Program-made: the position numbers and the translations under genes | Origin: Escherichia coli | Lineage (GTDB): Bacteria; Pseudomonadota; Gammaproteobacteria; Enterobacterales; Enterobacteriaceae | Length of the DNA stretch: 64,000 nucleotides | Direction: 5' to 3' (one strand) | Assembly: GCF_017348835.2 (NCBI RefSeq) | Contig: NZ_CP071375.1 | The notes under the pieces: model-generated | Told to the model about the DNA's origin: nothing | Seen by the model: only the letters and a program-made list of their open reading frames with translations | The model's database searches: none | In this document: in pieces, positions 1-64,000 of the stretch | Position numbering within the stretch: the stretch's first letter is position 1 | Layout: each line of letters opens with the position of its first letter

Positions 1-569
<569 letters not shown>

Positions 570-585
570 TTTCTTGCGTTATTTT

Positions 586-612
586 CGGCACCTTTTATGT
601 AGCGAAGGTGCC
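586..612 (+). terminator. stem-loop just downstream of cysB stop (CGGCACCTT...AAGGTGCCG)
   Basis: 9-bp inverted repeat with 9-nt loop; weak U-tract. Confidence 0.3.
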
Positions 613-899
613 GGAATATATTCTCTTTTGTTACTTATTTGTATACCGTGCACAATATTTTTATCCCTCATATTTATAGGGTAAATTACCTATAAAGTAG
701 TGTCTAATTACCCGCCTCGCAAATTCCAGTTTTCAAATATCTATTTCAGGTCAAAAGATTGAATTATTCACTGGAGACGATTCGTAAATTCGCTGGATTT
801 TTGACTAAAGTTTCTTTAGGATTTGTCTCATCGTATGATTAATTACACCAATCGTTCAACGTCTTGCTGATAAGTGATGGCGATTATATGAGGTTAGCA

Positions 900-1028
900 A
901 TGCCTTCTGGAAATCAGGAACCCCGCCGCGATCCTGAATTAAAACGTAAAGCCTGGCTGGCGGTTTTTCTTGGTTCTGCACTTTTCTGGGTGGTTGTCGC
1001 ACTGCTGATTTGGAAAGTGTGGGGATAA
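900..1028 (+). CDS. ymiA: small membrane protein YmiA (42 aa)
   Basis: ATG at 900, TAA at 1026-1028; hydrophobic core LAVFLGSALFWVVVALLIW; remembered K-12 position upstream of yciX. Confidence 0.7.
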   Translation: MPSGNQEPRRDPELKRKAWLAVFLGSALFWVVVALLIWKVWG

Positions 1029-1030
1029 CT

Positions 1031-1198
1031 ATGGTTGGTCAGGAGCAACTGGAGTCGTCACCATTATGCCAGGATAGTGACAATGAACCAGAAACGAAAC
1101 GGGAATGTTCCGTCGTTATTCCAGACGACTGGCAACTAACATCGCAGCAGCAAGCCTTTATAGAACTGTTTGCTGAAGATGATCAGCCGAAACAATAA
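1031..1198 (+). CDS. yciX: small protein YciX (55 aa from MVGQ start; ORF track offers alternative start at 1010)
   Basis: ORF track 1010..1198; ATG at 1031 lies 2 nt after ymiA stop, suggesting translational coupling. Confidence 0.65.
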   Translation: MVGQEQLESSPLCQDSDNEPETKRECSVVIPDDWQLTSQQQAFIELFAEDDQPKQ

Positions 1199-1311
1199 TT
1201 ATCATCATTCTTATTACCCATTTTTAATGAATTAAAGGGCTTTTAATACACCGCAGCAATAACAGGTTGAGTTATCTCAACACAAAGTAATAACCGTTAA
1301 GGGTGTAGCCT

Positions 1312-1407
1312 ATGATCAACACAAATATGAAATATTGGTCCTGGATGGGCGCGTTTTCTCTGTCGATGCTCTTCTGGGCCGAACTCCTCTGGATCATTAC
1401 TCACTGA
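1312..1407 (+). CDS. candidate small hydrophobic protein (31 aa, MINTNMKYWSWMGAFSLSMLFWAELLWIITH); possibly a ymi-family small protein
   Basis: ATG with AAGGG upstream; single predicted TM-like segment; followed 7 nt later by an intrinsic terminator; not in ORF track (below length cutoff). Confidence 0.4.
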   Translation: MINTNMKYWSWMGAFSLSMLFWAELLWIITH

Positions 1408-1413
1408 TCCCTG

Positions 1414-1434
1414 ACCCCGCTTCGGCGGGGTTTT
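1414..1434 (+). terminator. rho-independent terminator (ACCCCGC-TTCG-GCGGGGT + TTTT)
   Basis: GC-rich 7-bp stem, tetraloop, U-tract; sits between yciX/small ORF and acnA promoter. Confidence 0.55.
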
Positions 1435-1570
1435 CATTTGCTTTGCCACAAGCTTTCTCCTCTTTTATCAATTTGGGTTGTTATCAAATCGTTACGAGAT
1501 GTTTGTGTTATCTTTAATATTCACCCTGAAGAGAATCAGGGCTTCGCAACCCTGTCATTAAGGAGGAGCT

Positions 1571-4246
1571 ATGTCGTCAACCCTACGAGAAGCCAGTAAG
1601 GACACGTTGCAGGCCAAAGATAAAACTTACCACTACTACAGCCTGCCGCTTGCTGCCAAATCACTGGGCGATATCACCCGTCTACCCAAGTCACTCAAAG
1701 TTTTGCTCGAAAACCTGCTGCGCTGGCAGGATGGTAACTCGGTTACCGAAGAGGATATCCACGCGCTGGCGGGATGGCTGAAAAATGCCCATGCTGACCG
1801 TGAAATTGCCTACCGCCCGGCAAGGGTGCTGATGCAGGACTTTACCGGCGTACCTGCCGTTGTTGATCTCGCTGCAATGCGCGAAGCGGTTAAACGCCTC
1901 GGCGGCGATACTGCAAAGGTTAACCCGCTCTCACCGGTCGACCTGGTCATTGACCACTCGGTGACCGTCGATCGTTTTGGTGATGATGAGGCATTTGAAG
2001 AAAACGTACGCCTGGAAATGGAGCGCAACCACGAACGTTATGTGTTCCTGAAATGGGGAAAGCAGGCGTTCAGTCGGTTTAGCGTCGTGCCGCCAGGCAC
2101 AGGCATTTGCCATCAGGTTAACCTCGAATATCTCGGCAAAGCAGTGTGGAGCGAATTGCAGGACGGTGAATGGATTGCTTATCCGGATACACTCGTTGGT
2201 ACTGACTCGCACACCACTATGATCAACGGCCTTGGCGTGCTGGGGTGGGGCGTGGGTGGCATCGAAGCAGAAGCCGCAATGTTAGGCCAGCCGGTTTCCA
2301 TGCTTATCCCGGACGTAGTGGGCTTTAAACTTACCGGAAAATTACGTGAAGGTATTACCGCCACAGACCTGGTTCTCACTGTTACCCAAATGCTGCGCAA
2401 ACATGGCGTGGTGGGGAAATTCGTCGAATTTTATGGTGATGGTCTGGATTCACTACCGTTGGCGGATCGCGCCACCATTGCCAATATGTCGCCAGAATAT
2501 GGTGCCACCTGTGGCTTCTTCCCGATCGATGCTGTAACCCTCGATTACATGCGTTTAAGCGGGCGCAGCGAAGATCAGGTCGAGTTGGTCGAAAAATATG
2601 CCAAAGCGCAGGGCATGTGGCGTAACCCGGGCGATGAACCGATTTTTACCAGTACGTTAGAACTGGATATGAATGACGTTGAAGCGAGCCTGGCAGGGCC
2701 TAAACGCCCACAGGATCGCGTTGCACTGCCCGATGTACCAAAAGCATTTGCCGCCAGTAACGAACTGGAAGTGAATGCCACGCATAAAGATCGCCAGCCG
2801 GTCGATTATGTTATGAACGGACATCAGTATCAGTTACCTGATGGCGCTGTGGTCATTGCTGCGATAACCTCGTGCACCAACACCTCTAACCCAAGTGTGC
2901 TGATGGCCGCAGGCTTGCTGGCGAAAAAAGCCGTAACTCTTGGCCTCAAGCGGCAACCGTGGGTCAAAGCGTCGCTGGCACCGGGTTCGAAAGTCGTTTC
3001 TGATTATCTGGCAAAAGCGAAACTGACACCGTATCTCGACGAACTGGGGTTTAACCTTGTGGGATACGGTTGTACCACCTGTATTGGTAACTCTGGGCCG
3101 CTGCCCGATCCTATCGAAACGGCAATCAAAAAAGGCGATTTAACCGTCGGTGCAGTGCTGTCCGGCAACCGTAACTTTGAAGGCCGTATCCATCCGCTGG
3201 TTAAAACTAACTGGCTGGCCTCGCCGCCGCTGGTGGTTGCCTATGCGCTGGCGGGAAATATGAATATCAACCTGGCTTCTGAGCCTATTGGTCATGATCG
3301 TAAAGGCGATCCGGTTTATCTGAAAGATATCTGGCCATCGGCACAAGAAATTGCCCGTGCGGTAGAACAAGTCTCCACAGAAATGTTCCGCAAAGAGTAC
3401 GCAGAAGTTTTTGAAGGCACAGCAGAGTGGAAGGAAATTAACGTCACACGATCCGATACCTACGGCTGGCAGGAGGATTCAACCTATATTCGCTTATCGC
3501 CTTTCTTTGATGAAATGCAGGCAACACCAGCACCCGTGGAAGATATTCACGGTGCACGGATCCTCGCAATGCTGGGGGATTCAGTCACCACTGACCATAT
3601 CTCTCCGGCGGGCAGTATTAAGCCCGACAGCCCGGCAGGTCGATATCTACAAGGTCGGGGTGTTGAGCGGAAAGACTTTAACTCCTACGGTTCGCGGCGT
3701 GGTAACCATGAAGTGATGATGCGCGGCACCTTCGCCAATATTCGCATCCGTAATGAAATGGTGCCTGGCGTTGAAGGGGGGATGACGCGGCATTTACCTG
3801 ACAGCGACGTAGTCTCTATCTATGATGCCGCGATGCGCTATAAGCAGGAGCAAACGCCGCTGGCGGTGATTGCCGGGAAAGAGTATGGATCAGGCTCCAG
3901 CCGTGACTGGGCGGCAAAAGGTCCGCGTCTGCTTGGTATTCGTGTGGTGATTGCCGAATCGTTTGAACGAATTCACCGTTCGAATTTAATTGGCATGGGC
4001 ATCCTGCCGCTGGAATTTCCGCAAGGCGTAACGCGTAAAACGTTAGGGCTAACCGGGGAAGAGAAGATTGATATTGGCGATCTGCAAAACCTACAACCCG
4101 GCGCGACGGTTCCGGTGACGCTTACGCGCGCGGATGGTAGCCAGGAAGTCGTACCCTGCCGTTGTCGTATCGACACCGCGACGGAGTTGACCTACTACCA
4201 GAACGACGGCATTTTGCATTATGTCATTCGTAATATGTTGAAGTAA
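1571..4246 (+). CDS. acnA: aconitate hydratase A (891 aa)
   Basis: full-length ORF with AGGAGG RBS; aconitase family sequence recognised (e.g. [15 protein letters not shown]). Confidence 0.97.
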
Positions 4247-4252
4247 CAAGTA

Positions 4253-4287
4253 TTTGCTTGCCGGTTATTTTGCTTCCGGCAAGCAAA
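4253..4287. terminator. bidirectional stem-loop between convergent acnA and ribA (TTTGCTTGCCGG...CCGGCAAGCAAA)
   Basis: 12-bp inverted repeat with 11-nt loop between two convergent stops. Confidence 0.5.
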
Positions 4288-4309
4288 TGAATTACACAAT
4301 GCAAGAGGG

Positions 4310-4900
4310 TTATTTGTTCAGCAAATGGCCCATTTTCTCGGCTTTGGTATCGAGATAATGTTCGTTATTGGGGTTACGACCTACAATCAATGGTACGCGT
4401 TCAACAATATTAATCCCTGCTTCGGTCAGAATTTCGACTTTTTTCGGGTTATTGGTTAACAAGCGGACTTCATTGACGCCAAGGAGTTTGAACATATCAG
4501 CGCAAAGAGTGAAGTCGCGCTCATCAGCGGCGAAGCCTAACTGGTGGTTAGCCTCTACAGTATCGTAACCTTGATCCTGCAGTGCGTAAGCGCGGATTTT
4601 ATTCAGCAGACCAATGTTACGACCTTCCTGACGGTGATACAGCAAAATACCACGGCCTTCCTCGGCAATTTGCGTCAATGCCGCTTCGAGCTGGAAGCCA
4701 CAATCGCAGCGCAAGCTGAACAGGGCGTCACCGGTCAGACATTCGGAATGGACGCGCGCAAGTACCGGGGTATGCCCGGAAATATCGCCATAGACTAGCG
4801 CGACATGATCGTGTCCGGTTGCCAGTTCTTCAAATCCCACCATCAGGAAATCGCCCCATGGGGTTGGCAGTTTGGCTTCTGCCACACGTTTAAGCTGCAT
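4310..4900 (-). CDS. ribA: GTP cyclohydrolase II (196 aa from [10 protein letters not shown] start; ORF track extends to 4963)
   Basis: translation matches RibA from memory; shorter start chosen to match the canonical length. Confidence 0.93.
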
Positions 4901-5069
4901 GAAATTCTCCAGATAATGCTGGTTCTGTATTGGCTTATTTTGCCATAACGAGAAGGGGTTCACCTAATCACGACGCGTCGATCGTTCACGGAATGGCACA
5001 AATCTGTCAATTTTTCCTGGAACTGGCATTTTCAGTTATGATTGTGGGACTTATCAAAAAGGAGAGGCC

Positions 5070-5834
5070 ATGCGTTCGATTGCCCGACGTACCGCAGTGG
5101 GAGCTGCACTATTGCTTGTTATGCCAGTAGCCGTATGGATTTCTGGCTGGCGTTGGCAACCAGGAGAACAAAGTTGGCTACTAAAAGCGGCTTTTTGGGT
5201 TACTGAAACTGTCACCCAGCCCTGGGGCGTCATTACACATTTGATTTTATTCGGCTGGTTTCTCTGGTGTCTGCGTTTTCGCATTAAGGCTGCCTTTGTA
5301 TTATTTGCCATTCTGGCGGCCGCAATCCTTGTGGGACAAGGCGTTAAATCCTGGATCAAAGACAAAGTCCAGGAACCACGACCTTTTGTTATCTGGCTGG
5401 AAAAAACACATCATATTCCAGTTGATGAGTTCTACACTTTAAAGCGAGCAGAACGCGGAAATCTAGTGAAAGAACAGTTGGCTGAAGAGAAAAATATCCC
5501 ACAATATTTGCGTTCACACTGGCAGAAAGAGACGGGGTTTGCCTTTCCTTCCGGTCACACGATGTTTGCTGCCAGTTGGGCACTGCTGGCCGTTGGTTTG
5601 CTGTGGCCGCGTCGGCGAACGTTAACCATTGCTATCTTGTTGGTCTGGGCAACTGGAGTCATGGGAAGCCGCCTGCTGCTCGGGATGCATTGGCCACGCG
5701 ATCTGGTAGTAGCTACGTTGATTTCGTGGGCGCTGGTGGCGGTGGCAACGTGGCTTGCGCAACGAATTTGTGGGCCATTAACACCACCTGCGGAAGAAAA
5801 TCGCGAGATAGCGCAACGAGAACAAGAAAGTTAA
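5070..5834 (+). CDS. pgpB: phosphatidylglycerophosphatase B (254 aa, PAP2 family)
   Basis: GGAG RBS; multi-TM PAP2 motifs (PSGH, SRLLLGMHWPRD). Confidence 0.95.
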   Translation: MRSIARRTAVGAALLLVMPVAVWISGWRWQPGEQSWLLKAAFWVTETVTQPWGVITHLILFGWFLWCLRFRIKAAFVLFAILAAAILVGQGVKSWIKDKVQEPRPFVIWLEKTHHIPVDEFYTLKRAERGNLVKEQLAEEKNIPQYLRSHWQKETGFAFPSGHTMFAASWALLAVGLLWPRRRTLTIAILLVWATGVMGSRLLLGMHWPRDLVVATLISWALVAVATWLAQRICGPLTPPAEENREIAQREQES

Positions 5835-5982
5835 CGCTGGTTGATTTTCCGAATTTAGCCCTTAAATCATCAACAATGCGCGTGGATGCCATTTCGCAGA
5901 CGGCGCGAAAATGGTACTTTAAAGGGCTATTGCGGTAAGTTGACCATAATTTATTCGCTCTAACCACATAACGGGAAGTAAT

Positions 5983-6291
5983 GTGAAATATTTACTCATT
6001 TTCTTACTGGTGTTAGCGATCTTCGTGATTTCGGTCACGTTGGGTGCGCAGAACGATCAACAGGTGACGTTTAATTATCTGTTAGCGCAAGGGGAGTACC
6101 GTATTTCCACATTGCTGGCGGTATTGTTTGCTGCGGGTTTTGCTATCGGTTGGTTGATTTGTGGCCTGTTCTGGCTGCGAGTTCGTGTTTCCCTGGTGCG
6201 CGCTGAACGTAAAATAAAGCGACTGGAAAACCAGCTTTCACCCGCGACTGACGTGGCTGTAGTGCAGCACTCGTCAGCGGCGAAGGAATAA
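5983..6291 (+). CDS. lapA: LPS assembly protein LapA/YciS (102 aa), GTG start
   Basis: ORF track; two TM segments; directly upstream of lapB. Confidence 0.88.
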   Translation: MKYLLIFLLVLAIFVISVTLGAQNDQQVTFNYLLAQGEYRISTLLAVLFAAGFAIGWLICGLFWLRVRVSLVRAERKIKRLENQLSPATDVAVVQHSSAAKE

Positions 6292-6297
6292 CTTTCT

Positions 6298-7467
6298 ATG
6301 CTGGAGTTGTTGTTTCTGCTTTTGCCTGTAGCCGCTGCCTATGGCTGGTATATGGGCCGCAGAAGTGCGCAACAAAACAAGCAAGATGAAGCCAATCGCT
6401 TGTCGCGTGATTACGTAGCGGGGGTTAACTTCCTGCTTAGTAATCAACAGGATAAAGCGGTAGACCTGTTTCTCGATATGCTTAAAGAGGATACAGGCAC
6501 CGTTGAAGCCCACCTTACGCTCGGAAACCTGTTCCGTTCGCGTGGCGAAGTTGATCGCGCTATTCGCATCCATCAGACCCTAATGGAAAGCGCCTCGCTG
6601 ACCTATGAACAGCGTCTGTTGGCGATTCAACAACTGGGGCGTGATTACATGGCCGCCGGGTTATACGACCGCGCGGAAGACATGTTCAATCAGCTGACCG
6701 ATGAAACTGACTTCCGCATTGGCGCGCTGCAACAGTTGCTACAAATCTACCAGGCTACCAGCGAGTGGCAGAAAGCAATTGATGTTGCCGAACGCCTGGT
6801 GAAGCTGGGTAAAGATAAACAGCGCGTCGAAATTGCCCATTTCTACTGTGAGTTAGCCCTGCAGCATATGGCCAGCGACGATCTCGATCGTGCCATGACC
6901 TTGCTAAAAAAAGGGGCGGCGGCAGATAAAAACAGCGCCCGCGTATCCATCATGATGGGACGCGTGTTTATGGCGAAAGGAGAATACGCCAAAGCCGTCG
7001 AAAGTTTGCAACGCGTGATATCCCAGGACAGAGAACTGGTCAGCGAAACGCTGGAAATGCTGCAAACCTGCTATCAGCAGTTGGGTAAAACTGCCGAATG
7101 GGCAGAATTCCTGCAACGCGCGGTGGAAGAGAACACCGGTGCCGATGCTGAATTGATGCTTGCTGATATCATCGAAGCGCGCGACGGTAGTGAGGCCGCA
7201 CAGGTCTATATTACGCGCCAGCTTCAGCGTCATCCGACCATGCGTGTGTTCCATAAGTTAATGGATTACCACTTAAATGAAGCGGAAGAAGGGCGTGCCA
7301 AAGAGAGCCTGATGGTGCTGCGTGACATGGTTGGCGAAAAGGTACGTAGTAAGCCTCGTTATCGCTGCCAGAAATGTGGTTTTACCGCATACACCCTCTA
7401 CTGGCATTGTCCGTCTTGTCGGGCCTGGTCAACCATTAAACCGATTCGCGGTCTTGATGGCCTGTAA
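6298..7467 (+). CDS. lapB: LPS assembly protein LapB/YciM (389 aa), TPR repeats plus C-terminal rubredoxin-like Cys4 motif
   Basis: N-terminal TM, TPR-like repeats, C-terminal CQKCGF...CPSC. Confidence 0.95.
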   Translation: MLELLFLLLPVAAAYGWYMGRRSAQQNKQDEANRLSRDYVAGVNFLLSNQQDKAVDLFLDMLKEDTGTVEAHLTLGNLFRSRGEVDRAIRIHQTLMESASLTYEQRLLAIQQLGRDYMAAGLYDRAEDMFNQLTDETDFRIGALQQLLQIYQATSEWQKAIDVAERLVKLGKDKQRVEIAHFYCELALQHMASDDLDRAMTLLKKGAAADKNSARVSIMMGRVFMAKGEYAKAVESLQRVISQDRELVSETLEMLQTCYQQLGKTAEWAEFLQRAVEENTGADAELMLADIIEARDGSEAAQVYITRQLQRHPTMRVFHKLMDYHLNEAEEGRAKESLMVLRDMVGEKVRSKPRYRCQKCGFTAYTLYWHCPSCRAWSTIKPIRGLDGL

Positions 7468-7659
7468 TTTTTTAAAAAAACCGACTTTAGTTACAACATA
7501 CTATTTATTGATGTCCCATTGTGCTCCGGCAACGACGGCGCAGAAAAAGCCTGCCAGGGGAGAAATCGCAACTGTTAATTTTTTATTTCCACGGGTAGAA
7601 TGCTCGCCGTTTACCTGTTTCGCGCCACTTCCGGTGCCCATCATCAAGAAGGTCTGGTC

Positions 7660-8397
7660 ATGACGTTAACTGCTTCATCTTCTTCCCGCGCTGTTACGAA
7701 TTCTCCTGTGGTTGTTGCCCTTGATTATCATAATCGTGATGCCGCGCTGGCCTTTGTCGACAAGATCGACCCACGCGATTGTCGTCTGAAGGTCGGCAAA
7801 GAGATGTTTACATTGTTTGGGCCACAGTTTGTGCGCGAACTTCAACAGCGTGGTTTTGATATCTTTCTTGACCTGAAATTCCACGATATCCCCAACACTG
7901 CAGCGCACGCAGTCGCTGCTGCAGCTGACTTAGGCGTGTGGATGGTGAATGTTCATGCCTCTGGTGGGGCGCGTATGATGACCGCAGCGCGTGAGGCACT
8001 GGTTCCGTATGGCAAAGATGCACCGCTTTTGATTGCTGTGACAGTGTTGACCAGCATGGAAGCCAGCGACCTGGCCGATCTTGGCGTGACACTGTCACCT
8101 GCAGATTATGCAGAACGTCTGGCGGCACTGACGCAAAAATGTGGCCTTGATGGTGTTGTGTGTTCTGCTCAGGAAGCTGTGCGCTTTAAACAGGTATTCG
8201 GTCAGGAGTTCAAACTGGTTACACCGGGCATTCGTCCGCAGGGGAGTGAAGCAGGTGACCAGCGCCGCATTATGACGCCAGAACAGGCGTTGGCGGCTGG
8301 TGTTGATTATATGGTGATTGGTCGCCCGGTAACGCAATCGGTAGATCCAGCGCAGACGCTGAAAGCGATCAACGCCTCTTTACAGCGGAGTGCATGA
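7660..8397 (+). CDS. pyrF: orotidine-5'-phosphate decarboxylase (245 aa from MTLTASSS start; ORF track starts at 7600)
   Basis: OMP decarboxylase sequence recognised; overlaps yciH by 4 nt. Confidence 0.95.
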
Positions 8398-8723
8398 TGA
8401 GTGATTCCAACAGCAGTCTGGTCTACTCAACAGAAACCGGGCGTATTGATGAGCCCAAAGCGGCCCCAGTACGCCCTAAAGGCGATGGTGTGGTGCGTAT
8501 TCAGCGTCAGACCAGTGGACGTAAAGGTAAGGGCGTTTGCCTGATTACCGGTATCGCTCTCGATGATGCCGAACTGACAAAACTTGCAGCGGAACTGAAG
8601 AAAAAATGCGGCTGCGGCGGAGCAGTTAAAGATGGAGTTATTGAAATCCAGGGCGATAAGCGTGATTTATTAAAATCACTACTTGAAGCGAAAGGGATGA
8701 AGGTAAAACTCGCAGGCGGTTAA
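8394..8723 (+). CDS. yciH: SUI1/eIF1-family translation factor YciH (109 aa)
   Basis: ATGA overlap with pyrF stop; SUI1-like sequence. Confidence 0.92.
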
Positions 8724-8727
8724 CATA

Positions 8728-8754
8728 AAAAGCCACGGATATATCCGTGGCTTT
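8728..8754. terminator. stem-loop after yciH (AAAGCCACGGA-TATA-TCCGTGGCTTT), between convergent yciH and osmB
   Basis: 11-bp perfect inverted repeat with 4-nt loop, 4 nt after yciH stop. Confidence 0.5.
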
Positions 8755-8848
8755 CGAATATTTTACTGTGTGTATTATTCAGTTATTTCGTACTGAACAG
8801 AATCAAGCGTATTATAATTGCGAGTCGATAATCGACATTTATTTACGA

Positions 8849-9067
8849 TTATTTACCGACCTGGTGACCAATAACACCACCGACAGCTGCGCCACCTAAT
8901 GTACCCAACGTACTGCCATCGGTCAGTACTGCACCGCCTAATGCCCCTGCACCCGCGCCGATTGCGGTGTTGCGGTCCCGTTTAGACCAGTTAGAACAGG
9001 CACTCAGAGACATTGCCAGGGTAATTGCCAGAACAGCCGCGGTCATTTTTTTGCTCGTTACAAACAT
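8849..9067 (-). CDS. osmB: osmotically inducible lipoprotein OsmB (72 aa)
   Basis: lipobox LSAC, glycine-zipper repeats (GAGAGALGGAV). Confidence 0.93.
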   Translation of the reverse strand: MFVTSKKMTAAVLAITLAMSLSACSNWSKRDRNTAIGAGAGALGGAVLTDGSTLGTLGGAAVGGVIGHQVGK

Positions 9068-9335
9068 AATACTCTCTCCTGAATTTATGATTCACGGAAG
9101 TAAGCTCTCTATAACTATAATAGCTAAGAATAAGCATGGTGAAATTATTCCGTGAAATCCGTTCGCGCGCAGGGTTATATCACGCAGGTGATAATGACTT
9201 CCTGTTATATCGCTGATAATAATTTTATATCTTAAGAGTGTTAATAACAGGTAAATAGTCTTAATTATCAACCAGGAATCATCTTAGAGCGGATGATTTG
9301 CCAAACTGCAAATCATCCGTAGAGAAGGGAAATGG

Positions 9336-10085
9336 TTAAATGTCAACGACGTGAACGGTGAGTTTACTGTGCTCAAGATGCATCAGATCGCTGGTGCGTA
9401 TTTTCGAATCGGTAATCACGCGATTGAATCGCTCAACGGGACCGATGGAGTATGAATGTACAGCACCAAATTTCGAGCTGTCAGTCAGGACTATCGCTTC
9501 GCACTCTTTTTCCAGCACGGCATTCACCACATCGGTACGCATCATATCGCGACCGGTGAATCCAGTTTCAGGTTGCCAGCCATCAATACCAATAAATGCT
9601 TTGCTGAAATGTACCTGTTGGATGCACTGGCGTGTCAACGGGCCAACCATACTTTCGCTTTTTTTCTGGTACACGCCACCGAGCAAAATAACTTCACAAG
9701 GCGCGTCTTTCAGCAAATGCGCGATGTAGCTGCTGACCGTGATGATAGTGACATTTTTCTTCTGCTCCCCCAGAGTCCGGGCGAGCAGGGCATTGCTGCT
9801 GCCATTTTCGATAAAGATGGTTTCGCCCGGTTGAACCAGTGACGCGGCAAACTCGGCGAGTTCACGCTTCAGCGTATAGTTGCTCATCATACGGGTTTCG
9901 ACGTCATCACTATCAAGCGAAACTGCAAAGCCATGTGCACGGCGGAGGTAACTCAGTTTTTCGAGGGTGTTGAGATCCTGGCGAATGGTAACTTCAGAAA
10001 CTCCAGTGGCTTTTGCCAGATCGGTTACGCTAACCTGACCCTGGTCAATGACCATCTGTAGAATAGTTTGTTGTCGGGAATTCAT
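9336..10085 (-). CDS. yciT: DeoR-family transcriptional regulator YciT (249 aa)
   Basis: N-terminal DeoR HTH, C-terminal sugar-phosphate-binding domain; synteny. Confidence 0.9.
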
Positions 10086-10174
10086 CGCTGTAATTCTTAT
10101 AACGTTATAATACTAAATAAAAAAATACTGACGCGCCGGGCATCCTCAAATAGGAAAACCTGAAGGCACGATTG

Positions 10175-10348
10175 TTAAATCTCCCACGGTGCCTTCGGGA
10201 TGTCTGGCGTAGATTCAGCAACCTGGCGCAAGAGTTCTGCTTTAAGTATCTCGAGATTATGGATCGCAGAGTGGTAATCGCCTGCCACAAGGATATCTAA
10301 CACAATATCAATACGTTCGGCAACGCGCTGGGCATCAAATTCAGACAT
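10175..10348 (-). CDS. yciZ: small protein YciZ (57 aa from MSEFDAQ start; ORF track extends to 10357)
   Basis: ORF track; remembered K-12 small gene between yciT and pdeR. Confidence 0.7.
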
Positions 10349-10495
10349 CAAGGACATCCTTATAGCAAAAGGGGGAAAATGAATAATGCAAAAATTGCCG
10401 CTAAAAGAGAAGTGTTTAACAGCAACGGCTAATTATCATCCGGGAATACGATATATAATGACGGAATATAGCGCTAAGTATATATATTCATCTAC

Positions 10496-12481
10496 TTATG
10501 CGCGCTTCAGATAGCGTTTATACCAGCGTTCGAAGGCGACGGCGGGCATCGGTTTGGCAAACAAAAATCCTTGCCGCTCATTGATCCCATTCTTGGTTAA
10601 AAAAGCATCTTCCTTTGCACTCTCTACACCTTCGGCGATCACCTGAAGATTCAATGCCTGGGCCACAGCGACGATTGCCCGAACCAGTGACTGCGAGACA
10701 GGTTGTTTGTGAATATCTCGAACAAAAACCTGGTCAAGTTTAATCGCATCGATCGGAAAGCGCGCCAGTTGCGAAAGTGAAGAGTAGCCGGTACCAAAAT
10801 CATCCAGATGCACTTGCGCACCTAATTGGCTAAATTGTTGAATAACAGACAGTGCCAGCACATCATTCTCAATCAGGCAGCTCTCCGTCAGTTCAACATC
10901 AATAGGGCAGTATTCAAAATTGAGTTCCTGGAGAACCTGTTTCAGGGAGGTGAAAATGGTTTGATCTGCGAGCTGACGTGCAGAAATATTTACCGCCACT
11001 CGCAGGTTAATACCTTTATCCCGCCACTTTGCCACCTGGCGTACGACATCGAGAATCACCCAACGGCCTAAAGGCACAATTAGCCCTGACTCTTCGGCGT
11101 AGGAAATGAAGTCCAACGGTGGAATCAACCCACGTTCAGGTGACTGCCAACGTACTAGTGCTTCCAGACTGCGCACTTCGCCACGCCAGGTGATTTTCGG
11201 TTGATAGTGAATAACCAACTGATCGTTTTCCAATGCTTTACGCAAGTTGGTATCCAGCCAGAGATATTCAAATACCCGCTGATTCATTTCTGGAGTAAAA
11301 ACGCAAAATTGTCCTCGTCCGCCTTCCTTCGCTGTGTACATTGCTGTGTCGGCGTGACGAATAATAGCCGCGCTGTCCGAACCATGTTCGGGAGAGAGTG
11401 AAATACCCACTGAACAGCTGGTATAAACTTCAATTAAACCAATACGAAAGGGGAGGCGTAAGCGGGTCAAAATTCGTGATGCCATTGCTTCCAGCGCGCT
11501 TTGTGAGGTATTGGATGCGAGTACCAGAAACTCATCGCCACCCGGACGCGCCAACACCTGGTCATGTTCGAGACAGCTTAAAATGGCCAATGACACGTCG
11601 CGTAATAACTGGTCACCAAATAAATGCCCATAGGCGTCGTTGACCTTTTTAAAATTATCCAAATCAAGATACACAACCCCAACTTTATTGTTATCTGCAT
11701 GATTAATAGCGTGATCGATTAACTCCTGCATTGCGTTACGATTCGGCAGTCCGGTGATACTGTCGGTATTTGCCAGAATACGCAGTCGCTCCTGAGCGCG
11801 GCGCTCTTCGGTAATGTCGGTGCCGGAACAGATTAAAAAAATCTCGTTTTTGCCACTGCCGCTGTGGACAAATTTATTGCGAAACAGAAACAGCCGCTGG
11901 CCTTTACGTGTTGGTATCCACAGTTCGACTTCATATGCATTGCCGCTTCGAAAAAATACACGGTTATTGCGCCTGGATGCCGCAGCTTCACGACGGCTCA
12001 TAAACAGTTTAAACACGCTTTGCCCAATGACGTCGTGTTCTTTCAACCCTGTGTAATCTTCACATAACCGATTGAAGCGCTGGATATTCCCCCGGCTGTC
12101 GAGAATGACTATTGCGGAATGTGCTTCAGAAACTACCTGCTCAGCAAAGGAAAGCCCGTGTGATAAATCACGAGCAACTGCCGGTGTGTCATGCCATGCA
12201 GACGCGTTGCCAGCCCATTCCCGTTTATTGATTTTTCGTCCTACCAGATGCACAGAAAGATCGCTCTCATCGACGGTCAGACTCATCATCAGGCTGGAGG
12301 TGATGACCGTCATTTCCCTGATGCGAGCAGCCTGTTCGGCAGATAACTGCAACGTACGTTCAGGTTCTGTGGTTTCGGTGGTAGAAAAGCGCAAAACATC
12401 GCTGCTTTCCGTCAACCGCCAGTATGGATTGTGCGATCCGAGAAAGTTGTACAACGTTGTGGACTCCCTAACGGTTTTCAT
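10496..12481 (-). CDS. pdeR: c-di-GMP phosphodiesterase PdeR (Gmr/YciR), PAS-GGDEF-EAL (661 aa)
   Basis: GGDEF motif (RPGGDEFLVL) and EAL motif (SLEALVRW) both present. Confidence 0.93.
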   Translation of the reverse strand: MKTVRESTTLYNFLGSHNPYWRLTESSDVLRFSTTETTEPERTLQLSAEQAARIREMTVITSSLMMSLTVDESDLSVHLVGRKINKREWAGNASAWHDTPAVARDLSHGLSFAEQVVSEAHSAIVILDSRGNIQRFNRLCEDYTGLKEHDVIGQSVFKLFMSRREAAASRRNNRVFFRSGNAYEVELWIPTRKGQRLFLFRNKFVHSGSGKNEIFLICSGTDITEERRAQERLRILANTDSITGLPNRNAMQELIDHAINHADNNKVGVVYLDLDNFKKVNDAYGHLFGDQLLRDVSLAILSCLEHDQVLARPGGDEFLVLASNTSQSALEAMASRILTRLRLPFRIGLIEVYTSCSVGISLSPEHGSDSAAIIRHADTAMYTAKEGGRGQFCVFTPEMNQRVFEYLWLDTNLRKALENDQLVIHYQPKITWRGEVRSLEALVRWQSPERGLIPPLDFISYAEESGLIVPLGRWVILDVVRQVAKWRDKGINLRVAVNISARQLADQTIFTSLKQVLQELNFEYCPIDVELTESCLIENDVLALSVIQQFSQLGAQVHLDDFGTGYSSLSQLARFPIDAIKLDQVFVRDIHKQPVSQSLVRAIVAVAQALNLQVIAEGVESAKEDAFLTKNGINERQGFLFAKPMPAVAFERWYKRYLKRA

Positions 12482-12681
12482 GATGCATATCCTCCGGTTA
12501 ACTGCGGAGTCCGCGGTTAAATAAAAGGAACAACATGACTTACATGAAATTAACGGCGGCTAAACGCATTGTTTTTTTTATATATTTATTTGTAATCCAG
12601 TTTTGGAAAAACGCCAGTTTTCAAACGAAAGTCAGTTAAAAAATCTGCCTGGATATAACGAAGGTAGAGCGGGGAAATAAA

Positions 12682-12707
12682 CGGCCCATCCATGAGGAAT
12701 GGGCCGT
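12682..12707 (-). terminator. stem-loop immediately downstream of rnb stop (CGGCCCAT...ATGGGCCG)
   Basis: 8-bp inverted repeat with 10-nt loop, about 10 nt after rnb stop on the minus strand. Confidence 0.4.
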
Positions 12708-12716
12708 GAAAGGAGA

Positions 12717-14651
12717 TTACGCGACCGGGCGCGCAATAATGCTGCGGGTTTCCATGCGGACTTCGGCAATGGTGACGTCAATAACGTCAGTTACTTTGTA
12801 AACCGTTTCACCTTTAATTTGTACAGTGCCGTTTTCCTGGCTGCAAACCAGTTCATCGCGCACAGCGTGTAAGAAAGGTGCCGGAATAAAGGCGATAGCG
12901 CCGTTATCAACCAAACGAACACGCATGCCGCCACGGCTGATATCGACAATTTCCGCTGCGAAACGGGTGTCGGTCCCGGCTTTGTCTTTCAGGAAGCGTG
13001 CGTATAACCAGTCACCAACATCACGTTCTGCCATCCGGTTGAGACGGCGACGCTCGGCCATTTGCACAGTGATTTCATCCTGTGGACGCGTCGCAGTTTC
13101 GCCTTTGATAACCGCTTTCAGCAGACGGTGGTTGATCATGTCGCCATATTTACGGATCGGCGAAGTCCAGGTGGCGTATGCTTCCAGACCGAGGCCAAAG
13201 TGAGGACCGGGTTCAGTGCTAATTTCAGCAAATGACTGGAAGCGACGAATGCGGCTGTCGAGGAAACCAGTTGGTTGCGCATCCAGTTCACGACGCAGTT
13301 TGCAGAAACCGTCCAGCGTGAGCACTTCTTCGGCATCGACATGCAGACCGTGCGTTTTCAGCAACGCTGCCAGCGCGTCGGCATTCGCCGGATCAAAGCC
13401 CATATGCACGTTATAGATGCCAAAACCGAGCTTATCGCGCAGTACGCGGGCCGCACAAATATTAGCGGCGATCATCGCTTCTTCGACGATACGGTTGGCA
13501 ATGCGACGAGGCTCGGCGACGATATCCAGCACTTCACCTTTTTCACCGAGAATAAAGCGGTAATCCGGGCGATCTTTAAACACCAGTGCGTGGTTATGAC
13601 GCCACTCGCCGCGTCGTTGGCAAATTTGCGCTAGCAAACGGACTTGTTCGGCAATTGCTTCACTTTCAGGCTGCCAGTCACCGGTATTTTCCAGCCAGTC
13701 AGAAACCTGGTCATACACCAGCTTCGCTTTGGATTCGATGGTGGCGGCAAAGAATTCGATATTATCTTCAATGGTGCCATCAGCGGAGAGCGTCATGCGG
13801 CATGCCAGTACCGGGCGGACTTCATTGGCGCGCAGTGAGCAGAGATCGTCAGAAAGCTCGCGAGGCAGCATAGGGATGTTGAAGCCAGGCAGATAGTTGG
13901 TGAATGCGCGAATTTTCGCGGCTTTGTCCAGTTTGCTGCCTTCAGCAATCCACGCGGTTGGATCGGCAATCGCCACAATCAGCTGAAGTTTGTCATCCGG
14001 CAACGCCTTAGCGAAAAGGGCGTCATCCATATCTTCTGTGCTGGCACTGTCGATGGTGACAAAATCCAGCGCGGTCAGATCTTCACGAACCAGACCTTCA
14101 TCGAGCATTTCGGTAGCGACGCCGTCTGGTGCTTCTTTTTCCAGATTATGGCGCGCAAGTGTAACCCACCACGGTACAAAGTGGTCGTCACCAAAAGTGA
14201 TGTATTGTGTCAGTTCAGCATAGAAAGAACGATCGCCTTTCAGCGGATGGCGGCGCATTTCGGCAACCGCCCAGTCGCCTTCTTTAAACTCGTGGTTCAG
14301 GCCACGGGCTGCGCGGCAAGGAATGGCGTCTTTTAAGAGTGGATGATCAGGAACGATGGCCAGACGGTCATTTTTGCCCTGAACTTTACCCACGAAACGA
14401 GTCAGGAACGGTTCAACCAGTTCTTCTGGCTCTGCGGATTCACGTTCTTTTTCACTGTGGATCACCGCGATAATTCGGTCGCCATGCATGACTTTTTTCA
14501 TCTGCGGCGGCGGAATGAAATAACTTTTTTGCGCGTCGACTTCCAGGAAGCCAAAGCCTTTTTCTGTGGCTTTTACCACCCCTTCAGCGCGTGGCGTCTG
14601 GGAATGCAGTTGCTGTTTAAGCTGCGCTAGCAGCGGGTTGTCCTGAAACAT
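12717..14651 (-). CDS. rnb: exoribonuclease II (644 aa)
   Basis: full-length ORF; RNB catalytic and C-terminal S1 domain sequence recognised. Confidence 0.97.
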
Positions 14652-14718
14652 AATTGTCTATTTTGGTGGCCATTAGAGCGGCTGACAGTTTTACGCGAAT
14701 CTGTCTGACGCGGCAAGG

Positions 14719-15846
14719 TTAATATGTCTCACCCAACGCGATTTTTAAGCGATTTATCCAGCCACACAGCCCGCTCCATACCAGCAGATTAATAATCTGC
14801 GTTGATGATTTTTCGTGTTCGAGTAAAGGGCTGAACTGGGCGGCGCTAAAGCGATCGGGTGCTCGGGTCAGCCATTGTATCGCCTGAACGGTAGCGCGCT
14901 CAACAGAATGACGGTCAGCCCATTGGTTAATTTCATTTTCGCCCTTGCGCATAAGGGTGCTGATTTTTTTATATTCATTTGATGAATCCATACAGGTGGC
15001 AAAACAAGCAGGACTGCCATTTATCCGCGCGCATAACAACGCCGCAAGCTGATTATCCGGCTGTGTATTAACCCGTGTGCTGTTTAACAACCTTTCGAGA
15101 AGGGAAAGTGAAATAGGGTGGAGAGAGAGTATTTCGGCCAGTTGGCAAAGTTCTGCAGTTGAACTTTTTGTGTGTTCTTCAGGTAGTTTTTCCACCTCAT
15201 AGCTGCTTCGCCAGCGTAATGATTCATCAGCAAACAGTGACGCGTCGGCGTAGTTTTGTATCTCCAGCCCGGGTAACCAGCGTACCGGATGCCCGAGATA
15301 AGCCTGAAATGTCGCAATTGTCCGCGCCTGAAAGCCAATAAAACCAATGATTTGGTTAATGATCACACAGTCCCAGGCAGTAAGACCGACGTCATTCAGA
15401 TGCTGGCGCGATCGGTTGTCGATAATAGAAGGCGAGCTAGCCAGTTGGCGGGCATATTGCGTGATTTGTGCCAACCGATGATTACTTTCCCTGGTGGAAT
15501 CAGGCCCGGGGAGCGGCGTAAGTCGCGCCGAATAGTAGTTACATAACCGCTGGACGCCGCAAACCTGAGCAACCGTCAGGGCCGTCGACAAGCGTTCATA
15601 AGCGGTGAAGGTCTGTGAACGGGTCACGGTAAGCTGGTCAGGGAACAAATCCACTGCAAGAACACGCGCAGGGTCCAGCCATGAAAGGAAGGGGGCCAGC
15701 GTTTCTTTTTCAAGGATCACGTCGAGTAGAAAGGGATCGCTGACCTTTGCGGCTTCCGGGACCAGAGGCAGAACGTCATACTCCGTAGTACTGGATTGCG
15801 TTTCATGATACCACTGGCTTTTGCCGGTGATGTGGCGTTGTTCCAT
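14719..15846 (-). CDS. yciW: YciW, CMD (carboxymuconolactone decarboxylase)-like protein (375 aa from MEQRHITG start; ORF track extends to 15924)
   Basis: ORF track; synteny between rnb and fabI. Confidence 0.82.
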
Positions 15847-15951
15847 GGGCGCTCCTTGGTCGTAAAGGAAATCGTTATCCTGACGCAAGGCGGGAAGGGG
15901 AGAAAGACGGATCGGCGATAACAAATATCAGAAAGGTATAACAGAGATAAC

Positions 15952-15970
15952 GGGCGGCAGAACGCCGCCC
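15952..15970 (-). terminator. stem-loop downstream of fabI (GGGCGGC-AGAAC-GCCGCCC)
   Basis: 7-bp GC-rich inverted repeat about 20 nt after fabI stop. Confidence 0.4.
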
Positions 15971-15989
15971 ATCTTTACCAACAGAACGA

Positions 15990-16778
15990 TTATTTCAGTT
16001 CGAGTTCGTTCATTGCAGCAATGCTGAAACCGCCGTCAACGTGGACCACTTCACCGGAGATACCGGCAGAGAGATCGGAGCACAGGAATGCCGCAGAGTT
16101 ACCCACATCTTCAATAGTAACGGTACGGCGAATCGGGGTAACGGCTTCGCAATGAGCCAGCATTTTGCGGAAGTCTTTGATGCCGGAGGCCGCCAGAGTA
16201 CGGATCGGACCAGCAGAGATGGCGTTAACACGCACACCTTCCGGACCCATCGCGTTCGCCATATAGCGCACGTTCGCTTCCAGAGACGCTTTTGCCAGAC
16301 CCATAACGTTGTAGTTCGGGATAGCGCGCTCAGCGCCAAGGTAGGAAAGGGTCAGCAGGGCAGAACCCGGATTCAGCATGGAGCGGCAAGCTTTTGCCAT
16401 TGCAACGAAGCTGTAGGAGCTGATGTCGTGGGCGATTTTGAAGCCTTCACGAGTAACGGCGTTAACATAGTCACCATCCAGTTGATCGCCAGGTGCAAAA
16501 CCAATAGAGTGTACGAAACCGTCAAATTTCGGCCAAACTTTCCCCAGTTCAGCGAACATGGTGTCGATGCTGGCATCTTCGGCAACATCGCACTGCAGAA
16601 CGATGTCAGAACCCAATTGAGCGGCAAATTCTTCTACGCGGCCTTTCAGTTTGTCGTTCTGGTAGGTGAATGCCAGTTCAGCTCCTTCGCGGTGCATCGC
16701 CTGAGCGATACCGTAGGCGATGGACAGTTTGCTGGCAACACCGGTTACCAGAATGCGCTTACCGGAAAGAAAACCCAT
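15990..16778 (-). CDS. fabI: enoyl-ACP reductase (NADH) FabI (262 aa)
   Basis: SDR-type NAD-binding motif [13 protein letters not shown]; FabI sequence recognised. Confidence 0.97.
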
Positions 16779-17212
16779 AGCTTTAATCCTTATTGTTGAT
16801 GCTTGTTGTGCCTGAAAATCAGGCGATTCGTCGTTTTAGTAAACAGTACGAACAGATAAACGGTTATTATAATCAACCTGGCTGTGGGTGGCTATAGTTG
16901 CGCTTTCTGTACCGGAGAGAAGCTGCGGTACAGAGCATTTTGCGTTATCTACTCTTGACGCCTGCAAGGGGTAGGTTGGGGAAATATCTTATAGAATCTG
17001 ACTATGAAACTATTCGTATTAGCTCCGATAAGTTTGATGATGAAAACAGAACTGGCGACAACAAGTAGCTGCCTTTCTGATGAATTTACCCCAACTTAAT
17101 ATTGTCAACTATCTTCACAGAATCTCCACAATCTCTTCATTATCAGAATATGCACCATGAATAAGTTAAAAATACTTTCCATTACTTTGGAGAAACGTAT
17201 AATCAGCAAAAA

Positions 17213-17230
17213 TGAGAACGATCATTCTCA
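17213..17230. promoter_or_regulatory. perfect palindrome TGAGAA-N6-TTCTCA about 25 nt upstream of the TetR start; candidate TetR-family operator
   Basis: 6-bp perfect inverted repeat arms; TATAAT-like hexamer at 17198-17203 just upstream. Confidence 0.35.
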
Positions 17231-17255
17231 CCAAGTGATAGGCCAGGAGACAGAA

Positions 17256-17822
17256 ATGACCAGCAAGCTGGAGATACGCCACAAACAGCGTCAGGATGAA
17301 ATCATTAACGCCGCCCGTCGGTGTTTTCGTCGCTGCGGGTTTCATGCCGCCAGTATGTCGCAAATTGCCAGCGAAGCTCAGCTTAGCGTGGGTCAGATAT
17401 ATCGTTACTTCGCCAACAAAGACGCCATTATTGAAGAGATGGTTCGCCGTATCATCGACTTTCGTATTGCCCAAATGGACATTGACGCGCGTACCGATCA
17501 CTTCCCGGAAGTCCTTGCCTTGCGTAAATCCTTAAATGAGGACGACGACGCGCTGATGCTGGAAGTGGCTGCAGAAGCCACACGCAACCCGCGGGTTATG
17601 GCAATGCTTGAAGAAGCTGACGCCAGAATGTTCGCTAACGGTTGTGCACATATGAAAAGAATGCATCCCCATCTTAGCGACGAGCACATTCGTTGCTGCG
17701 TTGAAGTGTTTGCTACCATGATGGAAGGTACGGTTTATCGTCGTTTAACACCGCAAAAAAGCGATCCACAACATCTGCAGGAATTATATCAGGATATTGT
17801 TAGTATGTTGATAAATAAATAA
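17256..17822 (+). CDS. TetR/AcrR-family transcriptional regulator (188 aa from MTSK start; ORF track starts at 17157)
   Basis: N-terminal TetR HTH (SMSQIASEAQLSVGQIYRYFANKDAI); AGGAG RBS 8 nt upstream of 17256. Confidence 0.85.
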   Translation: MTSKLEIRHKQRQDEIINAARRCFRRCGFHAASMSQIASEAQLSVGQIYRYFANKDAIIEEMVRRIIDFRIAQMDIDARTDHFPEVLALRKSLNEDDDALMLEVAAEATRNPRVMAMLEEADARMFANGCAHMKRMHPHLSDEHIRCCVEVFATMMEGTVYRRLTPQKSDPQHLQELYQDIVSMLINK

Positions 17823-17842
17823 GAACAGAATTAACCAATAGC

Positions 17843-17866
17843 GGGGGATATTAATCCCCCTTATTT
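17843..17866 (+). terminator. stem-loop after TetR gene (GGGGGAT-ATTA-ATCCCCC + TTATTT)
   Basis: 7-bp GC-rich inverted repeat followed by T-rich run, 20 nt after TetR stop. Confidence 0.45.
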
Positions 17867-17923
17867 CATTGCGAAATTCATTTCGCGATGCGGGTTCGTT
17901 ATAACTGAATATCCCTGACATAT

Positions 17924-17960
17924 CCTCATTAATTTTAATGAGGAGGGTATTTCTCACCCT
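17924..17960. promoter_or_regulatory. two adjacent inverted repeats (CCTCATTAA-TT-TTAATGAGG; AGGGT-N7-ACCCT) directly upstream of the efflux operon RBS; candidate operator or promoter
   Basis: 9-bp perfect palindrome plus a second 5-bp inverted repeat within 50 nt of the MFP start. Confidence 0.35.
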
Positions 17961-17970
17961 GGAGAAAATA

Positions 17971-19092
17971 ATGAAGTATATAGCAACATCTGTAGTGGCA
18001 ATGCTGCTCTTATCTGGTTGTGATAATACGCAAAGTAACAATTCATCCCCGTCAGAAACAGAAGTCGGCGTTGTTACAGTCAAATCTCAACCGGTCTCGG
18101 TAGTCAGTGAATTAACCGGACGCACCAGTGCTGCGCTCAGTGCCGAAGTACGTCCGCAGGTTGGGGGAATTATCCAGAAACGCTTATTTAAGGAAGGTGA
18201 TCTGGTCAAGGCTGGACAGCCGCTCTACCAGATTGATGCGGCCAGTTATCAGGCTGCATGGAATGAAGCTCGGGCAGCATTACAACAAGCACAGGCACTG
18301 GTAAAAGCCGATTGCCAGAAAGCGCAGCGTTATGCCCGACTGGTGAAAGAGAACGGTGTTTCACAACAGGATGCTGATGATGCTCAGTCTACCTGTGCAC
18401 AAGATAAAGCCAGTGTAGAGGCGAAAAAAGCCGCACTGGAAACTGCGCGCATTAATCTTGACTGGACCACGGTAACCGCACCGATTTCAGGGCGCATTGG
18501 CATTTCGTCGGTAACCCCTGGCGCACTGGTGACCGCGTCGCAAGATACAGCGTTAACGACTATTCGTGGTCTGGATACAATGTATGTCGACCTCACTCGC
18601 TCCAGTGTCGATTTATTACGTCTGCGTAAACAGTCACTGGCGACCAACAGTGACACCATGAGCGTCTCACTTATTCTGGAAGATGGCACAACCTACAGCG
18701 AAAAAGGGCGTCTGGAACTCACCGAAGTCGCTGTAGATGAGTCTACCGGTTCGGTGACATTACGGGCGATTTTCCCCAATCCACAACAGCAGTTATTACC
18801 GGGAATGTTTGTTCGCGCTCGTGTCGATGAAGGCGTGATGGAAGACGCTATTCTCGCGCCGCAACAGGGCGTCACGCGCGATGCTAAAGGCAATGCAACT
18901 GCGCTGGTGGTGAATAAAGACAATAAAGTAGAGCAGCGAACGCTCGAAACGGGAGAAACATATGGTGATAAATGGCTGGTGCTAAACGGCCTGCACAACG
19001 GCGACCGACTGATTGTTGAAGGTTCTGCAAAAGTCACTTCAGGGCAGACGGTCAAGGCTGTTGAAGTTCAGGCTAATGGAGGCAACGCCTGA
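17971..19092 (+). CDS. RND efflux periplasmic adaptor (membrane fusion lipoprotein), AcrA/MexA-like (373 aa from MKYIATS start)
   Basis: lipoprotein signal with lipobox LLSGC; coiled-coil and beta-barrel MFP architecture; GGAG RBS. Confidence 0.9.
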   Translation: MKYIATSVVAMLLLSGCDNTQSNNSSPSETEVGVVTVKSQPVSVVSELTGRTSAALSAEVRPQVGGIIQKRLFKEGDLVKAGQPLYQIDAASYQAAWNEARAALQQAQALVKADCQKAQRYARLVKENGVSQQDADDAQSTCAQDKASVEAKKAALETARINLDWTTVTAPISGRIGISSVTPGALVTASQDTALTTIRGLDTMYVDLTRSSVDLLRLRKQSLATNSDTMSVSLILEDGTTYSEKGRLELTEVAVDESTGSVTLRAIFPNPQQQLLPGMFVRARVDEGVMEDAILAPQQGVTRDAKGNATALVVNKDNKVEQRTLETGETYGDKWLVLNGLHNGDRLIVEGSAKVTSGQTVKAVEVQANGGNA

Positions 19093-22000
19093 TGTTTTCG
19101 CGCTTTTTTGTTCGCCGCCCGGTCTTTGCCTGGGTTATCGCCATTTTGATTATGTTGGCGGGGATTCTGGCTATTCGCACATTGCCCGTCGCGCAATATC
19201 CTGACGTTGCGCCACCGACCATTAAAATTTCAGCCACTTATACTGGTGCTTCTGCCGAAACGCTGGAGAACAGCGTGACTCAGGTTATCGAGCAACAACT
19301 CACTGGGCTTGATAATTTACTCTATTTCAGCTCAACCAGCAGCTCTGATGGTTCGGTCAGTATTAATGTGACCTTTGAACAAGGTACCGATCCAGATACT
19401 GCACAGGTTCAGGTGCAGAATAAAATTCAGCAGGCCGAGTCGCGCCTACCCAGCGAAGTGCAGCAAACGGGTGTTACGGTGGAGAAATCACAAAGCAACT
19501 TTTTGCTGATTGCTGCCGTGTATGACACCACTGACAAAGCCTCCAGTTCGGATATCGCCGACTGGTTGGTTAGTAACGTTCAGGACCCGCTGGCGCGTGT
19601 TGAAGGTGTGGGGAGTCTGCAAGTCTTTGGCGCGGAATACGCTATGCGCATCTGGCTTGACCCGGCCAAACTGGCGTCTTATTCGCTAATGCCTTCAGAC
19701 GTGCAAAGTGCTATTGAAGCGCAAAACGTGCAGGTTACTGCCGGGAAAATAGGGGCATTGCCTTCACCGAATACTCAGCAACTGACCGCAACGGTACGTG
19801 CGCAGTCTCGCTTGCAGACGGTGGATCAGTTCAAAAATATTATCGTGAAAAGCCAGTCAGACGGCGCAGTTGTTCGTATAAAAGATGTGGCTCGTGTTGA
19901 GATGGGCAGTGAAGATTATACCGCTATCGGCAAACTTAACGGTCACCCGTCTGCCGGGGTTGCTGTAATGCTTTCGCCCGGTGCGAATGCGCTGAATACG
20001 GCGACGCTGGTCAAGGATAAGATTGCCGAATTCCAGCGGAACATGCCGCAGGGATACGACATCGCTTACCCGAAAGACAGCACTGAATTTATTAAAATCT
20101 CTGTAGAGGACGTAATTCAGACGCTGTTTGAAGCCATCGTATTGGTGGTTTGCGTGATGTATTTATTCCTGCAAAACCTGCGTGCCACACTGATTCCGGC
20201 GTTAGCTGTCCCCGTCGTTTTGCTGGGCACATTCGGCGTTCTTGCGTTGTTTGGCTATTCGATTAATACCCTGACGTTGTTTGCAATGGTGCTGGCGATC
20301 GGCTTGCTGGTGGACGATGCCATTGTGGTAGTGGAGAACGTCGAACGCATTATGCGTGACGAAGGGTTGCCCGCGCGTGAAGCCACGGAAAAATCAATGG
20401 GCGAGATTTCTGGCGCACTGGTTGCCATTGCGCTGGTGTTGTCAGCCGTATTCCTGCCTATGGCCTTCTTTGGGGGATCTACGGGGGTAATTTATCGTCA
20501 GTTTTCGATAACCATTATCTCCGCAATGCTGCTTTCCGTGGTGGTGGCATTGACCTTGACTCCCGCCCTGTGCGGTTCCGTCCTCCAGCATGTTCCGCCA
20601 CATAAAAAAGGCTTTTTCGGCGCATTTAACCGCTTTTACCGCCGTACTGAAGATAAATATCAGCGAGGCGTAATTTATGTCCTGCGCCGTGCTGCTCGAA
20701 CGATGGGGCTTTATCTCGTACTGGGTGGTGGAATGGCCCTGATGATGTGGAAACTGCCGGGCAGTTTCTTACCCACTGAAGACCAGGGCGAAATCATGGT
20801 GCAGTACACGCTGCCGGCCGGGGCGACCGCTGCCCGTACAGCAGAAGTGAATCGCCAGATTGTTGACTGGTTCCTGATTAACGAGAAAGCAAATACCGAT
20901 GTCATTTTTACCGTTGATGGTTTCAGTTTTAGCGGCAGCGGACAGAACACCGGGATGGCGTTTGTTTCGTTGAAAAACTGGTCTCAACGTAAAGGGGCAG
21001 AAAACACCGCCCAGGCTATCGCCCTACGGGCAACCAAAGAGCTGGGCACAATTCGTGATGCCACGGTATTTGCGATGACGCCGCCAGCCGTTGATGGGCT
21101 GGGGCAAAGCAATGGTTTTACGTTTGAATTGTTAGCTAACGGTGGAACCGATCGCGAAACACTACTGCAAATGCGTAATCAGTTGATAGAAAAAGCGAAT
21201 CAAAGTCCGGAGTTACATTCTGTTCGTGCCAATGATTTGCCACAAATGCCGCAATTGCAGGTAGATATTGATAGTAATAAAGCGGTGTCATTAGGGTTGA
21301 GTTTGAATGATGTCACCGACACCCTGTCCAGTGCGTGGGGCGGTACTTATGTGAATGACTTTATTGACCGTGGTCGTGTGAAAAAAGTCTACATTCAGGG
21401 CGACAGTGAATTTCGTTCCGCGCCGTCAGACTTAGGTAAATGGTTTGTGCGCGGTAGCGATAACGCCATGACACCATTCTCTGCTTTTGCGACCACCCGC
21501 TGGCTGTATGGACCGGAAAGACTGGTGCGCTACAACGGTTCTGCAGCCTATGAAATTCAGGGGGAAAATGCGACTGGCTTTAGTTCCGGCGATGCAATGA
21601 CAAAAATGGAGGAACTGGCAAACAGTCTTCCTGCGGGAACAACCTGGGCCTGGAGTGGTTTGTCATTGCAGGAGAAACTGGCCAGCGGTCAGGCATTGAG
21701 TCTGTATGCAGTTTCTATTCTGGTGGTTTTCCTCTGCCTTGCAGCACTGTACGAAAGCTGGTCAGTCCCGTTCTCGGTCATTCTGGTGATCCCTCTGGGG
21801 CTTCTTGGCGCGGCGCTGGCGGCCTGGATGCGTGATTTAAACAACGATGTTTACTTCCAGGTGGCGCTATTAACCACTATCGGCTTGTCGTCGAAAAACG
21901 CCATTCTGATTGTGGAATTTGCTGAAGCGGCGGTTGCAGAGGGCTATTCCTTGAGTCGTGCGGCATTACGCGCGGCGCAGACTCGTTTACGCCCAATCAT

Positions 22001-22199
22001 TATGACCTCGCTGGCGTTTATTGCGGGGGTAATGCCGCTGGCGATAGCAACCGGCGCAGGGGCGAACAGCCGCATCGCCATTGGTACGGGCATTATTGGC
22101 GGTACGCTGACCGCTACGTTGCTGGCTATTTTCTTTGTTCCTCTGTTTTTTGTACTGGTGAAACGTTTGTTTGCCGGTAAACCGCGCCGTCAGGAGTAA
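19092..22199 (+). CDS. RND (HAE1 family) inner-membrane multidrug efflux pump, AcrB/MexB-like (1035 aa)
   Basis: 12-TM RND architecture, characteristic N-terminus (MFSRFFVRRPVFAWVIAILIML); start overlaps MFP stop (ATGA). Confidence 0.93.
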   Translation: MFSRFFVRRPVFAWVIAILIMLAGILAIRTLPVAQYPDVAPPTIKISATYTGASAETLENSVTQVIEQQLTGLDNLLYFSSTSSSDGSVSINVTFEQGTDPDTAQVQVQNKIQQAESRLPSEVQQTGVTVEKSQSNFLLIAAVYDTTDKASSSDIADWLVSNVQDPLARVEGVGSLQVFGAEYAMRIWLDPAKLASYSLMPSDVQSAIEAQNVQVTAGKIGALPSPNTQQLTATVRAQSRLQTVDQFKNIIVKSQSDGAVVRIKDVARVEMGSEDYTAIGKLNGHPSAGVAVMLSPGANALNTATLVKDKIAEFQRNMPQGYDIAYPKDSTEFIKISVEDVIQTLFEAIVLVVCVMYLFLQNLRATLIPALAVPVVLLGTFGVLALFGYSINTLTLFAMVLAIGLLVDDAIVVVENVERIMRDEGLPAREATEKSMGEISGALVAIALVLSAVFLPMAFFGGSTGVIYRQFSITIISAMLLSVVVALTLTPALCGSVLQHVPPHKKGFFGAFNRFYRRTEDKYQRGVIYVLRRAARTMGLYLVLGGGMALMMWKLPGSFLPTEDQGEIMVQYTLPAGATAARTAEVNRQIVDWFLINEKANTDVIFTVDGFSFSGSGQNTGMAFVSLKNWSQRKGAENTAQAIALRATKELGTIRDATVFAMTPPAVDGLGQSNGFTFELLANGGTDRETLLQMRNQLIEKANQSPELHSVRANDLPQMPQLQVDIDSNKAVSLGLSLNDVTDTLSSAWGGTYVNDFIDRGRVKKVYIQGDSEFRSAPSDLGKWFVRGSDNAMTPFSAFATTRWLYGPERLVRYNGSAAYEIQGENATGFSSGDAMTKMEELANSLPAGTTWAWSGLSLQEKLASGQALSLYAVSILVVFLCLAALYESWSVPFSVILVIPLGLLGAALAAWMRDLNNDVYFQVALLTTIGLSSKNAILIVEFAEAAVAEGYSLSRAALRAAQTRLRPIIMTSLAFIAGVMPLAIATGAGANSRIAIGTGIIGGTLTATLLAIFFVPLFFVLVKRLFAGKPRRQE

Positions 22200-22202
22200 G
22201 TT

Positions 22203-23576
22203 ATGTTGCGTCGTTCTCTTATTTTTCTGGTGCTGTTGAGTGCGGGATGTGTCTCGCTCGATCCCCACTACAGCACGCCTGAATCCCCAATCCCGGCGAC
22301 CTTGCCGGGAGCACAGGGCCAGGGAAAGGCAATCAGCCATGACTGGCAGCAGGTGATCCACGATCCCCGATTGCAGCAAGTGGTGACTATTGCACTGAAC
22401 AGTAACCGCGATGTGCAAAAAGCGATTGCTGATATTGACTCAGCACGGGCGCTCTATGGGCAAACTAATGCGTCGTTATTCCCGACGGTGAATGCGGCCT
22501 TAAGTTCAACCCGCAGTCGTTCGCTGGCGAATGGTACGGAAACCACTGCCGAGGCTGACGGCACGGTGTCCAGTTTTACGTTAGATCTGTTTGGTCGTAA
22601 TCAGAGTTTATCTCGGGCGGCGCGAGAAACCTGGCTTGCCAGTGAATTTACAGCCCAGAACACCCGTTTAACGCTGATTGCTGAAATCAGCACCGCCTGG
22701 CTGACACTGGCGGCCGATAACAGCAACCTGGCCCTGGCAAAAGAAACGATGACCAGTGCAGAAAACTCATTGAAAATTATCCAGCGCCAGCAACAGGTTG
22801 GCACGGCGGCAGCGACAGATGTCAGTGAGGCGATGAGTGTTTATCAGCAAGCGCGCGCCAGCGTTGCCAGCTATCAGACACAAGTGATGCAGGATAAAAA
22901 TGCGCTGAACTTACTGGCAGGTACAACGCTTGAGGAAAATTTGCTACCGGGAACACTGGAAAGCCTGCCGGAACAGATGATAAGTCTGGTTCCTGCGGGA
23001 GTGTCATCTGACGTTCTGCTGCGTCGCCCGGATATCCAGGAAGCGGAACATAATTTGAAGAGCGCCAATGCCGATATTGGCGCGGCGCGGGCTAACTTTT
23101 TCCCGACGATTTCGCTGACTGCCAGCGCTGGTGTTGGCAGTGACGCATTGTCGTCGTTGTTCAGCCACGGAATGCAGATCTGGTCATTTACGCCATCGGT
23201 CACATTACCGCTGTTCACTGGCGGAAGTAATCTGGCGCAGCTTCGTTACGCAGAAGCACAAAAGCGTGGACTCATTGCCACCTATGAAAAAACCGTTCAG
23301 AGCGCATTTAAAGATGTCGCTAACGCACTGGCGCGGCGGACCACGCTTGAAGAGCAACTGGATGCACAGCGCCAGTATGTTAAAGCTGAGCAACAAACGG
23401 TCGATGTTGGCTTGCGTCGCTATCAGACGGGTGTTGGTGATTACCTGACCGTGTTGACGGCGCAGCGCAGCTTGTGGAGCGCACAGCAGGAGCTGCTGGC
23501 ACTGCAACTGACTGATTTTACAAACCGAATCACGCTCTGGCAGTCGCTGGGCGGCGGCATGTCATCACTCAAGTAA
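22203..23576 (+). CDS. outer-membrane efflux lipoprotein, OprM/NodT-family OMF (457 aa)
   Basis: lipobox LSAGC; OMF family repeats; 3 nt after RND stop. Confidence 0.9.
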   Translation: MLRRSLIFLVLLSAGCVSLDPHYSTPESPIPATLPGAQGQGKAISHDWQQVIHDPRLQQVVTIALNSNRDVQKAIADIDSARALYGQTNASLFPTVNAALSSTRSRSLANGTETTAEADGTVSSFTLDLFGRNQSLSRAARETWLASEFTAQNTRLTLIAEISTAWLTLAADNSNLALAKETMTSAENSLKIIQRQQQVGTAAATDVSEAMSVYQQARASVASYQTQVMQDKNALNLLAGTTLEENLLPGTLESLPEQMISLVPAGVSSDVLLRRPDIQEAEHNLKSANADIGAARANFFPTISLTASAGVGSDALSSLFSHGMQIWSFTPSVTLPLFTGGSNLAQLRYAEAQKRGLIATYEKTVQSAFKDVANALARRTTLEEQLDAQRQYVKAEQQTVDVGLRRYQTGVGDYLTVLTAQRSLWSAQQELLALQLTDFTNRITLWQSLGGGMSSLK

Positions 23577-23584
23577 GGAATAAT

Positions 23585-24748
23585 ATGGCTAGAGTCTCTC
23601 TTTCATGGGCATTGATTCTTGGTCTTTTAGCCGGTATCGGCCCGATGTGTACCGATCTTTATTTGCCGGCTTTGCCGGAGATGTCTGAGCAACTGGCGGC
23701 AACCACGACCATAACGCAATTAACGCTGACTGCATCACTGATCGGTCTTGGCGTCGGACAACTGTTATTTGGCCCTCTGAGCGACAAAATAGGGCGTAAA
23801 CGTCCGTTAATCTTGTCGTTGCTATTGTTTATTGTTTCTTCCATTTTGTGCGCGACAACGAACAATATTTACTGGCTGGTGATCTGGCGTTTTATTCAAG
23901 GGATCGCGGGGGCGGGTGGTTCGGTGCTCTCTCGTTCTATTGCTCGTGACAAATATCAGGGAGTAACGTTGACCCAGTTTTTTGCGCTGTTAATGACGGT
24001 GAATGGCCTGGCACCGGTGTTGTCGCCAGTGCTGGGCGGGTACATTGTTAGCACTTTTGACTGGCGCACTTTATTCTGGGTAATGGCTGAAATTAGCACC
24101 GTATTGTTGCTGGGCTGCGTGTTATTTATTAATGAGACCTTGCCAGAAAATAAAAGGGGCTCATCATTGCTATTAACCGGACGAAGCGTGGTGCAGAACC
24201 GCCGTTTTATGCGCTTTTGCCTGATTCAAAGTTTTATGCTGGCAGGTTTGTTTGCGTATATCGGCTCTTCGTCGTTCGTGTTGCAGAAGGAATTTGGCTT
24301 TAGTCCAATGCAATTTAGCCTGGTGTTTGGCCTTAACGGCATCGGACTTATCATTGCTTCATGGATCTTTTCGCGTCTGGCGCGACGGATTAATGCGATG
24401 ACATTGTTGCGAGGTGGCCTGATAGCGGCAATTTTGTGTGCATTGCTCACGGTCTTATGCGCATGGACACAATTGCCCATTCCGGCACTGGTGGCATTAT
24501 TTTTCACTATTGCATTTTGTAGCGGCATCGGCACTGTTGGCGGGGCAGAGGCTATGAGTGCAGTAGGGACGCAGGAATCTGGAACGGCGTCTGCGTTGAT
24601 GGGGATGAGCATGTTTGTCTTCGGCGGTATAGCCGCGCCATTGTCGGGATTTGGCGGAGAAACACTGTTAAAAATGAGTCTGGCAATTACGGTGTGTTAT
24701 ACACTGGCATTCCTGGTTGCTCTCACCAGAATCGACAATCAAAAGTAA
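23585..24748 (+). CDS. MFS transporter, Bcr/CflA drug-resistance subfamily (387 aa)
   Basis: 12-TM MFS with motif GPLSDKIGRKRP; AAGGA RBS; 8 nt after OMF stop. Confidence 0.88.
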   Translation: MARVSLSWALILGLLAGIGPMCTDLYLPALPEMSEQLAATTTITQLTLTASLIGLGVGQLLFGPLSDKIGRKRPLILSLLLFIVSSILCATTNNIYWLVIWRFIQGIAGAGGSVLSRSIARDKYQGVTLTQFFALLMTVNGLAPVLSPVLGGYIVSTFDWRTLFWVMAEISTVLLLGCVLFINETLPENKRGSSLLLTGRSVVQNRRFMRFCLIQSFMLAGLFAYIGSSSFVLQKEFGFSPMQFSLVFGLNGIGLIIASWIFSRLARRINAMTLLRGGLIAAILCALLTVLCAWTQLPIPALVALFFTIAFCSGIGTVGGAEAMSAVGTQESGTASALMGMSMFVFGGIAAPLSGFGGETLLKMSLAITVCYTLAFLVALTRIDNQK

Positions 24749-24752
24749 TGAA

Positions 24753-24789
24753 TACCTCATCCTGAGGGGGGGGCCCTGTCAGGATGAGG
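24753..24789. terminator. stem-loop between convergent MFS gene and sapF (ACCTCATCCTGA...TCAGGATGAGGT)
   Basis: 12-bp perfect inverted repeat with G-rich 13-nt loop in a 50-bp gap between two convergent stops. Confidence 0.5.
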
Positions 24790-24798
24790 TGCAGAACA

Positions 24799-25605
24799 CT
24801 AACGGTCCTTACGCCACGCATCCGCCGTCAATGCTTCGCCAAAGTGCCCGGCAATCAGCCGTTTGGTGAGTTCATGCAGCGGTGATGCCAGCACATCCGC
24901 GGTGCTGCCTCGCTCGACAACCTCGCCCTGATGCATCACCAGCACCTGGTCGCTAATGTGCTTCATCATTCCGATATGCTGGGTAACATAAATATACGAA
25001 ATGCCCTGTTTTTCCTGTAATTCCAGCATCAGATTAATCAACTGCGAACGCATCGACATATCCAGTGAAGCGAGGGCTTCATCGGCAATAATGACTTTTG
25101 GGCGCAATATCAGCGCGCGCGCCAGACCCAGACGCTGTTTTTGCCCGGGGGCCAACATATGCGGATAGTAACTGACGTGATCCGGTAGCAGCCCAACCAT
25201 ACGCATCGTTTCAATAATCTGTTTGCGACGCTGTTCCGGTTCCAGGTTGGTGTTCAGGCGCAGTGGAAAATCCAGAATTTGCGAGATACGTTGACGGGGA
25301 TTCAACGAGGTCGAAGGATCCTGAAAAATCATGCGAATACGCTGACTGCGGAAGGAATAATCGCCAAAATGCAGTGGATGATCGTCAATCAATAACTCGC
25401 CGCTGGTAGGTTCTATCATTCCCGCCAGCATTTTTGCCAGCGTGGATTTACCCGAACCATTCTCGCCGATAATCGCCAGTGTCTGGCCTTCACGTAGCGT
25501 AAAGCTCAAGGGTTTTACCGCTTCTACGGTTTGACGACGAAACCAGCCGGTCCGGTAGCGGAACGTTTTACTTAAATTACGCACTTCAAGCAGCGTTTCG
25601 ATCAT
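24799..25605 (-). CDS. sapF: peptide ABC transporter ATP-binding protein SapF (268 aa)
   Basis: Walker A GENGSGKST, ABC signature; sap operon synteny. Confidence 0.95.
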   Translation of the reverse strand: MIETLLEVRNLSKTFRYRTGWFRRQTVEAVKPLSFTLREGQTLAIIGENGSGKSTLAKMLAGMIEPTSGELLIDDHPLHFGDYSFRSQRIRMIFQDPSTSLNPRQRISQILDFPLRLNTNLEPEQRRKQIIETMRMVGLLPDHVSYYPHMLAPGQKQRLGLARALILRPKVIIADEALASLDMSMRSQLINLMLELQEKQGISYIYVTQHIGMMKHISDQVLVMHQGEVVERGSTADVLASPLHELTKRLIAGHFGEALTADAWRKDR

Positions 25606-25606
25606 C

Positions 25607-26599
25607 TCACTCTTTCTCCATGTTCAGCGGGAAATGACAGGCATAGAGATGATTTTTCGCCCCCGTCAAACGTGGCGTCACAATGCATTCTCGTTGTGCA
25701 TACGGGCAACGTGGCCCCAGACGACAACCAATCGGTAACTGTTCCAGCAGTGGGATAGCGCCAGGCAGCGTATTGAGGCGACTTTTATGCGGCATCGCGC
25801 TGCCGAAGTCTGGTATCGCGCGGATCAGCGCCTGGGTATAAGGATGATGTGGCATCGTCACCAACTCCTTACTTGGCGCGGTTTCCACCGTTTGACCGCA
25901 GTAAAGCACGTTAATTTTATCCGCCCATTGGCTAAGCATTTGTAAGTCATGGCTGATAAGCAAAATAGTGGTATTGCTGTTTTGGTTGAGACGCGTCAAC
26001 AGGCGAAAGATTTGCGCCTGGGTTGTTGGCTCCATTGAGTTTGTCGGTTCGTCAGCAATCAGCAGACGCGGTTGATTCGCCAGTGCAATGGCTATCATCA
26101 CTTTCTGACATTCACCTTCGGTCAACTCATAGGGAAAACTGCGCATCGCATCTTTGTGATCTTTAATCCCCACGCGGTGCAGCAGTTCAATGGCACGGCG
26201 TTTGCGCCAGCCAAAACGCTGCCACCAACGGCCTTTATAGGTCCAGGCTGGGATGTTTTGCATCAACTGGCGATCCACACGTTCTGAAGGATCAAGACAC
26301 GACTGCGGTTCCTGGAAAATCATCGACACGTTGTGACCAACCAGCTTGCGCCGTTCGCGTGCGGAGAGACGCAGCAAATCGATATCATCAAAACGCATAC
26401 GGTCTGCAGTAACACGCCAGTTATCTTTATTCACCCCACAAATCGCTTTCGCAATCAAACTCTTGCCGGAACCGGATTCGCCAACAAGACCGCGGATTTC
26501 ACCTTCGGTTAAGGTCATACTTACCCGGTCAACGGCTTTAACCCACTCATCCCCGGTTTTAAATTCAATAGTCAGGTTACGAATATCGAGTAATGGCAT
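25607..26599 (-). CDS. sapD: peptide ABC transporter ATP-binding protein SapD (330 aa)
   Basis: Walker A GESGSGKS; start overlaps sapC stop. Confidence 0.95.
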
Positions 26600-27489
26600 T
26601 ATTCCACCCCCGCAATAATTGCACGACGGACACCGTCGCCAAGGAGGTTAACCAACAGCACGCTAATCATAATTGCCGCACCAGGCAGCATGACAGTCCA
26701 CGGGGCGACATAAATCAGTTCCAGCGCATCACCGAGCATCGCTCCCCATTCAGGCGAGGGGAGTTGTGCGCCGAGATCGAGAAAGCCCAGCGCGGCGATA
26801 TCGAGAATTGCCATCGACAGTGCGCGGGTGATCTCGGTGACCAGCCCGGCGGTGATGTTAGGCATCACAGCAAACCAGAGAATATTCAGCGTTGATGCGC
26901 CATCCAGACGGGCGGCGATCACGTACTCTTTTTCCAGTTCGTCATGCACCATGCTGTAAATCGAACGTACCATACGCGGCAGCAATGCCAGCCAGACAGC
27001 AAACATGGCGTGGGACAAACTCGGTCCGGCAAACGCTACAACGATAATTGCCAGCAGCAGCGAAGGGATCGCCAGTAAGGTATCCAGAATATGGTTAAGC
27101 ACCGCTGAGCGGAGGCCGTGCGTCGCCCCGGCGAAGGTGCCCAGTACCAGGCCACAGATCGTCGCGGCAAGTGTCACCACAAATGCGCCACCCACGGTTG
27201 GCGCAGCTCCGCTCAGTAAACGGCTTAAAACATCGCGTCCGAGGTCGTCAGTCCCCAGGAAGAAAGAAACTTCGCCATAGCGCGACCATGATGGCGGCAA
27301 TAATTGATAACCGAGAAATTGCTGGTCGATGCCGTAAGGCGCAAACCAGCCGCCAAAAATACACAGTACAGCCAGCCCCGCGCAGCCGTACAGGCCGACC
27401 ATCGCAGAGGCGTCACTATAAAATTTGCGCCAGGCGGTACGCAGCGTGCCCGGCGGGCGCTTTTCGCTGTATACGCTATCGTAAGGCAT
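26599..27489 (-). CDS. sapC: peptide ABC transporter permease SapC (296 aa)
   Basis: ABC permease TM pattern; overlaps sapB and sapD. Confidence 0.95.
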
Positions 27490-28441
27490 ACCATTCCTTA
27501 TGTTTCAGAGGGTTAGCCATGGCACCCAAAATATCAGAAATCACGTTAACAATAATGACCAGTGAGCCACACACCATCACTCCGGCGGAAATGGCTGCGT
27601 AATCCTGCTGGCGGATGGCGTTAATTAACCAGCGCCCTAAACCCGGCCAGCTAAAAACCATTTCGGTGATCATCGCCAGCGTCAGCATGGTGGAAAACTG
27701 TAAGCCCAGGCGAGGAATAACCGGCGGTAACGCGTTATGCAGAACGTGGCGACGCAAAATAGTAAAGCGCGACAAACCACGGGTCGCCGCCGCTTTTACA
27801 TAGTTCTGGTCATACACTTCGATAGTGCTGATACGCATCAGGCGGATCACTTCAGTTGTTGGCGCAACCGACAGGGTGATCACGGGCAATATCATATGGC
27901 GGATTGCGCTCATGATCATTTCATCCCGCCATGGTGAGTCCGAAAGCCAGGCATCAATCAACGCAAAACCGGTAATCGGTTTCACTTCGTAGAGCAGATC
28001 GAAACGCCCTGAAACGGGCAACCAACCTAGCGTGAGTGAACAAAACAGCGTCAACAGAAGCGCCAGCCAGAACACCGGGATTGAAAAGCCCAGCAAGGCG
28101 ATGGCGTTGATCAAGTTATCCTGCCACTTATGGCGCGTAATCCCGGCAATCATCCCCACGGGGATGCCAACAATCAGCGCAAAACCGAAGGCGAGGATGC
28201 ACAGTTCCATCGTCGCCGGGAAGACCTCTTTTAACTGTTCGGCAATTGGTTGACCGTTAATGCTGGAAACACCAAAATCCCAGTGGATCAGGCCGTTAAA
28301 CCAGAACACCCAGGCATTCCACAGTGACGCGCCTTGTAACGGCGCGTGTGGAGTGAAATAGCTCAAGCTGAAGCCAACGAAGGTCAGCAGGAACAAGGTG
28401 ACAATCAATAACAAAATGCGGCGTAAGGTGAAGATAATCAT
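27476..28441 (-). CDS. sapB: peptide ABC transporter permease SapB (321 aa)
   Basis: ABC permease; 4-nt overlap with sapA stop. Confidence 0.95.
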
Positions 28442-30081
28442 GGTTTTTTCACCTCATCCTGTTTCTCGCGATACACCCCAGCAAAGGAGGCGTTACCAAA
28501 CGGGCTAAGTACCAGACCTTTGATATCGTACCGATAGGCCTGCAAACGCAATGACGACGCCAGCGGCAGAATAGGTAATTCCTGCGCCAGAATACTTTGC
28601 GCTTCGTCATAGGCTTCAATACGCGCCGCCAGCTGCTGCGAAGAGAGCGCCTTACGCAATACGCTGTCGAATTTCGGATCGCACCAGTGGGCGAGGTTGG
28701 TCTGCGAATGAATTGCCGCGCAGCTCAGTAACGGACGGAAGAAACTGTCCGGGTCGTTACTGTCCGTCGCCCAACCGGATAACGTCAGATCATGGCTCAT
28801 ATCCATCAACCGCGCCTCCTGGAAGCGACCTTCTACCGGCACAATCACCACTTTTACGCCAACCTGCGCCATATCCGCCTGAATCAGTTCGGCAGTTTTC
28901 AGTGGACTGGGGTTCCACGCCTGCGAACGTGTTGGCACCCACAGTTTCAGCGTTAAATTTTCCAGCCCCAACGACTTCAACTGTTCGCGCGATTTCGCCG
29001 GATTGTATTCAGTAATTTTAGCCTCGTTGTCATAGGCCCACGAGGCGCGCGGTAAAATAGAGGCCGCTGTTTCAGCCGTACCATAATAGATGGATTGCAT
29101 CAGGCGCTGGTTATTAATCGCCAGTGCCAGCGCATGGCGGACAGCGGGATTATTTAGCGGCGGTTTGGCGGTGTTAAATGCCAGATAGGCGACGTTCATC
29201 CCAGGACGCAGCGTTAAACGCAAGCGCGGGTCGTCACGCAAAATGGATAGCTGGCTGGCAGCAGGCCAGGCCAGAACGTCGCATTCCCCGGTCAGGAGTT
29301 TCGACAGACGTCCGGTGCCGCCGGAGCCTAAATCCACCACCACCTGCGGCATTAACGGTTTACCGCGCCAGAAGTCATCATGACGTTGTAGGCGAATAAA
29401 TTGCCCGGCGCGGTATTCCGACAACTGATATGGCCCAGTGCCGACCGGTTGACGGTCGAGTTGCTCCTGGCGATCTTCTTTCTCTAACTTCCGGGCATAT
29501 TCTGCCGACATGACCGAAGCATAATGGGTTGCGAGGTGCCACAAAAAAGAAGCATCCGGCTGAGCCAGACGGAACTCAACGGTATGATTATCCAGTTTAC
29601 GGACGCTTTTCACGTTATCGGCAAATTGCAGGCTGTCGAAGTAGGGGAAGTTGCTGCCGTTGACGTTATGCCACGGGTTGTTGCGGTCAAAAATTCGCTG
29701 GAAGGTAAACACCACATCGTCGGCATTCATTTTACGAGTGGGAGTAAACCAGTCGGTTTTTTGAAACGGAACATCGCGACGTAGGTGGAAGCGATAGGTC
29801 GCGCCGTTGTCGAGTACTTCCCAGCTTTCGGCAAGTTCTGGCATCAGGCGATAGGTATAGGGATCGACATCCAGCAGTCGATCATAAAACTGGGCGGCAA
29901 GGGTATCGACAATTAACCCACTGCTCGCTTTGGATGGGTTAAAGGTGTTGACTTGCCCGCTGACGCAATAGACAAAACCGCTGTCGCGGATATCAACATG
30001 CGGGGGGGATTCAGGCGCGGCGATTGCCTGACCACTCACAAGTCCAGCAATCACCAAAAGAGACGATAATACCTGGCGCAT
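28438..30081 (-). CDS. sapA: periplasmic peptide-binding protein SapA (547 aa)
   Basis: signal peptide; family 5 solute-binding protein; first gene of sapABCDF. Confidence 0.95.
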
Positions 30082-30185
30082 AATATTAAGGGATTTTATG
30101 TAAAGAGGCTATCTTACTAATATTTAATGACATTTGCCATTACCGTTTGTGTTCAGGGGTCGTAATGAGGGCCGTGTGGTTGGTC

Positions 30186-30216
30186 GTTGAACAGATGGCG
30201 TCGCCATCTGTTCAAC
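30186..30216. repeat. 31-bp perfect palindrome (GTTGAACAGATGGCG-T-CGCCATCTGTTCAAC) in the ymjA-sapA intergenic region
   Basis: 15-bp perfect inverted repeat arms with a single central base; about 105 bp upstream of sapA start. Confidence 0.6.
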
Positions 30217-30329
30217 ATTCGTACCCGTGATTTCTCTATAACTATAACTCACAGAACAACTTAGCGAGGAGCAGAGCGGTACGATCGTGAGAAACCCATT
30301 AAAGCCCGCTGCAGTGCGTGTCATTGTTA

Positions 30330-30358
30330 GCCGGATGCGGTGTGAACGCTTTATCCGG
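30330..30358. repeat. REP-like element (CCGGATGCGG...TTATCCGG)
   Basis: matches the enterobacterial REP palindrome pattern. Confidence 0.5.
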
Positions 30359-30393
30359 ACAACGATACTGACCGATCGTCTGCAATTAAATAA

Positions 30394-30639
30394 TTACTCA
30401 TTACCCCATTGATTCAAAAACTCTGCGATCTCATCAATGCGTACGGGATTAATCCCCGCTTCAGCAGCCATTTCATGTTGGGCTTCTTCGCTGATCTCTT
30501 CATTGTTCATCAAACGGGTGAGCAGTAACTGGAAGTAGTGGGCCAGAGGTGTGCGTTCAGCGTCTGCGACAGGCTCTGCGCATTCGGTCGCGTACTCATC
30601 GGCAATATCAAAATATTTTAGCGGGATATCGTGGTTCAT
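30394..30639 (-). CDS. ymjA: YmjA, DUF2543 protein (81 aa)
   Basis: ORF track; synteny between sapA and puuP. Confidence 0.85.
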
Positions 30640-30772
30640 TATTTGCCCCTGGGGTTAATGCGCTAAGCATAAGGGCGGATGATAGCACTCGTGATCCGGG
30701 TCATACATCTTTTTATAGTTAATGGCGCGGTGCATTACCCTCAGGCAGGATAATGCGCCGCGCATCCGACTA

Positions 30773-32158
30773 TTACGTTTCGCTCACCGGTGTTCTGTCG
30801 CCATCATACAACGGCACTTTGCGATAGCGGCGGATCAGATACCATAAATATGCGCCGCCTAACGAAGCCCATACCAGACCGAGTGTCAGTGACGTTGACT
30901 CGAGGTTAACCCACAGCACACCAACCGTCAGCGCGCCAACCAGCGGCATCAGCAAATAGTGGAAGTGATCCTTCCAGCTTTTATTCATTCCTTTACGCCG
31001 CCAGAAATGATTAAACACCGACAGATTCACGAAGGTAAACGCCACCAGAGCACCGAAGTTAATTAACGCTGTGGCGGTAACTAAATCGAAGAACAGCGCC
31101 GACAACGCGACAATCCCGACCATAATGACGTTCAGTGCCGGAGTCCGCCATTTTGGGTGCACATAGCCAAACACGCGCTCCGGAAACACATTGTCACGCC
31201 CCATCACATACAGCAGACGCGACACGCTGGCATGTGAAGCCAGGCCAGACGCTAACGTGTTCACAAACGTGGTGCAGAGGAAAATCGACTGGAAGAGCTT
31301 GCCGCCGACGTACAGCGCAATTTCAGGCAGTGCGGCATCCGGATCTTTAAAGCGGCTGATATCGGGAAAGAACAGTTGCATAAAGAACGACGCAGCGATA
31401 AAGATAACGCCGCCGTATACCGCCGTCAGGAAGATGGCTTTCGGGATCACGCGTGCGGCGTCCGGCGTCTCTTCCGAAAGCGTGGTCACCGCATCGAAAC
31501 CAAGGAAAGAGAAACAGACAATTGTCGCCCCGGTTATAATCGGGATCAGGTGCGCGTTCTCGCTGATAAACGGCTGAAGTGACCAGACGGTGCCTACGCC
31601 TTCTCCTTTATGCAGTCCCTGAACCACCAGGAAGATAAACACCACCATGATGGAGATTTGCACCAGTACAAACAGGGTATTGAAGTTAGCAACCAGATTG
31701 ACGCTCTTCAGGTTCGCGGCGGTTAAAATGGCGACGAAGGTTACCACCCACACCCACGGCGGCACTTCCGGGAAGAGGGCGGAGAGATAGATTTTCGCCA
31801 ACAAGACGTTAATCATCGGCAAAAAGAGATAATCCAGCAGTGATGACCAGCCGACCATAAAGCCGACGTGCGGGTTAATCGACTTTTGCGCGTAGGTATA
31901 GGCCGAACCGGCCTCCGGAAACTGGCGAACCAGTTTGCCGTAGCTGATAGCGGTAAACAGCACACCCGCCAGCGCCAGCAAATAGGACGCCGGAACGTGA
32001 CCGTCGCTAATGCCTGACACAATGCCAAAAGTATCGAACACAGTCATCGGCGTGAGATAGGCCAGACCCATCATTACCACCTGCCACAATTTCAGTGATT
32101 TTCGCAGACGGGTTTTGCCGGGTTGCGCAGCAATATTCAGTGGTGAATTAATAGCCAT
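30773..32158 (-). CDS. puuP: putrescine importer PuuP, APC family (461 aa from MAINSPLN start; ORF track extends to 32212)
   Basis: 12-TM amino acid/polyamine permease; synteny with puu cluster. Confidence 0.92.
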
Positions 32159-32446
32159 AATTGCTGCCTCCCCTGCGTAATAAGGTTTGCGGTCGTGTCG
32201 ACCTGAAATCAAACCTGTTTAGCAAGGGAAGCAAAGGGGGCGGAGTCCAGTCAGTAGCAGGAGGGGCGCATACGCAACCTCCCTCGCCATGCGGGGATTT
32301 AATCATCGGCATCATCTCATTTCCTCGTCACAGTCTTAATCGTTAACGGAAGCCCGTTGCCGCCTGCGCTCCATAACGCGACATCCGGGAAATGTCTGGA
32401 TTACCAGCAAATGTCAGGCCTGGCTCCGCTCAGGCCGATGAAACAA

Positions 32447-32458
32447 CCCCGCAAGGGG
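32447..32458 (-). terminator. short GC hairpin (CCCC-GCAA-GGGG) immediately after puuA stop, T-rich on the transcribed strand
   Basis: 4-bp GC stem with tetraloop followed by TTGTTTCAT on the minus strand. Confidence 0.4.
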
Positions 32459-32460
32459 TA

Positions 32461-33879
32461 CTATGCGTTTTTCAACATCCACTCAATTTCTGTTTCTGTG
32501 ATGAGGCGCTCAAACTGCAACAGCTCATCATTTTTACAGGCGTGATAGACATGGCAAAACCGTTCGCCTAAATAGCGGCGCAGGTGATCATTCTCGATAA
32601 ACTCACCCAGGGCATCGCTCTGGCGAATCGGGAAGGGTAAGCCATCCTGTTCCAGCCCGTTGCCTTCGACTTCTTCCTGCAACGGCAGCTCGTTATCAAG
32701 ACCGTGCAAAATACCGGCAAAAATCGCTGCCATCACCAGATATGGGTTGGCATCGGCACCCGCCACGCGATATTCCACGCGGTGATTATGGCGATCGCCG
32801 CATGGAATACGCAGGGCGACGGTGCGGTTGTTATGGCCCCACGACGCCTGCGTCGGTACATACATCCCCGGCTGGAAGCGGCGATACGAGTTCACGTTTG
32901 GTGCCAGCAACGCCATTGATGACGGCATCAGATCGATCATTCCGGCGAGCATTTTTTTCAGCAGCGGCGAATCTTCGCCTTCCGCGTCAGAAAGCACGTT
33001 CTCGCCACGATTATTTTGCATACTGATATGGATATGCATCCCGCTGCCCGCGTGCTCTTCATACGGCTTCGCCATAAAAGTGGCGTGCATCTTATGCTTT
33101 TCTGCCATCAGACGCACCAGGCGTTTTAGTGCCAGCGCATCATCGCAGGCTTCCAGCACGTTATCGGTATGGTAAAGATTGATTTCAAACTGACCCGGCG
33201 AGGCCTCAGCGACCGCGCCATCTGCCGGAATCAGCTGTAACTGCGCCAGTTCATCAATATCATTGAGCACGTCGGCGAAGTGATTGAGGTTATCAACGGA
33301 GTAAACCTGGCTTTGTGTATTGCGGTCATCGGTGCCGGGCGCGCAGGGCGGTTGCAGATACCCTTCAGCGTCACGCTGGCGATCCAGTAAATAGAACTCC
33401 AGCTCTACCGCTACGACCGGAAACAATCCGCGCTGGCGCAGCTGCTGCCACAGGCGGTTAAGAACGTTCCGCGGCTCAACGTCAAAGGGAGCGCCATCTT
33501 CATCGACCATGGTCAGGAGCATCTGACCGATAAACTCTGGATCGGCGGCAGAAGGGGTTAAGGAACCGAGAACAGGAACACAGGTACGATCCGGCTCGCC
33601 CATTTCCTGACCCAGACCTGCTTCTTCTACTACGTTGCCCAGAATATCCATTGCAAACACCGAGGCCGGGAAATAACATCCTTTCTCGAGCTTCTTCAGG
33701 CTTGAAACAGGAATACGTTTTCCACGGAAGCAACCATTCAAATCGGTAAGTAAAACATCAACATATTGCGTATTCGGGTAGCGCTCCAGGTAGCGTTTCA
33801 CTTCCTGCGTAAAGGCGCTACCCCGCCTCTCTTCTGACTGCTGAACAAAGTTCTCTACTTCAACGATATTGGTTTCCAT
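32461..33879 (-). CDS. puuA: gamma-glutamylputrescine synthetase PuuA (472 aa from METNIVEV start; ORF track extends to 33957)
   Basis: glutamine synthetase-family sequence. Confidence 0.95.
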   Translation of the reverse strand: METNIVEVENFVQQSEERRGSAFTQEVKRYLERYPNTQYVDVLLTDLNGCFRGKRIPVSSLKKLEKGCYFPASVFAMDILGNVVEEAGLGQEMGEPDRTCVPVLGSLTPSAADPEFIGQMLLTMVDEDGAPFDVEPRNVLNRLWQQLRQRGLFPVVAVELEFYLLDRQRDAEGYLQPPCAPGTDDRNTQSQVYSVDNLNHFADVLNDIDELAQLQLIPADGAVAEASPGQFEINLYHTDNVLEACDDALALKRLVRLMAEKHKMHATFMAKPYEEHAGSGMHIHISMQNNRGENVLSDAEGEDSPLLKKMLAGMIDLMPSSMALLAPNVNSYRRFQPGMYVPTQASWGHNNRTVALRIPCGDRHNHRVEYRVAGADANPYLVMAAIFAGILHGLDNELPLQEEVEGNGLEQDGLPFPIRQSDALGEFIENDHLRRYLGERFCHVYHACKNDELLQFERLITETEIEWMLKNA

Positions 33880-33952
33880 GATTCTTCGCCTTTGGTTTGT
33901 TTTCCGCTCGTTATCAAAGCGTAAAATATAATGACCACCATTCGAATCTGTA

Positions 33953-33992
33953 TGCAAACTAAATGTTTGTCAAATGTTAAATTGAGTTTGCA
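33953..33992. promoter_or_regulatory. AT-rich divergent puuA/puuD control region with inverted repeat TGCAAACT...AGTTTGCA and AAATGTT direct repeats; candidate PuuR operator region
   Basis: 8-bp inverted repeat separated by 24 nt, centred in the 211-bp divergent intergenic region. Confidence 0.3.
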
Positions 33993-34090
33993 AAAATGAA
34001 AATCCACTGCTAGATTGAAAAAATATTGAACATAAAGGTCATTTAAACCGCAGTAATGGCGATAATTTAGTCCACTTAGTGAGATTGAGC

Positions 34091-34855
34091 ATGGAAAATA
34101 TAATGAACAATCCGGTTATCGGTGTCGTAATGTGCAGGAACAGGCTTAAGGGGCATGCGACCCAGACTCTGCAAGAAAAGTACCTGAATGCCATCATCCA
34201 TGCAGGCGGCTTGCCAATTGCGTTACCACATGCGCTGGCGGAACCGTCCTTACTTGAACAACTTTTGCCGAAACTCGATGGCATTTATCTTCCTGGTAGT
34301 CCCAGCAATGTGCAGCCGCACCTATATGGTGAAAACGGCGATGAGCCTGACGCCGATCCCGGGCGTGATCTTCTGAGCATGGCGTTAATTAATGCCGCAC
34401 TCGAAAGGCGCATCCCCATTTTCGCCATCTGCCGGGGGTTACAGGAACTGGTGGTGGCAACCGGTGGTTCGTTGCATCGCAAGCTGTGCGAACAGCCTGA
34501 ATTGCTGGAACATCGGGAAGATCCCGAACTGCCGGTGGAACAGCAATATGCGCCGTCGCACGAAGTTCAGGTTGAAGAGGGGGGATTACTGTCTGCATTG
34601 TTACCTGAATGTAGCAACTTTTGGGTAAACTCTCTGCATGGACAAGGGGCGAAGGTCGTTAGCCCGCAGTTGCGTGTTGAAGCTCGCTCGCCGGATGGCC
34701 TGGTTGAGGCGGTGAGCGTCATCAATCATCCTTTCGCGCTGGGCGTACAGTGGCACCCGGAATGGAACAGTAGCGAGTACGCGCTTTCGCGTATATTGTT
34801 CGAGGGCTTTATCACCGCTTGTCAGCACCATATCGCTGAAAAACAGCGACTCTGA
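34091..34855 (+). CDS. puuD: gamma-glutamyl-GABA hydrolase PuuD (254 aa from MENIMNN start)
   Basis: class I glutamine amidotransferase-like with catalytic Cys motif (AICRG). Confidence 0.93.
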   Translation: MENIMNNPVIGVVMCRNRLKGHATQTLQEKYLNAIIHAGGLPIALPHALAEPSLLEQLLPKLDGIYLPGSPSNVQPHLYGENGDEPDADPGRDLLSMALINAALERRIPIFAICRGLQELVVATGGSLHRKLCEQPELLEHREDPELPVEQQYAPSHEVQVEEGGLLSALLPECSNFWVNSLHGQGAKVVSPQLRVEARSPDGLVEAVSVINHPFALGVQWHPEWNSSEYALSRILFEGFITACQHHIAEKQRL

Positions 34856-34881
34856 CCACTACAGTTTAAGGAAATGCAAAT

Positions 34882-35439
34882 ATGAGTGATGAGGGACTGG
34901 CGCCAGGAAAACGCTTGTCGGAAATCCGCCAGCAGCAGGGGCTTTCACAACGTCGTGCCGCCGAACTCTCCGGGCTGACTCACAGTGCTATCAGTACGAT
35001 AGAACAGGATAAAGTCAGCCCTGCCATCAGTACGCTGCAAAAGCTGCTGAAGGTGTATGGTCTGTCACTCTCGGAATTCTTTTCCGAGCCGGAAAAACCT
35101 GATGAGCCGCAGGTCGTCATTAATCAGGACGATTTAATTGAGATGGGCAGTCAGGGTGTGTCAATGAAGCTGGTTCATAACGGTAACCCGAATCGCACGC
35201 TGGCGATGATCTTTGAAACGTACCAGCCTGGCACAACCACTGGGGAAAGAATTAAGCATCAGGGTGAGGAAATAGGCACTGTACTGGAAGGTGAAATTGT
35301 TCTGACGATTAATGGTCAGGATTACCACCTCGTCGCGGGGCAAAGTTATGCCATTAATACCGGCATCCCGCACAGTTTCAGTAATACGTCGGCAGGTATT
35401 TGCCGAATTATCAGCGCCCATACGCCCACCACGTTTTAA
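34882..35439 (+). CDS. puuR: HTH-type repressor PuuR (185 aa), XRE HTH plus cupin domain
   Basis: N-terminal HTH (LSQRRAAELSGLTHSAISTIEQ); C-terminal cupin. Confidence 0.93.
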   Translation: MSDEGLAPGKRLSEIRQQQGLSQRRAAELSGLTHSAISTIEQDKVSPAISTLQKLLKVYGLSLSEFFSEPEKPDEPQVVINQDDLIEMGSQGVSMKLVHNGNPNRTLAMIFETYQPGTTTGERIKHQGEEIGTVLEGEIVLTINGQDYHLVAGQSYAINTGIPHSFSNTSAGICRIISAHTPTTF

Positions 35440-35588
35440 TCTTTTTGTTCTGTAAGCCGGGTAAGCGCAATGCGCCCGGCAATCCATAAAGAATGTCGCC
35501 AGAAATAAACGGGCATACGGCCCGGGGATCTCTGCGCCCCGACGTTCACAAACTGCATATATCTGATAGACGTGAAACAGGAGTCATA

Positions 35589-37076
35589 ATGAATTTTCAT
35601 CATCTGGCTTACTGGCAGGATAAAGCGTTAAGTCTCGCCATTGAAACCCGCTTATTTATTAACGGTGAATATACTGCTGCGGCGGAAAATGAAACCTTTG
35701 AAACCGTTGATCCGGTCACCCAGGCACCGCTGGCGAAAATTGCCCGCGGCAAGAGCGTCGATATCGACCGTGCGGTGAGCGCAGCACGCGGCGTATTTGA
35801 ACGCGGCGACTGGTCACTCTCTTCTCCGGCTAAACGTAAAGCGGTACTGAATAAACTCGCCGATTTAATGGAAGCCAACGCCGAAGAGCTGGCACTGCTG
35901 GAAACTCTCGACACCGGCAAACCGATTCGTCACAGTCTGCGTGATGATATTCCCGGCGCGGCGCGCGCCATTCGCTGGTACGCCGAAGCGATCGACAAAG
36001 TGTATGGCGAAGTGGCGACCACCAGTAGCCATGAGCTGGCGATGATCGTGCGTGAACCGGTCGGCGTAATTGCCGCCATTGTACCGTGGAACTTCCCGCT
36101 GCTGCTGACCTGCTGGAAGCTTGGCCCGGCGCTGGCAGCAGGGAACAGCGTTGTCCTGAAACCGTCTGAAAAATCACCGCTCAGTGCGATTCGTCTCGCC
36201 GGGCTGGCTAAAGAGGCAGGCTTGCCGGATGGTGTGTTGAACGTGGTGACGGGTTTTGGTCATGAAGCGGGGCAGGCGCTGTCGCGTCATAACGATATCG
36301 ATGCCATCGCCTTTACCGGTTCAACCCGTACCGGGAAACAGCTGCTGAAAGATGCGGGCGACAGCAACATGAAACGCGTCTGGCTGGAAGCGGGCGGCAA
36401 AAGCGCCAACATCGTTTTCGCTGACTGCCCGGATTTGCAACAGGCGGCAAGCGCCACCGCAGCAGGCATCTTCTACAACCAGGGTCAGGTGTGCATCGCC
36501 GGAACGCGCCTGTTGCTGGAAGAGAGCATAGCTGATGAATTCTTAGCCCTGTTAAAACAGCAGGCGCAAAACTGGCAGCCGGGCCATCCACTTGATCCCG
36601 CAACCACCATGGGCACCTTAATCGACTGCGCCCACGCCGACTCGGTCCATAGCTTTATTCGGGAAGGCGAAAGCAAAGGGCAACTGTTGTTGGATGGCCG
36701 TAACGCCGGGCTGGCTGCCGCCATCGGCCCGACCATCTTTGTGGATGTAGACCCGAATGCGTCCTTAAGCCGCGAAGAGATTTTCGGTCCGGTGCTGGTT
36801 GTCACGCGTTTCACATCAGAAGAACAGGCGCTACAGCTTGCCAACGACAGCCAGTACGGCCTTGGCGCGGCGGTATGGACGCGCGACCTCTCCCGCGCGC
36901 ACCGCCTGAGCCGACGCCTGAAAGCCGGTTCCGTCTTCGTCAATAACTACAACGACGGCGATATGACCGTGCCGTTTGGCGGCTATAAGCAGAGCGGCAA
37001 CGGTCGCGACAAATCCCTGCATGCCCTTGAAAAATTCACCGAACTGAAAACCATCTGGATAAGCCTGGAGGCCTGA
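35589..37076 (+). CDS. puuC: gamma-glutamyl-gamma-aminobutyraldehyde dehydrogenase PuuC (495 aa from MNFHHLAY start; ORF track starts at 35493)
   Basis: aldehyde dehydrogenase family with catalytic Cys (GQVCIAG). Confidence 0.94.
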   Translation: MNFHHLAYWQDKALSLAIETRLFINGEYTAAAENETFETVDPVTQAPLAKIARGKSVDIDRAVSAARGVFERGDWSLSSPAKRKAVLNKLADLMEANAEELALLETLDTGKPIRHSLRDDIPGAARAIRWYAEAIDKVYGEVATTSSHELAMIVREPVGVIAAIVPWNFPLLLTCWKLGPALAAGNSVVLKPSEKSPLSAIRLAGLAKEAGLPDGVLNVVTGFGHEAGQALSRHNDIDAIAFTGSTRTGKQLLKDAGDSNMKRVWLEAGGKSANIVFADCPDLQQAASATAAGIFYNQGQVCIAGTRLLLEESIADEFLALLKQQAQNWQPGHPLDPATTMGTLIDCAHADSVHSFIREGESKGQLLLDGRNAGLAAAIGPTIFVDVDPNASLSREEIFGPVLVVTRFTSEEQALQLANDSQYGLGAAVWTRDLSRAHRLSRRLKAGSVFVNNYNDGDMTVPFGGYKQSGNGRDKSLHALEKFTELKTIWISLEA

Positions 37077-37077
37077 A

Positions 37078-38358
37078 ATGACCGAACATACCAGCAGTTA
37101 CTACGCCGCCAGTGCGAATAAATACGCGCCATTCGACACGCTGAATGAGTCAATTTCCTGCGACGTTTGCGTGGTTGGCGGCGGCTATACCGGGCTGTCT
37201 TCCGCGCTACATCTGGCGGAAGCGGGCTTTGACGTAGTGGTTCTCGAAGCCTCACGCATCGGCTTTGGCGCCAGCGGACGCAACGGCGGGCAGCTTGTAA
37301 ACTCCTACAGCCGCGACATCGACGTGATCGAAAAAAGCTACGGCATGGACACCGCCCGTATGCTCGGCAGCATGATGTTCGAGGGTGGCGAGATCATCCG
37401 CGAACGTATCAAACGCTATCAGATTGACTGCGACTACCGCCCCGGCGGCCTGTTTGTGGCGATGAATGATAAACAGCTCGCCACACTCGAAGAGCAGAAA
37501 GAGAACTGGGAACGCTACGGCAATAAACAGCTGGAGCTGCTGGACGCCAACGCCATTCGCCGCGAGGTCGCCAGCGATCGCTACACTGGTGCGCTGCTGG
37601 ATCACAGCGGCGGGCATATTCACCCGCTGAACCTCGCCATTGGTGAAGCCGATGCCATTCGTCTCAACGGCGGACGTGTGTATGAGCTTTCTGAGGTGAC
37701 GCAGATCCAGCACACCACGCCCGCCGTGGTGCGTACTACCAAAGGCCAGGTGACGGCGAAGTATGTGATTGTCGCCGGGAATGCGTACCTGGGCGATAAA
37801 GTGGAGCCGGAACTGGCGAAGCGTAGTATGCCGTGCGGCACGCAGGTGATCACCACTGAGCGGCTGTCAGAAGATTTAGCCCGTTCGCTGATCCCGAAAA
37901 ACTACTGTGTGGAAGACTGTAACTATCTGCTTGATTACTACCGTCTTACCGCCGACAACCGTTTGCTGTACGGCGGCGGCGTGGTGTACGGCGCCCGCGA
38001 CCCGGATGACGTTGAGCGTCTTGTGGTGCCGAAACTGCTGAAAACCTTCCCGCAGCTGAAGGGCGTGAAAATTGATTACCGCTGGACGGGCAACTTCCTG
38101 CTGACCCTGTCACGGATGCCGCAGTTCGGTCGCCTCGATACCAACATCTATTACATGCAGGGTTACAGCGGCCACGGCGTCACCTGTACCCACCTCGCCG
38201 GGCGTCTGATTGCCGAACTGCTGCGCGGCGACGCCGAACGTTTCGATGCCTTCGCCAATCTGCCGCATTACCCGTTCCCCGGCGGGCGCACGCTGCGCGT
38301 ACCGTTTACCGCGATGGGCGCGGCTTATTACAGCCTGCGCGATCGTCTGGGCGTTTAA
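37078..38358 (+). CDS. puuB: gamma-glutamylputrescine oxidase PuuB (426 aa), FAD-dependent
   Basis: FAD-binding N-terminus VCVVGGGYTGLSSA. Confidence 0.94.
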   Translation: MTEHTSSYYAASANKYAPFDTLNESISCDVCVVGGGYTGLSSALHLAEAGFDVVVLEASRIGFGASGRNGGQLVNSYSRDIDVIEKSYGMDTARMLGSMMFEGGEIIRERIKRYQIDCDYRPGGLFVAMNDKQLATLEEQKENWERYGNKQLELLDANAIRREVASDRYTGALLDHSGGHIHPLNLAIGEADAIRLNGGRVYELSEVTQIQHTTPAVVRTTKGQVTAKYVIVAGNAYLGDKVEPELAKRSMPCGTQVITTERLSEDLARSLIPKNYCVEDCNYLLDYYRLTADNRLLYGGGVVYGARDPDDVERLVVPKLLKTFPQLKGVKIDYRWTGNFLLTLSRMPQFGRLDTNIYYMQGYSGHGVTCTHLAGRLIAELLRGDAERFDAFANLPHYPFPGGRTLRVPFTAMGAAYYSLRDRLGV

Positions 38359-38395
38359 TTTCCGATTAACAGTGAAGAGTCAAAAGGTGTGAAAC

Positions 38396-39661
38396 ATGAG
38401 CAACAATGAATTCCATCAGCGTCGTCTTTCTGCCACCCCGCGCGGGGTTGGCGTGATGTGTAACTTCTTCGCCCAGTCGGCTGAAAACGCCACGCTGAAG
38501 GATGTTGAGGGCAACGAGTACATCGATTTCGCCGCAGGCATTGCGGTGCTGAATACCGGACATCGCCACCCTGATCTGGTCGCGGCGGTAGAGCAGCAAC
38601 TGCAACAGTTTACCCACACCGCGTACCAGATTGTGCCGTATGAAAGCTACGTCACCCTGGCGGAGAAAATCAACGCCCTTGCCCCGGTGAGCGGGCAGGC
38701 TAAAACTGCGTTCTTCACCACCGGCGCGGAAGCGGTGGAAAACGCGGTGAAAATCGCCCGCGCCCATACCGGACGCCCTGGTGTGATTGCGTTTAGCGGC
38801 GGCTTCCACGGTCGTACGTATATGACTATGGCGTTAACTGGAAAGGTCGCGCCGTACAAAATCGGCTTCGGCCCGTTCCCTGGTTCGGTGTATCACGTAC
38901 CTTATCCGTCAGATTTACACGGCATTTCAACACAGGACTCCCTCGACGCCATCGAACGCTTGTTTAAATCAGACATCGAAGCGAAGCAGGTCGCGGCGAT
39001 TATTTTCGAACCGGTGCAGGGCGAGGGCGGTTTCAACGTTGCACCCAAAGAGCTGGTTGCCGCCATTCGCCGCCTGTGCGACGAGCACGGTATTGTGATG
39101 ATTGCTGATGAAGTGCAAAGCGGCTTTGCGCGTACCGGTAAGCTGTTTGCCATGGATCATTACGCCGATAAGCCGGATTTAATGACGATGGCGAAAAGCC
39201 TCGCGGGCGGGATGCCGCTTTCGGGCGTGGTCGGTAACGCGAATATTATGGACGCACCTGCGCCGGGCGGGCTTGGCGGCACCTACGCCGGTAACCCGCT
39301 GGCGGTGGCTGCCGCGCACGCGGTGCTCAACATTATCGACAAAGAATCACTCTGCGAACGCGCGAATCAACTGGGCCAGCGTCTGACAAACACGCTGATT
39401 GATGCCAAAGAAAGCGTTCCGGCCATCGCGGCGGTACGCGGTCTGGGGTCTATGATTGCGGCAGAGTTTAACGATCCGCAAACGGGCGAGCCGTCAGCGG
39501 CGATTGCACAGAAAATCCAGCAACGCGCGCTGGCGCAGGGACTGCTTCTACTGACCTGTGGCGCATACGGCAACGTGATTCGTTTCCTGTATCCGCTGAC
39601 CATCCCGGATGCGCAATTCGATGCGGCAATGAAAATTTTGCAGGATGCGCTGAGAGATTAA
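38396..39661 (+). CDS. puuE: 4-aminobutyrate aminotransferase PuuE (421 aa), PLP-dependent class III
   Basis: class III aminotransferase sequence; puu cluster synteny. Confidence 0.94.
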   Translation: MSNNEFHQRRLSATPRGVGVMCNFFAQSAENATLKDVEGNEYIDFAAGIAVLNTGHRHPDLVAAVEQQLQQFTHTAYQIVPYESYVTLAEKINALAPVSGQAKTAFFTTGAEAVENAVKIARAHTGRPGVIAFSGGFHGRTYMTMALTGKVAPYKIGFGPFPGSVYHVPYPSDLHGISTQDSLDAIERLFKSDIEAKQVAAIIFEPVQGEGGFNVAPKELVAAIRRLCDEHGIVMIADEVQSGFARTGKLFAMDHYADKPDLMTMAKSLAGGMPLSGVVGNANIMDAPAPGGLGGTYAGNPLAVAAAHAVLNIIDKESLCERANQLGQRLTNTLIDAKESVPAIAAVRGLGSMIAAEFNDPQTGEPSAAIAQKIQQRALAQGLLLLTCGAYGNVIRFLYPLTIPDAQFDAAMKILQDALRD

Positions 39662-39688
39662 TACGCAGAAGCAGGGGCAACGCAATAA

Positions 39689-39770
39689 TGCCTGATACGC
39701 TGCGCTTATCAGACCTGCAAACGACGTATTGATTATGTATGCCGGATAAGGCGTTCACGCCGCATCCGGC
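39689..39770. repeat. pair of REP elements (BIME-like) between puuE and pspF (GCCTGATACGCTGCGCTTATCAG... and GCCGGATAAGGCGTTCACGCCGCATCCGGC)
   Basis: both match the canonical enterobacterial REP palindrome types. Confidence 0.75.
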
Positions 39771-39791
39771 AAGTTGTATTGCCCAACTTCG

Positions 39792-40769
39792 CTAAATCTG
39801 GTGCTTTTTCAACAACGCGCGGAACTGATGATAGGTTAACCCCAGTAATTCAGCCGCGCGCTTCTGGTTATATTTCCCTTGTTGCAAACTGAGTTGCAGC
39901 AACTCTTTTTCCTGCTGCATCTGAAACTCACGTAAATCCAGCGGCAGCGTCGGAAGCGAGGTGGTTTCTGAAACGGCGATGGCTTCTTCAGGTGGACGCC
40001 GTTTAAAGGGATCAATAATGATGTCATCAAGCGGATAATCGCTGGTGCCGTGGCGATACACTGAACGTTCCACCACGTTTTTCAATTCACGAATATTTCC
40101 CGGCCAGCGATAATTCAGCAATGTTTCTCTGGCGTGTTCGGTAAAACCCGGGAACAGAGGCAGCTTGATTTCCCGACACATCTGGATGGCAAAGTGTTCT
40201 GCCATTAACATAATGTCGCTTTCGCGTTCGCGTAGTGGCGGCAGTTGTACAACATCAAAAGCCAGCCGGTCGAGAAGGTCAGCGCGAAAAGTACCTTCAT
40301 TGACCATCGCCGGGAGATCGGCATTCGTCGCGCATACCAACCGCACATTCACCTGCAACGGCTGGCTGCCGCCAACGCGCTCCAGTTCACCGTACTCAAT
40401 CACGCGCAATAATTTTTCCTGCACCATCATCGGTGCTGTAGCGAGTTCATCAAGAAATAGCGTACCGCCGTCGGCACGTTCAAATCTCCCTGGATGACGT
40501 TTTTGCGCACCGGTAAACGCCCCCGCTTCGTGACCAAACAGTTCGGAATCCAGCAGATTTTCATTTAACGCCGCGCAGTTAAGGGAAATAAACGGCCCTT
40601 GCCAACGGGAGGAGAGATAATGCAGGCGGCTGGCGATCAGCTCTTTACCGGTGCCGCGTTCGCCGATGATGAGCACCGGTTTGTCCAGCGGTGCGAGATG
40701 CGAAACCTGTTCCAGCACTTCGAGAAAGCTGTTCGCCTCACCAAGTAAATTATCTTTGTATTCTGCCAT
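39792..40769 (-). CDS. pspF: sigma54-dependent psp operon activator PspF (325 aa from MAEYKD start)
   Basis: AAA+ sigma54-activator domain (GERGTGKE; GAFTGA motif); C-terminal HTH. Confidence 0.95.
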   Translation of the reverse strand: MAEYKDNLLGEANSFLEVLEQVSHLAPLDKPVLIIGERGTGKELIASRLHYLSSRWQGPFISLNCAALNENLLDSELFGHEAGAFTGAQKRHPGRFERADGGTLFLDELATAPMMVQEKLLRVIEYGELERVGGSQPLQVNVRLVCATNADLPAMVNEGTFRADLLDRLAFDVVQLPPLRERESDIMLMAEHFAIQMCREIKLPLFPGFTEHARETLLNYRWPGNIRELKNVVERSVYRHGTSDYPLDDIIIDPFKRRPPEEAIAVSETTSLPTLPLDLREFQMQQEKELLQLSLQQGKYNQKRAAELLGLTYHQFRALLKKHQI

Positions 40770-40863
40770 GATGAAATTCGCCACTTGTTAGTGTAATTCG
40801 CTAATTCATCCTGGCATGTTGCTGTTGATTCTTCAATCAGATCTTTATAAATCAAAAAGATAA

Positions 40864-41604
<741 letters not shown>

Positions 41605-41657
41605 TAACATCCAGGCGGCGTCCGAAAGCGCCGCCGCTCATCGTCTAAGGAGTACTT

Positions 41658-41882
41658 ATGAGCGCGCTATTTCTGGCTATTCCATTAACCATTTTTGTGC
41701 TGTTTGTTTTACCGATCTGGTTATGGCTGCATTACAGCAATCGTTCTGGTCGCAGTGAATTGTCGCAAAGTGAGCAGCAGCGATTAGCGCAACTGGCTGA
41801 TGAAGCAAAACGGATGCGCGAACGTATTCAGGCGCTGGAATCTATTCTTGATGCAGAACATCCGAACTGGAGGGATCGCTAA
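41658..41882 (+). CDS. pspB: phage shock protein B (74 aa)
   Basis: single TM; synteny. Confidence 0.93.
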   Translation: MSALFLAIPLTIFVLFVLPIWLWLHYSNRSGRSELSQSEQQRLAQLADEAKRMRERIQALESILDAEHPNWRDR

Positions 41883-42241
41883 TGGCGGGCATTAATCTCA
41901 ATAAAAAATTATGGCGTATTCCACAGCAGGGCATGGTCCGTGGCGTCTGCGCCGGGATTGCCAACTATTTTGATGTACCGGTAAAACTGGTGCGTATCCT
42001 GGTGGTGCTGTCGATTTTCTTCGGTCTGGCGCTGTTTACCCTGGTTGCTTACATCATTTTGTCATTTGCGCTTGATCCAATGCCGGACAACATGGCCTTT
42101 GGTGAGCAGCTACCTTCCAGCAGTGAATTGCTGGATGAAGTCGACCGTGAACTGGCGGCAAGTGAAACGCGTTTACGCGAGATGGAACGTTATGTCACTT
42201 CCGATACATTCACGTTACGTAGCCGTTTCCGTCAACTGTGA
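41882..42241 (+). CDS. pspC: phage shock protein C (119 aa)
   Basis: start overlaps pspB stop; PspC domain. Confidence 0.93.
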
Positions 42242-42249
42242 GGAAAGTT

Positions 42250-42471
42250 ATGAATACTCGCTGGCAACAGGCCGGGCAAAAGGTGAAGCCTGGTTTCAAA
42301 TTAGCAGGCAAGCTGGTACTTCTTACCGCACTGCGCTATGGCCCGGCGGGTGTGGCGGGCTGGGCGATAAAATCAGTTGCTCGCCGACCGCTGAAAATGT
42401 TGCTGGCTGTGGCGCTGGAACCGCTGTTAAGTCGGGCTGCCAATAAACTGGCACAGCGTTATAAAAGGTGA
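42250..42471 (+). CDS. pspD: phage shock protein D (73 aa from MNTRWQQ start)
   Basis: ORF track 42238..42471; shorter start chosen to match the canonical length. Confidence 0.85.
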
Positions 42472-42545
42472 GGGGAGTTTCGCAAAAATTGTTAAATCTC
42501 AGGCCTATAATGGATGGCAATTTTCATCCATAGAAGGACGCTTAC

Positions 42546-42860
42546 ATGTTTAAAAAAGGCTTACTTGCTCTGGCACTGGTGTTTTCACTGCCCGTTTTCG
42601 CCGCTGAACACTGGATCGATGTTCGTGTTCCAGAGCAGTATCAGCAAGAGCACGTTCAGGGGGCCATCAATATTCCCCTGAAGGAAGTGAAAGAGCGCAT
42701 TGCCACCGCCGTTCCGGATAAAAACGACACCGTGAAAGTGTATTGCAATGCCGGACGCCAGTCCGGGCAGGCAAAAGAGATCCTTAGCGAGATGGGATAT
42801 ACCCACGTTGAGAACGCCGGTGGCCTGAAAGACATCGCAATGCCGAAGGTCAAAGGTTAA
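42546..42860 (+). CDS. pspE: thiosulfate sulfurtransferase PspE (104 aa), rhodanese domain
   Basis: signal peptide; rhodanese active-site Cys (YCNAGRQS). Confidence 0.93.
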   Translation: MFKKGLLALALVFSLPVFAAEHWIDVRVPEQYQQEHVQGAINIPLKEVKERIATAVPDKNDTVKVYCNAGRQSGQAKEILSEMGYTHVENAGGLKDIAMPKVKG

Positions 42861-42876
42861 AAGAATTCACCATGAG

Positions 42877-42899
42877 CGGCGCTTATGCGCCGTTTTTTT
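42877..42899 (+). terminator. rho-independent terminator after pspE (CGGCGC-TTAT-GCGCCG + TTTTTTT)
   Basis: GC stem with tetraloop followed by a 7-T tract. Confidence 0.7.
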
Positions 42900-43070
42900 C
42901 TGTCACACCTTATTTACATCCCCATAGATTATTTGCGTCAGCTCACAAATACGCTTTTTCCCTGGTGAAAAATGATTTCCTGCGTGACTAAAACCCTTGT
43001 GCTCAATTGACAGTTTATTTTCTGCGGAGTAGTCTCTCGTTTCATGGGACCGCTACCACGGAAAGGCAAC

Positions 43071-44750
43071 ATGAAACAGAAAATTACGGATTACCTGGAC
43101 GAAATCTACGGTGGAACATTTACCGCAACTCATTTACAGAAACTTGTAACGCGTCTTGAGAGTGCGAAACGATTAATTACACAGCGACGTAAAAAACACT
43201 GGGATGAAAGTGACGTCGTGTTAATTACCTATGCCGATCAATTTCACAGTAATGATTTAAAACCACTACCCATATTTAATCAGTTCTACCATCAATGGCT
43301 GCAAAGCATTTTTTCACATGTTCATTTATTACCTTTTTACCCATGGTCATCTGATGATGGATTTTCGGTAATTGATTATCATCAGGTCTCCAGTGAAGCG
43401 GGGGAGTGGCAGGATATTCAGCAGCTCGGTGAATGCAGTCATTTAATGTTTGATTTTGTCTGCAACCATATGTCGGCAAAAAGTGAATGGTTTAAAAACT
43501 ATTTGCAACAGCTTCCGGGTTTTGAAGATTTCTTTATTGCGGTTGATCCGAAAACCGATCTCAGTGCCGTCACCCGTCCGCGTGCGTTACCGCTATTAAC
43601 GCCGTTTCAAATGGATGATAATTCCACGCGCCATTTATGGACCACCTTTAGCGACGATCAAATTGACCTCAATTACCGTAGCCCTGAAGTGTTGCTGGCG
43701 ATGGTGGATGTATTGCTGTGCTACCTGGAAAAGGGCGCAGAATATGTCCGTCTGGATGCCGTTGGCTTTATGTGGAAAGAGCCGGGAACAAGCTGCATCC
43801 ATCTGGAAAAAACACATCTGATTATCAAACTGTTACGGTCGATTATTGATGACATCGCGCCAGGTACGGTGATTATTACTGAGACGAATGTTCCGCATAA
43901 AGATAACATTGCTTACTTTGGCGAAGGCGATGACGAAGCGCATATGGTGTACCAGTTCTCGCTGCCGCCGCTGGTGTTACATGCGGTGCAAAAACAGAAC
44001 GTCGAGGCGCTGTGCCAGTGGGCGCAAAGTCTGAGCTTGCCCTCCGGTAAAACGACCTGGTTTAACTTCCTCGCCTCTCACGATGGCATCGGGCTGAACC
44101 CACTGCGGGGCTTGTTACCAGAAAGCGAAATATTAGCGCTGGTCGAGGCATTACAGCAGGAAGGTGCATTAGTAAACTGGAAAAATAATCCCGACGGTAC
44201 GCGCAGTCCCTATGAAATAAATGTCACCTATATGGATGCGTTAAGCCGCCGCGAGAGTAGCGATGAAGAACGTTGCGCCAGGTTTATCCTTGCCCATGCG
44301 ATTTTGTTAAGTTTCCCCGGTGTGCCAGCGATATATATTCAAAGTATTCTGGGCTCGCGTAATGATTACGCAGGTGTCGAAAAACTCGGATATAACCGTG
44401 CGATTAACCGTAAAAAATATCACAGTGAAGAGATAACACGAGAACTGAACGATGAAGCTACATTAAGGCATGCGGTATATCATGAGTTGTCGCGTTTAAT
44501 TACACTTCGTCGCAGCCATAACGAGTTTCATCCGGATAATAATTTTACCATCGATACGGTTAATTCATCCGTAATGCGTATTCAAAGAAGTAACGCTGAT
44601 GGTAATTGTCTGACTGGATTGTTTAATGTCAGTAAAAATATTCAGCATGTAAATATTACTGATCTGCATGGTCGGGATCTGATTAGTGAAGTTGATATAT
44701 TGGGTAATGAAATAACGCTGCGCCCCTGGCAGGTTATGTGGATTAAATAA
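43071..44750 (+). CDS. ycjM: GH13-family sucrose-phosphorylase-like glycoside phosphorylase YcjM (559 aa from MKQKITDY start)
   Basis: GH13_18-like sequence; first gene of ycjM-V cluster. Confidence 0.9.
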   Translation: MKQKITDYLDEIYGGTFTATHLQKLVTRLESAKRLITQRRKKHWDESDVVLITYADQFHSNDLKPLPIFNQFYHQWLQSIFSHVHLLPFYPWSSDDGFSVIDYHQVSSEAGEWQDIQQLGECSHLMFDFVCNHMSAKSEWFKNYLQQLPGFEDFFIAVDPKTDLSAVTRPRALPLLTPFQMDDNSTRHLWTTFSDDQIDLNYRSPEVLLAMVDVLLCYLEKGAEYVRLDAVGFMWKEPGTSCIHLEKTHLIIKLLRSIIDDIAPGTVIITETNVPHKDNIAYFGEGDDEAHMVYQFSLPPLVLHAVQKQNVEALCQWAQSLSLPSGKTTWFNFLASHDGIGLNPLRGLLPESEILALVEALQQEGALVNWKNNPDGTRSPYEINVTYMDALSRRESSDEERCARFILAHAILLSFPGVPAIYIQSILGSRNDYAGVEKLGYNRAINRKKYHSEEITRELNDEATLRHAVYHELSRLITLRRSHNEFHPDNNFTIDTVNSSVMRIQRSNADGNCLTGLFNVSKNIQHVNITDLHGRDLISEVDILGNEITLRPWQVMWIK

Positions 44751-44763
44751 AAAGGAACATCTC

Positions 44764-46056
44764 ATGATTAAATCAAAAATCGTGCTGTTATCAGCACTGG
44801 TTTCCTGCGCCCTGATTTCAGGCTGTAAAGAAGAAAATAAAACCCATGTATCCATCGAATTTATGCATTCTTCGGTGGAGCAGGAGCGTCAGGCAGTTAT
44901 CAGTAAATTGATTGCCCGTTTTGAAAAAGAAAACCCGGGCATCACCGTTAAACAAGTGCCAGTGGAAGAAGATGCCTATAACACCAAAGTCATCACCCTT
45001 TCACGTAGCGGCTCGCTGCCGGAAGTGATCGAAACCAGCCATGACTACGCCAAAGTTATGGACAAAGAGCAGCTTATCGATCGTAAAGCGGTTGCCACGG
45101 TCATCAGCAACGTTGGTGAAGGCGCGTTTTACGATGGCGTACTGCGTATTGTGCGCACCGAAGATGGGAGTGCCTGGACCGGTGTTCCTGTCAGCGCCTG
45201 GATTGGCGGCATCTGGTATCGCAAAGATGTGCTGGCAAAAGCCGGGCTGGAGGAGCCGAAAAACTGGCAGCAGCTGCTGGACGTTGCACAGAAACTGAAT
45301 GACCCGGCGAATAAAAAATACGGTATTGCGCTGCCTACAGCAGAAAGCGTGTTGACGGAACAATCCTTCTCCCAGTTTGCGTTATCCAACCAGGCCAACG
45401 TCTTTAACTCTGAAGGCAAAATCACCCTTGATACACCAGAGATGATGCAGGCGCTGACTTATTACCGCGACCTTGCCGCCAACACCATGCCGGGTTCTAA
45501 CGATATCATGGAAGTGAAAGACGCCTTTATGAACGGCACCGCGCCGATGGCGATTTACTCCACCTATATCCTTCCGGCTGTAATTAAAGAAGGCGACCCG
45601 AAAAACGTCGGTTTCGTGGTGCCAACCGAGAAAAACTCTGCGGTCTACGGCATGTTGACCTCGCTGACTATTACCGCCGGGCAAAAGACCGAAGAGACGG
45701 AAGCGGCGGAAAAATTTGTCACCTTTATGGAACAGGCGGACAACATTGCCGACTGGGTGATGATGTCGCCAGGCGCGGCGCTGCCAGTGAACAAAGCGGT
45801 GGTGACTACCGCCACCTGGAAAGACAACGACGTTATTAAGGCGCTGGGTGAACTACCGAATCAGCTAATCGGTGAACTGCCTAATATTCAGGTCTTTGGC
45901 GCAGTAGGGGATAAAAACTTTACCCGCATGGGCGATGTGACGGGTTCTGGTGTGGTGAGCTCCATGGTGCATAACGTCACCGTGGGTAAAGCCGATCTCC
46001 CTGGCACGCTACAAGCGAGCCAGAAAAAGTTGGATGAACTGATCGAACAGCACTAA
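44764..46056 (+). CDS. ycjN: ABC sugar transporter periplasmic binding protein YcjN (430 aa)
   Basis: signal peptide with lipobox-like LISGC; family 1 SBP. Confidence 0.9.
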   Translation: MIKSKIVLLSALVSCALISGCKEENKTHVSIEFMHSSVEQERQAVISKLIARFEKENPGITVKQVPVEEDAYNTKVITLSRSGSLPEVIETSHDYAKVMDKEQLIDRKAVATVISNVGEGAFYDGVLRIVRTEDGSAWTGVPVSAWIGGIWYRKDVLAKAGLEEPKNWQQLLDVAQKLNDPANKKYGIALPTAESVLTEQSFSQFALSNQANVFNSEGKITLDTPEMMQALTYYRDLAANTMPGSNDIMEVKDAFMNGTAPMAIYSTYILPAVIKEGDPKNVGFVVPTEKNSAVYGMLTSLTITAGQKTEETEAAEKFVTFMEQADNIADWVMMSPGAALPVNKAVVTTATWKDNDVIKALGELPNQLIGELPNIQVFGAVGDKNFTRMGDVTGSGVVSSMVHNVTVGKADLPGTLQASQKKLDELIEQH

Positions 46057-46076
46057 ACCCAGGACAGGAATCCGCA

Positions 46077-46958
46077 ATGAACAGGCTTTTTTCAGGTCGT
46101 TCCGATATGCCGTTTGCGCTGCTGCTTCTCGCGCCCAGCTTATTACTGCTGGGCGGTCTGGTGGCGTGGCCGATGGTGTCGAATATCGAAATCAGTTTTT
46201 TACGTCTGCCGCTCAATCCCAACATCGAGTCAACGTTTGTTGGGGTGAGTAACTATGTGCGCATTCTCTCCGATCCCGGCTTCTGGCACTCGCTGTGGAT
46301 GACGGTCTGGTATACGGCGCTGGTGGTGGCGGGCAGCACCGTGCTCGGGCTGGCCGTGGCGATGTTTTTCAACCGCGAGTTCCGCCTGCGCAAAACCGCG
46401 CGTTCGCTGGTGATCCTCTCCTACGTAACGCCGTCCATTTCGCTGGTGTTTGCCTGGAAATACATGTTCAACAACGGCTACGGCATTGTGAACTACCTCG
46501 GCGTCGATCTTCTGCATCTCTATGAGCAGGCACCGCTGTGGTTCGATAATCCGGGCAGTAGCTTTGTGCTGGTGGTGCTGTTCGCCATCTGGCGCTACTT
46601 CCCGTATGCCTTTATCTCGTTTCTGGCGATTTTGCAGACCATCGACAAATCGCTGTACGAAGCGGCAGAGATGGATGGCGCTAATGCCTGGCAGCGGTTT
46701 CGCATCGTCACGCTGCCCGCAATTATGCCGGTCCTGGCGACGGTGGTGACTCTGCGCACCATCTGGATGTTTTACATGTTCGCTGATGTTTATCTGCTGA
46801 CAACCAAGGTCGATATTCTCGGTGTCTATCTCTACAAAACCGCCTTTGCCTTTAATGACTTAGGGAAAGCGGCGGCGATCTCGGTGGTGCTCTTCATCAT
46901 TATTTTCGCTGTCATTCTGCTGACCAGGAAACGGGTGAACCTCAATGGCAACAAATAA
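46077..46958 (+). CDS. ycjO: ABC sugar transporter permease YcjO (293 aa)
   Basis: MalF/G-type permease with EAA loop. Confidence 0.9.
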   Translation: MNRLFSGRSDMPFALLLLAPSLLLLGGLVAWPMVSNIEISFLRLPLNPNIESTFVGVSNYVRILSDPGFWHSLWMTVWYTALVVAGSTVLGLAVAMFFNREFRLRKTARSLVILSYVTPSISLVFAWKYMFNNGYGIVNYLGVDLLHLYEQAPLWFDNPGSSFVLVVLFAIWRYFPYAFISFLAILQTIDKSLYEAAEMDGANAWQRFRIVTLPAIMPVLATVVTLRTIWMFYMFADVYLLTTKVDILGVYLYKTAFAFNDLGKAAAISVVLFIIIFAVILLTRKRVNLNGNK

Positions 46959-47787
46959 ACGCACACTCAGTCGTATCGGATTTTACTGCGGGCTGGCGCT
47001 GTTTCTCATCATCACGCTGTTTCCGTTTTTTGTGATGCTGATGACCTCGTTCAAGAGCGCAAAAGAGGCGATCTCGCTGCATCCTACGCTGCTGCCGCAA
47101 CAGTGGACGCTGGAGCATTACGTCGACATTTTTAACCCGGTGATATTCCCGTTTGTCGACTATTTCCGTAACAGCATGGTGGTGTCGGTAGTTTCATCCG
47201 TGGTGGCGGTATTTCTCGGCATTCTCGGGGCTTACGCGCTTTCCCGCCTGCGCTTTAAAGGGCGGATGACCATCAACGCCAGCTTTTACACGGTATACAT
47301 GTTCTCCGGCATTTTGCTGGTGGTGCCGCTGTTCAAAATCATCACCGCGCTTGGCATTTACGACACCGAGATGGCGCTGATCATTACCATGGTGACGCAA
47401 ACCCTGCCCACCGCCGTGTTTATGCTGAAAAGCTACTTCGACACCATCCCTGATGAGATCGAAGAAGCGGCGATGATGGATGGCCTCAACCGTCTGCAAA
47501 TTATCTTCCGTATCACCGTGCCCCTGGCGATGTCCGGGCTGATATCGGTGTTCGTCTACTGCTTTATGGTGGCGTGGAACGACTATCTGTTTGCGTCGAT
47601 TTTCCTCTCCAGCGCCAGCAATTTCACCTTACCAGTGGGCCTGAACGCGCTGTTCAGTACGCCTGATTACATCTGGGGACGCATGATGGCGGCCTCGCTG
47701 GTGACCGCATTGCCGGTGGTGATTATGTATGCGCTTTCGGAACGTTTTATTAAGAGTGGTTTGACCGCCGGTGGCGTGAAGGGCTAA
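46945..47787 (+). CDS. ycjP: ABC sugar transporter permease YcjP (280 aa)
   Basis: permease with EAA motif (EEAAMMDG); overlaps ycjO. Confidence 0.9.
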   Translation: MATNKRTLSRIGFYCGLALFLIITLFPFFVMLMTSFKSAKEAISLHPTLLPQQWTLEHYVDIFNPVIFPFVDYFRNSMVVSVVSSVVAVFLGILGAYALSRLRFKGRMTINASFYTVYMFSGILLVVPLFKIITALGIYDTEMALIITMVTQTLPTAVFMLKSYFDTIPDEIEEAAMMDGLNRLQIIFRITVPLAMSGLISVFVYCFMVAWNDYLFASIFLSSASNFTLPVGLNALFSTPDYIWGRMMAASLVTALPVVIMYALSERFIKSGLTAGGVKG

Positions 47788-47817
47788 AGCGGCCAGTTTA
47801 TTGACAAGGAGTTTTAA

Positions 47818-48813
47818 ATGAAAAAGTTAGTAGCCACGGCACCGCGCGTAGCGGCGCTGGTTGAGTATGAAGACAGGGCGATTTTAGCCAATGAAGTGAA
47901 GATCCGCGTGCGTTTCGGCGCGCCGAAGCACGGGACGGAAGTGGTCGATTTCCGCGCCGCCAGCCCGTTTATCGATGAAGACTTTAACGGTGAATGGCAG
48001 ATGTTCACCCCGCGCCCGGCAGATGCGCCGCGCGGCATTGAGTTTGGCAAATTCCAGCTTGGCAACATGGTGGTTGGCGACATTATCGAATGCGGCAGCG
48101 CCGTTACCGATTACGCGGTGGGCGACAGCGTATGCGGCTACGGCCCGCTTTCCGAAACGGTCATCATTAACGCGGTGAATAACTACAAGCTGCGCAAAAT
48201 GCCGAAAGGCAGTTCGTGGAAAAACGCCGTCTGCTACGACCCGGCGCAGTTTGCCATGAGCGGCGTGCGCGATGCCAACGTGCGCGTAGGGGATTTTGTG
48301 GTGGTGGTAGGGCTTGGCGCGATTGGTCAAATTGCCATCCAACTGGCGAAACGCGCTGGCGCGTCTGTGGTGATTGGCGTCGATCCTATCGCCCATCGCT
48401 GTGATATTGCCCGTCGCCACGGCGCGGATTTCTGCCTTAACCCCATCGGCACTGACGTAGGGAAAGAGATCAAAACGCTGACCGGCAAGCAGGGTGCCGA
48501 TGTGATTATCGAAACCAGCGGCTACGCCGACGCGCTGCAATCGGCACTGCGCGGCCTGGCTTACGGCGGCACCATCTCCTATGTCGCGTTTGCCAAACCG
48601 TTTGCCGAAGGTTTCAACCTCGGACGCGAAGCGCATTTCAATAACGCCAAAATTGTCTTCTCCCGCGCGTGCAGCGAACCGAACCCGGATTATCCGCGCT
48701 GGAGCCGTAAGCGTATTGAAGAAACCTGCTGGGAACTGCTGATGAACGGTTATCTCAATTGTGAAGATTTAATCGACCCGGTGGTGACCTTTGCTAACAG
48801 CCCGGAAAGCTAA
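47818..48813 (+). CDS. ycjQ: zinc-dependent MDR-family dehydrogenase YcjQ (331 aa as read here)
   Basis: AAGGAG RBS; Rossmann motif VVVGLGAIGQ; I remember K-12 listing a longer product, so the start is uncertain. Confidence 0.85.
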   Translation: MKKLVATAPRVAALVEYEDRAILANEVKIRVRFGAPKHGTEVVDFRAASPFIDEDFNGEWQMFTPRPADAPRGIEFGKFQLGNMVVGDIIECGSAVTDYAVGDSVCGYGPLSETVIINAVNNYKLRKMPKGSSWKNAVCYDPAQFAMSGVRDANVRVGDFVVVVGLGAIGQIAIQLAKRAGASVVIGVDPIAHRCDIARRHGADFCLNPIGTDVGKEIKTLTGKQGADVIIETSGYADALQSALRGLAYGGTISYVAFAKPFAEGFNLGREAHFNNAKIVFSRACSEPNPDYPRWSRKRIEETCWELLMNGYLNCEDLIDPVVTFANSPES

Positions 48814-48888
48814 ATGCAGTACGTTGACCAGCATCCGGAACAGAGCATCAAAATGGGCGTTACGTTTTAATTCAAAGGAATGAAAAAA

Positions 48889-49677
48889 ATGAAAATCGGC
48901 ACACAGAATCAGGCGTTCTTTCCGGAAAACATTCTAGAGAAATTTCGTTATATCAAAGAGATGGGCTTCGATGGTTTTGAAATCGACGGCAAACTGCTGG
49001 TCAACAACATCGAAGAAGTGAAAGCGGCGATCAAAGAAACTGGTTTACCGGTGACCACCGCCTGCGGTGGCTATAACGGCTGGATTGGCGACTTTATCGA
49101 AGAGCGTCGTCTTAATGGCTTAAAGCAGATAGAGCGCATTCTCGAAGCGCTGGCAGAAGTGGGCGGTAAAGGTATCGTCGTTCCGGCAGCGTGGGGCATG
49201 TTTACCTTCCGCTTACCGCCGATGACTTCACCGCGCAGCCTGGACGGCGACCGTAAAATGGTGAGCGATTCCCTGCGCGTACTGGAACAGGTAGCCGCGC
49301 GTACCGGAACCGTGGTGTATCTCGAACCGTTAAACCGTTATCAGGATCACATGATCAACACCCTCGCCGATGCCCGCCGTTACATCGTCGAAAACGATCT
49401 TAAACATGTGCAGATTATCGGCGATTTCTATCACATGAATATCGAAGAAGATAACCTGGCGCAGGCGCTGCATGACAACCGCGACCTGCTCGGTCATGTG
49501 CATATTGCCGATAACCATCGTTATCAGCCGGGCAGCGGCACCCTGGATTTCCACGCGCTGTTTGAACAACTGCGCGCCGATAATTATCAGGGCTATGTGG
49601 TGTATGAAGGGCGCATTCGGGCAGAAGATCCTGCCCAGGCGTACCGTGATTCTTTGGCCTGGTTGCGTACCTGCTAA
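48889..49677 (+). CDS. ycjR: sugar-phosphate isomerase/epimerase (TIM barrel) YcjR (262 aa from MKIGTQ start)
   Basis: xylose-isomerase-like TIM barrel sequence. Confidence 0.88.
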   Translation: MKIGTQNQAFFPENILEKFRYIKEMGFDGFEIDGKLLVNNIEEVKAAIKETGLPVTTACGGYNGWIGDFIEERRLNGLKQIERILEALAEVGGKGIVVPAAWGMFTFRLPPMTSPRSLDGDRKMVSDSLRVLEQVAARTGTVVYLEPLNRYQDHMINTLADARRYIVENDLKHVQIIGDFYHMNIEEDNLAQALHDNRDLLGHVHIADNHRYQPGSGTLDFHALFEQLRADNYQGYVVYEGRIRAEDPAQAYRDSLAWLRTC

Positions 49678-49686
49678 GAGGTCTTT

Positions 49687-50742
49687 GTGAAAAGTGCAAT
49701 GACAAGCTCTCCGCTGCGGGTCGCGATCATAGGCGCGGGCCAGGTGGCGGATAAAGTTCATGCTTCGTACTACTGCACCCGCAACGATCTGGAACTGGTG
49801 GCTGTCTGTGACAGCCGCCTTTCCCAGGCGCAGGCGCTGGCAGATAAATACGGTAATGCATCCGTGTGGGACGATCCGCAGGCCATGCTGCTGGCGGTGA
49901 AACCTGACGTGGTTAGCGTCTGCTCACCTAACCGTTTTCATTACGAACATACCCTGATGGCACTGGAAGCGGGCTGCCATGTGATGTGCGAAAAACCGCC
50001 CGCCATGACGCCAGAACAGGCGCGGGAAATGTGCGATATCGCGCGCAAACAGGGCAAGGTGCTGGCCTACGACTTTCACCATCGTTTTGCGCTCGATACG
50101 CAACAGCTGCGTGAACAGGTGACCAACGGCGTTTTGGGAGAGATTTACGTTACCACCGCCCGCGCCCTGCGTCGCTGCGGCGTTCCCGGCTGGGGTGTCT
50201 TTACCAATAAAGAACTGCAGGGTGGTGGCCCGCTGATCGACATCGGCATTCATATGCTGGATGCTGCAATGTATGTGCTGGGCTTTCCGGCGGTGAAAAG
50301 CGTGAATGCGCATAGTTTTCAAAAGATCGGCACGCAAAAGAGCTGTGGTCAATTTGGCGAGTGGGATCCGGCAACTTACAGCGTCGAAGATTCGCTGTTT
50401 GGCACCATTGAATTTCATAACGGCGGCATTCTGTGGCTGGAAACGTCATTTGCACTCAACATCCGCGAACAGTCGATTATGAACGTCAGCTTTTGCGGTG
50501 ATAAAGCCGGTGCGACGCTGTTTCCAGCACATATCTACACCGATAACAACGGTGAATTAATGACGCTGATGCAACGGGAAATGGCAGACGACAACCGCCA
50601 TTTGCGCAGCATGGAAGCCTTTATCAATCACGTACAGGGCAAGCCCGTGATGATAGCCGATGCCGAGCAGGGGTACATCATCCAGCAACTGGTGGCGGCG
50701 TTGTATCAATCCGCAGAAACAGGGACGCGTGTGGAATTATGA
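49687..50742 (+). CDS. ycjS: Gfo/Idh/MocA-family NAD(P)-dependent oxidoreductase YcjS (351 aa), GTG start
   Basis: N-terminal Rossmann fold (RVAIIGAGQVA). Confidence 0.88.
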   Translation: MKSAMTSSPLRVAIIGAGQVADKVHASYYCTRNDLELVAVCDSRLSQAQALADKYGNASVWDDPQAMLLAVKPDVVSVCSPNRFHYEHTLMALEAGCHVMCEKPPAMTPEQAREMCDIARKQGKVLAYDFHHRFALDTQQLREQVTNGVLGEIYVTTARALRRCGVPGWGVFTNKELQGGGPLIDIGIHMLDAAMYVLGFPAVKSVNAHSFQKIGTQKSCGQFGEWDPATYSVEDSLFGTIEFHNGGILWLETSFALNIREQSIMNVSFCGDKAGATLFPAHIYTDNNGELMTLMQREMADDNRHLRSMEAFINHVQGKPVMIADAEQGYIIQQLVAALYQSAETGTRVEL

Positions 50743-53006
50743 CCAGGCCAGTAACGTTATCAGAACCCCATTTCAGCCAGCATACCCTGAACAAGTATGC
50801 ATCACTGATGGCGCAGGGGAACGGCTATCTTGGGCTTCGCGCCAGCCATGAAGAAGATTACACGCGCCAGACGCGCGGCATGTATCTGGCGGGGCTGTAT
50901 CATCGGGCGGGTAAAGGTGAAATCAACGAACTGGTGAACCTGCCCGATGTGGTGGGGATGGAGATTGCCATAAATGGTGAGGTTTTCTCATTATCCCGCG
51001 AAGCCTGGCAGCGTGAGCTTGACTTTGCCAGTGGCGAATTACGCCGCAGCGTTGTCTGGCGTACCAGCAACGGCACAGGTTACACCATCGCCAGCCGTCG
51101 CTTTGTTTCGGCAGACCAACTGCCGCTCATTGCGCTGGAAATCACTATTACTCCACTGGACGCCGACGCGTCAGTGCTGATTTCAACAGGCATTGACGCC
51201 ACGCAAACCAATCACGGTCGCCAACATTTCGACGAAACCCAGGTGCGGGTGTTTGGTCAGCATCTGATGCAGGGGATCTACACCACCCAGGATGGACGCA
51301 GTGATGTGGCCATCAGCTGTTGCTGTAAGGTGAGCGGTGATGTGCAGCAATGCTATACCGCCAAAGAGCGCCGTTTGCTGCAACATACCAGCGCGCAACT
51401 TCACGCAGGCGAAACGCTGACGCTGCAAAAACTGGTGTGGATCGACTGGCGGGATGACAGGCAAGCTGCTTTAGACGAGTGGGGCAGTGCGTCGCTTCGC
51501 CAGCTTGAAATGTGTGCGCAGCAGAGTTACGACCAACTTCTTGCAGCATCAACAGAAAACTGGCGTCAGTGGTGGCAGAAACGTCGTATCACGGTAAACG
51601 GCGGCGATGCGCACGATCAGCAAGCGTTAGATTATGCGCTTTATCATCTGCGCATCATGACGCCTGCTCACGACGAGCGCAGCAGTATTGCGGCAAAAGG
51701 CTTAACCGGAGAAGGCTACAAAGGCCACGTTTTCTGGGATACAGAAGTATTTTTGCTACCGTTTCATCTGTTTAGCGATCCGACGGTTGCCCGAAGTTTA
51801 CTGCGTTATCGCTGGCACAACTTGCCAGGCGCGCAGGAGAAAGCGCGACGCAACGGCTGGCAGGGCGCGCTATTTCCGTGGGAGAGCGCACGCAGTGGTG
51901 AAGAAGAGACGCCGGAATTTGCCGCCATTAACATTCGCACCGGGCTGCGGCAAAAAGTGGCCTCGGCGCAGGCTGAACATCATCTGGTCGCCGATATCGC
52001 CTGGGCGGTTATTCAATACTGGCAGACAACGGGGGATGAAAGTTTCATTGCTCATGAAGGCATAGCGCTACTTCTGGAGAGCGCAAAGTTCTGGATTAGC
52101 CGCGCGGTAAGGGTTAACGACCGTCTGGAAATTCATGATGTTATTGGGCCAGACGAATATACCGAACATGTCAATAATAACGCCTTCACCAGCTATATGG
52201 CGTATTACAACGTCCAGCAGGCGCTGAACATCGCTCGTCAATTTGGCTGTAGCGACGTTGCGTTTATCCATCGCGCCGAAATGTTCCTCAAAGAGTTGTG
52301 GCTGCCAGAAACTCAGCCCGACGGCGTTTTGCCGCAGGATGATTCGTTTATGGCTAAGCCGGCGATTAATCTGGCGAAATACAAAGCGGCGGCGGGGAAG
52401 CAAACCATTCTGCTGGATTATTCACGCGCAGAAGTGAACGAGATGCAGATCCTCAAACAAGCTGATGTGGTGATGCTCAATTACATGCTGCCGGAGCAGT
52501 TCTCAGCGGCATCGTGTCTTGCCAATCTGCAATTTTATGAACCGCGCACTATTCACGACTCGTCATTAAGTAAAGCAATCCACGGCATTGTTGCCGCACG
52601 CTGTGGCCTGCTGACCCAAAGTTATCAGTTCTGGCGCGAGGGGACTGAAATCGATCTTGGTGCTGATCCGCATAGTTGTGATGATGGTATCCATGCTGCC
52701 GCAACTGGCGCTATCTGGCTGGGGGCGATTCAGGGTTTTGCCGGGGTGAGCGTGCGTGACGGTGAATTGCATCTAAATCCGGCGTTACCTGAGCAGTGGC
52801 AACAGTTGTCTTTCCCTCTGTTCTGGCAGGGCTGCGAATTACAGGTCACGCTCGACGCGCAGCGTATTGCGATTCGAACTTCTGCGCCCGTTTCACTGCG
52901 TTTGAACGGCCAGCTTATATCCGTGGCTGAAAAATCTGTTTTCTGTTTGGGTGATTATATTTTGCCCTTCAATGGGACCGCTACCACGCATCAGGAGGAT
53001 GAATGA
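50739..53006 (+). CDS. ycjT: GH65-family glycoside phosphorylase (kojibiose phosphorylase-like) YcjT (755 aa)
   Basis: GH65 sequence; overlaps ycjS and ycjU by 4 nt. Confidence 0.9.
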
Positions 53007-53662
53007 AACTGCAAGGGGTAATTTTCGATCTGGATGGTGTAATCACCGATACCGCGCATCTGCATTTCCAGGCGTGGCAGCAGATTGCCGCTGAAATTGG
53101 CATCAGCATTGATGCGCAGTTTAACGAATCCCTAAAAGGGATTAGCCGCGATGAGTCTCTGCGGCGCATTCTGCAATACGGGGGCAAAGAGGGCGACTTT
53201 AACTCGCAGGAGCGGGCGCAACTGGCGTATCGCAAAAATCTGCTCTACGTCCACTCACTGCGCGAACTGACGGTTAATGCCGTTCTGCCGGGGATCCGGC
53301 CTTTGCTGGCAGATCTCCGCGCACAGCAGATCCCGGTAGGGCTGGCTTCCGTCTCCCTGAATGCGCCGACGATTTTAGCGGCGCTGGAGCTGCGCGAGTT
53401 TTTCACCTTCTGCGCGGATGCTTCCCAACTTAAAAACTCGAAACCGGATCCGGAAATCTTTCTCGCTGCTTGTGCCGGGCTGGGCGTGCCGCCGCAGGCA
53501 TGTATCGGCATTGAAGATGCGCAGGCGGGCATTGACGCCATTAACGCCAGCGGTATGCGCTCGGTGGGGATCGGCGCGGGCTTAACCGGGGCGCAATTAC
53601 TATTGCCTTCAACGGACTCCCTGACCTGGTCGCGGTTATCGGCCTTCTGGCAAAACGTATAG
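53003..53662 (+). CDS. ycjU: beta-phosphoglucomutase YcjU (219 aa), HAD superfamily
   Basis: HAD motif I DLDGVITD. Confidence 0.92.
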
Positions 53663-53675
53663 CAAAGGAATCAAC

Positions 53676-54758
53676 ATGGCTCAGCTTTCGTTACAACATA
53701 TTCAAAAAATCTACGATAACCAGGTGCATGTGGTGAAGGACTTCAACCTGGAAATTGCCGATAAAGAGTTCATCGTATTTGTCGGCCCGTCGGGCTGCGG
53801 TAAATCGACCACCCTGCGCATGATTGCCGGGCTTGAGGAGATCAGCGGCGGCGATCTGTTGATCGACGGCAAACGAATGAATGACGTTCCAGCCAAAGCA
53901 CGCAATATCGCGATGGTGTTCCAGAACTACGCGTTGTATCCGCATATGACGGTCTACGACAACATGGCGTTTGGCCTGAAGATGCAAAAAATCGCCAAAG
54001 AGGTGATTGATGAGCGGGTGAACTGGGCGGCGCAAATTCTCGGCCTGCGTGAGTACCTGAAACGCAAGCCGGGCGCGCTTTCCGGCGGGCAACGCCAGCG
54101 TGTGGCGCTCGGGCGGGCGATTGTGCGCGAAGCGGGCGTGTTTTTAATGGATGAACCGCTCTCTAACCTTGATGCCAAGCTGCGCGTACAAATGCGCGCA
54201 GAGATCAGCAAGCTGCATCAGAAACTGAACACCACCATGATCTACGTGACCCACGATCAGACCGAAGCGATGACCATGGCGACGCGGATTGTGATTATGA
54301 AAGACGGGATTGTTCAGCAAGTGGGTGCGCCGAAAACCGTTTATAACCAACCCGCGAATATGTTTGTTGCCGGATTTATTGGATCACCAGCGATGAATTT
54401 TATTCGCGGCACGATCGATGGCGATAAATTCGTTACGGAAACGCTTAAATTAACCATTCCCGAAGAGAAATTAGCGGTTCTGAAAACACAGGAAAGTTTG
54501 CATAAGCCCATCGTGATGGGAATACGCCCGGAAGATATTCATCCGGACGCGCAAGAGGAAAATAACATTTCCGCCAAAATTAGCGTGGCAGAATTAACCG
54601 GTGCGGAATTTATGCTCTACACCACGGTTGGGGGGCACGAGTTAGTGGTCCGTGCTGGTGCGTTAAATGATTATCATGCAGGAGAAAATATCACCATTCA
54701 TTTTGATATGACGAAATGTCATTTCTTTGATGCAGAAACGGAAATAGCAATTCGCTAA
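53676..54758 (+). CDS. ycjV: ABC sugar transporter ATP-binding protein YcjV, MalK-like, intact 360 aa
   Basis: Walker A GPSGCGKST, signature LSGGQRQR, C-terminal TOBE-like domain; reading frame uninterrupted. Confidence 0.9.
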   Translation: MAQLSLQHIQKIYDNQVHVVKDFNLEIADKEFIVFVGPSGCGKSTTLRMIAGLEEISGGDLLIDGKRMNDVPAKARNIAMVFQNYALYPHMTVYDNMAFGLKMQKIAKEVIDERVNWAAQILGLREYLKRKPGALSGGQRQRVALGRAIVREAGVFLMDEPLSNLDAKLRVQMRAEISKLHQKLNTTMIYVTHDQTEAMTMATRIVIMKDGIVQQVGAPKTVYNQPANMFVAGFIGSPAMNFIRGTIDGDKFVTETLKLTIPEEKLAVLKTQESLHKPIVMGIRPEDIHPDAQEENNISAKISVAELTGAEFMLYTTVGGHELVVRAGALNDYHAGENITIHFDMTKCHFFDAETEIAIR

Positions 54759-54802
54759 ATACAGGGGGAAGGCATTCCCCCAGGATAATACAAGGAACAA
54801 TA

Positions 54803-55708
54803 ATGAAAAAGTTATTACCCTGTACCGCACTGGTGATGTGTGCGGGAATGGCCTGCGCACAGGCCGAGGAAAAGAACGACTGGCACTTTAATATCGGCGC
54901 GATGTACGAAATAGAAAACGTCGAGGGTTATGGCGAAGATATGGATGGGCTGGCGGAGCCTTCTGTCTATTTTAATGCCGCCAACGGGCCGTGGAGAATT
55001 TCTCTGGCCTATTATCAGGAAGGGCCGGTAGATTATAGCGCGGGTAAACGTGGAACGTGGTTTGATCGCCCGGAGCTGGAGGTGCATTATCAGTTCCTCG
55101 AAAGCGATGATTTCAGTTTCGGCCTGACCGGCGGTTTCCGTAATTATGGTTATCACTACGTTGATGAACCGGGTAAAGACACGGCGAATATGCAGCGCTG
55201 GAAAATCGCGCCAGACTGGGATGTGAAACTGACTGACGATTTACGTTTCAACGGTTGGTTGTCGATGTATAAATTTGCCAACGATTTGAACACGACCGGT
55301 TACGCTGATACCCGTGTCGAAACGGAAACAGGTCTGCAATATACCTTCAACGAAACGGTTGCTTTGCGAGTGAACTATTATCTCGAGCGCGGCTTCAATA
55401 TGGACGACAGCCGCAATAACGGTGAGTTTTCCACGCAAGAAATTCGCGCCTATTTGCCGCTGACGCTCGGCAACCACTCAGTGACGCCATATACGCGCAT
55501 TGGGTTGGATCGCTGGAGTAACTGGGACTGGCAGGATGATATAGAACGTGAAGGCCATGATTTTAACCGTGTGGGTTTATTTTACGGTTATGATTTCCAG
55601 AATGGTCTTTCCGTTTCGCTGGAATACGCGTTTGAGTGGCAGGATCACGACGAAGGCGACAGCGATAAATTCCATTATGCAGGTGTCGGCGTAAATTACT
55701 CGTTCTGA
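54803..55708 (+). CDS. ompG: outer-membrane porin OmpG (301 aa)
   Basis: signal peptide; beta-barrel with C-terminal YSF. Confidence 0.93.
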   Translation: MKKLLPCTALVMCAGMACAQAEEKNDWHFNIGAMYEIENVEGYGEDMDGLAEPSVYFNAANGPWRISLAYYQEGPVDYSAGKRGTWFDRPELEVHYQFLESDDFSFGLTGGFRNYGYHYVDEPGKDTANMQRWKIAPDWDVKLTDDLRFNGWLSMYKFANDLNTTGYADTRVETETGLQYTFNETVALRVNYYLERGFNMDDSRNNGEFSTQEIRAYLPLTLGNHSVTPYTRIGLDRWSNWDWQDDIEREGHDFNRVGLFYGYDFQNGLSVSLEYAFEWQDHDEGDSDKFHYAGVGVNYSF

Positions 55709-55722
55709 TAATGGGCTAAATT

Positions 55723-55796
55723 GCCGGATGCGGCGCGAGTACTTTATCCGATCTATAAATGTAGGCCGGATAAGATGCGCTAGCATCGCATCCGGC
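55723..55796. repeat. two REP-like palindromes (BIME-like) between convergent ompG and ycjW
   Basis: GCCGGATGCGGCGCGAGTACTTTATCCG and GGCCGGATAAGATGCGC...GCATCCGGC. Confidence 0.7.
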
Positions 55797-55818
55797 ATTC
55801 AGGCAAGGTAGCTGGTAT

Positions 55819-56817
55819 TTATTTCAGCGTCATATGCGTGGCAACGGTAATATTCTGTGGTGACGGTTTTCCAGAAATTAAGCGGAATAATAACTCGCAG
55901 CTTTGTTGACCTAACTCCTGCGTCGGAACATCGATGCCGCCCGGTGCAGGCGTTAAAATAAATGACAGCGTTTCATTGCTATAACCCACCACCGCTAACT
56001 GCTGCGGAATAGCAATATTTTTCTCTGCTGCCGCACGATAAATGCTCATTAATTTCAGGCTGTCAGTGGCAAACACCGCCTCAGGCAACGGTGACTGGCT
56101 TAATAATTCTCTCGCGGCTTGCAGTGCTGTTTCATGGGTATAACCGCCGTCAACAATCCATTCATCACGCACTGCAATATTATGCGCGGACAGACTTTGC
56201 TTATAACCATTTACCCGATCCACTGAAACATGGACATCAAGCGGTGCATGAAGGCAGGCAATGTTTTTATGTCCATTCTCAATTAATGCATCGGTTAGCG
56301 CAATGCTGTCACCAAAATTATCGGTATCGACAGAATAAACATGGGCATATTGACCTTCAACTTTGCCAATCACCACGACAGGAATATCGTATTTATCAAG
56401 TTGGGCAAAAAATGACTCATCCGCTGGCGAACTTAGCATAATAATGCCTTTAATCATTTTCTGCTTAATTGTGCTTTCACATTTTTGTAAGTCTTCTGCC
56501 AGGTTGTGCGACGTTTGTAATATCACGTCGAAACCTTCTTCTTCCGCTTTGGCGGTGATGGCATGTAGAACTTCTGAGAAAAACGGATTACCCGCCGTAG
56601 TTTTGGTCGAACGGGTAGAAATCACCATAATGGCATCAAAACCCGAAGAGGTCAGCGCGCGGGCCAGCTTGTTTGGCTGATACTGTAATTCTTCAATGGC
56701 CCGTAACACTTTTTCGCGCGCTTCCGGGGAGATATTGGTTTGCTTATTCAGCACGCGTGATACGGTGGATTTTGATACGCCTGCAACCCTGGCAATATCA
56801 TAAATAGTAGGGGACAT
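55819..56817 (-). CDS. ycjW: LacI-family transcriptional regulator YcjW (332 aa)
   Basis: N-terminal LacI HTH ([20 protein letters not shown]). Confidence 0.92.
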
Positions 56818-56971
56818 AGGTCAGGAACTCCGTCCGAACGTGAATGCTGCACATCTTATGGAGTTCGCCCGTCGATGACAACACGGGCAGTTGATAATCA
56901 ATGGTCTGGCCCCCACATTCATATCCTTACGAACGATTTTTTTCTGGTCTTCAGAGCAGCACAGGACAGCA

Positions 56972-58369
56972 ATGAAGCGACTTAAAAATGAACTCAATGC
57001 GCTGGTGAATCGGGGTGTCGACAGACATCTGCGCCTCGCTGTAACCGGACTTAGCCGCAGCGGCAAAACAGCGTTTATCACCGCGATGGTTAATCAGTTG
57101 CTTAATATTCATGCCGGAGCACGCTTGCCGCTGTTAAGTGCGGTGCGTGAAGAGCGCCTGCTGGGCGTAAAACGCATTCCCCAGCGTGACTTTGGCATTC
57201 CGCGCTTCACCTATGATGAAGGGCTGGCGCAGTTATATGGCGATCCACCCGCCTGGCCAACGCCAACGCGCGGCGTCAGTGAAATCCGCCTGGCGCTACG
57301 TTTTAAATCGAATGATTCGCTGCTACGCCACTTTAAGGATACCTCCACGCTGTATCTGGAGATTGTGGATTACCCCGGCGAATGGTTGCTCGACCTGCCG
57401 ATGCTGGCGCAGGATTACTTAAGCTGGTCGCGCCAGATGACGGGCTTACTCAATGGTCAGCGCGGCGAATGGTCGGCGAAATGGCAAATGATGTGCGAAG
57501 GGCTGGACCCGCTAGCGCCTGCCGACGAAAACCGGCTGGCAGACATTGCCGCCGCGTGGACCGATTATCTCCACCACTGTAAACAGCAGGGGCTGCACTT
57601 TATTCAGCCAGGGCGCTTTGTCTTGCCGGGAGATATGGCAGGTGCGCCCGCGCTGCAATTCTTCCCGTGGCCGGATGTCGATGCCTGGGGCGAGTCCAAA
57701 CTCGCGCAGGCCGATAAGCATACCAATGCCGGAATGCTGCGCGAGCGGTTTAATTATTACTGCGAGAAGGTGGTGAAGGGGTTCTATAAGAACCATTTTC
57801 TGCGCTTTGACCGCCAGATTGTGCTGGTGGATTGCCTGCAACCTCTCAACAGTGGGCCACAGGCATTTAATGATATGCGTCTGGCGCTGACGCAGCTGAT
57901 GCAAAGTTTTCACTACGGGCAGCGAACCCTGTTCCGGCGTTTGTTTTCGCCGGTTATCGATAAGCTATTGTTTGCTGCCACTAAAGCAGACCATGTGACC
58001 ATCGATCAGCACGCTAATATGGTTTCATTACTGCAACAACTGATTCAGGATGCCTGGCAAAATGCGGCGTTCGAAGGGATCAGCATGGACTGCCTGGGGC
58101 TGGCGTCAGTTCAGGCGACCACCAGCGGCATTATTGATGTTAACGGTGAGAAAATCCCGGCGCTGCGTGGTAATCGACTTAGCGATGGCGCACCGCTCAC
58201 TGTTTATCCTGGCGAAGTTCCCGCACGTTTGCCTGGTCAGGCGTTCTGGGATAAGCAAGGCTTCCAGTTTGAGGCATTTCGTCCGCAGGTGATGGATGTC
58301 GACAAACCGCTGCCGCATATTCGTCTTGATGCCGCGCTGGAATTTTTAATAGGAGATAAATTGCGATGA
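56972..58369 (+). CDS. ycjX: YcjX, P-loop NTPase of the DUF463 family (465 aa from MKRLKNE start)
   Basis: Walker A-like GLSRSGKT; ORF track starts at 56891. Confidence 0.88.
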
Positions 58370-59427
58370 CCGAACCGTTAAAACCACGTATTGATTTCGA
58401 CGGTCCGCTGGAGGTCGATCAGAATCCAAAATTCAGGGCGCAGCAGACCTTTGACGAAAATCAGGCGCAAAATTTTGCCCCGGCCACGCTCGATGAAGCG
58501 CCTGAAGAAGAGGGGCAAGTTGAAGCGGTAATGGATGCAGCGTTACGTCCGAAACGCAGCCTGTGGCGCAAAATGGTGATGGGCGGGCTGGCTCTGTTTG
58601 GCGCAAGCGTTGTCGGGCAGGGTGTACAGTGGACAATGAATGCCTGGCAAACTCAGGACTGGGTGGCGCTGGGTGGATGTGCCGCTGGGGCATTGATTAT
58701 CGGCGCTGGCGTAGGTTCTGTGGTAACAGAGTGGCGGCGCTTATGGCGCTTGCGACAGCGCGCCCATGAACGCGACGAAGCGCGCGATTTGTTGCACAGC
58801 CACGGCACGGGCAAAGGCCGCGCATTTTGCGAAAAACTGGCGCAGCAGGCGGGTATTGATCAGTCGCATCCGGCGCTACAACGCTGGTATGCCTCAATCC
58901 ATGAAACGCAAAACGACCGTGAAGTGGTCAGCCTGTATGCGCATTTGGTCCAGCCAGTTTTAGATGCCCAGGCGCGGCGCGAAATCAGCCGTTCGGCGGC
59001 GGAATCAACGTTGATGATTGCGGTCAGCCCGCTGGCGTTGGTCGATATGGCGTTTATCGCCTGGCGCAATCTGCGTTTAATTAATCGCATCGCCACGCTG
59101 TATGGCATTGAACTGGGATATTACAGCCGTTTGCACCTGTTCAAGCTGGTATTGCTGAATATCGCTTTCGCCGGAGCCAGCGAACTGGTGCGCGAAGTGG
59201 GGATGGACTGGATGTCGCAAGATCTCGCTGCTCGTTTGTCTACCCGCGCAGCTCAGGGGATTGGTGCAGGACTTCTGACGGCACGACTCGGGATTAAAGC
59301 TATGGAGCTTTGCCGCCCGCTGCCGTGGATTGACGATGACAAACCTCGCCTTGGGGATTTCCGTCGTCAGCTTATCGGTCAGGTGAAAGAAACGCTGCAA
59401 AAAGGCAAAACGCCCAGCGAAAAATAA
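58366..59427 (+). CDS. ycjF: YcjF, DUF697/UPF0283 membrane protein (353 aa)
   Basis: 4-nt overlap with ycjX; TM segments. Confidence 0.88.
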
Positions 59428-59486
59428 TGCAATATCGGGTGCTGACCGGATATCTTTACGCCGAAGTGCCCGTTTTTCCGTCTTTG

Positions 59487-59504
59487 TGTCAATGATTGTT
59501 GACA
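59487..59504. promoter_or_regulatory. TyrR-box-like palindrome TGTCAA-N6-TTGACA upstream of tyrR (candidate autoregulatory site)
   Basis: perfect palindrome fitting the TGTAAA-N6-TTTACA pattern, about 70 bp upstream of tyrR ATG. Confidence 0.5.
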
Positions 59505-59574
59505 GAAACCTTCCTGCTATCCAAATAGTGTCATATCATCATATTAATTGTTCTTTTTTCAGGTGAAGGTTCCC

Positions 59575-61116
59575 ATGCGTCTGGAAGTCTTTTGTGAAGA
59601 CCGACTCGGTCTGACCCGCGAATTACTCGATCTACTCGTGCTAAGAGGCATTGATTTACGCGGTATTGAGATTGATCCCATTGGGCGAATCTACCTCAAT
59701 TTTGCTGAACTGGAGTTTGAGAGCTTCAGCAGTCTGATGGCCGAAATACGCCGTATTGCTGGTGTTACCGATGTGCGTACTGTCCCGTGGATGCCTTCTG
59801 AACGTGAGCATCTGGCGTTGAGCGCGTTACTGGAGGCGTTGCCTGAACCTGTGCTCTCTGTCGATATGAAAAGCAAAGTGGATATGGCAAACCCGGCGAG
59901 CTGTCAGCTTTTTGGGCAAAAATTGGATCGCCTGCGCAACCATACCGCCGCACAATTGATTAACGGCTTTAATTTTTTACGCTGGCTGGAAAGCGAACCG
60001 CAAGATTCCCATAACGAGCATGTCGTTATTAATGGGCAGAATTTCCTGATGGAGATTACGCCTGTTTATCTTCAGGATGAAAATGATCAACACGTCCTGA
60101 CCGGTGCGGTGGTGATGTTGCGATCAACGATTCGTATGGGCCGTCAGTTGCAAAATGTCGCCGCCCAGGACGTCAGCGCCTTTAGTCAAATTGTCGCCGT
60201 CAGCCCGAAAATGAAGCATGTTGTCGAACAGGCGCAGAAACTGGCGATGCTAAGCGCGCCGCTGCTGATTACGGGTGACACAGGTACAGGTAAAGATCTC
60301 TTTGCCTACGCCTGTCACCAGGCAAGCCCCAGAGCGGGCAAACCTTACCTGGCGCTGAATTGCGCGTCTATACCAGAAGATGCGGTCGAGAGTGAACTGT
60401 TTGGTCATGCTCCGGAAGGGAAGAAAGGGTTCTTTGAGCAGGCGAACGGTGGTTCGGTGCTGTTGGATGAAATAGGGGAAATGTCACCACGGATGCAGGC
60501 GAAATTACTGCGTTTCCTTAATGATGGCACTTTCCGTCGGGTTGGCGAAGACCATGAGGTGCATGTCGATGTGCGGGTGATTTGCGCTACGCAGAAGAAT
60601 CTGGTCGAACTGGTGCAAAAAGGCATGTTCCGTGAAGATCTCTATTATCGTCTGAACGTGTTGACGCTCAATCTGCCGCCGCTACGTGACTGTCCGCAGG
60701 ACATCATGCCGTTAACTGAGCTGTTCGTCGCCCGCTTTGCCGACGAGCAGGGCGTGCCGCGTCCGAAACTGGCCGCTGACCTGAATACTGTACTTACACG
60801 TTATGCGTGGCCGGGAAATGTGCGGCAGTTAAAGAACGCTATCTATCGCGCACTGACACAACTGGACGGTTATGAGCTGCGTCCACAGGATATTTTGTTG
60901 CCGGATTATGACGCCGCAACGGTAGCCGTGGGCGAAGATGCGATGGAAGGTTCGCTGGACGAAATCACCAGCCGTTTTGAACGCTCGGTATTAACCCAGC
61001 TTTATCGCAATTATCCCAGCACGCGCAAACTGGCAAAACGTCTCGGCGTTTCACATACCGCGATTGCCAATAAGTTGCGGGAATATGGTCTGAGTCAGAA
61101 GAAGAACGAAGAGTAA
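59575..61116 (+). CDS. tyrR: transcriptional regulator TyrR (513 aa from MRLEVF start)
   Basis: ACT-PAS N-terminus, sigma54-activator-like AAA+ core, C-terminal HTH. Confidence 0.95.
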   Translation: MRLEVFCEDRLGLTRELLDLLVLRGIDLRGIEIDPIGRIYLNFAELEFESFSSLMAEIRRIAGVTDVRTVPWMPSEREHLALSALLEALPEPVLSVDMKSKVDMANPASCQLFGQKLDRLRNHTAAQLINGFNFLRWLESEPQDSHNEHVVINGQNFLMEITPVYLQDENDQHVLTGAVVMLRSTIRMGRQLQNVAAQDVSAFSQIVAVSPKMKHVVEQAQKLAMLSAPLLITGDTGTGKDLFAYACHQASPRAGKPYLALNCASIPEDAVESELFGHAPEGKKGFFEQANGGSVLLDEIGEMSPRMQAKLLRFLNDGTFRRVGEDHEVHVDVRVICATQKNLVELVQKGMFREDLYYRLNVLTLNLPPLRDCPQDIMPLTELFVARFADEQGVPRPKLAADLNTVLTRYAWPGNVRQLKNAIYRALTQLDGYELRPQDILLPDYDAATVAVGEDAMEGSLDEITSRFERSVLTQLYRNYPSTRKLAKRLGVSHTAIANKLREYGLSQKKNEE

Positions 61117-61121
61117 GCGCG

Positions 61122-61156
61122 AATATGCCTGATGGTGCAACACCATCAGGCATATT
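61122..61156. terminator. bidirectional stem-loop between convergent tyrR and tpx (AATATGCCTGATGGTG-CAA-CACCATCAGGCATATT)
   Basis: 16-bp perfect inverted repeat with 3-nt loop. Confidence 0.6.
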
Positions 61157-61159
61157 AAC

Positions 61160-61666
61160 TTATGCTTTCAGTACAGCCAGAGCTGCTTCGTAATCCGGCT
61201 CGGTGGTGATTTCATCCACCAGCTGGCTGAAAATCACATTGTCATTTTCATCAATAACCACAACGGCACGCGCTGCCAGACCTTTCAGTGGGCCATCAGC
61301 AATTGCCACACCGTAGGCTTGCAGGAATTCAGCGTTACGGAAAGTGGAGAGGGTGATAACGTTGTTCAGACCTTCTGCGCCGCAGAAACGAGACTGGGCG
61401 AACGGCAGATCGGCAGAGATACACAGCACAACGGTGTTGTCGATCTCGGTTGCCAGTTGGTTAAACTTACGTACTGATGCGGCGCAAACACCGGTATCAA
61501 TACTCGGGAAAATGTTCAGCACTTTGCGTTTACCCGCAAACTGACCGAGGGTGACGTCAGACAGATCTTTTGCCACGAGAGTAAAAGTCTGCGCTTTGCT
61601 ACCCGCCTGCGGGATGGAATTGGCGACTGTAACCGGGTTGCCCTGGAAATGAACGGTTTGTGACAT
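61160..61666 (-). CDS. tpx: thiol peroxidase Tpx (168 aa)
   Basis: atypical 2-Cys peroxiredoxin sequence. Confidence 0.95.
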
Positions 61667-61774
61667 GATTATCTTTCCTGTTTACATATAGTTAACGTCA
61701 CACCTAGTTTATGCTAACTGTCAATAACACAGCAAACGCTATTTGCGCTTAATCCGCAGACCACCGCGACAACA

Positions 61775-62724
<950 letters not shown>

Positions 62725-62750
<26 letters not shown>

Positions 62751-63453
62751 GATGCCAGCGCAGCAAGTTTGCCATCGCAAAGATATATTTTTCGCTGGCT
62801 TCGTCGGAGGAGATGGGCGGAAACTCTGCGGTGATGCAATGCAAGTTGAGATCTGCACACCAACTGCCGAAAGAGCCAGGCGTTTCATAACCGACGCTGG
62901 TTACCAGAGGCAATTCAAACGCCTGGGCCAGCCATTCGCCTAATTCGCTGTGTCTGGGATCTTCAATACAAGCCAGTGGATCGTGGAATGAGACCACCCA
63001 GGCAGGTTGAATGCGGTGTATAAGCTGGCACAGCGCCTGGGTTTCAGGTTCGGAGCCAGGTTTGTCACCTGTCAGTAATACGACATCACGTTCTTCAGCG
63101 GCGCTGTTCCAGCGATAAACCGTTTCACCTTCCTTCCAGTTCGCCGCCGGAAAGTTTCTGTTTAAATCCACACCATTAGCATTGGCCCGTAACCCCAGCT
63201 GGCAGCCGTCAGGATTCACACACAGCACCACATGATGGCGGCGCAAAGAAGGTGTCAAAGTCCGCAGAGCACAGGAGAGCGTGACGACCGAAGAGTTTTC
63301 ATCACCGTGAGTGCCAGCCAGAATCAAACCACTTTCGCGACTGGCTGCAGGGGCAGGAAACCAGATTAACGGCGCGCCCAATAATGAACGTCCGTAATGT
63401 TCTGTTCCGGGCGGAAATGCGCCGCGTTCGGCGCGTGGGCGGGTTACGGTCAT
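62725..63453 (-). CDS. mpaA: murein peptide amidase A MpaA (242 aa from MTVTRPRAER start), M14-type zinc carboxypeptidase fold
   Basis: ORF track extends to 63513; 3' end overlaps ycjG 3' end by 26 bp. Confidence 0.9.
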
Positions 63454-63743
63454 GATCGTCTCTGGTTCAGGAAGTATTACAGGCAGTGTTGTGCAAATTT
63501 TGCGGATTATCAAATCCTTTTCTTCAACGCTATGTCATCGATCTTGTATCACCTTTTTGCCGGAAGTTGTTTGTATTTTCATTGATGTGCAGATATTAGA
63601 ATTGTCGTAATGTTATATACATGGCGTATTTTATTCTTATTGGTTCTACACATGTTAATCGCATCTGATTGATCAGTTCACCTTAATAAGTTTAATAAAT
63701 CGTACTGCACATAGTACAGTACGATGGTAGCTATATAATTGAT

Positions 63744-64000
63744 TTACATGAAGAATGGCTTATCGCCATCAGTCCCGGGTTGATTGATGCCTATATTCTC
63801 ACCAATGTGTTTCTCAGGTTTATCGATGATATCTGTAATTAATGCTGCGACACTCTTACGTGATACGATCGTACCTTTGAATGGTTCATTGCGTGAGGTA
63901 AGCTCATAATCAATAATATCTTCATCCGTCAGCCAGGCAGGGCGAAGAATTGTATATTCCAGTCCAGAAGCCTCAATTGCATCCGCAGCCCTGCGGAATG
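63744..64000 (-). CDS. 3' end of an unidentified minus-strand ORF running off the window (C-terminus ...GDKPFFM)
   Basis: open frame from window end to TAA (plus-strand TTA at 63744-63746); product not recognised from about 85 residues. Confidence 0.35.
   Translation of the reverse strand, partial: FRRAADAIEASGLEYTILRPAWLTDEDIIDYELTSRNEPFKGTIVSRKSVAALITDIIDKPEKHIGENIGINQPGTDGDKPFFM

Follow-up and report, generated by a model that had tools for sequence, protein, structure and literature searches.

The ymiA-yciX-ymiC small-protein operon of Escherichia coli: a conserved stop-start junction and likely translational coupling between ymiA and yciX

The region studied here, part of a 64,000-nt stretch of an Escherichia coli genome (hereafter, the window), is the already known ymiA-yciX-ymiC small-protein operon, whose genes, operon organization, regulation, and third open reading frame have been annotated or published. 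Within this operon, the stop codon of ymiA and the start codon of yciX are separated by only two nucleotides, and the comparative sequence data presented below indicate that this close contact is maintained throughout the Enterobacteriaceae, which makes translational coupling of the two genes likely. We consider it probable that, taken as a whole, an operon model applies in which yciX is translated by termination-reinitiation or by initiation aided by the translation of ymiA. What is new here amounts to small additions to the published picture: the conserved geometry of the junction, the dismissal of a TTG start codon for yciX, a cross-species discrepancy in the ymiA start codon, the extent of the YciX family, and the equivalence of the Rfam entry STnc180 with ymiC.

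The window opens inside cysB, whose coding sequence ends at position 569, and the ATG of acnA lies at 1571; all the features described here are on the + strand. The cysB-acnA intergenic locus (region 560-1580) was found in 5421/5426 complete E. coli genomes, with 100% identity to strain PE164 and 98.7% identity to K-12 derivatives such as J53. A few strains carry an interrupted version of this region, among them H4 (NZ_CP086510.1) and H20 (NZ_CP189662.1): one of these two interruptions is an IS1A-family transposase inside the matched stretch, and in the other the region is found in two places, the break lying beyond position ~580 of the query and close to the 3' end of yciX. RefSeq annotates ymiA (888-1028), yciX (1031-1198), and ymiC (1312-1407) both in PE164 and in K-12 MG1655 (b4522, b4523, and b4741), and the locus shares with that of MG1655 the flanking genes cysB and acnA, the gene order, the strand, and the relative coordinates. 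YmiA and YmiC are 100% identical to their K-12 counterparts and the junction TAA-CT-ATG is the same in both strains. The differences are only allelic, with YciX, also located directly after ymiA in K-12, showing 96% identity to b4523 over 55 aa owing to two substitutions (CQDSDNEPETK in the window, CQHSDNETETK in K-12). The identity of the three genes is thereby established.

Terminator-like sequences frame the three genes. A hairpin followed by a T-run at 583-616 corresponds to the intrinsic terminator of cysB and marks the upstream boundary of the unit, and a GC-rich hairpin with a T-run at 1413-1432, upstream of acnA, closes the operon and is the sole terminator-like site on the + strand between 617 and 1570. 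Since such sites occur only after cysB and after ymiC, a single transcription unit is delimited. For comparative purposes, an alignment of YmiA homologues served to retrieve the loci of 80 genomes, each representing one species of the Enterobacteriaceae, throughout which the synteny cysB-ymiA-yciX-(ymiC)-acnA is kept; the counts out of 81 given below comprise these 80 species genomes and the window itself.

The operon status of these genes and their regulation have been established experimentally. In a 2024-25 study of small proteins induced by low Mg2+, ymiA-yciX-ymiC was handled as an operon, and the published reporters revealed PhoQP-dependent expression that is induced by low Mg2+. PhoQ-dependent reporter activity was detected upstream of the operon but was negligible directly upstream of ymiC, and differential RNA-seq, as cited in the literature, assigns no independent promoter to this last gene. 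In a study of Salmonella, 'yciX' appears among the Cpx-regulon genes induced in egg white. An experimental-evolution paper describes recurrent cysB(+137/+141)/ymiA(-182/-178) polymorphisms, with frequencies of 0.3-0.58, which would fall at ~706-710 of the window according to the given offsets. Because these polymorphisms arose in silver-nanoparticle-selected and control populations alike, they probably correspond to pre-existing variants or mapping artefacts and not to adaptation.

Phylogenetic footprinting over the 80 loci delimited a conserved promoter or 5' region of ymiA at 785-887. It comprises two blocks at 785-830 (TTTAGGATTTG) and 836-858, and a third block of 21 nt at 867-887, directly before ATG 888 (consensus ATGATAAGYGATGTCGATTGT), which is present in nearly all species and is conserved across the Enterobacteriaceae almost as strongly as the coding region. 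The latter could represent N-terminal coding sequence of a 53-aa form, a promoter -10 element with a very short leader, or some other signal. When the PhoP box (KGTTTA-N5-KGTTTA) was scanned for, the best matches were weak (9/12 at 802-818 and 813-829) and consisted of degenerate PhoP-like hexamers with 11-bp spacing at 802-829, within the first conserved block; a scan for CpxR boxes also returned weak matches, the best scoring 7/10. The predicted folding energy of the 5' region RNA was no better than that of shuffled sequences (z = +1.04). With regard to the downstream neighbor, the distal acnA promoter P1 was reportedly placed by Cunningham, Gruer and Guest in 1997 at a start ~407 bp before the ATG of acnA. 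This would presumably map to ~1164 of the window, inside the 3' end of yciX, and ymiC would then also lie on a long acnA leader. No convincing -10 element was seen near ~1164, and the literature search returned nothing on the position of P1.

The first gene of the operon, ymiA (888-1028, stop codon TAA at 1026-1028), is annotated in RefSeq and in K-12 and encodes a 46-aa protein predicted to be tail-anchored in the inner membrane. YmiA matches Pfam PF22868 with 125.9 bits (cut-off 27; residues 1-46) and NCBIfam NF000536 with 96.8 bits (cut-off 30; residues 5-46). The single transmembrane segment that had been proposed for it from the sequence was borne out, as the protein contains one hydrophobic segment, located at the C-terminus (residues 24-42, with a Kyte-Doolittle 19-aa maximum of 2.54) after a basic, cytoplasmic N-terminal part (net charge +4), with a KRK-AW motif that is invariant in the family alignment. 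Published work lists YmiA among predicted tail-anchored proteins and has located GFP-YmiA, as well as GFP-YmiC, at the membrane. Targeted PRM mass spectrometry has detected the 46-aa protein at ~1000-3000 copies per cell. Deletion of ymiA or ymiC causes no phenotype, and overexpression of YmiA leads to a long lag and longer cells.

Three different starts have been annotated for ymiA over time: TTG 864 (54 aa), ATG 888 (46 aa), and ATG 900 (42 aa, 2006). The length of 42 aa assumed in the original prediction goes back to the superseded 2006 annotation and has to be corrected. Indeed, TetRP located the start 12 nt upstream of ATG 900, giving a protein that begins with MRLAMPSGNQ..., and stalled-initiation ribosome profiling with Onc112/retapamulin identified the same start, ATG 888; moreover, exclusive use of ATG 900 is excluded by the detection of the tryptic peptide LAMPSGNQEPR. 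Experiments in K-12 have thus demonstrated ATG 888 as the ymiA start supported in E. coli, and the start of the gene should be given as 888, not 900. The cross-species comparison draws a less uniform picture. At the position corresponding to 888, 56 of the 81 sequences have ATG, 5 have GTG, and 20 have ACG, AAG, or GCG, none of which is a start codon; all 20 species devoid of a start at this position, Kosakonia and Phytobacter among them, have an ATG 21 nt farther upstream that E. coli lacks. The internal ATG at 900-902 (Met5, the start of the 42-aa form) is ATG in 81/81 sequences and is the only ymiA start conserved across the whole family. It is preceded, 6 nt upstream, by GAGG (890-893), with a predicted SD:anti-SD energy of -6.3 kcal/mol versus -4.6 kcal/mol for ATG 888. 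On the basis of these sequence features, dual use of 888 and 900 in E. coli appears possible.

Concerning the junction, the juxtaposition of the ymiA end at 1028 and the yciX ATG at 1031 was confirmed in the sequence and in the list of open reading frames. The ymiA frame ends with TGG GGA TAA and is followed by the 2-nt spacer CT (1029-1030). The last two ymiA codons (Trp45-Gly46) harbor the SD-like element GGGGA (1021-1025; SD:anti-SD energy of -5.5 kcal/mol), which ends 6 nt before ATG 1031. Across species, the last six nucleotides of ymiA are TGGGGN in 78/81 sequences and TGGAGC in 3/81, SD-like in every case (81/81). In 79 of the 81 sequences, a YciX-like ORF of 49-59 aa starts between -4 and +4 nt from the ymiA stop. 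The most frequent spacer is 2 nt (48 sequences), followed by 1 nt (13 sequences), 3 nt (7), -4 nt (4), 0 nt (3), 4 nt (3), and -1 nt (1). In Salmonella enterica, for instance, the TAA of ymiA directly abuts the GTG of yciX (0 nt). The ymiA stop codon itself varies (TAA in 54, TGA in 16, and TAG in 11 of the 81 sequences), and so do the spacer bases; since the spacing is nevertheless kept, the distance appears to be what is maintained. By contrast with this spacer, the one between yciX and ymiC varies by tens of nucleotides between species. In more distant Enterobacterales, the spacer is again 2 nt in one locus (L083), an ATGA overlap is found in another (L084), and a third (L085) shows 13 nt and a separate GAGGA. 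Stop-start juxtaposition and close spacing are routine in bacterial operons. The alignment indicates that the abutting arrangement of ymiA and yciX exceeds what would be expected by chance. No stable RNA structure sequestering the yciX start was predicted, with folding being no better than that of shuffled sequences (z = -0.15), and thus coupling by the unmasking of such a structure is unsupported. A local hairpin at 997-1022 was also considered and discarded, as inspection of other species showed that it is not conserved.

Published work has shown that a single PhoQP-dependent mRNA, transcribed from a promoter upstream of ymiA, carries ymiA, yciX, and ymiC. In the model that we favor, a ribosome terminating at UAA 1026-1028 would already cover AUG 1031, and the GGGG(A) provided by the last two ymiA codons (Trp-Gly) would act as the ribosome-binding site of yciX. 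Most translation of yciX would then arise from termination-reinitiation, or from de novo initiation that ymiA translation facilitates, and the output of YciX would be tied to that of YmiA. The third gene, ymiC, would presumably be initiated independently on the same mRNA from its own SD. Owing to the location of the YmiA transmembrane segment at the extreme C-terminus, this segment would still be in the exit tunnel at termination; it would therefore be inserted only after translation, without any need for the mRNA to be tethered to the membrane. Sequence-level features of translationally coupled pairs were found here: a shared transcript, 2 nt between the two ORFs, no + strand terminator in 617-1412, the TAA-CT-ATG contact, and GGGG (1021-1024) inside ymiA, with conservation in 79/81 sequences. 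We infer the coupling mechanism, and any functional link between YmiA and YciX, from this arrangement, and the conservation of the junction strengthens the case. The literature search returned no experiment on the dependence of yciX translation on that of ymiA.

A serious rival, although in our estimation an unlikely one, is that the two genes are just tightly packed and not truly coupled. Free 30S subunits would then start yciX de novo at its own SD, whether or not ymiA is translated, and the constant distance would reflect an SD locked in the Trp-Gly codons rather than selection for coupling. This explanation has several points in its favor, since the SD-like GGGG lies at a suitable spacing from the yciX ATG, the start is not buried in an inhibitory structure, the distant relative with the 13-nt spacer has an SD of its own (GAGGA), and ymiA exists without yciX in two of the loci (L059 and L079). 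Furthermore, the Trp-Gly codons that form the SD are also constrained as amino acids, and consequently conservation of the SD is inseparable from conservation of the protein. However, purely independent initiation does not readily account for the confinement of the spacer to -4 to +4 nt in 79/81 sequences despite the use of all three stop codons and varying spacer bases. Besides, the yciX SD is only moderate, standing at the 15th percentile when all ATGs of the window are compared. Coupling of yciX to ymiA translation thus remains the preferred reading of the junction.

The codon-level comparisons indicate that both ORFs are under purifying selection. The dN/dS values range from 0.02 to 0.13 for ymiA and from 0.2 to 0.5 for yciX. 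Codon-position entropies are 0.47/0.26/1.16 bits for ymiA; in yciX, they amount to 1.33/1.33/1.59 in the N-terminal half and 0.74/0.55/1.35 in the C-terminal half, with an excess at the third position in ymiA and in the C-terminal half of yciX. The product of yciX (1031-1198), annotated in K-12 and, as 'protein YciX', in RefSeq, is a soluble acidic protein of 55 aa. Among 79 orthologues, residues W34, L36, Q40, F43, and I44 are invariant and P31, F47, and K54 nearly so; the YciX of the window carries the C-terminal motif residues P31, W34, L36, Q40, F43, I44, and F47. AlphaFold2, run with the orthologue alignment, returned one confident helix at residues 38-46 (pLDDT ~90) and low confidence for the rest of the protein. 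YciX is mostly disordered and soluble, with constraint only in the C-terminal ~25 residues (IPxSWxLTxQQxAFIDxF), which include this short helix.

The profile comparisons point to YciX as a genuine, narrowly distributed, and fast-evolving family across the Enterobacteriaceae and beyond. The Salmonella ORF was aligned to YciX by hhalign with 99.2% probability, and searching 1.84 billion representatives exhaustively with a profile recovered only 70 proteins at E <= 0.001, nearly all of 40-100 aa, the distant relatives retaining an IPDSWxL...FI motif. The view of YciX as an orphan restricted to Escherichia and Shigella, suggested by a word-indexed search, was abandoned, given that tblastn on the 80 loci and the exhaustive HMM search found wider orthologues. 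No profile model for YciX was found in Pfam or NCBIfam, and a profile search of the PDB gave nothing below E = 0.2. A relationship with PF24429 ('CSLinker', an algal Rubisco-linker motif) was also rejected: its matches, present in 18/79 orthologues, were below threshold (best E of 0.0056; 11 bits over 11 residues in a single inspected member, for a cut-off of 27) and are attributable to a chance likeness of the short W-x-L helix. Likewise, charge complementarity between a basic YmiA and an acidic YciX was discarded. The net charge of YciX varies from -11 to +5 across species (median +2), which makes its acidity a lineage-specific trait and leaves complementarity unsupported for the family as a whole.

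The distribution of yciX shows some particularities. In S. enterica subsp. arizonae (L059), the gene has been lost or truncated, with a 15-codon remnant following TAA-GTG, and it is absent from L079; ymiA and ymiC persist in both. The persistence of ymiA without yciX in these two loci means that the pair is not obligate. In other Salmonella (L037 and L086), YciX is 56 aa long and its GTG start codon directly abuts the ymiA stop. Databases also hold fusions of 91-97 aa that join the N-terminus of YmiA to a complete YciX (P0006, with 37 member sequences, P0002, and P0041). P0006 fits a deletion of ~20 nt between short direct repeats (TGGTT...TGGTT) at ~971-995, in the region of ymiA encoding the transmembrane segment, and a deletion of this type brings ymiA into the frame of yciX, open from 950 onward. 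The possibility that the two genes are a split pseudogene was rejected, the fusions being deletion or frameshift variants of a two-gene split that is conserved in 79/81 sequences.

These observations bear on the possibility, very improbable in our judgment, that yciX is non-coding, either as a chance ORF in the 3' UTR of ymiA or as part of a single ymiA+yciX gene that was recently frame-shifted, and that only ymiA is translated. The lack of a Pfam or NCBIfam model, the restriction of word-based hits to Escherichia and Shigella, the N-terminal half that evolves almost freely, and the fused YmiA-YciX database entries would all fit such a view, as would the outcome of the literature search, in which direct detection of the YciX protein was not found. 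Against it, an intact ORF of 49-59 aa occupies the same place in 79/81 sequences and in more distant Enterobacterales, five residues of its C-terminal motif are invariant, dN/dS is below 1, variation across codon positions in the C-terminal half follows the pattern of coding sequence, and the split into two genes is itself conserved, with the fusions representing variants generated by deletion or frameshift.

The least probable of the alternatives, which can practically be set aside, is that yciX starts upstream, at TTG 1010 (62 aa) or GTG 1019, and hence overlaps ymiA instead of abutting it: both codons are in frame in a reading frame open from 950, but their SD:anti-SD energies are weak (-2.2 and -3.3 kcal/mol, respectively), position 1010 is TTG in just 8/81 sequences and CTG in 68, the start codon just past the ymiA stop is ATG in 78/81 and GTG in one, and RefSeq and K-12 both annotate 1031. 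As regards the alternative start at 1010 put forward in the original prediction, the in-frame TTG (1010-1012) does exist and overlaps ymiA, as GTG 1019 overlaps the ymiA 3' end, but its use is very unlikely and, since it also lacks an SD, it was judged not to be used and is dismissible.

The third candidate small ORF noted at 1312-1407 exists and corresponds to the annotated and validated gene ymiC, which encodes a 31-aa small membrane protein. Its product matches Pfam PF23694 with 87.5 bits (cut-off 27) and NCBIfam NF041484 with 66.3 bits (cut-off 42), and is identical in sequence to the published protein, for which chromosomal tagging and immunoblots provided the validation; the literature also places this 31-aa ORF on the yciX 3' UTR and gives it no promoter of its own. 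It begins 113 nt past yciX and has an SD of its own (-5.9 kcal/mol). Folding of the RNA spacer between yciX and ymiC gave energies no better than shuffled sequences (z = 0.03). In Citrobacter-like and some other species, no significant tblastn match to ymiC was obtained between yciX and acnA (L027, L040, L046-L048, L052, L053, L056, L062, L064, L068, L069, L071, L054, L072, and L075), indicating that those lineages can dispense with ymiC.

Across the entire 64-kb window, a single Rfam match exceeds the gathering score, namely RF02079, 'STnc180', at 1239-1441 (200.2 bits). Although this family is typed as an sRNA and its match here is full-length, the matched stretch coincides with the ymiC coding region plus the terminator. 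In Salmonella, northern blots of STnc180 showed bands of 500-2000 nt that were judged to be processed mRNA species (Sittka, 2008). The Rfam 'sRNA' STnc180 is thus the 3' segment of the operon mRNA that encodes the small protein YmiC, and as such it concerns ymiC and not the ymiA/yciX junction.

The original prediction regarded this locus as a small-protein hotspot worth functional attention. Such attention has already been given, as the PhoQP-dependent operon, the membrane localization, and an overexpression phenotype are published. The discovery value of the present analysis is accordingly small, the junction being an ordinary operon junction, and its useful outcome lies in corrections and small additions; nevertheless, the family-wide geometry makes ymiA/yciX coupling worth a reporter test. 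A more ambitious interpretation, which we regard as speculative and rather doubtful, would see in YmiA and YciX a two-part module whose synthesis is matched by the stop-start junction, the YciX helix docking on YmiA or on an envelope-stress signaling protein in low-Mg2+/PhoQP, and possibly Cpx, responses, with YciX constituting an unrecognized Enterobacterales family. If this were true, YciX would be not an Escherichia-only orphan but a family spread across the Enterobacterales that lacks a Pfam or NCBIfam model.

The trpE-trpD and trpB-trpA junctions, with overlapping UGAUG, are translationally coupled, and the dependence of the downstream gene has been demonstrated by experiment. The ymiA/yciX junction resembles them in having the stop codon within a few nucleotides of the start codon and an SD inside the upstream gene. 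Coupling in the trp operon, however, rests on experiment, whereas at ymiA/yciX we infer it from conserved geometry only. Closer comparators are mgtS-mgtT and yriA-yriB, which belong to the same low-Mg2+ stimulon. These pairs overlap out of frame, whereas ymiA and yciX are separated by 2 nt, and, unlike in these pairs, the downstream product YciX is soluble and, with 55 aa, exceeds the usual 50-aa cut-off for small proteins. Like ymiA and yciX, both pairs consist of very small adjacent ORFs carried by one PhoQP-dependent transcript, with the stop codon of the first in contact with the start codon of the second.

Follow-up and report, generated by a model that had tools for sequence, protein, structure and literature searches.

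The ymiC locus and its product

In the window, by which we mean the whole stretch of 64,000 nucleotides of Escherichia coli DNA analysed here (position 1 being its first letter), the 3' end of cysB is followed in the 5' to 3' direction by ymiA (888-1028), yciX (1031-1198), a spacer of 113 nt, ymiC and acnA (1571-4246). The gene annotation used is the RefSeq annotation of strain PE164, which is 100% identical and was carried over to the coordinates of the window. On the plus strand, ymiA and yciX, both taken from RefSeq, are the first and second genes of an operon reported previously (PMC11429745), and the downstream neighbour acnA, also on the plus strand and present in both the list of open reading frames (ORFs) and the RefSeq annotation, encodes aconitate hydratase A in an ORF of 891 aa.

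The coding sequence of ymiC occupies positions 1312-1407 of the plus strand and comprises 31 codons and a TGA. It is supported by the sequence, by RefSeq, by the K-12 record, by the NCBIfam and Pfam families and by dN/dS. The gene opens with the ATG at 1312-1314 and closes with the TGA at 1405-1407, and its product, read from the sequence, is MINTNMKYWSWMGAFSLSMLFWAELLWIITH. A Shine-Dalgarno-like AAGGG, likewise read from the sequence, is located 8 nt ahead of the ATG (1299-1303, plus strand). The start codon, the upstream AAGGG, the 31-codon ORF and its stop had all been described in the initial annotation of this DNA, which was made from the letters alone, and all of them were confirmed. That annotation also spoke of a Trp-rich hydrophobic segment. 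Tryptophan does account for four of the 31 residues, but the hydrophobicity itself is moderate, as the best 19-residue Kyte-Doolittle window reaches a borderline 1.54 and the helix includes Glu24.

Taken by itself an ORF of 31 codons is not beyond chance, since 85 ORFs with a length of 20 aa or more fall wholly or partly in the first 5 kb. The significance of this one comes from its conservation and from published experiments. Two overlapping ORFs, of 60 aa on the plus strand (1335-1517) and of 50 aa on the minus strand (1297-1449), are without annotation, and the codon-position pattern favours the ymiC frame.

When positions 1200-1570 were compared by megablast with 5426 complete E. coli genomes, the region was present in 5421 of them, and at least 5415 of the 5426 are annotated at the matched region with "ymiC: small membrane protein YmiC". 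A look at the K-12 annotation for a gene of the ymi family had been proposed as a check, and MG1655 does carry ymiC (b4741, 1335572-1335667) at what corresponds to positions 1312-1407. The gene lies between yciX and acnA and on the same strand in the annotations of PE164, Nissle and K-12. The protein, which has a UniProt entry (YMIC_ECOLI), matches the Pfam family PF23694 "YmiC-like" over residues 1-31 of 31 (87.4 bits, E = 4.8e-25) and the NCBIfam equivalog NF041484 over residues 3-31 (66.3 bits, the cut-off being 42). The ORF and hairpin between yciX and acnA are therefore the already annotated and experimentally confirmed ymiC, a known gene and not a novel one. Nevertheless, a reader with nothing but the sequence recovered a 31-codon gene that the annotation of E. 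coli had lacked until 2018.

The experiments are already in the literature. Ribosome start-site data and epitope tagging had both been suggested as checks, and tetracycline-inhibited ribosome profiling places an initiation peak at U00096.2 position 1333596, the ATG of exactly this 31-aa ORF (PMC4909307, supplement file 3), while VanOrsdel et al. in 2018 tagged the ORF in the chromosome, detected the protein and named the gene ymiC (PMC6001520). YmiC is moreover one of 17 small proteins induced in low Mg2+. Its induction depends on PhoQ and is driven from the region upstream of ymiA, the promoter activity directly upstream of ymiC being negligible, and ymiA-yciX-ymiC is reported as a PhoQP-dependent operon (PMC11429745). 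In the same study GFP-YmiC was found at the cell periphery, and deletion or overexpression of ymiC was without phenotype. The proposal of a small single-pass membrane protein gene agrees with the RefSeq name and with the published tagged and GFP-tagged proteins. A pattern search for PhoP boxes was uninformative, as it gave 154 matches against 126 +/- 12 expected and the sites upstream of ymiA (802-829) had three mismatches each.

Conservation of the ymiC frame

Among 1.84 billion representative proteins ten relatives of YmiC were obtained with E up to 0.001, so that the family can be regarded as narrow. The names of the clusters put these relatives in Escherichia, Kosakonia, Enterobacter and Yokenella. 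In addition, ymiC was found just upstream of acnA in loci of Citrobacter amalonaticus and Lelliottia nimipressuralis. A degenerate 21-mer scan of genome contigs gave four relevant loci among the matches listed, the others being mostly chance. The order topA-cysB-ymiA-yciX-ymiC-acnA is kept in Kosakonia, Enterobacter and Yokenella, with a gene of 56 aa in the position of yciX in the first two genera and yciX not called in the third. The AAGGG ahead of the start is kept in Escherichia, and the remaining genera have a GGTG-type sequence.

From the KYWSW motif to the stop, a core of 25 codons aligns without gaps in nine sequences, and its variable columns are distributed over the first, second and third codon positions as 15, 10 and 21. 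The dN/dS of this core is 0.07-0.25 where dS could be estimated, dS being saturated in the other pairs. Lack of conservation of the frame across Enterobacteriaceae had been named as the finding that would count against the gene; the frame is conserved, and the pattern of substitutions shows that purifying selection acts on it in six enterobacterial genera. Conservation is seen at KYWSW, F, S, (F/I)W, (E/Q)L and, in most cases, one more W, and the five to seven residues at the N-terminus are variable. In Enterobacter a His replaces the internal Met6, and translation in that genus must therefore begin at the upstream ATG.

Some unusual forms of the locus were also encountered. In strain EC931 an IS1A (2613-3402 of its locus) lies in the 3' end of ymiC, which alters the C-terminus and parts the gene from acnA. 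A rare damaged variant is seen in strain VCSW7, whose ymiC carries an internal stop and is annotated as a pseudogene. An assembly of Terrisporobacter mayombei includes a contig of 454 bp, probably contamination, with 98% identity to the E. coli ymiC region, and a contig labelled E. coli SCPM-O-B-8794 is just 88.7% identical in this region, which suggests a divergent Escherichia lineage.

The hairpin downstream of ymiC and its alleles

On the plus strand, positions 1413-1440 hold a hairpin resembling an intrinsic terminator, identified by folding, by a terminator scan and by conservation. Its stem (1413-1420 with 1425-1432) closes a UUCG loop and is followed by the interrupted T-tract TTTTCATTTG (1431-1440). 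The arms are ACCCCGC (1414-1420) and GCGGGGT (1425-1431) on either side of the loop TTCG (1421-1424), and with the additional G1413-U1432 pair the stem counts eight pairs, six of them G-C. The predicted fold has -15.5 kcal/mol and a z of -3.2, a stability that was not reached in any of 200 shuffles. The terminator scan also reports the hairpin, which passed the loose criterion of five T in eight. A terminator after the stop had been anticipated, at a spacing of 7 nt; the G+C-rich hairpin stands, but the gap between the stop and A1414 is six bases. The stem ACCCCGC-TTCG-GCGGGGT was likewise read correctly, whereas the term "textbook" for its TTTT was overstated, since the T-run is short and interrupted: of four T in total (1431-1434) the first is paired in the stem, which leaves a free tail TTT-CA-TTTG.

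The hairpin is present 3' of ymiC in all genera examined, a few bases past the stop, with the exception of C. amalonaticus where it is found about 137 nt past the stop, beyond an insertion. The inserted DNA, about 135 bp in length, contains internal inverted repeats and may be a small repetitive element. In most of the relatives the flanks are A-rich on one side and T-rich on the other (AAAA...TTTTTT), with T-runs longer than in Escherichia. After the hairpin the U-tract is UUU-CA-UUUG in the window, U-G-UCAUUUG in K-12 and 6-7 U in the other genera. Alignment of the hairpins gave nine consensus pairs, one of them compensatory, from U-A to C-G via U-G.

Within E. coli the hairpin varies. The exact 50-nt sequence of the window, with the UUCG loop and TTTT, occurs in only two of the 5426 genomes, and the allele of the window is thus unusual in the species. 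The majority is the K-12 type, with a UGCG loop, the sequence TTGTCATTTG and a T-run broken as TTGT (3125 exact matches among the 5426). A UGCG loop combined with TTTT is carried by roughly 15-18% of the 5426, an estimate obtained from an evenly spaced sample. Finally, 1142 of the 5426 genomes (21%), Nissle and an O25b:H4-ST131 strain among them, have a 14-bp deletion that takes away the 3' arm of the hairpin and the T-run. A rare read-through form of YmiC, 63 aa long with the stop mutated, was seen on this deletion allele.

From this structure and its conservation we infer that the hairpin would be the intrinsic terminator of the ymiA-yciX-ymiC unit, separating it from acnA, and termination there is probably leaky in much of E. 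coli. Among the RNA 3' ends listed for K-12 in the supplements of PMC7815308 none falls at 13356xx-13357xx, a range that includes the hairpin and its U-tract (near 1335690-1335700), and K-12 carries the weaker allele. Strict separation of the unit from acnA cannot be a necessity, given that 21% of E. coli genomes lack the hairpin. It is conceivable, though rather doubtful, that the hairpin works as a valve, differing naturally in strength, between the PhoQP-induced ymiA-yciX-ymiC (together with the distal acnA promoter) and acnA, strong in the related genera and in the window's rare allele, leaky in the TTGT majority and absent from the genomes with the deletion. If this were true, aconitase A would be co-induced by low Mg2+ to a degree that depends on the lineage. 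In any case a terminator eroded or deleted in most E. coli and intact in related genera offers a natural allele series for read-through from a Mg2+-stress operon into acnA.

Leader structure, acnA and the role of the locus

The leader, ymiC and the hairpin are matched together, as one RNA, by the Rfam model RF02079 (STnc180) at 1239-1441 of the plus strand, with 200.2 bits, where the gathering score is 50, and over the full model (1-208). Eight further loci score 73-198 bits with this model at the corresponding place. Its 5' half corresponds to a structured leader (1247-1307, plus strand) that is supported both by independent folds and by the Rfam consensus structure. In the outer stem UACACC (1247-1252) pairs with GGUGUA (1302-1307), thereby taking in the two G at the end of the Shine-Dalgarno AAGGG, and an inner hairpin pairs 1266-1271 with 1276-1281. 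When minimum-energy folds were computed independently for eight lineages, the outer stem (UACAC box with GGUGU) was obtained in seven of the eight, and an inner hairpin at the same place, of genus-specific sequence, also in seven. These folds agree with the STnc180 consensus. RNAalifold applied to a MAFFT alignment of the leader returned no pairs, the alignment being poor. The outer stem ties up part of the ribosome-binding site, and RNA structure may in this way keep the translation of ymiC low.

The initial annotation had offered, as an alternative, that the terminator marks the 3' end of a small RNA. Such an entity does have a counterpart in STnc180, a candidate that came from Salmonella RNA co-immunoprecipitated with Hfq and converted to cDNAs, but blots of STnc180 gave signals of 500-2000 nt only, and its discoverers considered it to be likely a processed mRNA species (PMC2515195). 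To us the conserved structure indicates that the ymiC message has a structured leader, which may limit translation or be a site of processing, and we do not take it as evidence for a non-coding RNA gene.

Regarding acnA, Cunningham, Gruer and Guest (1997) reportedly placed a distal promoter, P1, 407 bp and a proximal promoter, P2, 50 bp upstream of the coding region. P1 would presumably correspond to about position 1164, inside yciX, in which case ymiC and the hairpin would lie in a long acnA leader and an effect in cis would be possible. The proximal promoter we take to lie downstream of the hairpin, in a conserved block at about 1465-1525. This block (TTTATCAATTTGGGTTGTTATCAAA...TGTTTGTGTTATCTTTAATATTCACCC) is nearly invariant in Escherichia, Citrobacter and Lelliottia and presumably represents the proximal promoter with sites for regulators. 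A small hairpin, CAGGGCTTCGCAACCCTG (1537-1554), is found directly ahead of the ribosome-binding site of acnA. Just past yciX there is in addition an AT-rich block (about 1195-1235, TTATCATCATTCTTATTACC), conserved in Escherichia and partly in Citrobacter, which coincides with a predicted cluster of Fur sites 371 nt upstream of acnA (17.6 bits; PMC2189734). The initial annotation had remarked that the unit could affect the expression of acnA. This has an echo in the literature, where ymiC-acnA is given as a possible case of upstream-ORF regulation and belongs to the validated small ORFs that are followed by an RNA 3' end within 200 nt. The K-12 3' end linked to it, 1335835, equals position 1575, 5 nt into acnA, and is flagged 'uORF' and not Rho-dependent (PMC7815308).

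Two other explanations of the locus have to be weighed. In the first, the main product of the locus would be a small regulatory RNA, the roughly 200-nt STnc180, which would have its 3' end at the hairpin and act through base pairing with Hfq, and the ORF would be incidental or secondary as in a dual-function RNA. The RF02079 match at 200 bits, its presence in all genera tested and a leader structure that is conserved with differing inner hairpin sequences, together with the origin of STnc180 in Hfq-bound Salmonella RNA (PMC2515195), would fit this. We nevertheless consider it very unlikely: the blots point to processed mRNA (PMC2515195), the negligible promoter activity directly upstream of ymiC (PMC11429745) does not suit an independent RNA gene, and the YmiC protein is made and localised in the membrane (PMC4909307, PMC6001520, PMC11429745). 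Moreover the substitution pattern is that of a coding frame, and the fold of the whole RNA is weakly better than that of shuffled sequences (z = -1.84).

It is also improbable, in our judgement, that ymiC is mainly a cis-acting upstream ORF, the translation of which would set the formation of the hairpin and termination, and hence read-through to acnA from the ymiA promoter and the distal P1. Although the stop is 6 nt from the hairpin, so that a ribosome terminating there would mask the 5' arm, and although the strength of the hairpin differs between E. coli lineages, a stop with a terminator close behind it is the ordinary layout of an operon end. Moreover it is the peptide sequence that is conserved and not merely an ORF, and the proximal promoter of acnA lies 3' of the hairpin, where the block at about 1465-1525 is strongly conserved. 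Since the peptide is conserved, the protein detected and the proximal promoter separate, a cis effect on acnA is a secondary reading. The listing of ymiC-acnA with a 3' end at position 1575 speaks for upstream-ORF regulation, but this mapped end is not where the hairpin of ymiC lies and was classed as not Rho-dependent (PMC7815308), and YmiC accumulates and goes to the membrane (PMC6001520, PMC11429745).

We are thus highly confident that the feature is ymiC, a real gene for a 31-residue single-helix protein of the inner membrane, the last one of the ymiA-yciX-ymiC unit and followed by an operon-end hairpin. According to the published work, transcription starts at the promoter upstream of ymiA and increases in low Mg2+ in a PhoQ-dependent manner, and translation begins at the ATG at 1312, the GFP-tagged product being found at the cell periphery. 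The leader stem, holding part of the ribosome-binding site, may restrain this translation, and the hairpin 6 nt past the stop would end the unit and keep it separate from acnA. What is added to this known gene is minor, namely the series of hairpin alleles and the equivalence between STnc180 and the message of ymiC.

Compared with YmiC of K-12 (b4741), the protein of the window has an identical 31-aa sequence and the same position between yciX and acnA, under accession WP_001310756.1 in the sampled strains. The two genes differ only 3' of the stop, where the window has the UUCG loop and an unbroken TTTT and K-12 has the UGCG loop and TTGT. The hairpin is similar to operon-end intrinsic terminators in its 8-bp G+C-rich stem, tetraloop, T-rich tail, 6-nt gap and conservation across genera, whereas the Escherichia version departs from them in its short or interrupted T-run and in being absent from one in five E. 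coli genomes. The RNA described here shares with the Rfam entry STnc180 the locus, the extent (1239-1441), a full-length match and the same predicted stems. However, Rfam files STnc180 as an sRNA gene, while the RNA described here holds a translated and conserved ORF and the original study took it as part of longer mRNAs (PMC2515195). STnc180 and ymiC are one locus, and the Rfam entry is best read as the structured mRNA of a small protein.

YmiC can also be compared with other small membrane proteins of E. coli, MgrB and MgtS, which are likewise induced through PhoQP in low Mg2+. Partners and phenotypes are known for MgrB and MgtS, whereas for YmiC there are none so far (PMC11429745). The likeness is drawn from features of the class and not from sequence, namely the size class, a single predicted helix, localisation in the membrane and induction (PMC11429745), and by this analogy YmiC probably binds and modulates a larger membrane protein.

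Follow-up and report, generated by a model that had tools for sequence, protein, structure and literature searches.

The 661-residue open reading frame analysed here lies in a 64-kb stretch of Escherichia coli DNA (the window) and is, with very high probability, a natural allele of pdeR that acts as the published trigger phosphodiesterase, its mechanism being assigned by homology. The intact GGDEF and EAL motifs that the first-pass annotation had singled out in this protein are real, ordinary and already known.

Gene identity and domain architecture

The gene and the signals next to it are the following:

10496..12481, minus strand: pdeR (yciR, gmr) coding sequence, 661 aa; open reading frame with an ATG start, in agreement with the RefSeq annotation
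12490..12495, minus strand: Shine-Dalgarno-like GGAGGA, 8 nt 5' of the pdeR ATG, from reading of the sequence
12681..12707, minus strand: putative terminator-like hairpin after rnb and upstream of pdeR, from a consensus scan (11-pair stem, then a T-run)

The identification as PdeR was borne out by the RefSeq annotation, by the NCBIfam equivalog NF007474 ('cyclic di-GMP phosphodiesterase') and by a match of 654 of 661 amino acids to K-12 PdeR (YciR, Gmr; b1285). Against NF007474, which has a curated equivalog cut-off of 782 bits, the window protein scored 1335.9 bits, with residues 1-660 aligned over 663 profile positions. RefSeq also labels 99.95%-identical DNA as pdeR, and the gene, annotated by RefSeq as 'cyclic di-GMP phosphodiesterase', was found in 5422 of 5426 complete E. 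coli genomes. The order of the neighbouring genes, yciT-yciZ-ymiD / pdeR / ymiB-rnb, is the same in the window and in K-12.

Around pdeR, ymiD (10386-10514, plus strand) is convergent with the gene and overlaps its last 19 nt, and a ymiB-like open reading frame of 34 codons (12535-12639, plus strand) lies in the pdeR-rnb intergenic region. Further away, the sole Rfam match in the window was the enterobacterial sRNA STnc180 (1239-1441, plus strand, 200 bits). It lies over ymiC, which is annotated as a gene for a small membrane protein and is found upstream of acnA. Between fabI and sapF, positions 17256-24748 hold a TetR regulator, an RND efflux system (adaptor, permease and outer-membrane factor) and an MFS transporter, whereas in K-12 a single small gene, ycjD, occupies the interval. 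This region is a strain-variable efflux island.

The first-pass annotation had described a PAS-GGDEF-EAL protein, and all three domains were matched by Pfam. Together with an additional N-terminal domain, the protein is divided as follows:

12197..12481, minus strand: aa 1-95, N-terminal domain with homology to the FI (RpfF-interaction) domain of RpfR (phmmer)
11807..12142, minus strand: PAS domain, aa 114-225, an orthologue of the RpfR PAS domain that binds a fatty acid (BDSF) (Pfam PAS_9/PAS)
11312..11773, minus strand: GGDEF domain, aa 237-390 (Pfam PF00990, E 1.9e-46)
10550..11248, minus strand: EAL domain, aa 412-644 (Pfam PF00563, E 6.3e-67)

Residues 4-95 matched the FI domain of Cronobacter RpfR (PDB 6dga) in phmmer with an E value of 4.1e-20, and the PAS domain matched the BDSF-binding PAS of the same protein (PDB 6dgg) with an E value of 1.9e-53 over 110 residues. 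The domain order FI-PAS-GGDEF-EAL is thus that of the RpfR family. This four-domain plan is common to PdeR and to the BDSF/DSF receptor RpfR of Burkholderia cenocepacia and Cronobacter turicensis, and it has already been given for the E. coli homologue 'Gmr' (PMC6361424). RpfR and PdeR are also alike in being chiefly phosphodiesterases with a constrained cyclase activity. However, the outputs of E. coli PdeR are DgcM and MlrA, unlike those of RpfR. The DSF synthase RpfF is absent from E. coli (PMC6361424), and the annotation of the 64-kb window contains no rpfF-like gene, either beside pdeR or elsewhere. As the domain matches are full-length and fall in a conserved orthologue, the finding of GGDEF and EAL domains is not due to chance.

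[quoted passage not shown]

11528..11542, minus strand: GGDEF signature motif (A-site), aa 314-318, from direct translation
11558..11569, minus strand: position of the inhibitory I-site, reading EHDQ, aa 305-308, from alignment columns
11156..11164, minus strand: EAL signature motif, aa 440-442, from direct translation
10778..10804, minus strand: EAL loop 6, DDFGTGYSS, aa 560-568, with the metal-binding Asp pair and the dimerisation/substrate loop, from direct translation

Translation confirmed that both motifs are intact, at residues 314-318 and 440-442. The first-pass annotation had also pointed to the essential residues outside the motifs, and we searched both domains by alignment for such residues that had been lost. 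None was lost among those that could be checked; all checkable catalytic and nucleotide-binding residues outside the motifs are present, and the objection that a site might be broken elsewhere therefore falls away.

For the GGDEF domain we used as references PleD, the E. coli cyclases DgcZ and DgcM (from the K-12 genome) and the bifunctional MorA. We checked the sequence of PleD against PDB chains 1w25, 2wb4 and 9g86, and the literature numbering is that of chains 2wb4/9g85. R248, D273, D275, K278, N281, D290, R312, G314, G315, E317, F318 and K385 of PdeR were invariant in comparison to all four references, and R389 agreed with PleD, DgcZ and DgcM. In the alignment, R300, D327, K332, N335 and D344 of PleD correspond to R248, D273, K278, N281 and D290 of PdeR, the PleD motif GGEEF (368-372) corresponds to GGDEF (314-318), and PleD K442 and R446 correspond to K385 and R389. 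The PleD residues aligned here are reportedly those that bind metal, guanine and phosphate in the PleD structures (Chan 2004; Wassmann 2007). The GTP-binding and catalytic residues of PdeR are thereby identical to those of the dedicated cyclases PleD, DgcZ and DgcM. All three of these lack an EAL domain, whereas PdeR has one and its cyclase output is negligible.

PdeR also differs from these cyclases at the I-site. The columns five residues before the GGDEF motif read RxxD in PleD (R359/D362) and DgcM (R323/D326) and RxxE in DgcZ, and the RxxD I-site is absent from PdeR, which has EHDQ with E305 and Q308 at the corresponding positions. The absence of an I-site from YciR was also noted by Lindenberg 2013 (PMC3715855). 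The sole R..D match in PdeR, RHAD at 375, was ruled out as an I-site, as it aligns with KRAD of PleD in the C-terminal (last) helix. Because the I-site columns read EHDQ and not RxxD, binding of c-di-GMP by the GGDEF domain is unlikely, judged from the alignment.

MorA of P. aeruginosa (PDB 4rnh), a bifunctional GGDEF-EAL protein, was the top solved-structure match over the GGDEF and EAL domains of PdeR (E 1e-101). Both proteins have the GGDEF, EAL, ELTES, DDFGTGYSS and EGVES motifs, and both lack the RxxD I-site. However, MorA is a paralogue of PdeR and not an orthologue; it is anchored in the membrane, has multiple PAS domains and shows a measurable cyclase activity.

The EAL domain was aligned with those of MorA, PdeL and PdeH. 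E440, N498, E530, E533, D560, D561, K581, E617, E620 and Q637 were invariant in comparison to these references, and R444 is also present. Loop 6 is identical to that of MorA and invariant in our orthologue alignment of 119 sequences, which consists of the window protein and homologues of at least about 83% identity from E. coli, E. marmotae, E. fergusonii and Citrobacter. E617 and E620 of PdeR correspond to E352 and E355 of RocR (PMC6029578), and the mutations E530A, K581A and E617A have been tested in YciR itself (PMC5635171).

The allele and its relatives

The locus, the domain order, the motifs and all catalytic residues are the same in K-12 PdeR and in the window allele. The two genes differ at 40 nucleotides (98.0% nucleotide identity), which give 32 synonymous and seven non-synonymous codon differences. 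The seven substitutions relative to K-12 are D41E, C192R, D253E, A361S, T371A, A512S and E541V, and none of them is on a catalytic position. Commensal and uropathogenic strains have been reported to carry D41E, C192R, D253E, A361S and T371A as natural variants of YciR (PMC5635171 with its supplement); the table of natural YciR variants of that paper lacks A512S and E541V. S512 occurred in one and V541 in three of the 119 aligned sequences. The allele is rare, with two undescribed conservative substitutions in the EAL domain (A512S and E541V), and this is its sole unusual point.

Most of the orthologues have R192 and E253, so that K-12 carries the derived form at both positions. The Ser at 361 is also present in PleD and DgcZ, and positions 371, 512 and 541 vary freely among the orthologues. 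In overexpression experiments in one strain background, T371A introduced singly into K-12-identical YciR strongly reduced the down-regulation of the rdar morphotype, and A361S alone, also in K-12-identical YciR and in the same kind of assay, reduced it at 37 C (PMC5635171). Since both substitutions altered the output of YciR, the activity of the window allele may differ quantitatively from that of K-12, and natural alleles have been reported to tune biofilm behaviour (PMC5635171). Judged by its residues, the allele is nevertheless probably like the K-12 protein in its biochemistry.

We considered the allele as new, but this was ruled out by the identical protein, which is already present in public databases (e.g. 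EFB2356174.1) on 33 contigs. Over its 64 kb the window differs by one base from the genome of E. coli PE164, isolated from a pig in China (NZ_CP114128.1, 2312843-2376842). This base, at position 12407, lies in pdeR codon 25 in the FI domain, which is GAA (Glu) here, encodes Glu also in K-12, and is GAT (Asp) in PE164. The identity of '100.0%' to PE164 given by megablast is therefore a rounded value, and the two proteins differ as E25 and D25.

The catalytic positions listed above for both domains were invariant or nearly so among the 119 sequences. Both motifs were kept in all 14 sampled members of an E. coli cluster of 12,072 members. However, one of the 14 (P0275, on 6 contigs) has an intact GGDEF motif together with D290V, so that the guanine-binding Asp is gone. 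An intact motif is therefore no guarantee that the whole GGDEF site is intact in a given E. coli; such decay occurs in nature, though not in the window allele. The emphasis that the first-pass annotation had placed on this particular allele was not supported, as its substitutions are off the catalytic residues and the intact pair of motifs is usual in E. coli and in closely related species.

The wider FI-PAS-GGDEF-EAL family was searched with the FI and PAS region and sampled as 50%-identity representatives. Three remote relatives (P0130, P0131 and P0146) have kept GGDEF and lost the EAL site, and four others (P0158, P0163, P0184 and P0238) have kept EAL and lost the GGDEF site, a pattern suggesting that members of the RpfR/PdeR family have specialised repeatedly. 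As remote relatives have lost one or the other, whereas the enterobacterial clade keeps both, the retention of both motifs is not automatic, and it points to selection on the GGDEF site in this clade. Purifying selection on the complete cyclase active site is strong, although the protein functions as a phosphodiesterase and inhibitor.

Probable role of the GGDEF domain in a trigger phosphodiesterase

K-12 YciR hydrolyses c-di-GMP to pGpG through its EAL motif, and the AAL mutation abolishes this activity (PMC3715855, Lindenberg et al. 2013). Its GGDEF domain binds GTP, and its binding of c-di-GMP depends on the EAL and not on the GGDEF domain (PMC3715855). When YciR was given GTP, c-di-GMP was undetected and traces of pGpG were found, in line with a very weak cyclase that is masked by the phosphodiesterase (PMC3715855). 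As stated by the first-pass annotation, PdeR is a published trigger phosphodiesterase (Hengge 2016) in curli control: in K-12 it inhibits DgcM and MlrA by binding them directly, and this inhibition is relieved by the binding and turnover of c-di-GMP (PMC3715855, PMC5052742). Sarenko et al. 2017 (PMC5635695) showed that the GGDEF domain of PdeR is a main contact surface for DgcM, DgcE, DgcN and DgcO. In that paper from the Hengge laboratory the protein is denoted PAS-GGDEF(deg)-EAL despite the intact motif, so that classification in the field is not uniform.

Based on 99% identity to K-12 PdeR, the window allele probably behaves as a trigger phosphodiesterase as well. When c-di-GMP made by DgcE rises, it would be bound and hydrolysed by the EAL domain, and this would release DgcM and MlrA, so that csgD is switched on. 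The GGDEF domain with its complete active site would serve, as in K-12, mainly as a GTP-binding module and as a docking surface for the GGDEF domains of the partner cyclases. The cyclase activity of PdeR itself would be very weak, at most cryptic, and masked by the adjacent EAL domain, and without an I-site the GGDEF domain would not be a c-di-GMP receptor. The complete set of catalytic residues alone leaves the weak cyclase activity unexplained. The first-pass annotation had proposed cyclase activity, GTP binding or c-di-GMP binding by the GGDEF domain as potential activities. GTP binding and a residual cyclase activity stand, as published for K-12, whereas c-di-GMP binding is not supported, given the missing I-site and the EAL-dependent binding in K-12.

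Caulobacter PdeA has a degenerate GGDEF domain that senses GTP. It is possible, although we would not expect it, that the GGDEF domain of PdeR is likewise catalytically irrelevant and is kept only for the docking of partner cyclases and as an allosteric or structural module that depends on GTP. The mapping of GTP binding to this domain (PMC3715855), its role as the main contact with the partner cyclases (PMC3715855, PMC5635695) and the 'deg' notation (PMC5635695) are all consistent with such a module. This reading overlaps with the trigger mechanism preferred here, but it denies any cyclase role. Neither pure GTP binding nor docking would need K278 or the acidic residues for metal binding and catalysis (D273, D316/E317), yet these residues are invariant in the 119 orthologues and are lost only in some remote family members, and traces of the cyclase product have been observed (PMC3715855). 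At the other extreme, PdeR could be truly bifunctional, as described for Burkholderia RpfR, with a signal sensed by the PAS domain (e.g. a fatty acid) turning the GGDEF domain into an effective diguanylate cyclase. In its full catalytic set PdeR agrees with PleD, DgcZ and DgcM, which are active cyclases, and with the bifunctional MorA; its catalytic residues are strictly conserved among orthologues, and K-12 YciR makes traces of pGpG from GTP (PMC3715855). RpfR has been reported as bifunctional and its cyclase is hyperactivated by Y355D (PMC7474642); the equivalents of RpfR residues by numbering offset, Y353 and R375, are present in the window protein. However, about 45% of the close orthologues have Q or H at position 353, the c-di-GMP product was undetected with K-12 YciR (PMC3715855), and cellular c-di-GMP was unchanged on deletion of pdeR (PMC5635695). 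The phenotypes of the null and AAL mutants also fit the inhibitor/phosphodiesterase model (PMC3715855, PMC5052742), and we regard an effective cyclase in PdeR as unlikely.

The window allele could also be a functionally impaired, weakened trigger on account of its substitutions, in which case the retained motifs would overstate its activity. The weakened rdar down-regulation by overexpressed K-12-type YciR with T371A (strongly) or A361S (at 37 C) argues in this direction (PMC5635171), as does the rarity of S512 and V541 among the aligned sequences. However, K-12 is the odd one out at 192 and 253, where the window has the majority, ancestral residues; S361 is shared with PleD and DgcZ, and positions 371, 512 and 541 are freely variable in the reference enzymes as well as in the orthologues. 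T37I, the most determinative substitution of PMC5635171, is absent from the window protein, and the presence of the allele on 33 contigs indicates that it persists in nature. Impairment is therefore, in our judgement, quite improbable. These three alternatives differ only in biochemical detail, and sequence analysis cannot separate them.

A more speculative idea, which we hold to be very improbable, is that E. coli PdeR is an 'orphan' RpfR. Its conserved FI and PAS domains would still respond to a fatty-acid signal (DSF or C12:0, from the host or from neighbours), and depending on the ligand state the fully equipped GGDEF domain would be either a silent docking module with GTP bound or a real cyclase. 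The rare set of A512S, E541V and T371A in this pig-associated allele would then shift the balance.

For the allele in the window, the trigger phosphodiesterase mechanism of K-12 PdeR is the preferred reading. The meaning of the intact GGDEF motif, with GTP binding, a cryptic cyclase and no I-site, was set for K-12 in 2013, so the finding raises no new question and has little importance beyond correct annotation. As both active sites are kept, the allele can be treated as a predicted functional trigger phosphodiesterase, in a protein that is the decision point for the production of the curli and cellulose matrix in E. coli.

Follow-up and report, generated by a model that had tools for sequence, protein, structure and literature searches.

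One described class that bears comparison with the reading frame considered here is that of the experimentally supported E. coli small membrane proteins of 50 amino acids or fewer, such as AcrZ, YohP, and MgtS, from the Hemm and Storz literature. The frame resembles these proteins in its size class, in having a Shine-Dalgarno-like motif ahead of an ATG, and in its hydrophobic center with basic flanks. It differs from them in that the hydrophobic stretch is 13 residues long, the frame is kept in only part of Escherichia, no codon-position signature is present, and natural pseudogenization is frequent. A second comparison is with the spurious open reading frames (ORFs) found on AT-rich promoter DNA. 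It is like these in its flat conservation over codon positions, with a peak in an AT-rich block, but unlike other incidental promoter ORFs, it has a gene name and has been spread by annotation pipelines via protein homology.

That gene is ymiB (b4672, "putative protein YmiB") of E. coli K-12, and the ORF is thus already known. It was analyzed here in a 64,000-nucleotide stretch of E. coli DNA (the window, to which all positions refer), where it lies between rnb and pdeR; the latter encodes the trigger enzyme of the curli/c-di-GMP switch. In K-12 MG1655, NC_000913.3 1346796–1346900 is annotated as ymiB, and tblastn gave 100% identity over 34 amino acids, with pdeR and rnb as the flanking genes. 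The 34-amino-acid sequence, the position, and the strand are the same in both, with no difference in the gene; the only base of the spacer that differs between the window and K-12 (12503, T versus A, respectively) is outside the ORF. Database entries for ymiB are UniProt YMIB_ECOLI and RefSeq YP_002791239.1/WP_000221855.1, the UniRef name is "Putative protein YmiB", and the curated label is still "putative". The gene is said to belong to a batch named after work by Hemm and colleagues in 2008 that used comparative genomics and a ribosome-binding-site model. Tagged small proteins were reportedly detected by immunoblot in that work, and K-12 translates YmiB if it was among those detected.

In the accessible literature, ymiB appears only in gene lists from transposon, sRNA-deletion, and Tn-seq studies. 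A transposon-sequencing study placed it in the "essential only by TraDIS" set (few insertions), with an EcoCyc-derived label of "Putative protein", as opposed to "Small protein" for yobI and yqeL (PMC5821084). In an RNA-seq study of an sRNA deletion, it was among four genes that were expressed at low levels and altered, and in a Tn-seq screen it was a hit without follow-up.

The features of the locus are given below, with the basis for each assignment in parentheses.

12535–12639, + strand: 34-codon ORF, ymiB (100% identical to K-12; PGAP WP_000221855.1, "hypothetical protein", in other strains).

12525–12530, + strand: AAGGAA, the Shine-Dalgarno-like motif of the ORF, which reads UUCCUU on the pdeR strand (sequence; fold).

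12498–12520, no strand assigned: near-palindrome of 23 nt (10/11 arm match; shuffling p about 0.007).

12479–12495, − strand: pdeR start codon (12479–12481) and GGAGGA Shine-Dalgarno sequence (12490–12495) (sequence).

12556–12600, − strand: nearly invariant AT-rich block, CTGGATTACAAATAAATATATAAAAAAAACAATGCGTTTAGCC on the pdeR strand (column identity; register with Enterobacter promoter).

12572–12579, + strand: T8 homopolymer run, polymorphic (T6, T7, T8, T9) in E. coli (haplotypes; T7 in E. albertii).

12598–12600, + strand: codon 22, CAG, replaced in the O157:H7 lineage by a TAG stop that accompanies G12566A (R11H) (exact haplotype, 315 records).

12681–12707, − strand: rnb intrinsic terminator, whose perfect 9-bp stem leads into a T-rich tail, at the far boundary of the spacer (computed).

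10496–12481, − strand: pdeR, flanking gene.

12717–14651, − strand: rnb, flanking gene.

The pdeR-rnb spacer is 235 nt long with 40% G+C. As an earlier, sequence-only reading had described, the 34-codon frame is oriented opposite to both flanking genes; it runs from the ATG at 12535 to a TAA ending at 12639, and its product in the window is MTYMKLTAAKRIVFFIYLFVIQFWKNASFQTKVS. The AAGGAA motif that had been placed 5 nt before the ATG is indeed there, with a gap of 4 nt, or 5 nt when counted from the last A of the motif, and so is the near-palindrome upstream of it.

The ORF by itself is not unusual. When the 235-nt spacer was shuffled 5,000 times and either strand was considered, a complete ATG-initiated ORF of at least 34 codons was obtained in 28% of the shuffles, or 54% if GTG and TTG starts were allowed. 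The same spacer contains a second ATG-initiated ORF of 35 codons (12586–12693, − strand), antisense to the 3′ half of ymiB, which indicates that ORFs of this size arise freely here.

A hydrophobic core had also been claimed for the peptide. An uncharged hydrophobic run is present, but it spans just 13 residues (I12–W24; mean Kyte-Doolittle score, 2.4), between R11 and K25. The best 19-residue window takes in K10 and R11, with a mean score of 1.55, and the longest uncharged run, at 13 residues, falls short of the uninterrupted segment of about 18–20 residues that spans a bilayer. No Pfam or NCBIfam profile matched YmiB at E values up to 10 in either library. An exhaustive phmmer search of 1.84 billion protein representatives returned only five related small clusters, all of them Escherichia-type variants, of which one is a fragment, one a fusion artifact, and one extended at the C terminus by a frameshift.

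Conservation of the locus was assessed with a PdeR scan at one genome per species, which returned 80 loci. In the Enterobacteriaceae loci of this set, about 40 in number (Escherichia, Citrobacter, Salmonella, Enterobacter, Kosakonia, and others), rnb is directly upstream of pdeR, and a clear YmiB-like translation was found only in Escherichia. Even within this genus the frame varies: the homologous ORF has 34 amino acids with a different C terminus in a cryptic-lineage Escherichia genome (L004), 40 amino acids through loss of the stop codon in E. whittamii, and 19 amino acids through a frameshift in the T-run (T7) in E. albertii. It has 27 amino acids in Salmonella diarizonae. In Citrobacter, starts (GTG or ATG), stops, and lengths (19–50 amino acids) vary, and the homologous ORF is absent at two loci; in about 25 further Enterobacteriaceae loci, no ORF similarity was detected despite rnb-pdeR synteny. 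Conservation of the frame across Escherichia and Salmonella, the comparison that the sequence-only reading had proposed as a check, was not found: E. albertii is frameshifted, and neither the start nor the stop is conserved in Citrobacter or Salmonella.

The substitutions carry no coding signature. In a 14-taxon alignment, variable columns at codon positions 1, 2, and 3 numbered 21, 22, and 19 of 35 each, respectively, and within Escherichia they numbered 7, 3, and 6; neither comparison revealed a third-position excess or purifying selection on the protein. Nonsynonymous to synonymous changes relative to E. coli were 2:1 in the cryptic lineage, 6:1 in E. whittamii, 1:0 in E. albertii (before the frameshift), and 18:2 in Salmonella. 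The ymiB ATG is invariant in all 14 aligned taxa, with an AAGG motif upstream in Escherichia, and the CATG at the ymiB start does not vary between genera, including those without the ORF.

Within E. coli, the locus was found in 5,422 of 5,426 complete genomes and was absent from four. Seven matches to this chromosomal spacer sit on records labeled as plasmids. Haplotypes were counted in 5,423 E. coli records with exact 90–91-nt queries over positions 12540–12630. The intact haplotype identical to the window accounted for 3,710 records (68.4%). The T7 run combined with G12566A was present in 1,020 records (18.8%), including the type strain DSM 30083 and Nissle 1917, and yields a 19-amino-acid product, MTYMKLTAAKHIVFLYIYL. 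The O157:H7 haplotype, R11H with a stop at Q22, was present in 315 records (5.8%), and T7 without the SNP in 185 records (3.4%), including ATCC 8739 and O145 RM9872; by subtraction, about 193 records (3.6%) carried other haplotypes. Sporadic alleles include T9 (CP53 and PRO_A-1443), T6 (an O121 strain), and the missense change N26K. Any T-run length other than 8 shifts the ymiB frame. In all, at least 1,520 of the 5,423 records (28%), from at least three independent lineages, have a disrupted frame. The truncated alleles retain the same start, and broken alleles are marked by PGAP as "frameshifted" or "incomplete" pseudogenes. In an evenly spaced sample of E. coli, identity to the window was at least 97.8% over 91 bases in every full-length row.

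A sequencing artifact cannot account for the T7 allele, given its linkage to a SNP, its fixation in more than a thousand genomes, and its presence in well-finished reference strains. T7 arose independently in E. albertii; in Citrobacter and Salmonella the run is still 8 nt long, in most cases as TTTTATTT. The run at 12572–12579 may belong to the pdeR promoter or start region and be sensitive there to changes in spacing. In strain 17MR471, an ISApl1 (IS30-like) element is inserted after the T-run (L095, 817–1791), at about window position 12579/12580; it splits the ymiB ORF and separates the conserved block from pdeR, and pdeR expression might change in this strain.

The sequence-only reading had named disruption of the frame in close relatives, with the nucleotide sequence conserved, as the pattern that would speak against a coding role, and exactly this pattern was found: E. 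albertii shows it, as do at least 28% of E. coli genomes. In all likelihood, the ORF is a side product of the promoter and leader of pdeR. The alternative that it is a small membrane protein, which that reading had also offered, is unsupported given the 13-residue hydrophobic run, the absence of any sign of purifying selection on the protein, and the frequent breakage of the frame. A gene for a type I toxin-like small hydrophobic peptide would likewise be short, hydrophobic, and located in an intergenic spacer, as ymiB is. However, ymiB is single copy, has no cognate sRNA family or protein family match, encodes a hydrophobic stretch of only 13 residues, lacks a long structured 5′ UTR of its own, and decays freely in natural strains. 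We rejected the toxin reading on the grounds of the single copy, the missing partner RNA, and the decaying frame, and give it almost no credence.

It is also conceivable that YmiB exists as a small membrane peptide of recent origin and narrow lineage range, which emerged de novo in Escherichia antisense to the pdeR promoter and is translated in K-12-type strains, dispensable, and repeatedly lost. The Shine-Dalgarno-like motif 4–5 nt from the ATG fits this idea, as do the intact allele in 68% of E. coli and in the cryptic Escherichia lineage, the 40-amino-acid version in E. whittamii, and the strong hydrophobicity of the 13-residue segment; tagged YmiB may have been among the proteins detected in 2008, and this too would favor it. 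A young peptide nevertheless sits poorly with the missing signature of purifying selection and with the frameshifts and premature stops borne by at least 28% of genomes, those of the type strain, Nissle 1917, and O157:H7 among them. A canonical membrane-spanning helix would need a longer uncharged segment than the peptide has, the + strand yielded no promoter-like site, expression is reported to be low, and curators still use the label "putative". On balance, we regard a young peptide as unlikely, albeit with some chance of being correct. Also unlikely is a proposal in which YmiB is translated, having emerged de novo in Escherichia from DNA antisense to the pdeR promoter, and segregates as a presence/absence polymorphism, and/or in which the length of the T6–T9 run, adjacent to the putative pdeR start site, tunes PdeR, and hence the curli/biofilm switch, by lineage. 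If this were true, the run-length tuning of PdeR would differ among the type strain/Nissle 1917 lineage, O157:H7, and K-12-like lineages.

The scarcity of transposon insertions in ymiB is hard to square with naturally broken alleles in at least 28% of E. coli; it is probably caused by the shortness of the gene or by local DNA properties rather than by a need for the peptide.

Conservation across the aligned taxa peaks in a 45-bp block at 12556–12600, where column identity is 0.91–0.95, compared with 0.84–0.87 for the first pdeR codons. This block encodes ORF residues 8–22, most of the hydrophobic core included, and all three ymiB codon positions are essentially invariant within it; the conservation is non-periodic. 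The motif AAACA[AG] was found 70–175 nt upstream of pdeR in 31 of 39 Enterobacteriaceae loci; the background rate available, 0.011 per 70 nt, is for the one-base-longer AAAACA[AG]. A common layout upstream of pdeR consists of CTTTTY, about 13–16 nt, TTAC, a hexamer, an A-run, and CA[AG]T..GTTCA. In an Enterobacter locus with no ymiB-like ORF (L023), the sequence upstream of pdeR is TTTTCA-N16-TATAAT...AAAAACAAT..GTTCA, which is a near-consensus promoter, and a second locus (L019) resembles it. The register of the E. coli block matches that of the Enterobacter sequence, with TTAC on TTAC and the A8 run on the A-run, which suggests that 12556–12600 comprises the pdeR core promoter and start-site region. 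A consensus scan for sigma-70-type promoters at a threshold of at least 9/12 matches found no site on either strand of the E. coli spacer, and several weak −10 candidates are present in E. coli, for example TATAAA at 12582–12577. No mapped transcription start of pdeR (yciR) was found in the accessible literature. Of the two explanations offered by the sequence-only reading, the favored one is an AT-rich promoter region in which a frame is open by chance, since the conserved core is non-periodic and recurs ahead of pdeR in genera without the ORF.

We consider it probable that ymiB is no functional protein gene and that its frame is open by chance where it covers the 5′ leader and promoter of pdeR, which lies downstream in the opposite orientation. 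The AT-rich DNA is T-rich on the + strand, and T-rich codons, TTT, ATT, TTA, and GTT among them, specify F, I, L, V, and Y and so supply hydrophobic residues; a pdeR promoter at this position would thus explain the apparent hydrophobic core of the peptide. The AAGGAA "ribosome-binding site" is in turn the complement of UUCCUU in the pdeR leader, the predicted partner of the pdeR GGAGGA. Selection would then keep the DNA and not the reading frame. Several points count against an incidental ORF: the ATG is invariant in 14 taxa, 68% of E. coli have an intact allele, few transposon insertions are recovered, and tagged YmiB may have been detected in the 2008 work. A further such point is that the promoter was assigned by cross-genus comparison, the scan of the E. 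coli spacer having found no sigma-70-type site.

ymiB is propagated as a coding sequence in thousands of E. coli annotations, yet it evolves like non-coding control DNA, and the annotation pipeline itself flags it as a pseudogene in over a quarter of complete genomes; it is therefore best treated as doubtful in small-protein catalogs. The conserved block and the leader palindrome, on the other hand, point to sites for pdeR regulation.

The palindrome, TTAACTGCGGA-G-TCCGCGGTTAA (12498–12520), was confirmed by script to have arms of 5 + 5 around one mismatch. An inverted repeat of such quality occurred in 0.7% of spacer shuffles, so the palindrome is more than chance. Among the E. coli strains fetched, differences were restricted to the mismatch position, 12503, and the opposite base, 12515. 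Position 12503 is T in the window and A in K-12 and the other fetched E. coli, and position 12515 is G, or A in LI60C3, the single T7 + G12566A strain examined at this position. The palindrome is not conserved in Citrobacter or Salmonella; it is a real Escherichia-level element.

When the pdeR strand from 12565 to 12470 was folded as RNA, the minimum free energy was −23.6 kcal/mol (z = −2.1). In the predicted fold, the pdeR 5′ leader has a hairpin made by the palindrome beside the pdeR Shine-Dalgarno sequence, UUCCUU (the complement of AAGGAA) pairs with the pdeR GGAGGA, and UCAUG, complementary to the ymiB start, is paired close to the pdeR AUG. The leader pairs are kept in six Escherichia sequences, with the CC/GG pairs invariant; across all pairs, only invariance or one-sided changes were seen, and no compensatory changes were found among the six. 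RNAalifold predicted no pairs for a cross-genus leader structure. No Rfam match reached the gathering score, and the two sub-threshold hits both fell on the rnb terminator. Plausibly, judging from the predicted fold, the palindrome acts as a translational-control hairpin in the pdeR leader, or else as a protein-binding site or operator.

The position of ymiB, wholly antisense to the inferred pdeR leader and promoter, raises a further alternative: the + strand might be transcribed as an antisense RNA, and this transcript, its transcription, or its translation might modulate pdeR, the sequence of the peptide being irrelevant. The CATG of the start region, invariant across genera whether or not the ORF is kept, and the shared start of the truncated ymiB alleles are in line with this. 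A scan of the spacer, however, found neither a promoter-like site nor a downstream terminator on the + strand, there is no Rfam family, and expression is reported only as "low". CATG is, moreover, self-complementary, and its invariance is equally explicable on the pdeR strand. We therefore consider antisense regulation very unlikely, and the incidental frame over the pdeR promoter and leader remains our preferred explanation.

Two minor observations concern the surroundings. In Citrobacter and Salmonella, an inverted repeat, AGCCAT...ATGGCT, is found close to the inferred 5′ end of the pdeR leader (L006–L016, at about 2925–2960); Escherichia has unrelated sequence at this position, and the repeat may be a different leader hairpin. 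At the other end of pdeR, a 42-codon ORF at window positions 10386–10514 (+ strand) is the annotated gene ymiD (b4772, "protein YmiD"), which overlaps the pdeR 3′ end on the opposite strand, and yciZ lies just past it at about 10175–10348 (− strand).

Follow-up and report, generated by a model that had tools for sequence, protein, structure and literature searches.

The fabI–sapF efflux cluster of an Escherichia coli chromosome corresponds to the published eefRABCD operon and appears to be vertically inherited

The five-gene cluster between fabI and sapF in the 64,000-nucleotide stretch of E. coli DNA analysed here (the window) is almost certainly the chromosomal E. coli eefRABCD operon, which encodes an EefR-repressed "seventh" RND pump together with an MFS pump and is inherited vertically at this locus. 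The operon has already been published under this name by Pugh et al. (bioRxiv 2024; Microb Genom 2026; PMC12817139) and by Shen et al. (Virulence 2025; PMC12482432), and E. coli eef was first recorded in SMS-3-5 in 2008. We equate the window cluster with the published operon because the locus, gene order, operator, protein lengths and published residues of EefR and of EefA, EefB and EefC all agree. A preliminary description of this DNA had implied a novel cluster and had stated that a named, characterised operon at the same locus would refute this; such an operon is what we found. The operon, its repressor, operator, distribution and first substrates are all in print, and the finding is therefore correct but already known.

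The interval contains five uninterrupted genes on the plus strand, flanked by fabI (15990–16778) and sapF (24799–25605) on the minus strand (Table 1). The ORF listing, translations and NCBIfam scores agree with the preliminary description, which had placed five intact same-strand genes at exactly these coordinates. Alternative ORF starts are available for eefR (17157 or 17256, ending at 17822) and eefA (17938 or 17971, ending at 19092); the start codons at 17256 and 17971, like the others in the preliminary description, are those used by RefSeq for PE164, a pig strain to which the window is 100% identical, and for O157:H7 TR01. RefSeq product names for the cluster in these two strains are generic and include no eef names. 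None of the translations has an internal stop. The genes are closely spaced, with 148 nt between eefR and eefA, a 1-nt overlap of eefA and eefB (TGATG), 3 nt between eefB and eefC and 8 nt between eefC and eefD.

Table 1. Features of the eef locus, in window coordinates.
Feature	Coordinates	Strand	Description and basis
eef-specific segment (~7.85 kb)	16929..24776	+	K-12 counterpart is ~570 bp: ycjD plus repeat-like sequence
eefR promoter-like site	17176..17203	+	-35 TTTCCA, 16-nt spacer, -10 TATAAT; 10/12 matches in consensus scan
EefR operator, 18-bp palindrome TGAGAACGATCATTCTCA	17213..17230	+	Just 3' of the -10 box
eefR	17256..17822	+	TetR-family autorepressor, 188 aa; ORF and translation; RefSeq: TetR/AcrR family regulator
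H1, GC-rich hairpin GGGGGAUAUUAAUCCCCC then U-rich tract	17843..17866	+	Terminator scan
H2, hairpin CAUUGCGAAA-uuca-UUUCGCGAUG	17867..17890	+	RNAalifold: 9 pairs, 6 with compensatory changes
H3, hairpin UCCUCAUUA-auuu-UAAUGAGGA	17923..17944	+	Upstream of conserved UUCACCCUGGAGAAAA ribosome-binding region
Operator-like TGAGGAGGGTATTTCTCA	17939..17956	+	1 mismatch from operator pattern; overlaps H3 3' arm
eefA	17971..19092	+	Periplasmic adaptor lipoprotein, 373 aa; TIGR01730 275.6 vs cut-off 94.9; lipobox LLSGC
eefB	19092..22199	+	RND (HAE-1) inner-membrane pump, 1035 aa; TIGR00915 1552.9 vs cut-off 940
eefC	22203..23576	+	NodT/OprM-type outer-membrane factor lipoprotein, 457 aa; TIGR01845 371.3 vs cut-off 210; lipobox LSAGC
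eefD	23585..24748	+	Bcr/CflA-type (DHA1) MFS exporter, 387 aa; TIGR00710 278.8 vs cut-off 200.9
11-bp inverted repeat CCTCATCCTGA...TCAGGATGAGG	24755..24789		Between convergent eefD and sapF

Measured against the curated NCBIfam cut-offs, the HAE-1 tripartite set is complete, with the permease, the adaptor and the NodT-type factor each scoring above the family threshold. ORFs of such length with such profile scores cannot have arisen by chance. The closest solved relative of EefR is UidR, those of EefA are AcrA and MexA, and that of EefC is OprM (E=2e-101); EefB aligns over its full length to the AcrB and MexB structures. EefD is closest, among solved structures, to EmrD and MdfA, and its score falls below the NCBIfam TcaB equivalog cut-off (314 vs 475). 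EefR carries V45 and R50 in its DNA-binding helix, and mutation of these residues derepresses the operon (Shen et al., PMC12482432). Residues R120, R123, L124, V125, S131, D134, D136 and Q221 of EefA, the proton-relay residues D408, D409, K935 and T972 of EefB, and D206, G412, L415, T416, L418 and T419 of EefC are all present at their published numbering.

Both hexamers of the eefR promoter are kept across many genera in an alignment of the eefR upstream region, and a 316-bp fragment upstream of eefR drives GFP expression (Shen et al., PMC12482432). The same study defined the operator by EMSA and point mutation; its sole exact match in the 64 kb window is at 17213–17230, and the pattern TGAGAA-N6-TTCTCA precedes the operon in 27 fetched loci. 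EefR, as a TetR-family dimer, binds this palindrome immediately 3' of the eefR promoter's -10 box, and repression is lifted by eefR mutation or, presumably, by binding of a ligand to EefR. The second, operator-like sequence is probably non-functional: its right half-site is not kept in other Escherichia species, and the 148-bp eefR–eefA spacer was no competitor for EefR in EMSA (Shen et al., PMC12482432). The preliminary description had taken the four transporter genes as one operon; this stands, but co-transcription extends to all five genes (Shen et al. 2025, PMC12482432).

Once derepressed, the adaptor EefA, the proton-driven RND pump EefB and the dedicated OprM-like channel EefC would form a tripartite pump that expels amphiphilic compounds across both membranes, with EefD predicted to export across the inner membrane. 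Loss of eefR in an acrB-null strain produces clear multidrug phenotypes (Shen et al., PMC12482432), and the compounds against which derepressed eef protects strains without AcrB are sanguinarine, erythromycin, clindamycin, fusidic acid, chloramphenicol, tetracycline, dequalinium and ethidium. Ethidium efflux has been shown (Pugh et al. 2026, PMC12817139). The experiments on EefR repression, co-transcription and efflux (sanguinarine, macrolides, phenicols, ethidium) concern strains ATCC 35218 and ATCC 25922 only. As pBReefAB alone gave similar resistance (Shen et al., PMC12482432), EefAB may work with either EefC or TolC. Medically, eef matters as a seventh RND pump, cryptic but present in pathogenic E. 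coli lineages, through which multidrug resistance can return if AcrB is lost or inhibited.

The role of Eef as a drug transporter has been doubted by Pugh et al. (PMC12817139), who found antibiotic MICs unchanged on eef deletion or plasmid expression. Low expression is a plausible reason for these null results, since the construct used a pET vector in MG1655 with no IPTG and lacked the native leader (PMC12817139). A different reading gives the operon a mainly physiological or host-related job, for instance exporting a compound that comes from the host or from the cell itself, tolerating acid or bile, or colonising the gut, and makes drug efflux a by-product that shows up when the genes are artificially overexpressed. 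We regard this as a serious possibility whose chances fall somewhat short of even. Deletion of eefB, eefABC or eefD in ATCC 25922 changed no antibiotic or metal MIC, and eef is as strongly conserved as acrAB-tolC in phylogroups B2, D, E, F and G (both Pugh et al., PMC12817139); a K. pneumoniae eefA mutant is reported to be poorer in gut colonisation and low-pH tolerance. Strong purifying selection on eef likewise implies a benefit although AcrAB masks drug phenotypes. Against this reading, the multidrug phenotypes of the acrB-null strain on eefR loss are clear. A physiological role and the efflux-pump explanation are in any case compatible, not exclusive.

The 148-bp spacer may add a further layer of control. 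From its sequence, H1, which follows eefR, resembles an intrinsic terminator or attenuator, and a hairpin followed by a T-run occurs at this position in 19 sequences from at least seven genera, with differing stem sequences. H2 is paired in 99.4% of cells and has a covariation score of 0.572 versus 0.205 in shuffles (0/500); a U.G wobble found in 23/26 sequences fits the sense strand only. In a model-based alignment, H3 is paired in 94.6% of cells, and 7/9 of its pairs show changes in both partners. A covariance model of this region (R1) matches window positions 17867–17976 with 47.4 bits (E=9e-8), and the element corresponds to no Rfam family. Neither eef paper (Pugh et al.; Shen et al.) describes a terminator or RNA hairpins in the eefR–eefA spacer. 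We tentatively propose, while leaning against rather than towards it, that the spacer is a conserved cis-regulatory RNA, with the H1 terminator and covarying H2 and H3 by the eefA ribosome-binding site, that sets or switches eefABCD output independently of EefR. Candidate mechanisms are attenuation, processing with 5' stabilisation, and translational gating. Shen et al. (PMC12482432) found native sequence upstream of eefA to be essential for multi-gene constructs. If the proposal is true, the spacer RNA could explain this need and the cryptic state of the pump, and could account for part of the disagreement between Pugh et al. and Shen et al.

The eef cluster occupies the fabI–sapF interval in 2,037 of 5,426 complete E. 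coli genomes. In K-12, ycjD alone lies between fabI and sapF, as the preliminary description had stated, and ycjD is found there in the sampled eef-less genomes, K-12 among them. When the K-12 interval is compared with the window by blastn, similarity ends at 16928 and resumes at 24777/24792, and between these breakpoints there is no match better than E=2. The ycjD segment of K-12 and eef have no DNA in common, so the K-12 state is, on sequence comparison, a replacement by the ycjD segment rather than a simple deletion. The inverted repeat, which is likely a shared eefD/sapF terminator, marks the right edge of the variable segment; K-12 has its arms too, altered by a paired T>C / A>G difference.

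E. albertii, E. whittamii and two further Escherichia lineages carry these five genes in the fabI–sapF interval. Against E. albertii, the eef genes show 88–91% nucleotide identity and the flanks 87–93%; dN/dS is 0.03–0.095, and dS lies within the range of the flanking genes. By these measures the operon is under purifying selection and diverges in step with its flanks within Escherichia. It would thus have been inherited vertically at fabI–sapF since before the E. coli/E. albertii split, with the ycjD-containing segment taking its place in the lineages represented by K-12. The earlier suggestion of an ancestral locus lost in some lineages holds within Escherichia, where it agrees with synteny and with synonymous divergence like that of the flanks, but the fabI–sapF site is Escherichia-specific and eef lies elsewhere in other genera.

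That the cluster is instead a recently acquired genomic island, moved horizontally, for example by plasmids, is very improbable. Pugh et al. (PMC12817139) raised lateral transfer from the protein likeness to MexAB-OprM, five plasmid-borne copies have been reported (Shen et al., PMC12482432), and Klebsiella, Enterobacter and Kluyvera do not share the fabI–sapF position. However, no integrase, transposase or IS is annotated across the 64 kb window, and GC content is native (0.47–0.54 in the cluster versus 0.48–0.56 in the flanks, dropping to 0.43–0.46 in the promoter region only), as had been noted in the preliminary description; five Escherichia lineages have exactly this insertion site, and divergence matches the flanks. 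The E. coli "plasmid" records in PLSDB also carry fabI and sapF, range from 252 kb to 4.9 Mb and are predicted to be non-mobilizable, and on this content look like mislabelled chromosome pieces. Any relocation of eef must predate the E. coli/E. albertii split. Barely credible is a decaying silent remnant heading for loss, as in Shigella dysenteriae, where IS elements disrupt eef (Pugh et al., PMC12817139): eef is cryptic under laboratory conditions (Shen et al., PMC12482432), is lost in many lineages and in one O157:H7 strain has an IS1203 transposase inside the eef match, but we reject decay for the window on its five intact full-length ORFs and strong purifying selection, with promoter, operator and leader also conserved and the cloned genes functional (Pugh et al., PMC12817139; Shen et al., PMC12482432).

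Vertical descent at an Escherichia-specific site, the ycjD replacement and the doubtful "plasmid" copies are additions to the published work, as are an orphan operator in Klebsiella and the conserved structured leader 5' of eefA. They would sharpen follow-up and leave unchanged the verdict that the operon is already known.

Compared with the published E. coli eefRABCD, the window operon shares the locus, the R-A-B-C-D order, protein lengths, operator, EefR resistance-mutation residues and all cited residues of EefA, EefB and EefC, and shows no difference of substance. Its nucleotide identity is 98.2% to ST131 and 99.5–99.8% to O157:H7 copies, the window allele being closest to O157:H7 (99.8%); Pugh et al. 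(PMC12817139) placed the ST131 and O157:H7 lineages at 97.5–99.6% identity to ATCC 25922.

EefABC of Klebsiella aerogenes, K. pneumoniae and the Enterobacter cloacae complex share 74–81% (EefA), 85–89% (EefB) and 71–79% (EefC) amino-acid identity with the window proteins, and Klebsiella and Enterobacter eef have the promoter, EefR operator and two-hairpin leader (model R1) upstream of eefA as in E. coli. The preliminary description was right to liken the cluster to eefRABC of Enterobacter and Klebsiella, but its MFS gene is no addition peculiar to E. coli: Klebsiella, Raoultella, some Kluyvera (Kluyvera cryocrescens) and Enterobacter soli likewise have eefD after eefC, whereas most Enterobacter lack it. 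Neither fabI nor sapF lies near eef in the non-Escherichia loci examined. In Klebsiella, Enterobacter and Kluyvera the operon occupies a different, mutually syntenic chromosomal site, with GNAT, TetR and DHA2 MFS genes upstream and a LacI-type regulator and cellobiose-type PTS genes downstream; murQ and murP lie directly 3' of eefD where it is present. The Klebsiella and Raoultella loci examined lack the eefR coding sequence but have its promoter and operator. K. aerogenes eef is reported to be silenced by H-NS.

MexAB-OprM of Pseudomonas aeruginosa and AcrAB-TolC of E. coli have the tripartite HAE-1 RND build and proton relay in common with eef, and EefB is ~57% identical to AcrB and MexB (Pugh et al., PMC12817139). 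Orthology was rejected on equivalog scores below cut-off, for EefB against AcrB (1380.5 vs 2150) and AcrD (1409 vs 1854) and for EefA against AcrA (389.7 vs 765) and MexA (402.1 vs 750). By these profile scores, eef is a paralogue, not an orthologue, of acrAB and mexAB. Like mexAB-oprM, eef includes a dedicated lipoprotein channel inside the operon, but it differs from both systems in having EefR rather than AcrR or MexR as its repressor and in the addition of an MFS gene.

The window contains five uninterrupted open reading frames on the plus strand between fabI and sapF, with no internal stop in any of the five eef translations. A preliminary description had placed a five-gene TetR–RND–OMF–MFS efflux cluster in this interval, and both the ORF listing and the RefSeq coordinates for O157:H7 TR01 and PE164 (a strain 100% identical to the window), which coincide exactly with that description, confirm it. 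The eefA and eefB genes overlap by 1 nt (TGATG), and gaps of 3 and 8 nt separate eefB from eefC and eefC from eefD. RefSeq product names for the eef genes are only generic in the PE164 and O157:H7 TR01 records, and annotation alone is therefore insufficient to show that an eef operon is already known.

Features of the eef cluster and its boundaries (window coordinates; eef gene coordinates are those of RefSeq)
Feature	Coordinates	Strand	Remarks
fabI	15990-16778	-	left neighbour of cluster
Promoter TTTCCA-16-TATAAT	17176-17203	+	just upstream of operator
eefR, TetR/AcrR regulator	17256-17822	+	188 aa
H1, GC-rich terminator-like hairpin then U-rich tract	17843-17866	+	directly 3' of eefR stop codon
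H2, hairpin	17867-17890	+	covariation
H3, hairpin	17923-17944	+	followed by conserved UUCACCCUGGAGAAAA ribosome-binding region
eefA, RND adaptor	17971-19092	+	373 aa
eefB, RND permease	19092-22199	+	1035 aa
eefC, outer-membrane subunit	22203-23576	+	457 aa
eefD, MFS transporter	23585-24748	+	387 aa
11-bp inverted repeat	24755-24789		between convergent eefD and sapF; right breakpoint
sapF	24799-25605	-	right neighbour of cluster

Pugh et al. (bioRxiv 2024; Microb Genom 2026, PMC12817139) describe eefRABCD as a five-gene operon in the fabI–sapF interval. They place it in E. albertii, in E. marmotae and, within E. coli, in phylogroups B2, D, E, F and G. The 188-residue EefR of the window has V45 and R50. 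At the published numbering, EefB has D408, D409, K935 and T972, EefC has D206, G412, L415, T416, L418 and T419, and EefA has R120, R123, L124, V125, S131, D134, D136 and Q221. The operon shares 99.5–99.8% identity with O157:H7 copies and 98.2% with one ST131 copy; through these copies its comparison with the operons of ATCC 25922 and ATCC 35218 is an indirect one. Judged from its sequence, the cluster is eefRABCD, an operon already named and characterized, and it agrees with the published descriptions in operator, EefR length and signature residues. The initial interpretation of the cluster was essentially correct. Its novelty does not stand, since the operon at this locus has been named and characterized by Pugh et al. 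and by Shen et al. (Virulence 2025, PMC12482432), an outcome that the preliminary description had named as grounds for refutation. The structured leader is an unreported feature of the locus.

Repression, the operator, co-transcription and substrates have been experimentally established by others. Shen et al. reported that EefR represses its own promoter via the palindrome TGAGAACGATCATTCTCA, that all five eef genes are co-transcribed, that loss of eefR raises eefA–D transcripts by 27- to 83-fold, and that eefABC and eefD in an acrB-null host confer higher MICs for sanguinarine, erythromycin, chloramphenicol, tetracycline, clindamycin and fusidic acid (PMC12482432). The operator is present without mismatch at 17213–17230, the sole exact match in the 64 kb. 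The two papers disagree over whether the pump transports antibiotics (PMC12817139, PMC12482432). Pugh et al. cloned eefABC as NdeI–XhoI inserts in pET21a/24a and used MG1655 without IPTG (PMC12817139), whereas Shen et al. drove expression from the pBR322 tet promoter and reported the native sequence upstream of eefA to be essential (PMC12482432). We infer that the differing antibiotic results largely reflect expression level.

The 148-bp eefR–eefA spacer is structured, with three hairpins (H1, H2 and H3) within 17843–17970 that occur at matching positions in other genera with differing stem sequences. For H2, RNAalifold finds six of nine pairs to be compensatory; with plain MAFFT alignment the paired cells amount to 99.4%, compared with 37–56% in slid controls, and the covariation score is 0.572 versus 0.205 in shuffles (0/500). 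A covariance model of H2 and H3, for which Enterobacter, Lelliottia, Leclercia and metagenome-assembled sequences were the sole input, gave exactly one significant match (E ≤0.001) per source in all 27 sources, including other Escherichia species, Klebsiella, Raoultella, Kluyvera, Cedecea and Dryocola. Every match is in sense orientation and immediately precedes eefA; that in the window spans 17867–17976 (47.4 bits). On the model alignment, which is model-fitted and favours the structure, 94.7% of H2 and H3 cells pair (slid controls 42–52%), 15 of the 19 pairs change on both sides, and covariation is 0.474 versus 0.222 when shuffled (0/500). Covariation in the H2 and H3 stems spans at least eight genera.

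Inverted repeats upstream of eefA could also be EefR operators. However, the frequent U·G pairs in the H2 and H3 stems are compatible with sense-strand RNA only, and the spacer, when used as a non-specific competitor in EMSA, showed no binding of EefR (Shen et al., PMC12482432). These observations rule out H2 and H3 as EefR operators and indicate that the hairpins are RNA features. Neither Pugh et al. nor Shen et al. mentions a terminator or RNA hairpin, according to term searches within both papers, and Rfam gave no match at E up to 1 over 16700–18100. A reasonable hypothesis is that H1 may act by attenuation and that H2 and H3 may contribute to processing, stabilization or translational control; such a leader would be in keeping with the statement of Shen et al. 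that the native sequence ahead of eefA is required. The spacer also contains TGAGGAGGGTATTTCTCA at 17939–17956, one mismatch away from the operator pattern; this site lies directly 5′ of eefA and overlaps H3 in its 3′ arm. We rejected it as a second operator because the other Escherichia species do not conserve its right half-site and because the spacer was not bound in the published EMSA; the resemblance is probably fortuitous.

The operon interval, counted at ≥80% of its length, is carried by 2,037 of 5,426 complete E. coli genomes (37.5%). Among 25 operon-less genomes, sampled across the ranking, 24 have fabI, ycjD and sapF at the site. A scan for EefC with one genome per species yielded 38 loci, and the five eef genes lie between fabI and sapF in E. 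albertii, E. whittamii, Escherichia sp. MOD1-EC7003 and the divergent 'E. coli' SCPM-O-B-8794. Compared with E. albertii, the window shows nucleotide identities of 88–91% in the eef genes and 87–93% in rnb, fabI and sapFDC, and synonymous divergence of the eef genes (0.21–0.65) falls in the same range as that of the flanks (0.22–0.72), with eef dN/dS values of 0.03–0.095. No mobility genes are annotated in the 64-kb window, and the GC content of the cluster is native, the AT-rich promoter region excepted. The common locus, flank-like divergence, low dN/dS, lack of mobility genes and native GC argue for vertical inheritance within Escherichia. On this sequence evidence, vertical inheritance of the operon under purifying selection predates the split of E. 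coli and E. albertii. The preliminary description's claim of an ancestral locus is thus borne out within Escherichia by the shared site and by divergence in the range of the flanks. Its report of no integrase, transposase or IS at the cluster also holds, whereas its description of the base composition as native applies to the cluster and not to the promoter region.

K-12 carries ycjD alone between fabI and sapF. Similarity of K-12 to the window stops at 16928 and restarts at 24777/24792, and the K-12 counterpart of 16929–24776 is ∼570 bp of ycjD and repeat-like sequence (K-12 locus L002:1938–2507), with the repeat-like CCCTC...GAGGG sequences on the fabI side of ycjD. An internal deletion that left eef fragments in K-12 is ruled out, because a sensitive blastn search (word size 7) of the K-12 fabI–sapF interval against the window returned only the flanks and chance-level matches (E ≥2). 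Since any similarity of the K-12 segment to eef DNA is at chance level, the alleles represent two alternative cassettes that share their breakpoints, rather than an operon and its deletion remnant. The 11-bp inverted repeat is also found next to ycjD in K-12, with a different loop and a paired, compensatory T>C/A>G difference in its arms, and is likely a shared terminator.

Three E. coli records in a plasmid collection (PLSDB NZ_CP134663.1, NZ_CP141085.1 and CP054253.1) match the query over its full extent, fabI and sapF included. These records, whose lengths are 4.9 Mb, 385 kb and 252 kb, are predicted to be non-mobilizable; the essential gene fabI and sapF keep their chromosomal order in them, and they are probably mislabelled or misassembled pieces of chromosome. 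Given their size, retained flanks and predicted non-mobilizability, we do not take them as evidence of eef mobility, and they weaken the published claim of plasmid-borne eef. Separately, the fabI–eef–sapF match in O157:H7 strain 9234 (NZ_CP017446.1) is broken into two parts, and the annotation places an IS3-family IS1203 transposase within it, indicating an IS insertion in or adjoining the operon in at least one O157:H7 strain.

In sliding comparisons, the flanks are 98–99.5% identical to both O157:H7 and K-12, which does not point to any one phylogroup for the window strain. The stretch at 26000–50000 (sapD to ycjS) reaches ≥99% identity in just two of 5,426 complete genomes, the best sampled records after the identical PE164 being ∼97.6% identical, and its puuC–puuB and ycjM–ycjR parts are 96–97% identical to K-12 and O157:H7 alike. 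By these comparisons the stretch is a rare haplotype of a polymorphic region, the eef operon meanwhile being 99.8–99.9% identical to O157:H7. Within it, ycjQ (47818–48813) is 996 nt as annotated in PE164, versus 1053 nt in O157:H7 TR01 and K-12, which suggests that its 3′ end has been shortened in the window lineage.

Orthologues in Kluyvera, Enterobacter, Lelliottia, Leclercia, Klebsiella, Raoultella, Cedecea and Dryocola are 85–89% identical in EefB and 74–81% in EefA, resemblance that clearly marks them as the same system. Among the loci examined outside Escherichia, none has fabI or sapF nearby. Klebsiella, Raoultella, Enterobacter, Lelliottia and Kluyvera have another neighbourhood in common, with GNAT, TetR and DHA2 MFS genes upstream and a LacI-type regulator and cellobiose-type PTS genes downstream; murQ and murP directly follow eefD where eefD is present. 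The conservation of this other site across genera indicates that the fabI–sapF position is Escherichia-specific. Outside Escherichia, Kluyvera cryocrescens, Enterobacter soli and one metagenome-assembled genome have the full R–A–B–C–D layout too, so eefD is not an E. coli addition, nor an 'extra MFS gene' relative to the Enterobacter/Klebsiella layout as first proposed. In Klebsiella and Raoultella loci (L014:5500–5775 of K. pneumoniae ATCC 13883; L011, L012, L015–L017 and L040), the eefR coding sequence is gone, and the eefR promoter, exact operator pattern and H1–H3 leader are retained. An orphan operator without a local repressor is consistent with reports of K. aerogenes eefABC lacking eefR and silenced by H-NS.

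The permease, adaptor, NodT-type outer-membrane factor and Bcr/CflA MFS pump all pass curated NCBIfam family-level cut-offs, and both EefA and EefC have N-terminal lipoprotein signal motifs. EefR is nearest, among solved structures, to the glucuronide-responsive repressor UidR; this weak resemblance falls mainly within the DNA-binding half and therefore does not identify the EefR ligand. EefD is a Bcr/CflA-type MFS exporter to which EmrD and MdfA are distant relatives. Among solved structures, EefB is closest to AcrB and MexB, EefA to AcrA and MexA, and EefC to OprM, and the system works by the mechanism of an HAE-1 RND tripartite pump. Compared with AcrB, AcrD, AcrA and MexA themselves, the window proteins score well under the NCBIfam equivalog cut-offs, as paralogues of these systems.

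Follow-up and report, generated by a model that had tools for sequence, protein, structure and literature searches.

Comparative analysis points to a conserved three-hairpin RNA between eefR and eefA in the eefRABCD efflux operon of Escherichia coli

TetR-type regulators encoded on the same strand as the pump genes are present in lmrAB of Bacillus subtilis, in vexRAB of Vibrio cholerae and in cmeR-cmeABC of Campylobacter, in the last of which the operator is located within the spacer between regulator and pump. Intercistronic stem-loops and leaky terminators can set differential expression within operons, as in papBA, in malEFG with its REP elements and in puf of Rhodobacter. TetR regulators with this orientation form an established class, termed Type II in the classification of Ahn et al. 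(summarised in PMC6790063), with ComR-comAB as an example. In Type II systems the regulator gene precedes the transporter genes on one strand and controls itself via a palindrome in its own promoter, and eefR is alike in these respects. The same-strand layout, regarded as unusual in the original prediction for this locus, thus falls into a described class, and it is regulator-first throughout the eefR loci examined. In contrast to cmeR-cmeABC, the only operator demonstrated for eef is located upstream of eefR and the spacer is a structured RNA. In contrast to the divergent AcrR-acrAB type, the RND genes are located downstream of the regulator, on the same strand and between eefR and eefD.

The window analysed here comprises 64,000 nucleotides from E. 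coli, and the stretch studied within it is the 5´ end of the eefRABCD efflux operon, which has already been published and named (PMC12817139, Pugh et al. 2026; PMC12482432, Shen et al. 2025). The published gene order (TetR regulator, adaptor, RND permease, outer-membrane factor (OMF), MFS transporter) is identical here, the five genes eefR-A-B-C-D following one another in this order from the fabI side to the sapF side. The published EefR operator is identical to the 18-bp sequence in the window, in which the published primers also have exact matches. Regulator, operator and operon are therefore known, and the original observation as written adds little. New is the reading of the eefR-eefA spacer as a conserved three-hairpin RNA in 13 enterobacterial genera and not as an operator region; in the two papers, the spacer terminator and the conserved hairpins are not described and the fragment served only as a non-specific probe. 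The eefRABCD island is present in 2037 of 5426 complete E. coli genomes, with 98.5–100% identity over 1221 bp across these 2037 chromosomes (the query itself matches at 100%); in K-12-type strains ycjD occupies the fabI-sapF interval. The eefABC genes are carried by pathogenic E. coli phylogroups. The GC content of the island is ~50%, the same as that of its flanks, and a foreign-DNA signature was ruled out on this basis.

Promoter and operator of eefR are almost invariant in ~35 orthologous loci from 13 genera, CTTTCCA and CGTATAAT being kept in all of these genera. The promoter PeefR reached 10 of 12 matches in the consensus scan. A 316-bp fragment upstream of eefR drives GFP expression and is repressed by EefR (PMC12482432). 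Binding of EefR to TGAGAACGATCATTCTCA and repression of its own promoter are reported in the same paper from EMSA, deletion and point mutants and a GFP reporter, so that the autoregulation via this palindrome put forward in the original prediction is borne out; a genome-wide motif search reported there found no further operator. With up to one mismatch allowed, the operator pattern is expected by chance 0.11 times per 64 kb. The motif TGAGA[AG]-N6-[CT]TCTCA, for which the inner spacer consensus is [CT]GATC[AG], was found 30–70 nucleotides upstream of eefR in 45 of 80 scanned loci, and nearly all eefR-eefA loci are among these 45.

The TetR gene foreseen in the original prediction is present, with a start one base away from the one implied there; the longer open reading frame beginning at 17157 does not represent the true eefR start. 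NCBIfam matches are to TetR/AcrR models and mostly confined to EefR residues ~9–90, and RefSeq annotates the protein as TetR/AcrR. EefR has the TetR-type N-terminal helix-turn-helix (PF00440), as precomputed for a cluster 99% identical to it (P0001) and for all listed homologues, and the sequence of its recognition helix, LSVGQIYRYF, does not vary among 16 homologues. Promoter, operator and recognition helix are co-conserved over the 13 genera. No EefR ligand is reported in the available text of the eefRABCD literature (PMC12482432), and resistance is described as having arisen via eefR mutations and not via induction.

Table 1. Features at the 5´ end of eefRABCD and the downstream pump genes (positions refer to the window)
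Feature	Position	Strand	Sequence	Properties
PeefR -35	17176-17181	+	TTTCCA	16-nt spacer to -10
PeefR -10	17198-17203	+	TATAAT	
EefR operator	17213-17230		TGAGAA-CGATCA-TTCTCA = TGAGAACGATCATTCTCA	exact palindrome, central GATC
eefR ribosome-binding site	17245-17249		AGGAG	
eefR	17256-17822	+		TetR-family repressor, 188 aa
Hairpin 1	17843-17860	+	GGGGGAT-ATTA-ATCCCCC	7-bp stem, 5 GC pairs, 4-nt loop AUUA, -11.6 kcal/mol
Hairpin 1 with U tract	17843-17870		tail UUAUUUCAUU	interrupted U tract
Hairpin 2	17867-17890	+	CATTGCGAAAT-TC-ATTTCGCGATG	arms CAUUGCGAAA/UUUCGCGAUG, -10.4 kcal/mol
Hairpin 3	17924-17943	+	CCTCATTAA-TT-TTAATGAGG	10-nt arms 17923-17944, -10.0 kcal/mol
Hairpin 3 with possible outer stem	17909-17950		ATATCC/GGGTAT	-13.4 kcal/mol
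Operator-like site	17939-17956		TGAGGA-GGGTAT-TTCTCA = TGAGGAGGGTATTTCTCA	one half-site mismatch, non-consensus spacer; overlaps hairpin 3
Inverted repeat	AGGGT 17944-17948, ACCCT 17956-17960	+	AGGGT-N7-ACCCT	-4.7 kcal/mol, lineage-specific
eefA ribosome-binding site	17961-17964		GGAG	
eefA	17971-19092	+	ATG at 17971	adaptor; NCBIfam subfamily match > cut-off and RefSeq annotation
eefB	19092-22199	+		RND permease; NCBIfam subfamily match > cut-off and RefSeq annotation
eefC	22203-23576	+		outer-membrane factor; NCBIfam subfamily match > cut-off and RefSeq annotation
eefD	23585-24748	+		Bcr/CflA-type MFS; NCBIfam subfamily match > cut-off and RefSeq annotation

The spacer between eefR and eefA is 148 nucleotides long, and every sequence feature listed in the original prediction was found where it had been placed. 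Hairpin 1 is a GC-rich stem-loop followed by a U-rich tract, the arrangement of an intrinsic terminator, and with TTATTTCATT directly 3´ of it the scan calls it terminator-like. In Escherichia this tract is interrupted, and most other genera have a cleaner one (UUUUU); at least five Ts within eight nucleotides from the last stem base (alignment column 65) were found in 28 of 35 orthologues. Hairpin 1 together with its U tract is thus a predicted intrinsic terminator or attenuator after eefR. The original prediction had overlooked the palindrome of hairpin 2 as well as a one-mismatch copy of the operator at 17939-17956. For the 20-mer palindrome of hairpin 3, 0.00 chance occurrences are expected. 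The complete E. coli spacer folds with -48.6 kcal/mol, compared with -32.7 ± 4.1 kcal/mol for shuffled sequences (z = -3.85). Two other pairings compete with the AGGGT-N7-ACCCT repeat, namely the outer stem of hairpin 3 and a UUCUC/GAGAA helix that covers the Shine-Dalgarno sequence; the repeat is paired in 62.7% of cells in the orthologues compared with 57.7% in the slid control, and is thus not conserved.

RNAalifold, run on a plain, structure-blind MAFFT alignment of 33 spacers, recovered only hairpin 2, since hairpins 1 and 3 are out of register in such an alignment. For this reason, a covariance model was derived from 11 sequences of the Enterobacter group and used to realign the spacers, which gave a comparison of ~35 orthologous loci from 13 genera with pair counts taken from a 35-sequence alignment. 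In this alignment, 92.7% of the cells in the three hairpins are paired compared with 47–55% when partners are slid, the former value being inflated by the fitting of the alignment to the structure. Both sides have changed in 20 of the 24 hairpin pairs, and the observed pairing and covariation values were reached by none of 500 shuffles. Covariation is seen in four of the six pairs of helix 1; helices 2 and 3 are 96.4% and 96.0% paired, respectively, each with eight of nine pairs changed on both sides. The cells contain G·U or U·G pairs 83 times and A·C or C·A only 18 times, an excess that points to RNA of the sense strand. Folding of single sequences, which is independent of the alignment, yielded all three hairpins for almost all orthologues. 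Hairpins 1 to 3 thus display compensatory changes on one strand, as a conserved structured RNA does, and arms and loops of hairpin 3 vary between genera. Judged from the sequences compared, the spacer is a conserved sense-strand three-hairpin RNA that is maintained by compensatory substitution and not by sequence. Since the arms are kept by pairing, the spacer palindromes would behave as conserved RNA hairpins and not as DNA operators.

Some lineages depart from this pattern. Klebsiella sp. BIGb0407 has a spacer of 42 nucleotides without the hairpins, and in K. aerogenes the first hairpin has no U tract and hairpin 2 is absent. In one Escherichia lineage (locus L005) an ERIC-like insertion is located beside hairpin 1; this is the only locus of this kind, and an assignment of the hairpins to REP or ERIC elements is unsupported. 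A search of positions 16800-18200 against Rfam 15 (E ≤ 10) returned sub-threshold noise and no family at its gathering score, the best matches being sraA (21 bits compared with 56 required, E = 2.5) and RAGATH-23 (17 bits compared with 92.6).

The model that explains these observations best, and that we consider probable, is one repressed promoter combined with read-through of a leaky terminator. A single sigma-70 promoter (TTTCCA-16-TATAAT) is repressed by an EefR dimer sitting on one operator just downstream of the -10 element, as published (PMC12482432). Hairpin 1 would act as a leaky terminator, resulting in more regulator mRNA than pump mRNA; it has to be leaky since EefR-dependent induction of the pump must traverse the spacer. 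Hairpins 2 and 3, which flank an AU-rich linker (17895-17922), would most likely act as mRNA processing or stability elements uncoupling the eefR and eefABCD segments. In this they would resemble papBA, malEFG and puf, with stable hairpins between low-need and high-need cistrons, those of eef being kept by pairing and being unlike the REP sequences of malEFG. The reported expression data are consistent with this model. Loss of EefR raises eefA-D mRNA 27–83-fold in qRT-PCR, and since the ∆eefR allele is a small edit within eefR, as its ssDNA sequence indicates, this induction does not stem from a rearranged spacer (PMC12482432). The pump genes are also expressed when placed behind Ptet together with the native spacer. 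Furthermore, RT-PCR products cross every gene junction of eefRABCD, eefR-eefA included (PMC12482432), thus termination at hairpin 1 is incomplete.

The junction products show that some read-through occurs, which is compatible with an internal start too. An independent pump promoter in the spacer under a second DNA-binding regulator, for instance H-NS or another factor acting via the palindromes or via the block ahead of the ribosome-binding site, would fit several observations. The sequence upstream of eefA is essential for the plasmid phenotype, for which a native promoter or a further regulator was suggested (PMC12482432), eefABC of K. aerogenes is reported in citing papers to be silenced by H-NS, the block TCGTTCACCCTGGA(A/G)AAA is conserved in sequence and not in pairing alone, and the surroundings of the eefR promoter as well as the spacer are relatively AT-rich (38–44% GC). 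However, the consensus scan of the + strand of the spacer found no promoter-like or sigma-70-like site, no -10 or -35 element is conserved in the alignments, and none of the sigma-70, sigma-54 and extended -10 candidates is kept in orthologues. Moreover, the arms and loops of the palindromes vary freely while pairing persists, the tolerance of G·U far above A·C is a signature of RNA and not of protein-DNA contacts, loss of EefR alone suffices for induction, and 42 nucleotides are enough in the Klebsiella lineage with the short spacer. We consider such a promoter unlikely, and a second regulator at the pump is disfavoured. The original prediction, which had placed a pump promoter here, named a read-through transcript as the result that would speak against it, and the RT-PCR across the eefR-eefA junction largely supplies this result.

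That EefR itself also binds the spacer and represses or road-blocks the pump there, through the second operator proposed originally, is highly improbable. The operator-like site TGAGGAGGGTATTTCTCA is located a few nucleotides before the ribosome-binding site of eefA, matches an operator pattern as rare by chance as stated above and is kept in four of four mainstream E. coli strains checked. Its mismatch (TGAGAA to TGAGGA), however, corresponds by dyad symmetry to the change in mutant M1 (TTCTCA to TCCTCA), for which not even the highest protein level produced a shift (PMC12482432); in addition, its inner spacer GGGTAT departs from the conserved consensus, and the site is lacking in E. coli SCPM, in E. 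whittamii, in E. albertii and in every other genus compared. It is thus probably non-functional. The 146-bp fragment 17825-17970, to which we could map the primers of the non-specific EMSA competitor and which covers the entire spacer, failed to compete for EefR at 1–2x excess, the only range published, at which weak binding to the spacer could escape (PMC12482432). The palindrome 17924-17943, likewise proposed as an operator, lacks both sequence kinship to the proven operator and conservation together with the regulator: its CCTCATTAA arms are unrelated to TGAGAA and conserved in pairing only, other genera have CCCTGTTAA, CCCTGCTA, CCTCGC and further forms although the recognition helix is invariant, and the inner pairs are broken in three of four sampled E. 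coli strains.

An RNA-based reading of the spacer as a cis-regulatory switch (a thermometer or a leader responding to a ligand, a protein or an sRNA), in which alternative pairing at the Shine-Dalgarno sequence gates eefA translation, seems to us quite unlikely. In its favour are the conservation of the structure and the block of conserved sequence that precedes the Shine-Dalgarno sequence; in E. coli, AGGGU has two possible partners, one upstream, which gives the outer stem of hairpin 3, and ACCCU downstream, and UUCUC is able to pair with the Shine-Dalgarno GAGAA. The latter pairing is part of the minimum-energy fold of E. coli, but with 56.5% paired in the orthologues it stays at the control level and was rejected. 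A conserved CCCUG is a further possible partner of the 3´ arm of hairpin 3, the two being paired in 89.5% of cells, but the shuffle mean is 89.1%, thus there is no covariation beyond shuffles and sequence conservation alone explains the value. Against a switch also speak the lack of conservation of the hairpin loops, the limited AGGGT/ACCCT pairing, the absence of an Rfam family at threshold and the absence of a conserved upstream open reading frame upon inspection of the orthologue alignment. A small upstream frame at the ATG in GAGATGCGG (17888) was rejected, since length, frame and start codon vary and no usable Shine-Dalgarno spacing is present.

The pump has been termed 'cryptic' under laboratory conditions, which would suit a switch, and two laboratories conflict on the resistance it confers, the sequence upstream of eefA being held responsible. 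The predicted terminator and the two stable hairpins located in this sequence offer a concrete and testable reason for the conflict. Hairpins 2 and 3 together with the block preceding the Shine-Dalgarno sequence (17867-17970) might even constitute an undescribed post-transcriptional element that decides whether pump protein is made from read-through transcripts, an idea we hold as rather doubtful. It may work as a processing or stability switch or as a leader to which a protein or an sRNA binds. If true, it would explain the laboratory crypticity of eefABCD as well as the conflicting phenotypes, depending on whether the native sequence upstream of eefA was cloned or not.

The second new point concerns the origin of the layout. 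In relatives, the MFS gene eefD directly follows eefR, and the same-strand, regulator-first arrangement is thus ancestral: it belongs to an eefR-eefD module that seems to have taken up the RND genes. The divergent layout of the AcrR-acrAB type is seen in distant EefR relatives (48–50% identity) of Serratia marcescens and Brenneria, in which the eefA and eefB homologues are divergent from eefR with a single 26-bp palindrome, ATTGAGAATGAACGTTCATTCTCAAT, between them.

Autoregulation of eefR, one half of the original prediction, was upheld, whereas its other half, a second control region before the pump genes, was largely superseded. On inspection of the window, all predicted sequence features were present, at most one base from their predicted positions, and they are beyond chance: per window, 0.11 matches to the operator pattern and none to the 20-mer palindrome would be expected, and the RNA fold of the eefR-eefA spacer is 3.85 standard deviations better than that of shuffles. 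A 24-bp palindrome and an operator-like sequence with one mismatch were not part of that prediction.

Genes and sequence features of the eef locus (window positions unless indicated)
Feature	Position	Strand
TATAAT	17198-17203	
Operator palindrome TGAGAA-N6-TTCTCA	17213-17230	
eefR, TetR-family gene	17256-17822	+
GC hairpin with T-rich tail (hairpin 1)	17843-17866	
24-bp palindrome (hairpin 2)	17867-17890	
20-bp palindrome (hairpin 3)	17924-17943	
Operator-like sequence, one mismatch	17939-17956	
AGGGT-N7-ACCCT	17944-17960	
eefA, RND adaptor	17971-19092	+
eefB, RND permease	19092-22199	+
eefC, outer-membrane factor	22203-23576	+
eefD, Bcr/CflA-type MFS transporter	23585-24748	+
eefR in the eefR-eefD loci L012, L013, L024, L026 and L032-L081 (other genomes, own numbering)	2501-~3060	
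eefD homologue in the same loci	from ~3060-3210	

Shen et al. 2025 (PMC12482432) showed that a GFP reporter placed behind 316 bp of eefR upstream DNA is repressed by EefR (188 aa) and that the purified protein shifts a 129-bp probe with TGAGAACGATCATTCTCA, located by its primers at 17127-17255. This shift is lost upon deletion of the palindrome or a single-base change in it, and genome-wide no gene was reported there to be preceded by another copy of the motif. RT-PCR products were obtained across all junctions from eefR to eefD, and inactivation of eefR increased eefA-D mRNA 27-83-fold. Across genera, eefR is preceded by a near-invariant -35 (TTTCCA), -10 (TATAAT) and operator (TGAGAA[CT]GATC[AG][TC]TCTCA). 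The recognition helix of EefR, LSVGQIYRYF, is invariant in homologues; it contains Val45 and Arg50, the two residues whose mutation was reported to derepress the operon. This conservation independently supports the published operator, and autoregulation via the palindrome was predicted correctly.

The operator centre (17219-17224) is a Dam site (GATC), and [CT]GATC[AG] is present in most Enterobacteriaceae orthologues. A comparison of the -10-to-operator spacing between the window (17198-17230) and seven loci from other genomes (L014, L020, L021, L025, L027, L067, L082) revealed that the operator begins 9-10 nt downstream of TATAAT in Escherichia, Raoultella and Kluyvera, whereas in the Enterobacter group it directly adjoins the -10 (TATAATGAGAAC...), an offset of about one helical turn. 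The Discussion of PMC12482432 gives the motif as TGAGAAN5TTCTCA; the sequence reported there and the window have a six-base spacer. The minus strand of the eefR 3´ end has a strong match to a promoter, though by consensus only (TCAACA-17-TATAAT preceded by a TG, 17811-17783); transcription from it would run antisense into eefR.

A second EefR operator in the spacer would have to lie in DNA that, by primer mapping, was itself the published "non-specific" competitor (17825-17970, the whole spacer with all palindromes flagged in the original prediction); in PMC12482432 it did not compete for EefR, at an excess of 1-2x only. The operator-like sequence TGAGGA-GGGTAT-TTCTCA is one position off the operator half-sites, and its mismatch is the dyad-symmetric equivalent of the M1 mutant (TTCTCA to TCCTCA, primer MT-1-R), for which loss of EefR binding is reported there. 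Its own spacer does not contain the conserved GATC core, and among the strains and orthologues compared it was not found outside mainstream E. coli. It is judged to be without function, although there is a slight chance that it binds EefR weakly. Of the cells of the AGGGT-N7-ACCCT repeat, only 62.7% were paired in orthologues, near the slid control. With no second operator demonstrated and no promoter detected in the spacer, the evidence favours RNA hairpins.

The three spacer palindromes keep their positions among orthologues and change their sequences: the arms of the third are CCTCATTAA/TTAATGAGG in the window, CCCTGTTAA/TTAACAGGG in Enterobacter, CCCTGCTA/TAGCAGGG in Raoultella and CCTCGC/GCGAGG in Kluyvera. 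A covariance model built on 11 Enterobacter-group sequences gave one match per source in 35 sources including the window, and none elsewhere in the window. In the model alignment, which is fitted to the model and thus biased toward pairing, 92.7% of cells were paired versus 47-55% after shifting partners by 1-3 columns; of 24 pairs, 20 had changed on both sides, and values as high as those observed came up in none of 500 shuffles. Pairing was 96% in helices 2 and 3, with 8/9 pairs covarying in each. Two controls independent of the model agree: hairpin 2 was recovered in a structure-blind MAFFT alignment (6/9 pairs compensated), and when each spacer was folded separately by minimum energy, nearly all orthologues gave the three hairpins. 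There were more G·U and U·G cells (83) than A·C and C·A cells (18), the pattern expected of a plus-strand RNA and not of a protein-bound DNA palindrome. Thus, the evidence points to a conserved structured RNA and not to an operator region. In three of four sampled E. coli strains, the third palindrome has TTTC instead of TTTT at its centre; an inner pair is lost and a 7-bp stem remains.

The eefR knockout of PMC12482432 is a small intragenic edit; with a single EefR operator, the 27-83-fold induction must therefore start at the eefR promoter and cross the spacer. Hairpin 1 is shaped like an intrinsic terminator, with a U tract kept in 28/35 orthologues, and must therefore be leaky. Such a terminator would generate more eefR transcripts than pump transcripts. 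Pump genes on a plasmid were expressed from Ptet via the native spacer. Hairpins 2 and 3, which have non-conserved loops and are separated by an AU-rich linker, are proposed to act in processing or stability. The spacer is only 42 nt long in Klebsiella sp. BIGb0407 and is reduced in K. aerogenes, showing that the hairpin structure is dispensable and also arguing against an obligatory internal promoter.

Pairing that sequesters the Shine-Dalgarno sequence in the E. coli fold was at control level across orthologues. An alternative pairing between the 3´ arm of hairpin 3 and a conserved CCCUG was frequent, but sequence conservation alone accounts for this frequency. Upstream of the start codon, the block TCGTTCACCCTGGA(A/G)AAA is conserved as sequence. 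In Escherichia sp. MOD1-EC7003 (L005:3085-3210), a 124-bp insertion with CACCCCAGTCACTTACT...AGTAAGCTCCAGGGGATTCAC, which resembles an ERIC/IRU repeat, lies between the eefR stop codon and hairpin 1; all three hairpins are intact downstream of it.

The same-strand layout had been considered unusual; it is not, as same-orientation TetR regulators make up the recognised Type II class. A scan with an EefR profile, using one genome per species, identified 80 loci. In about 35 of them, from 13 genera, eefR is followed by eefA on the same strand after a 129-155-nt spacer; in about 40 further ones (Erwinia, Pantoea, Serratia, several Kosakonia and Kluyvera), an eefD-like MFS gene directly follows eefR, without RND genes. 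Serratia marcescens and Brenneria have eefA/eefB homologues oriented divergently to eefR-eefD, and the region between the two holds a single 26-bp palindrome, ATTGAGAATGAACGTTCATTCTCAAT (L068, L069, 1-2360). On the simplest reading of these gene orders, the ancestral module would be a regulator-first eefR-eefD, and the eefR-eefD-only loci together with the divergent eefA/eefB suggest that eefABC was placed inside it; the Enterobacteriaceae RND genes are now flanked by eefR and eefD. The K. aerogenes eef operon is described in the literature as lacking eefR; in K. aerogenes GCA_029843285.1 (L083:2950-3720), an eefR-like gene (59% identity, 202 aa) with the operator TGAGAACAATCACTCTCA lies directly upstream of eefA.

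The eef system itself is already known: Pugh et al. 2026 (PMC12817139) count it as the seventh E. coli RND system and describe it as restricted to phylogroups B2, D, E, F and G. What is added here, the conserved structured spacer and the ancestry of eefR-eefD, is modest. The window is chromosomal, with rnb, yciW and fabI on the minus strand followed by the plus-strand eef cluster, which in O157:H7 is placed between fabI and sapF and whose place is occupied by ycjD in K-12-type strains. Of 5426 complete E. coli genomes, 2037 matched the whole of a 1221-bp query across the site (98.5-100% identity); the others match just its first 122 bases, which sets the left edge of the island at about 16902. 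Just within this boundary, where the K-12-type match ends, lies a 12-nt inverted repeat, TCTGTACCGGAG/CTGCGGTACAGA (16906-16934). In O157:H7 strain 6535NalR, a laboratory mutant, eefB is annotated in RefSeq as a frameshifted pseudogene (L001:11313-14415). Plasmids account for seven of the matching places, which fits the published plasmid-borne eefRABCD in a few E. coli strains.
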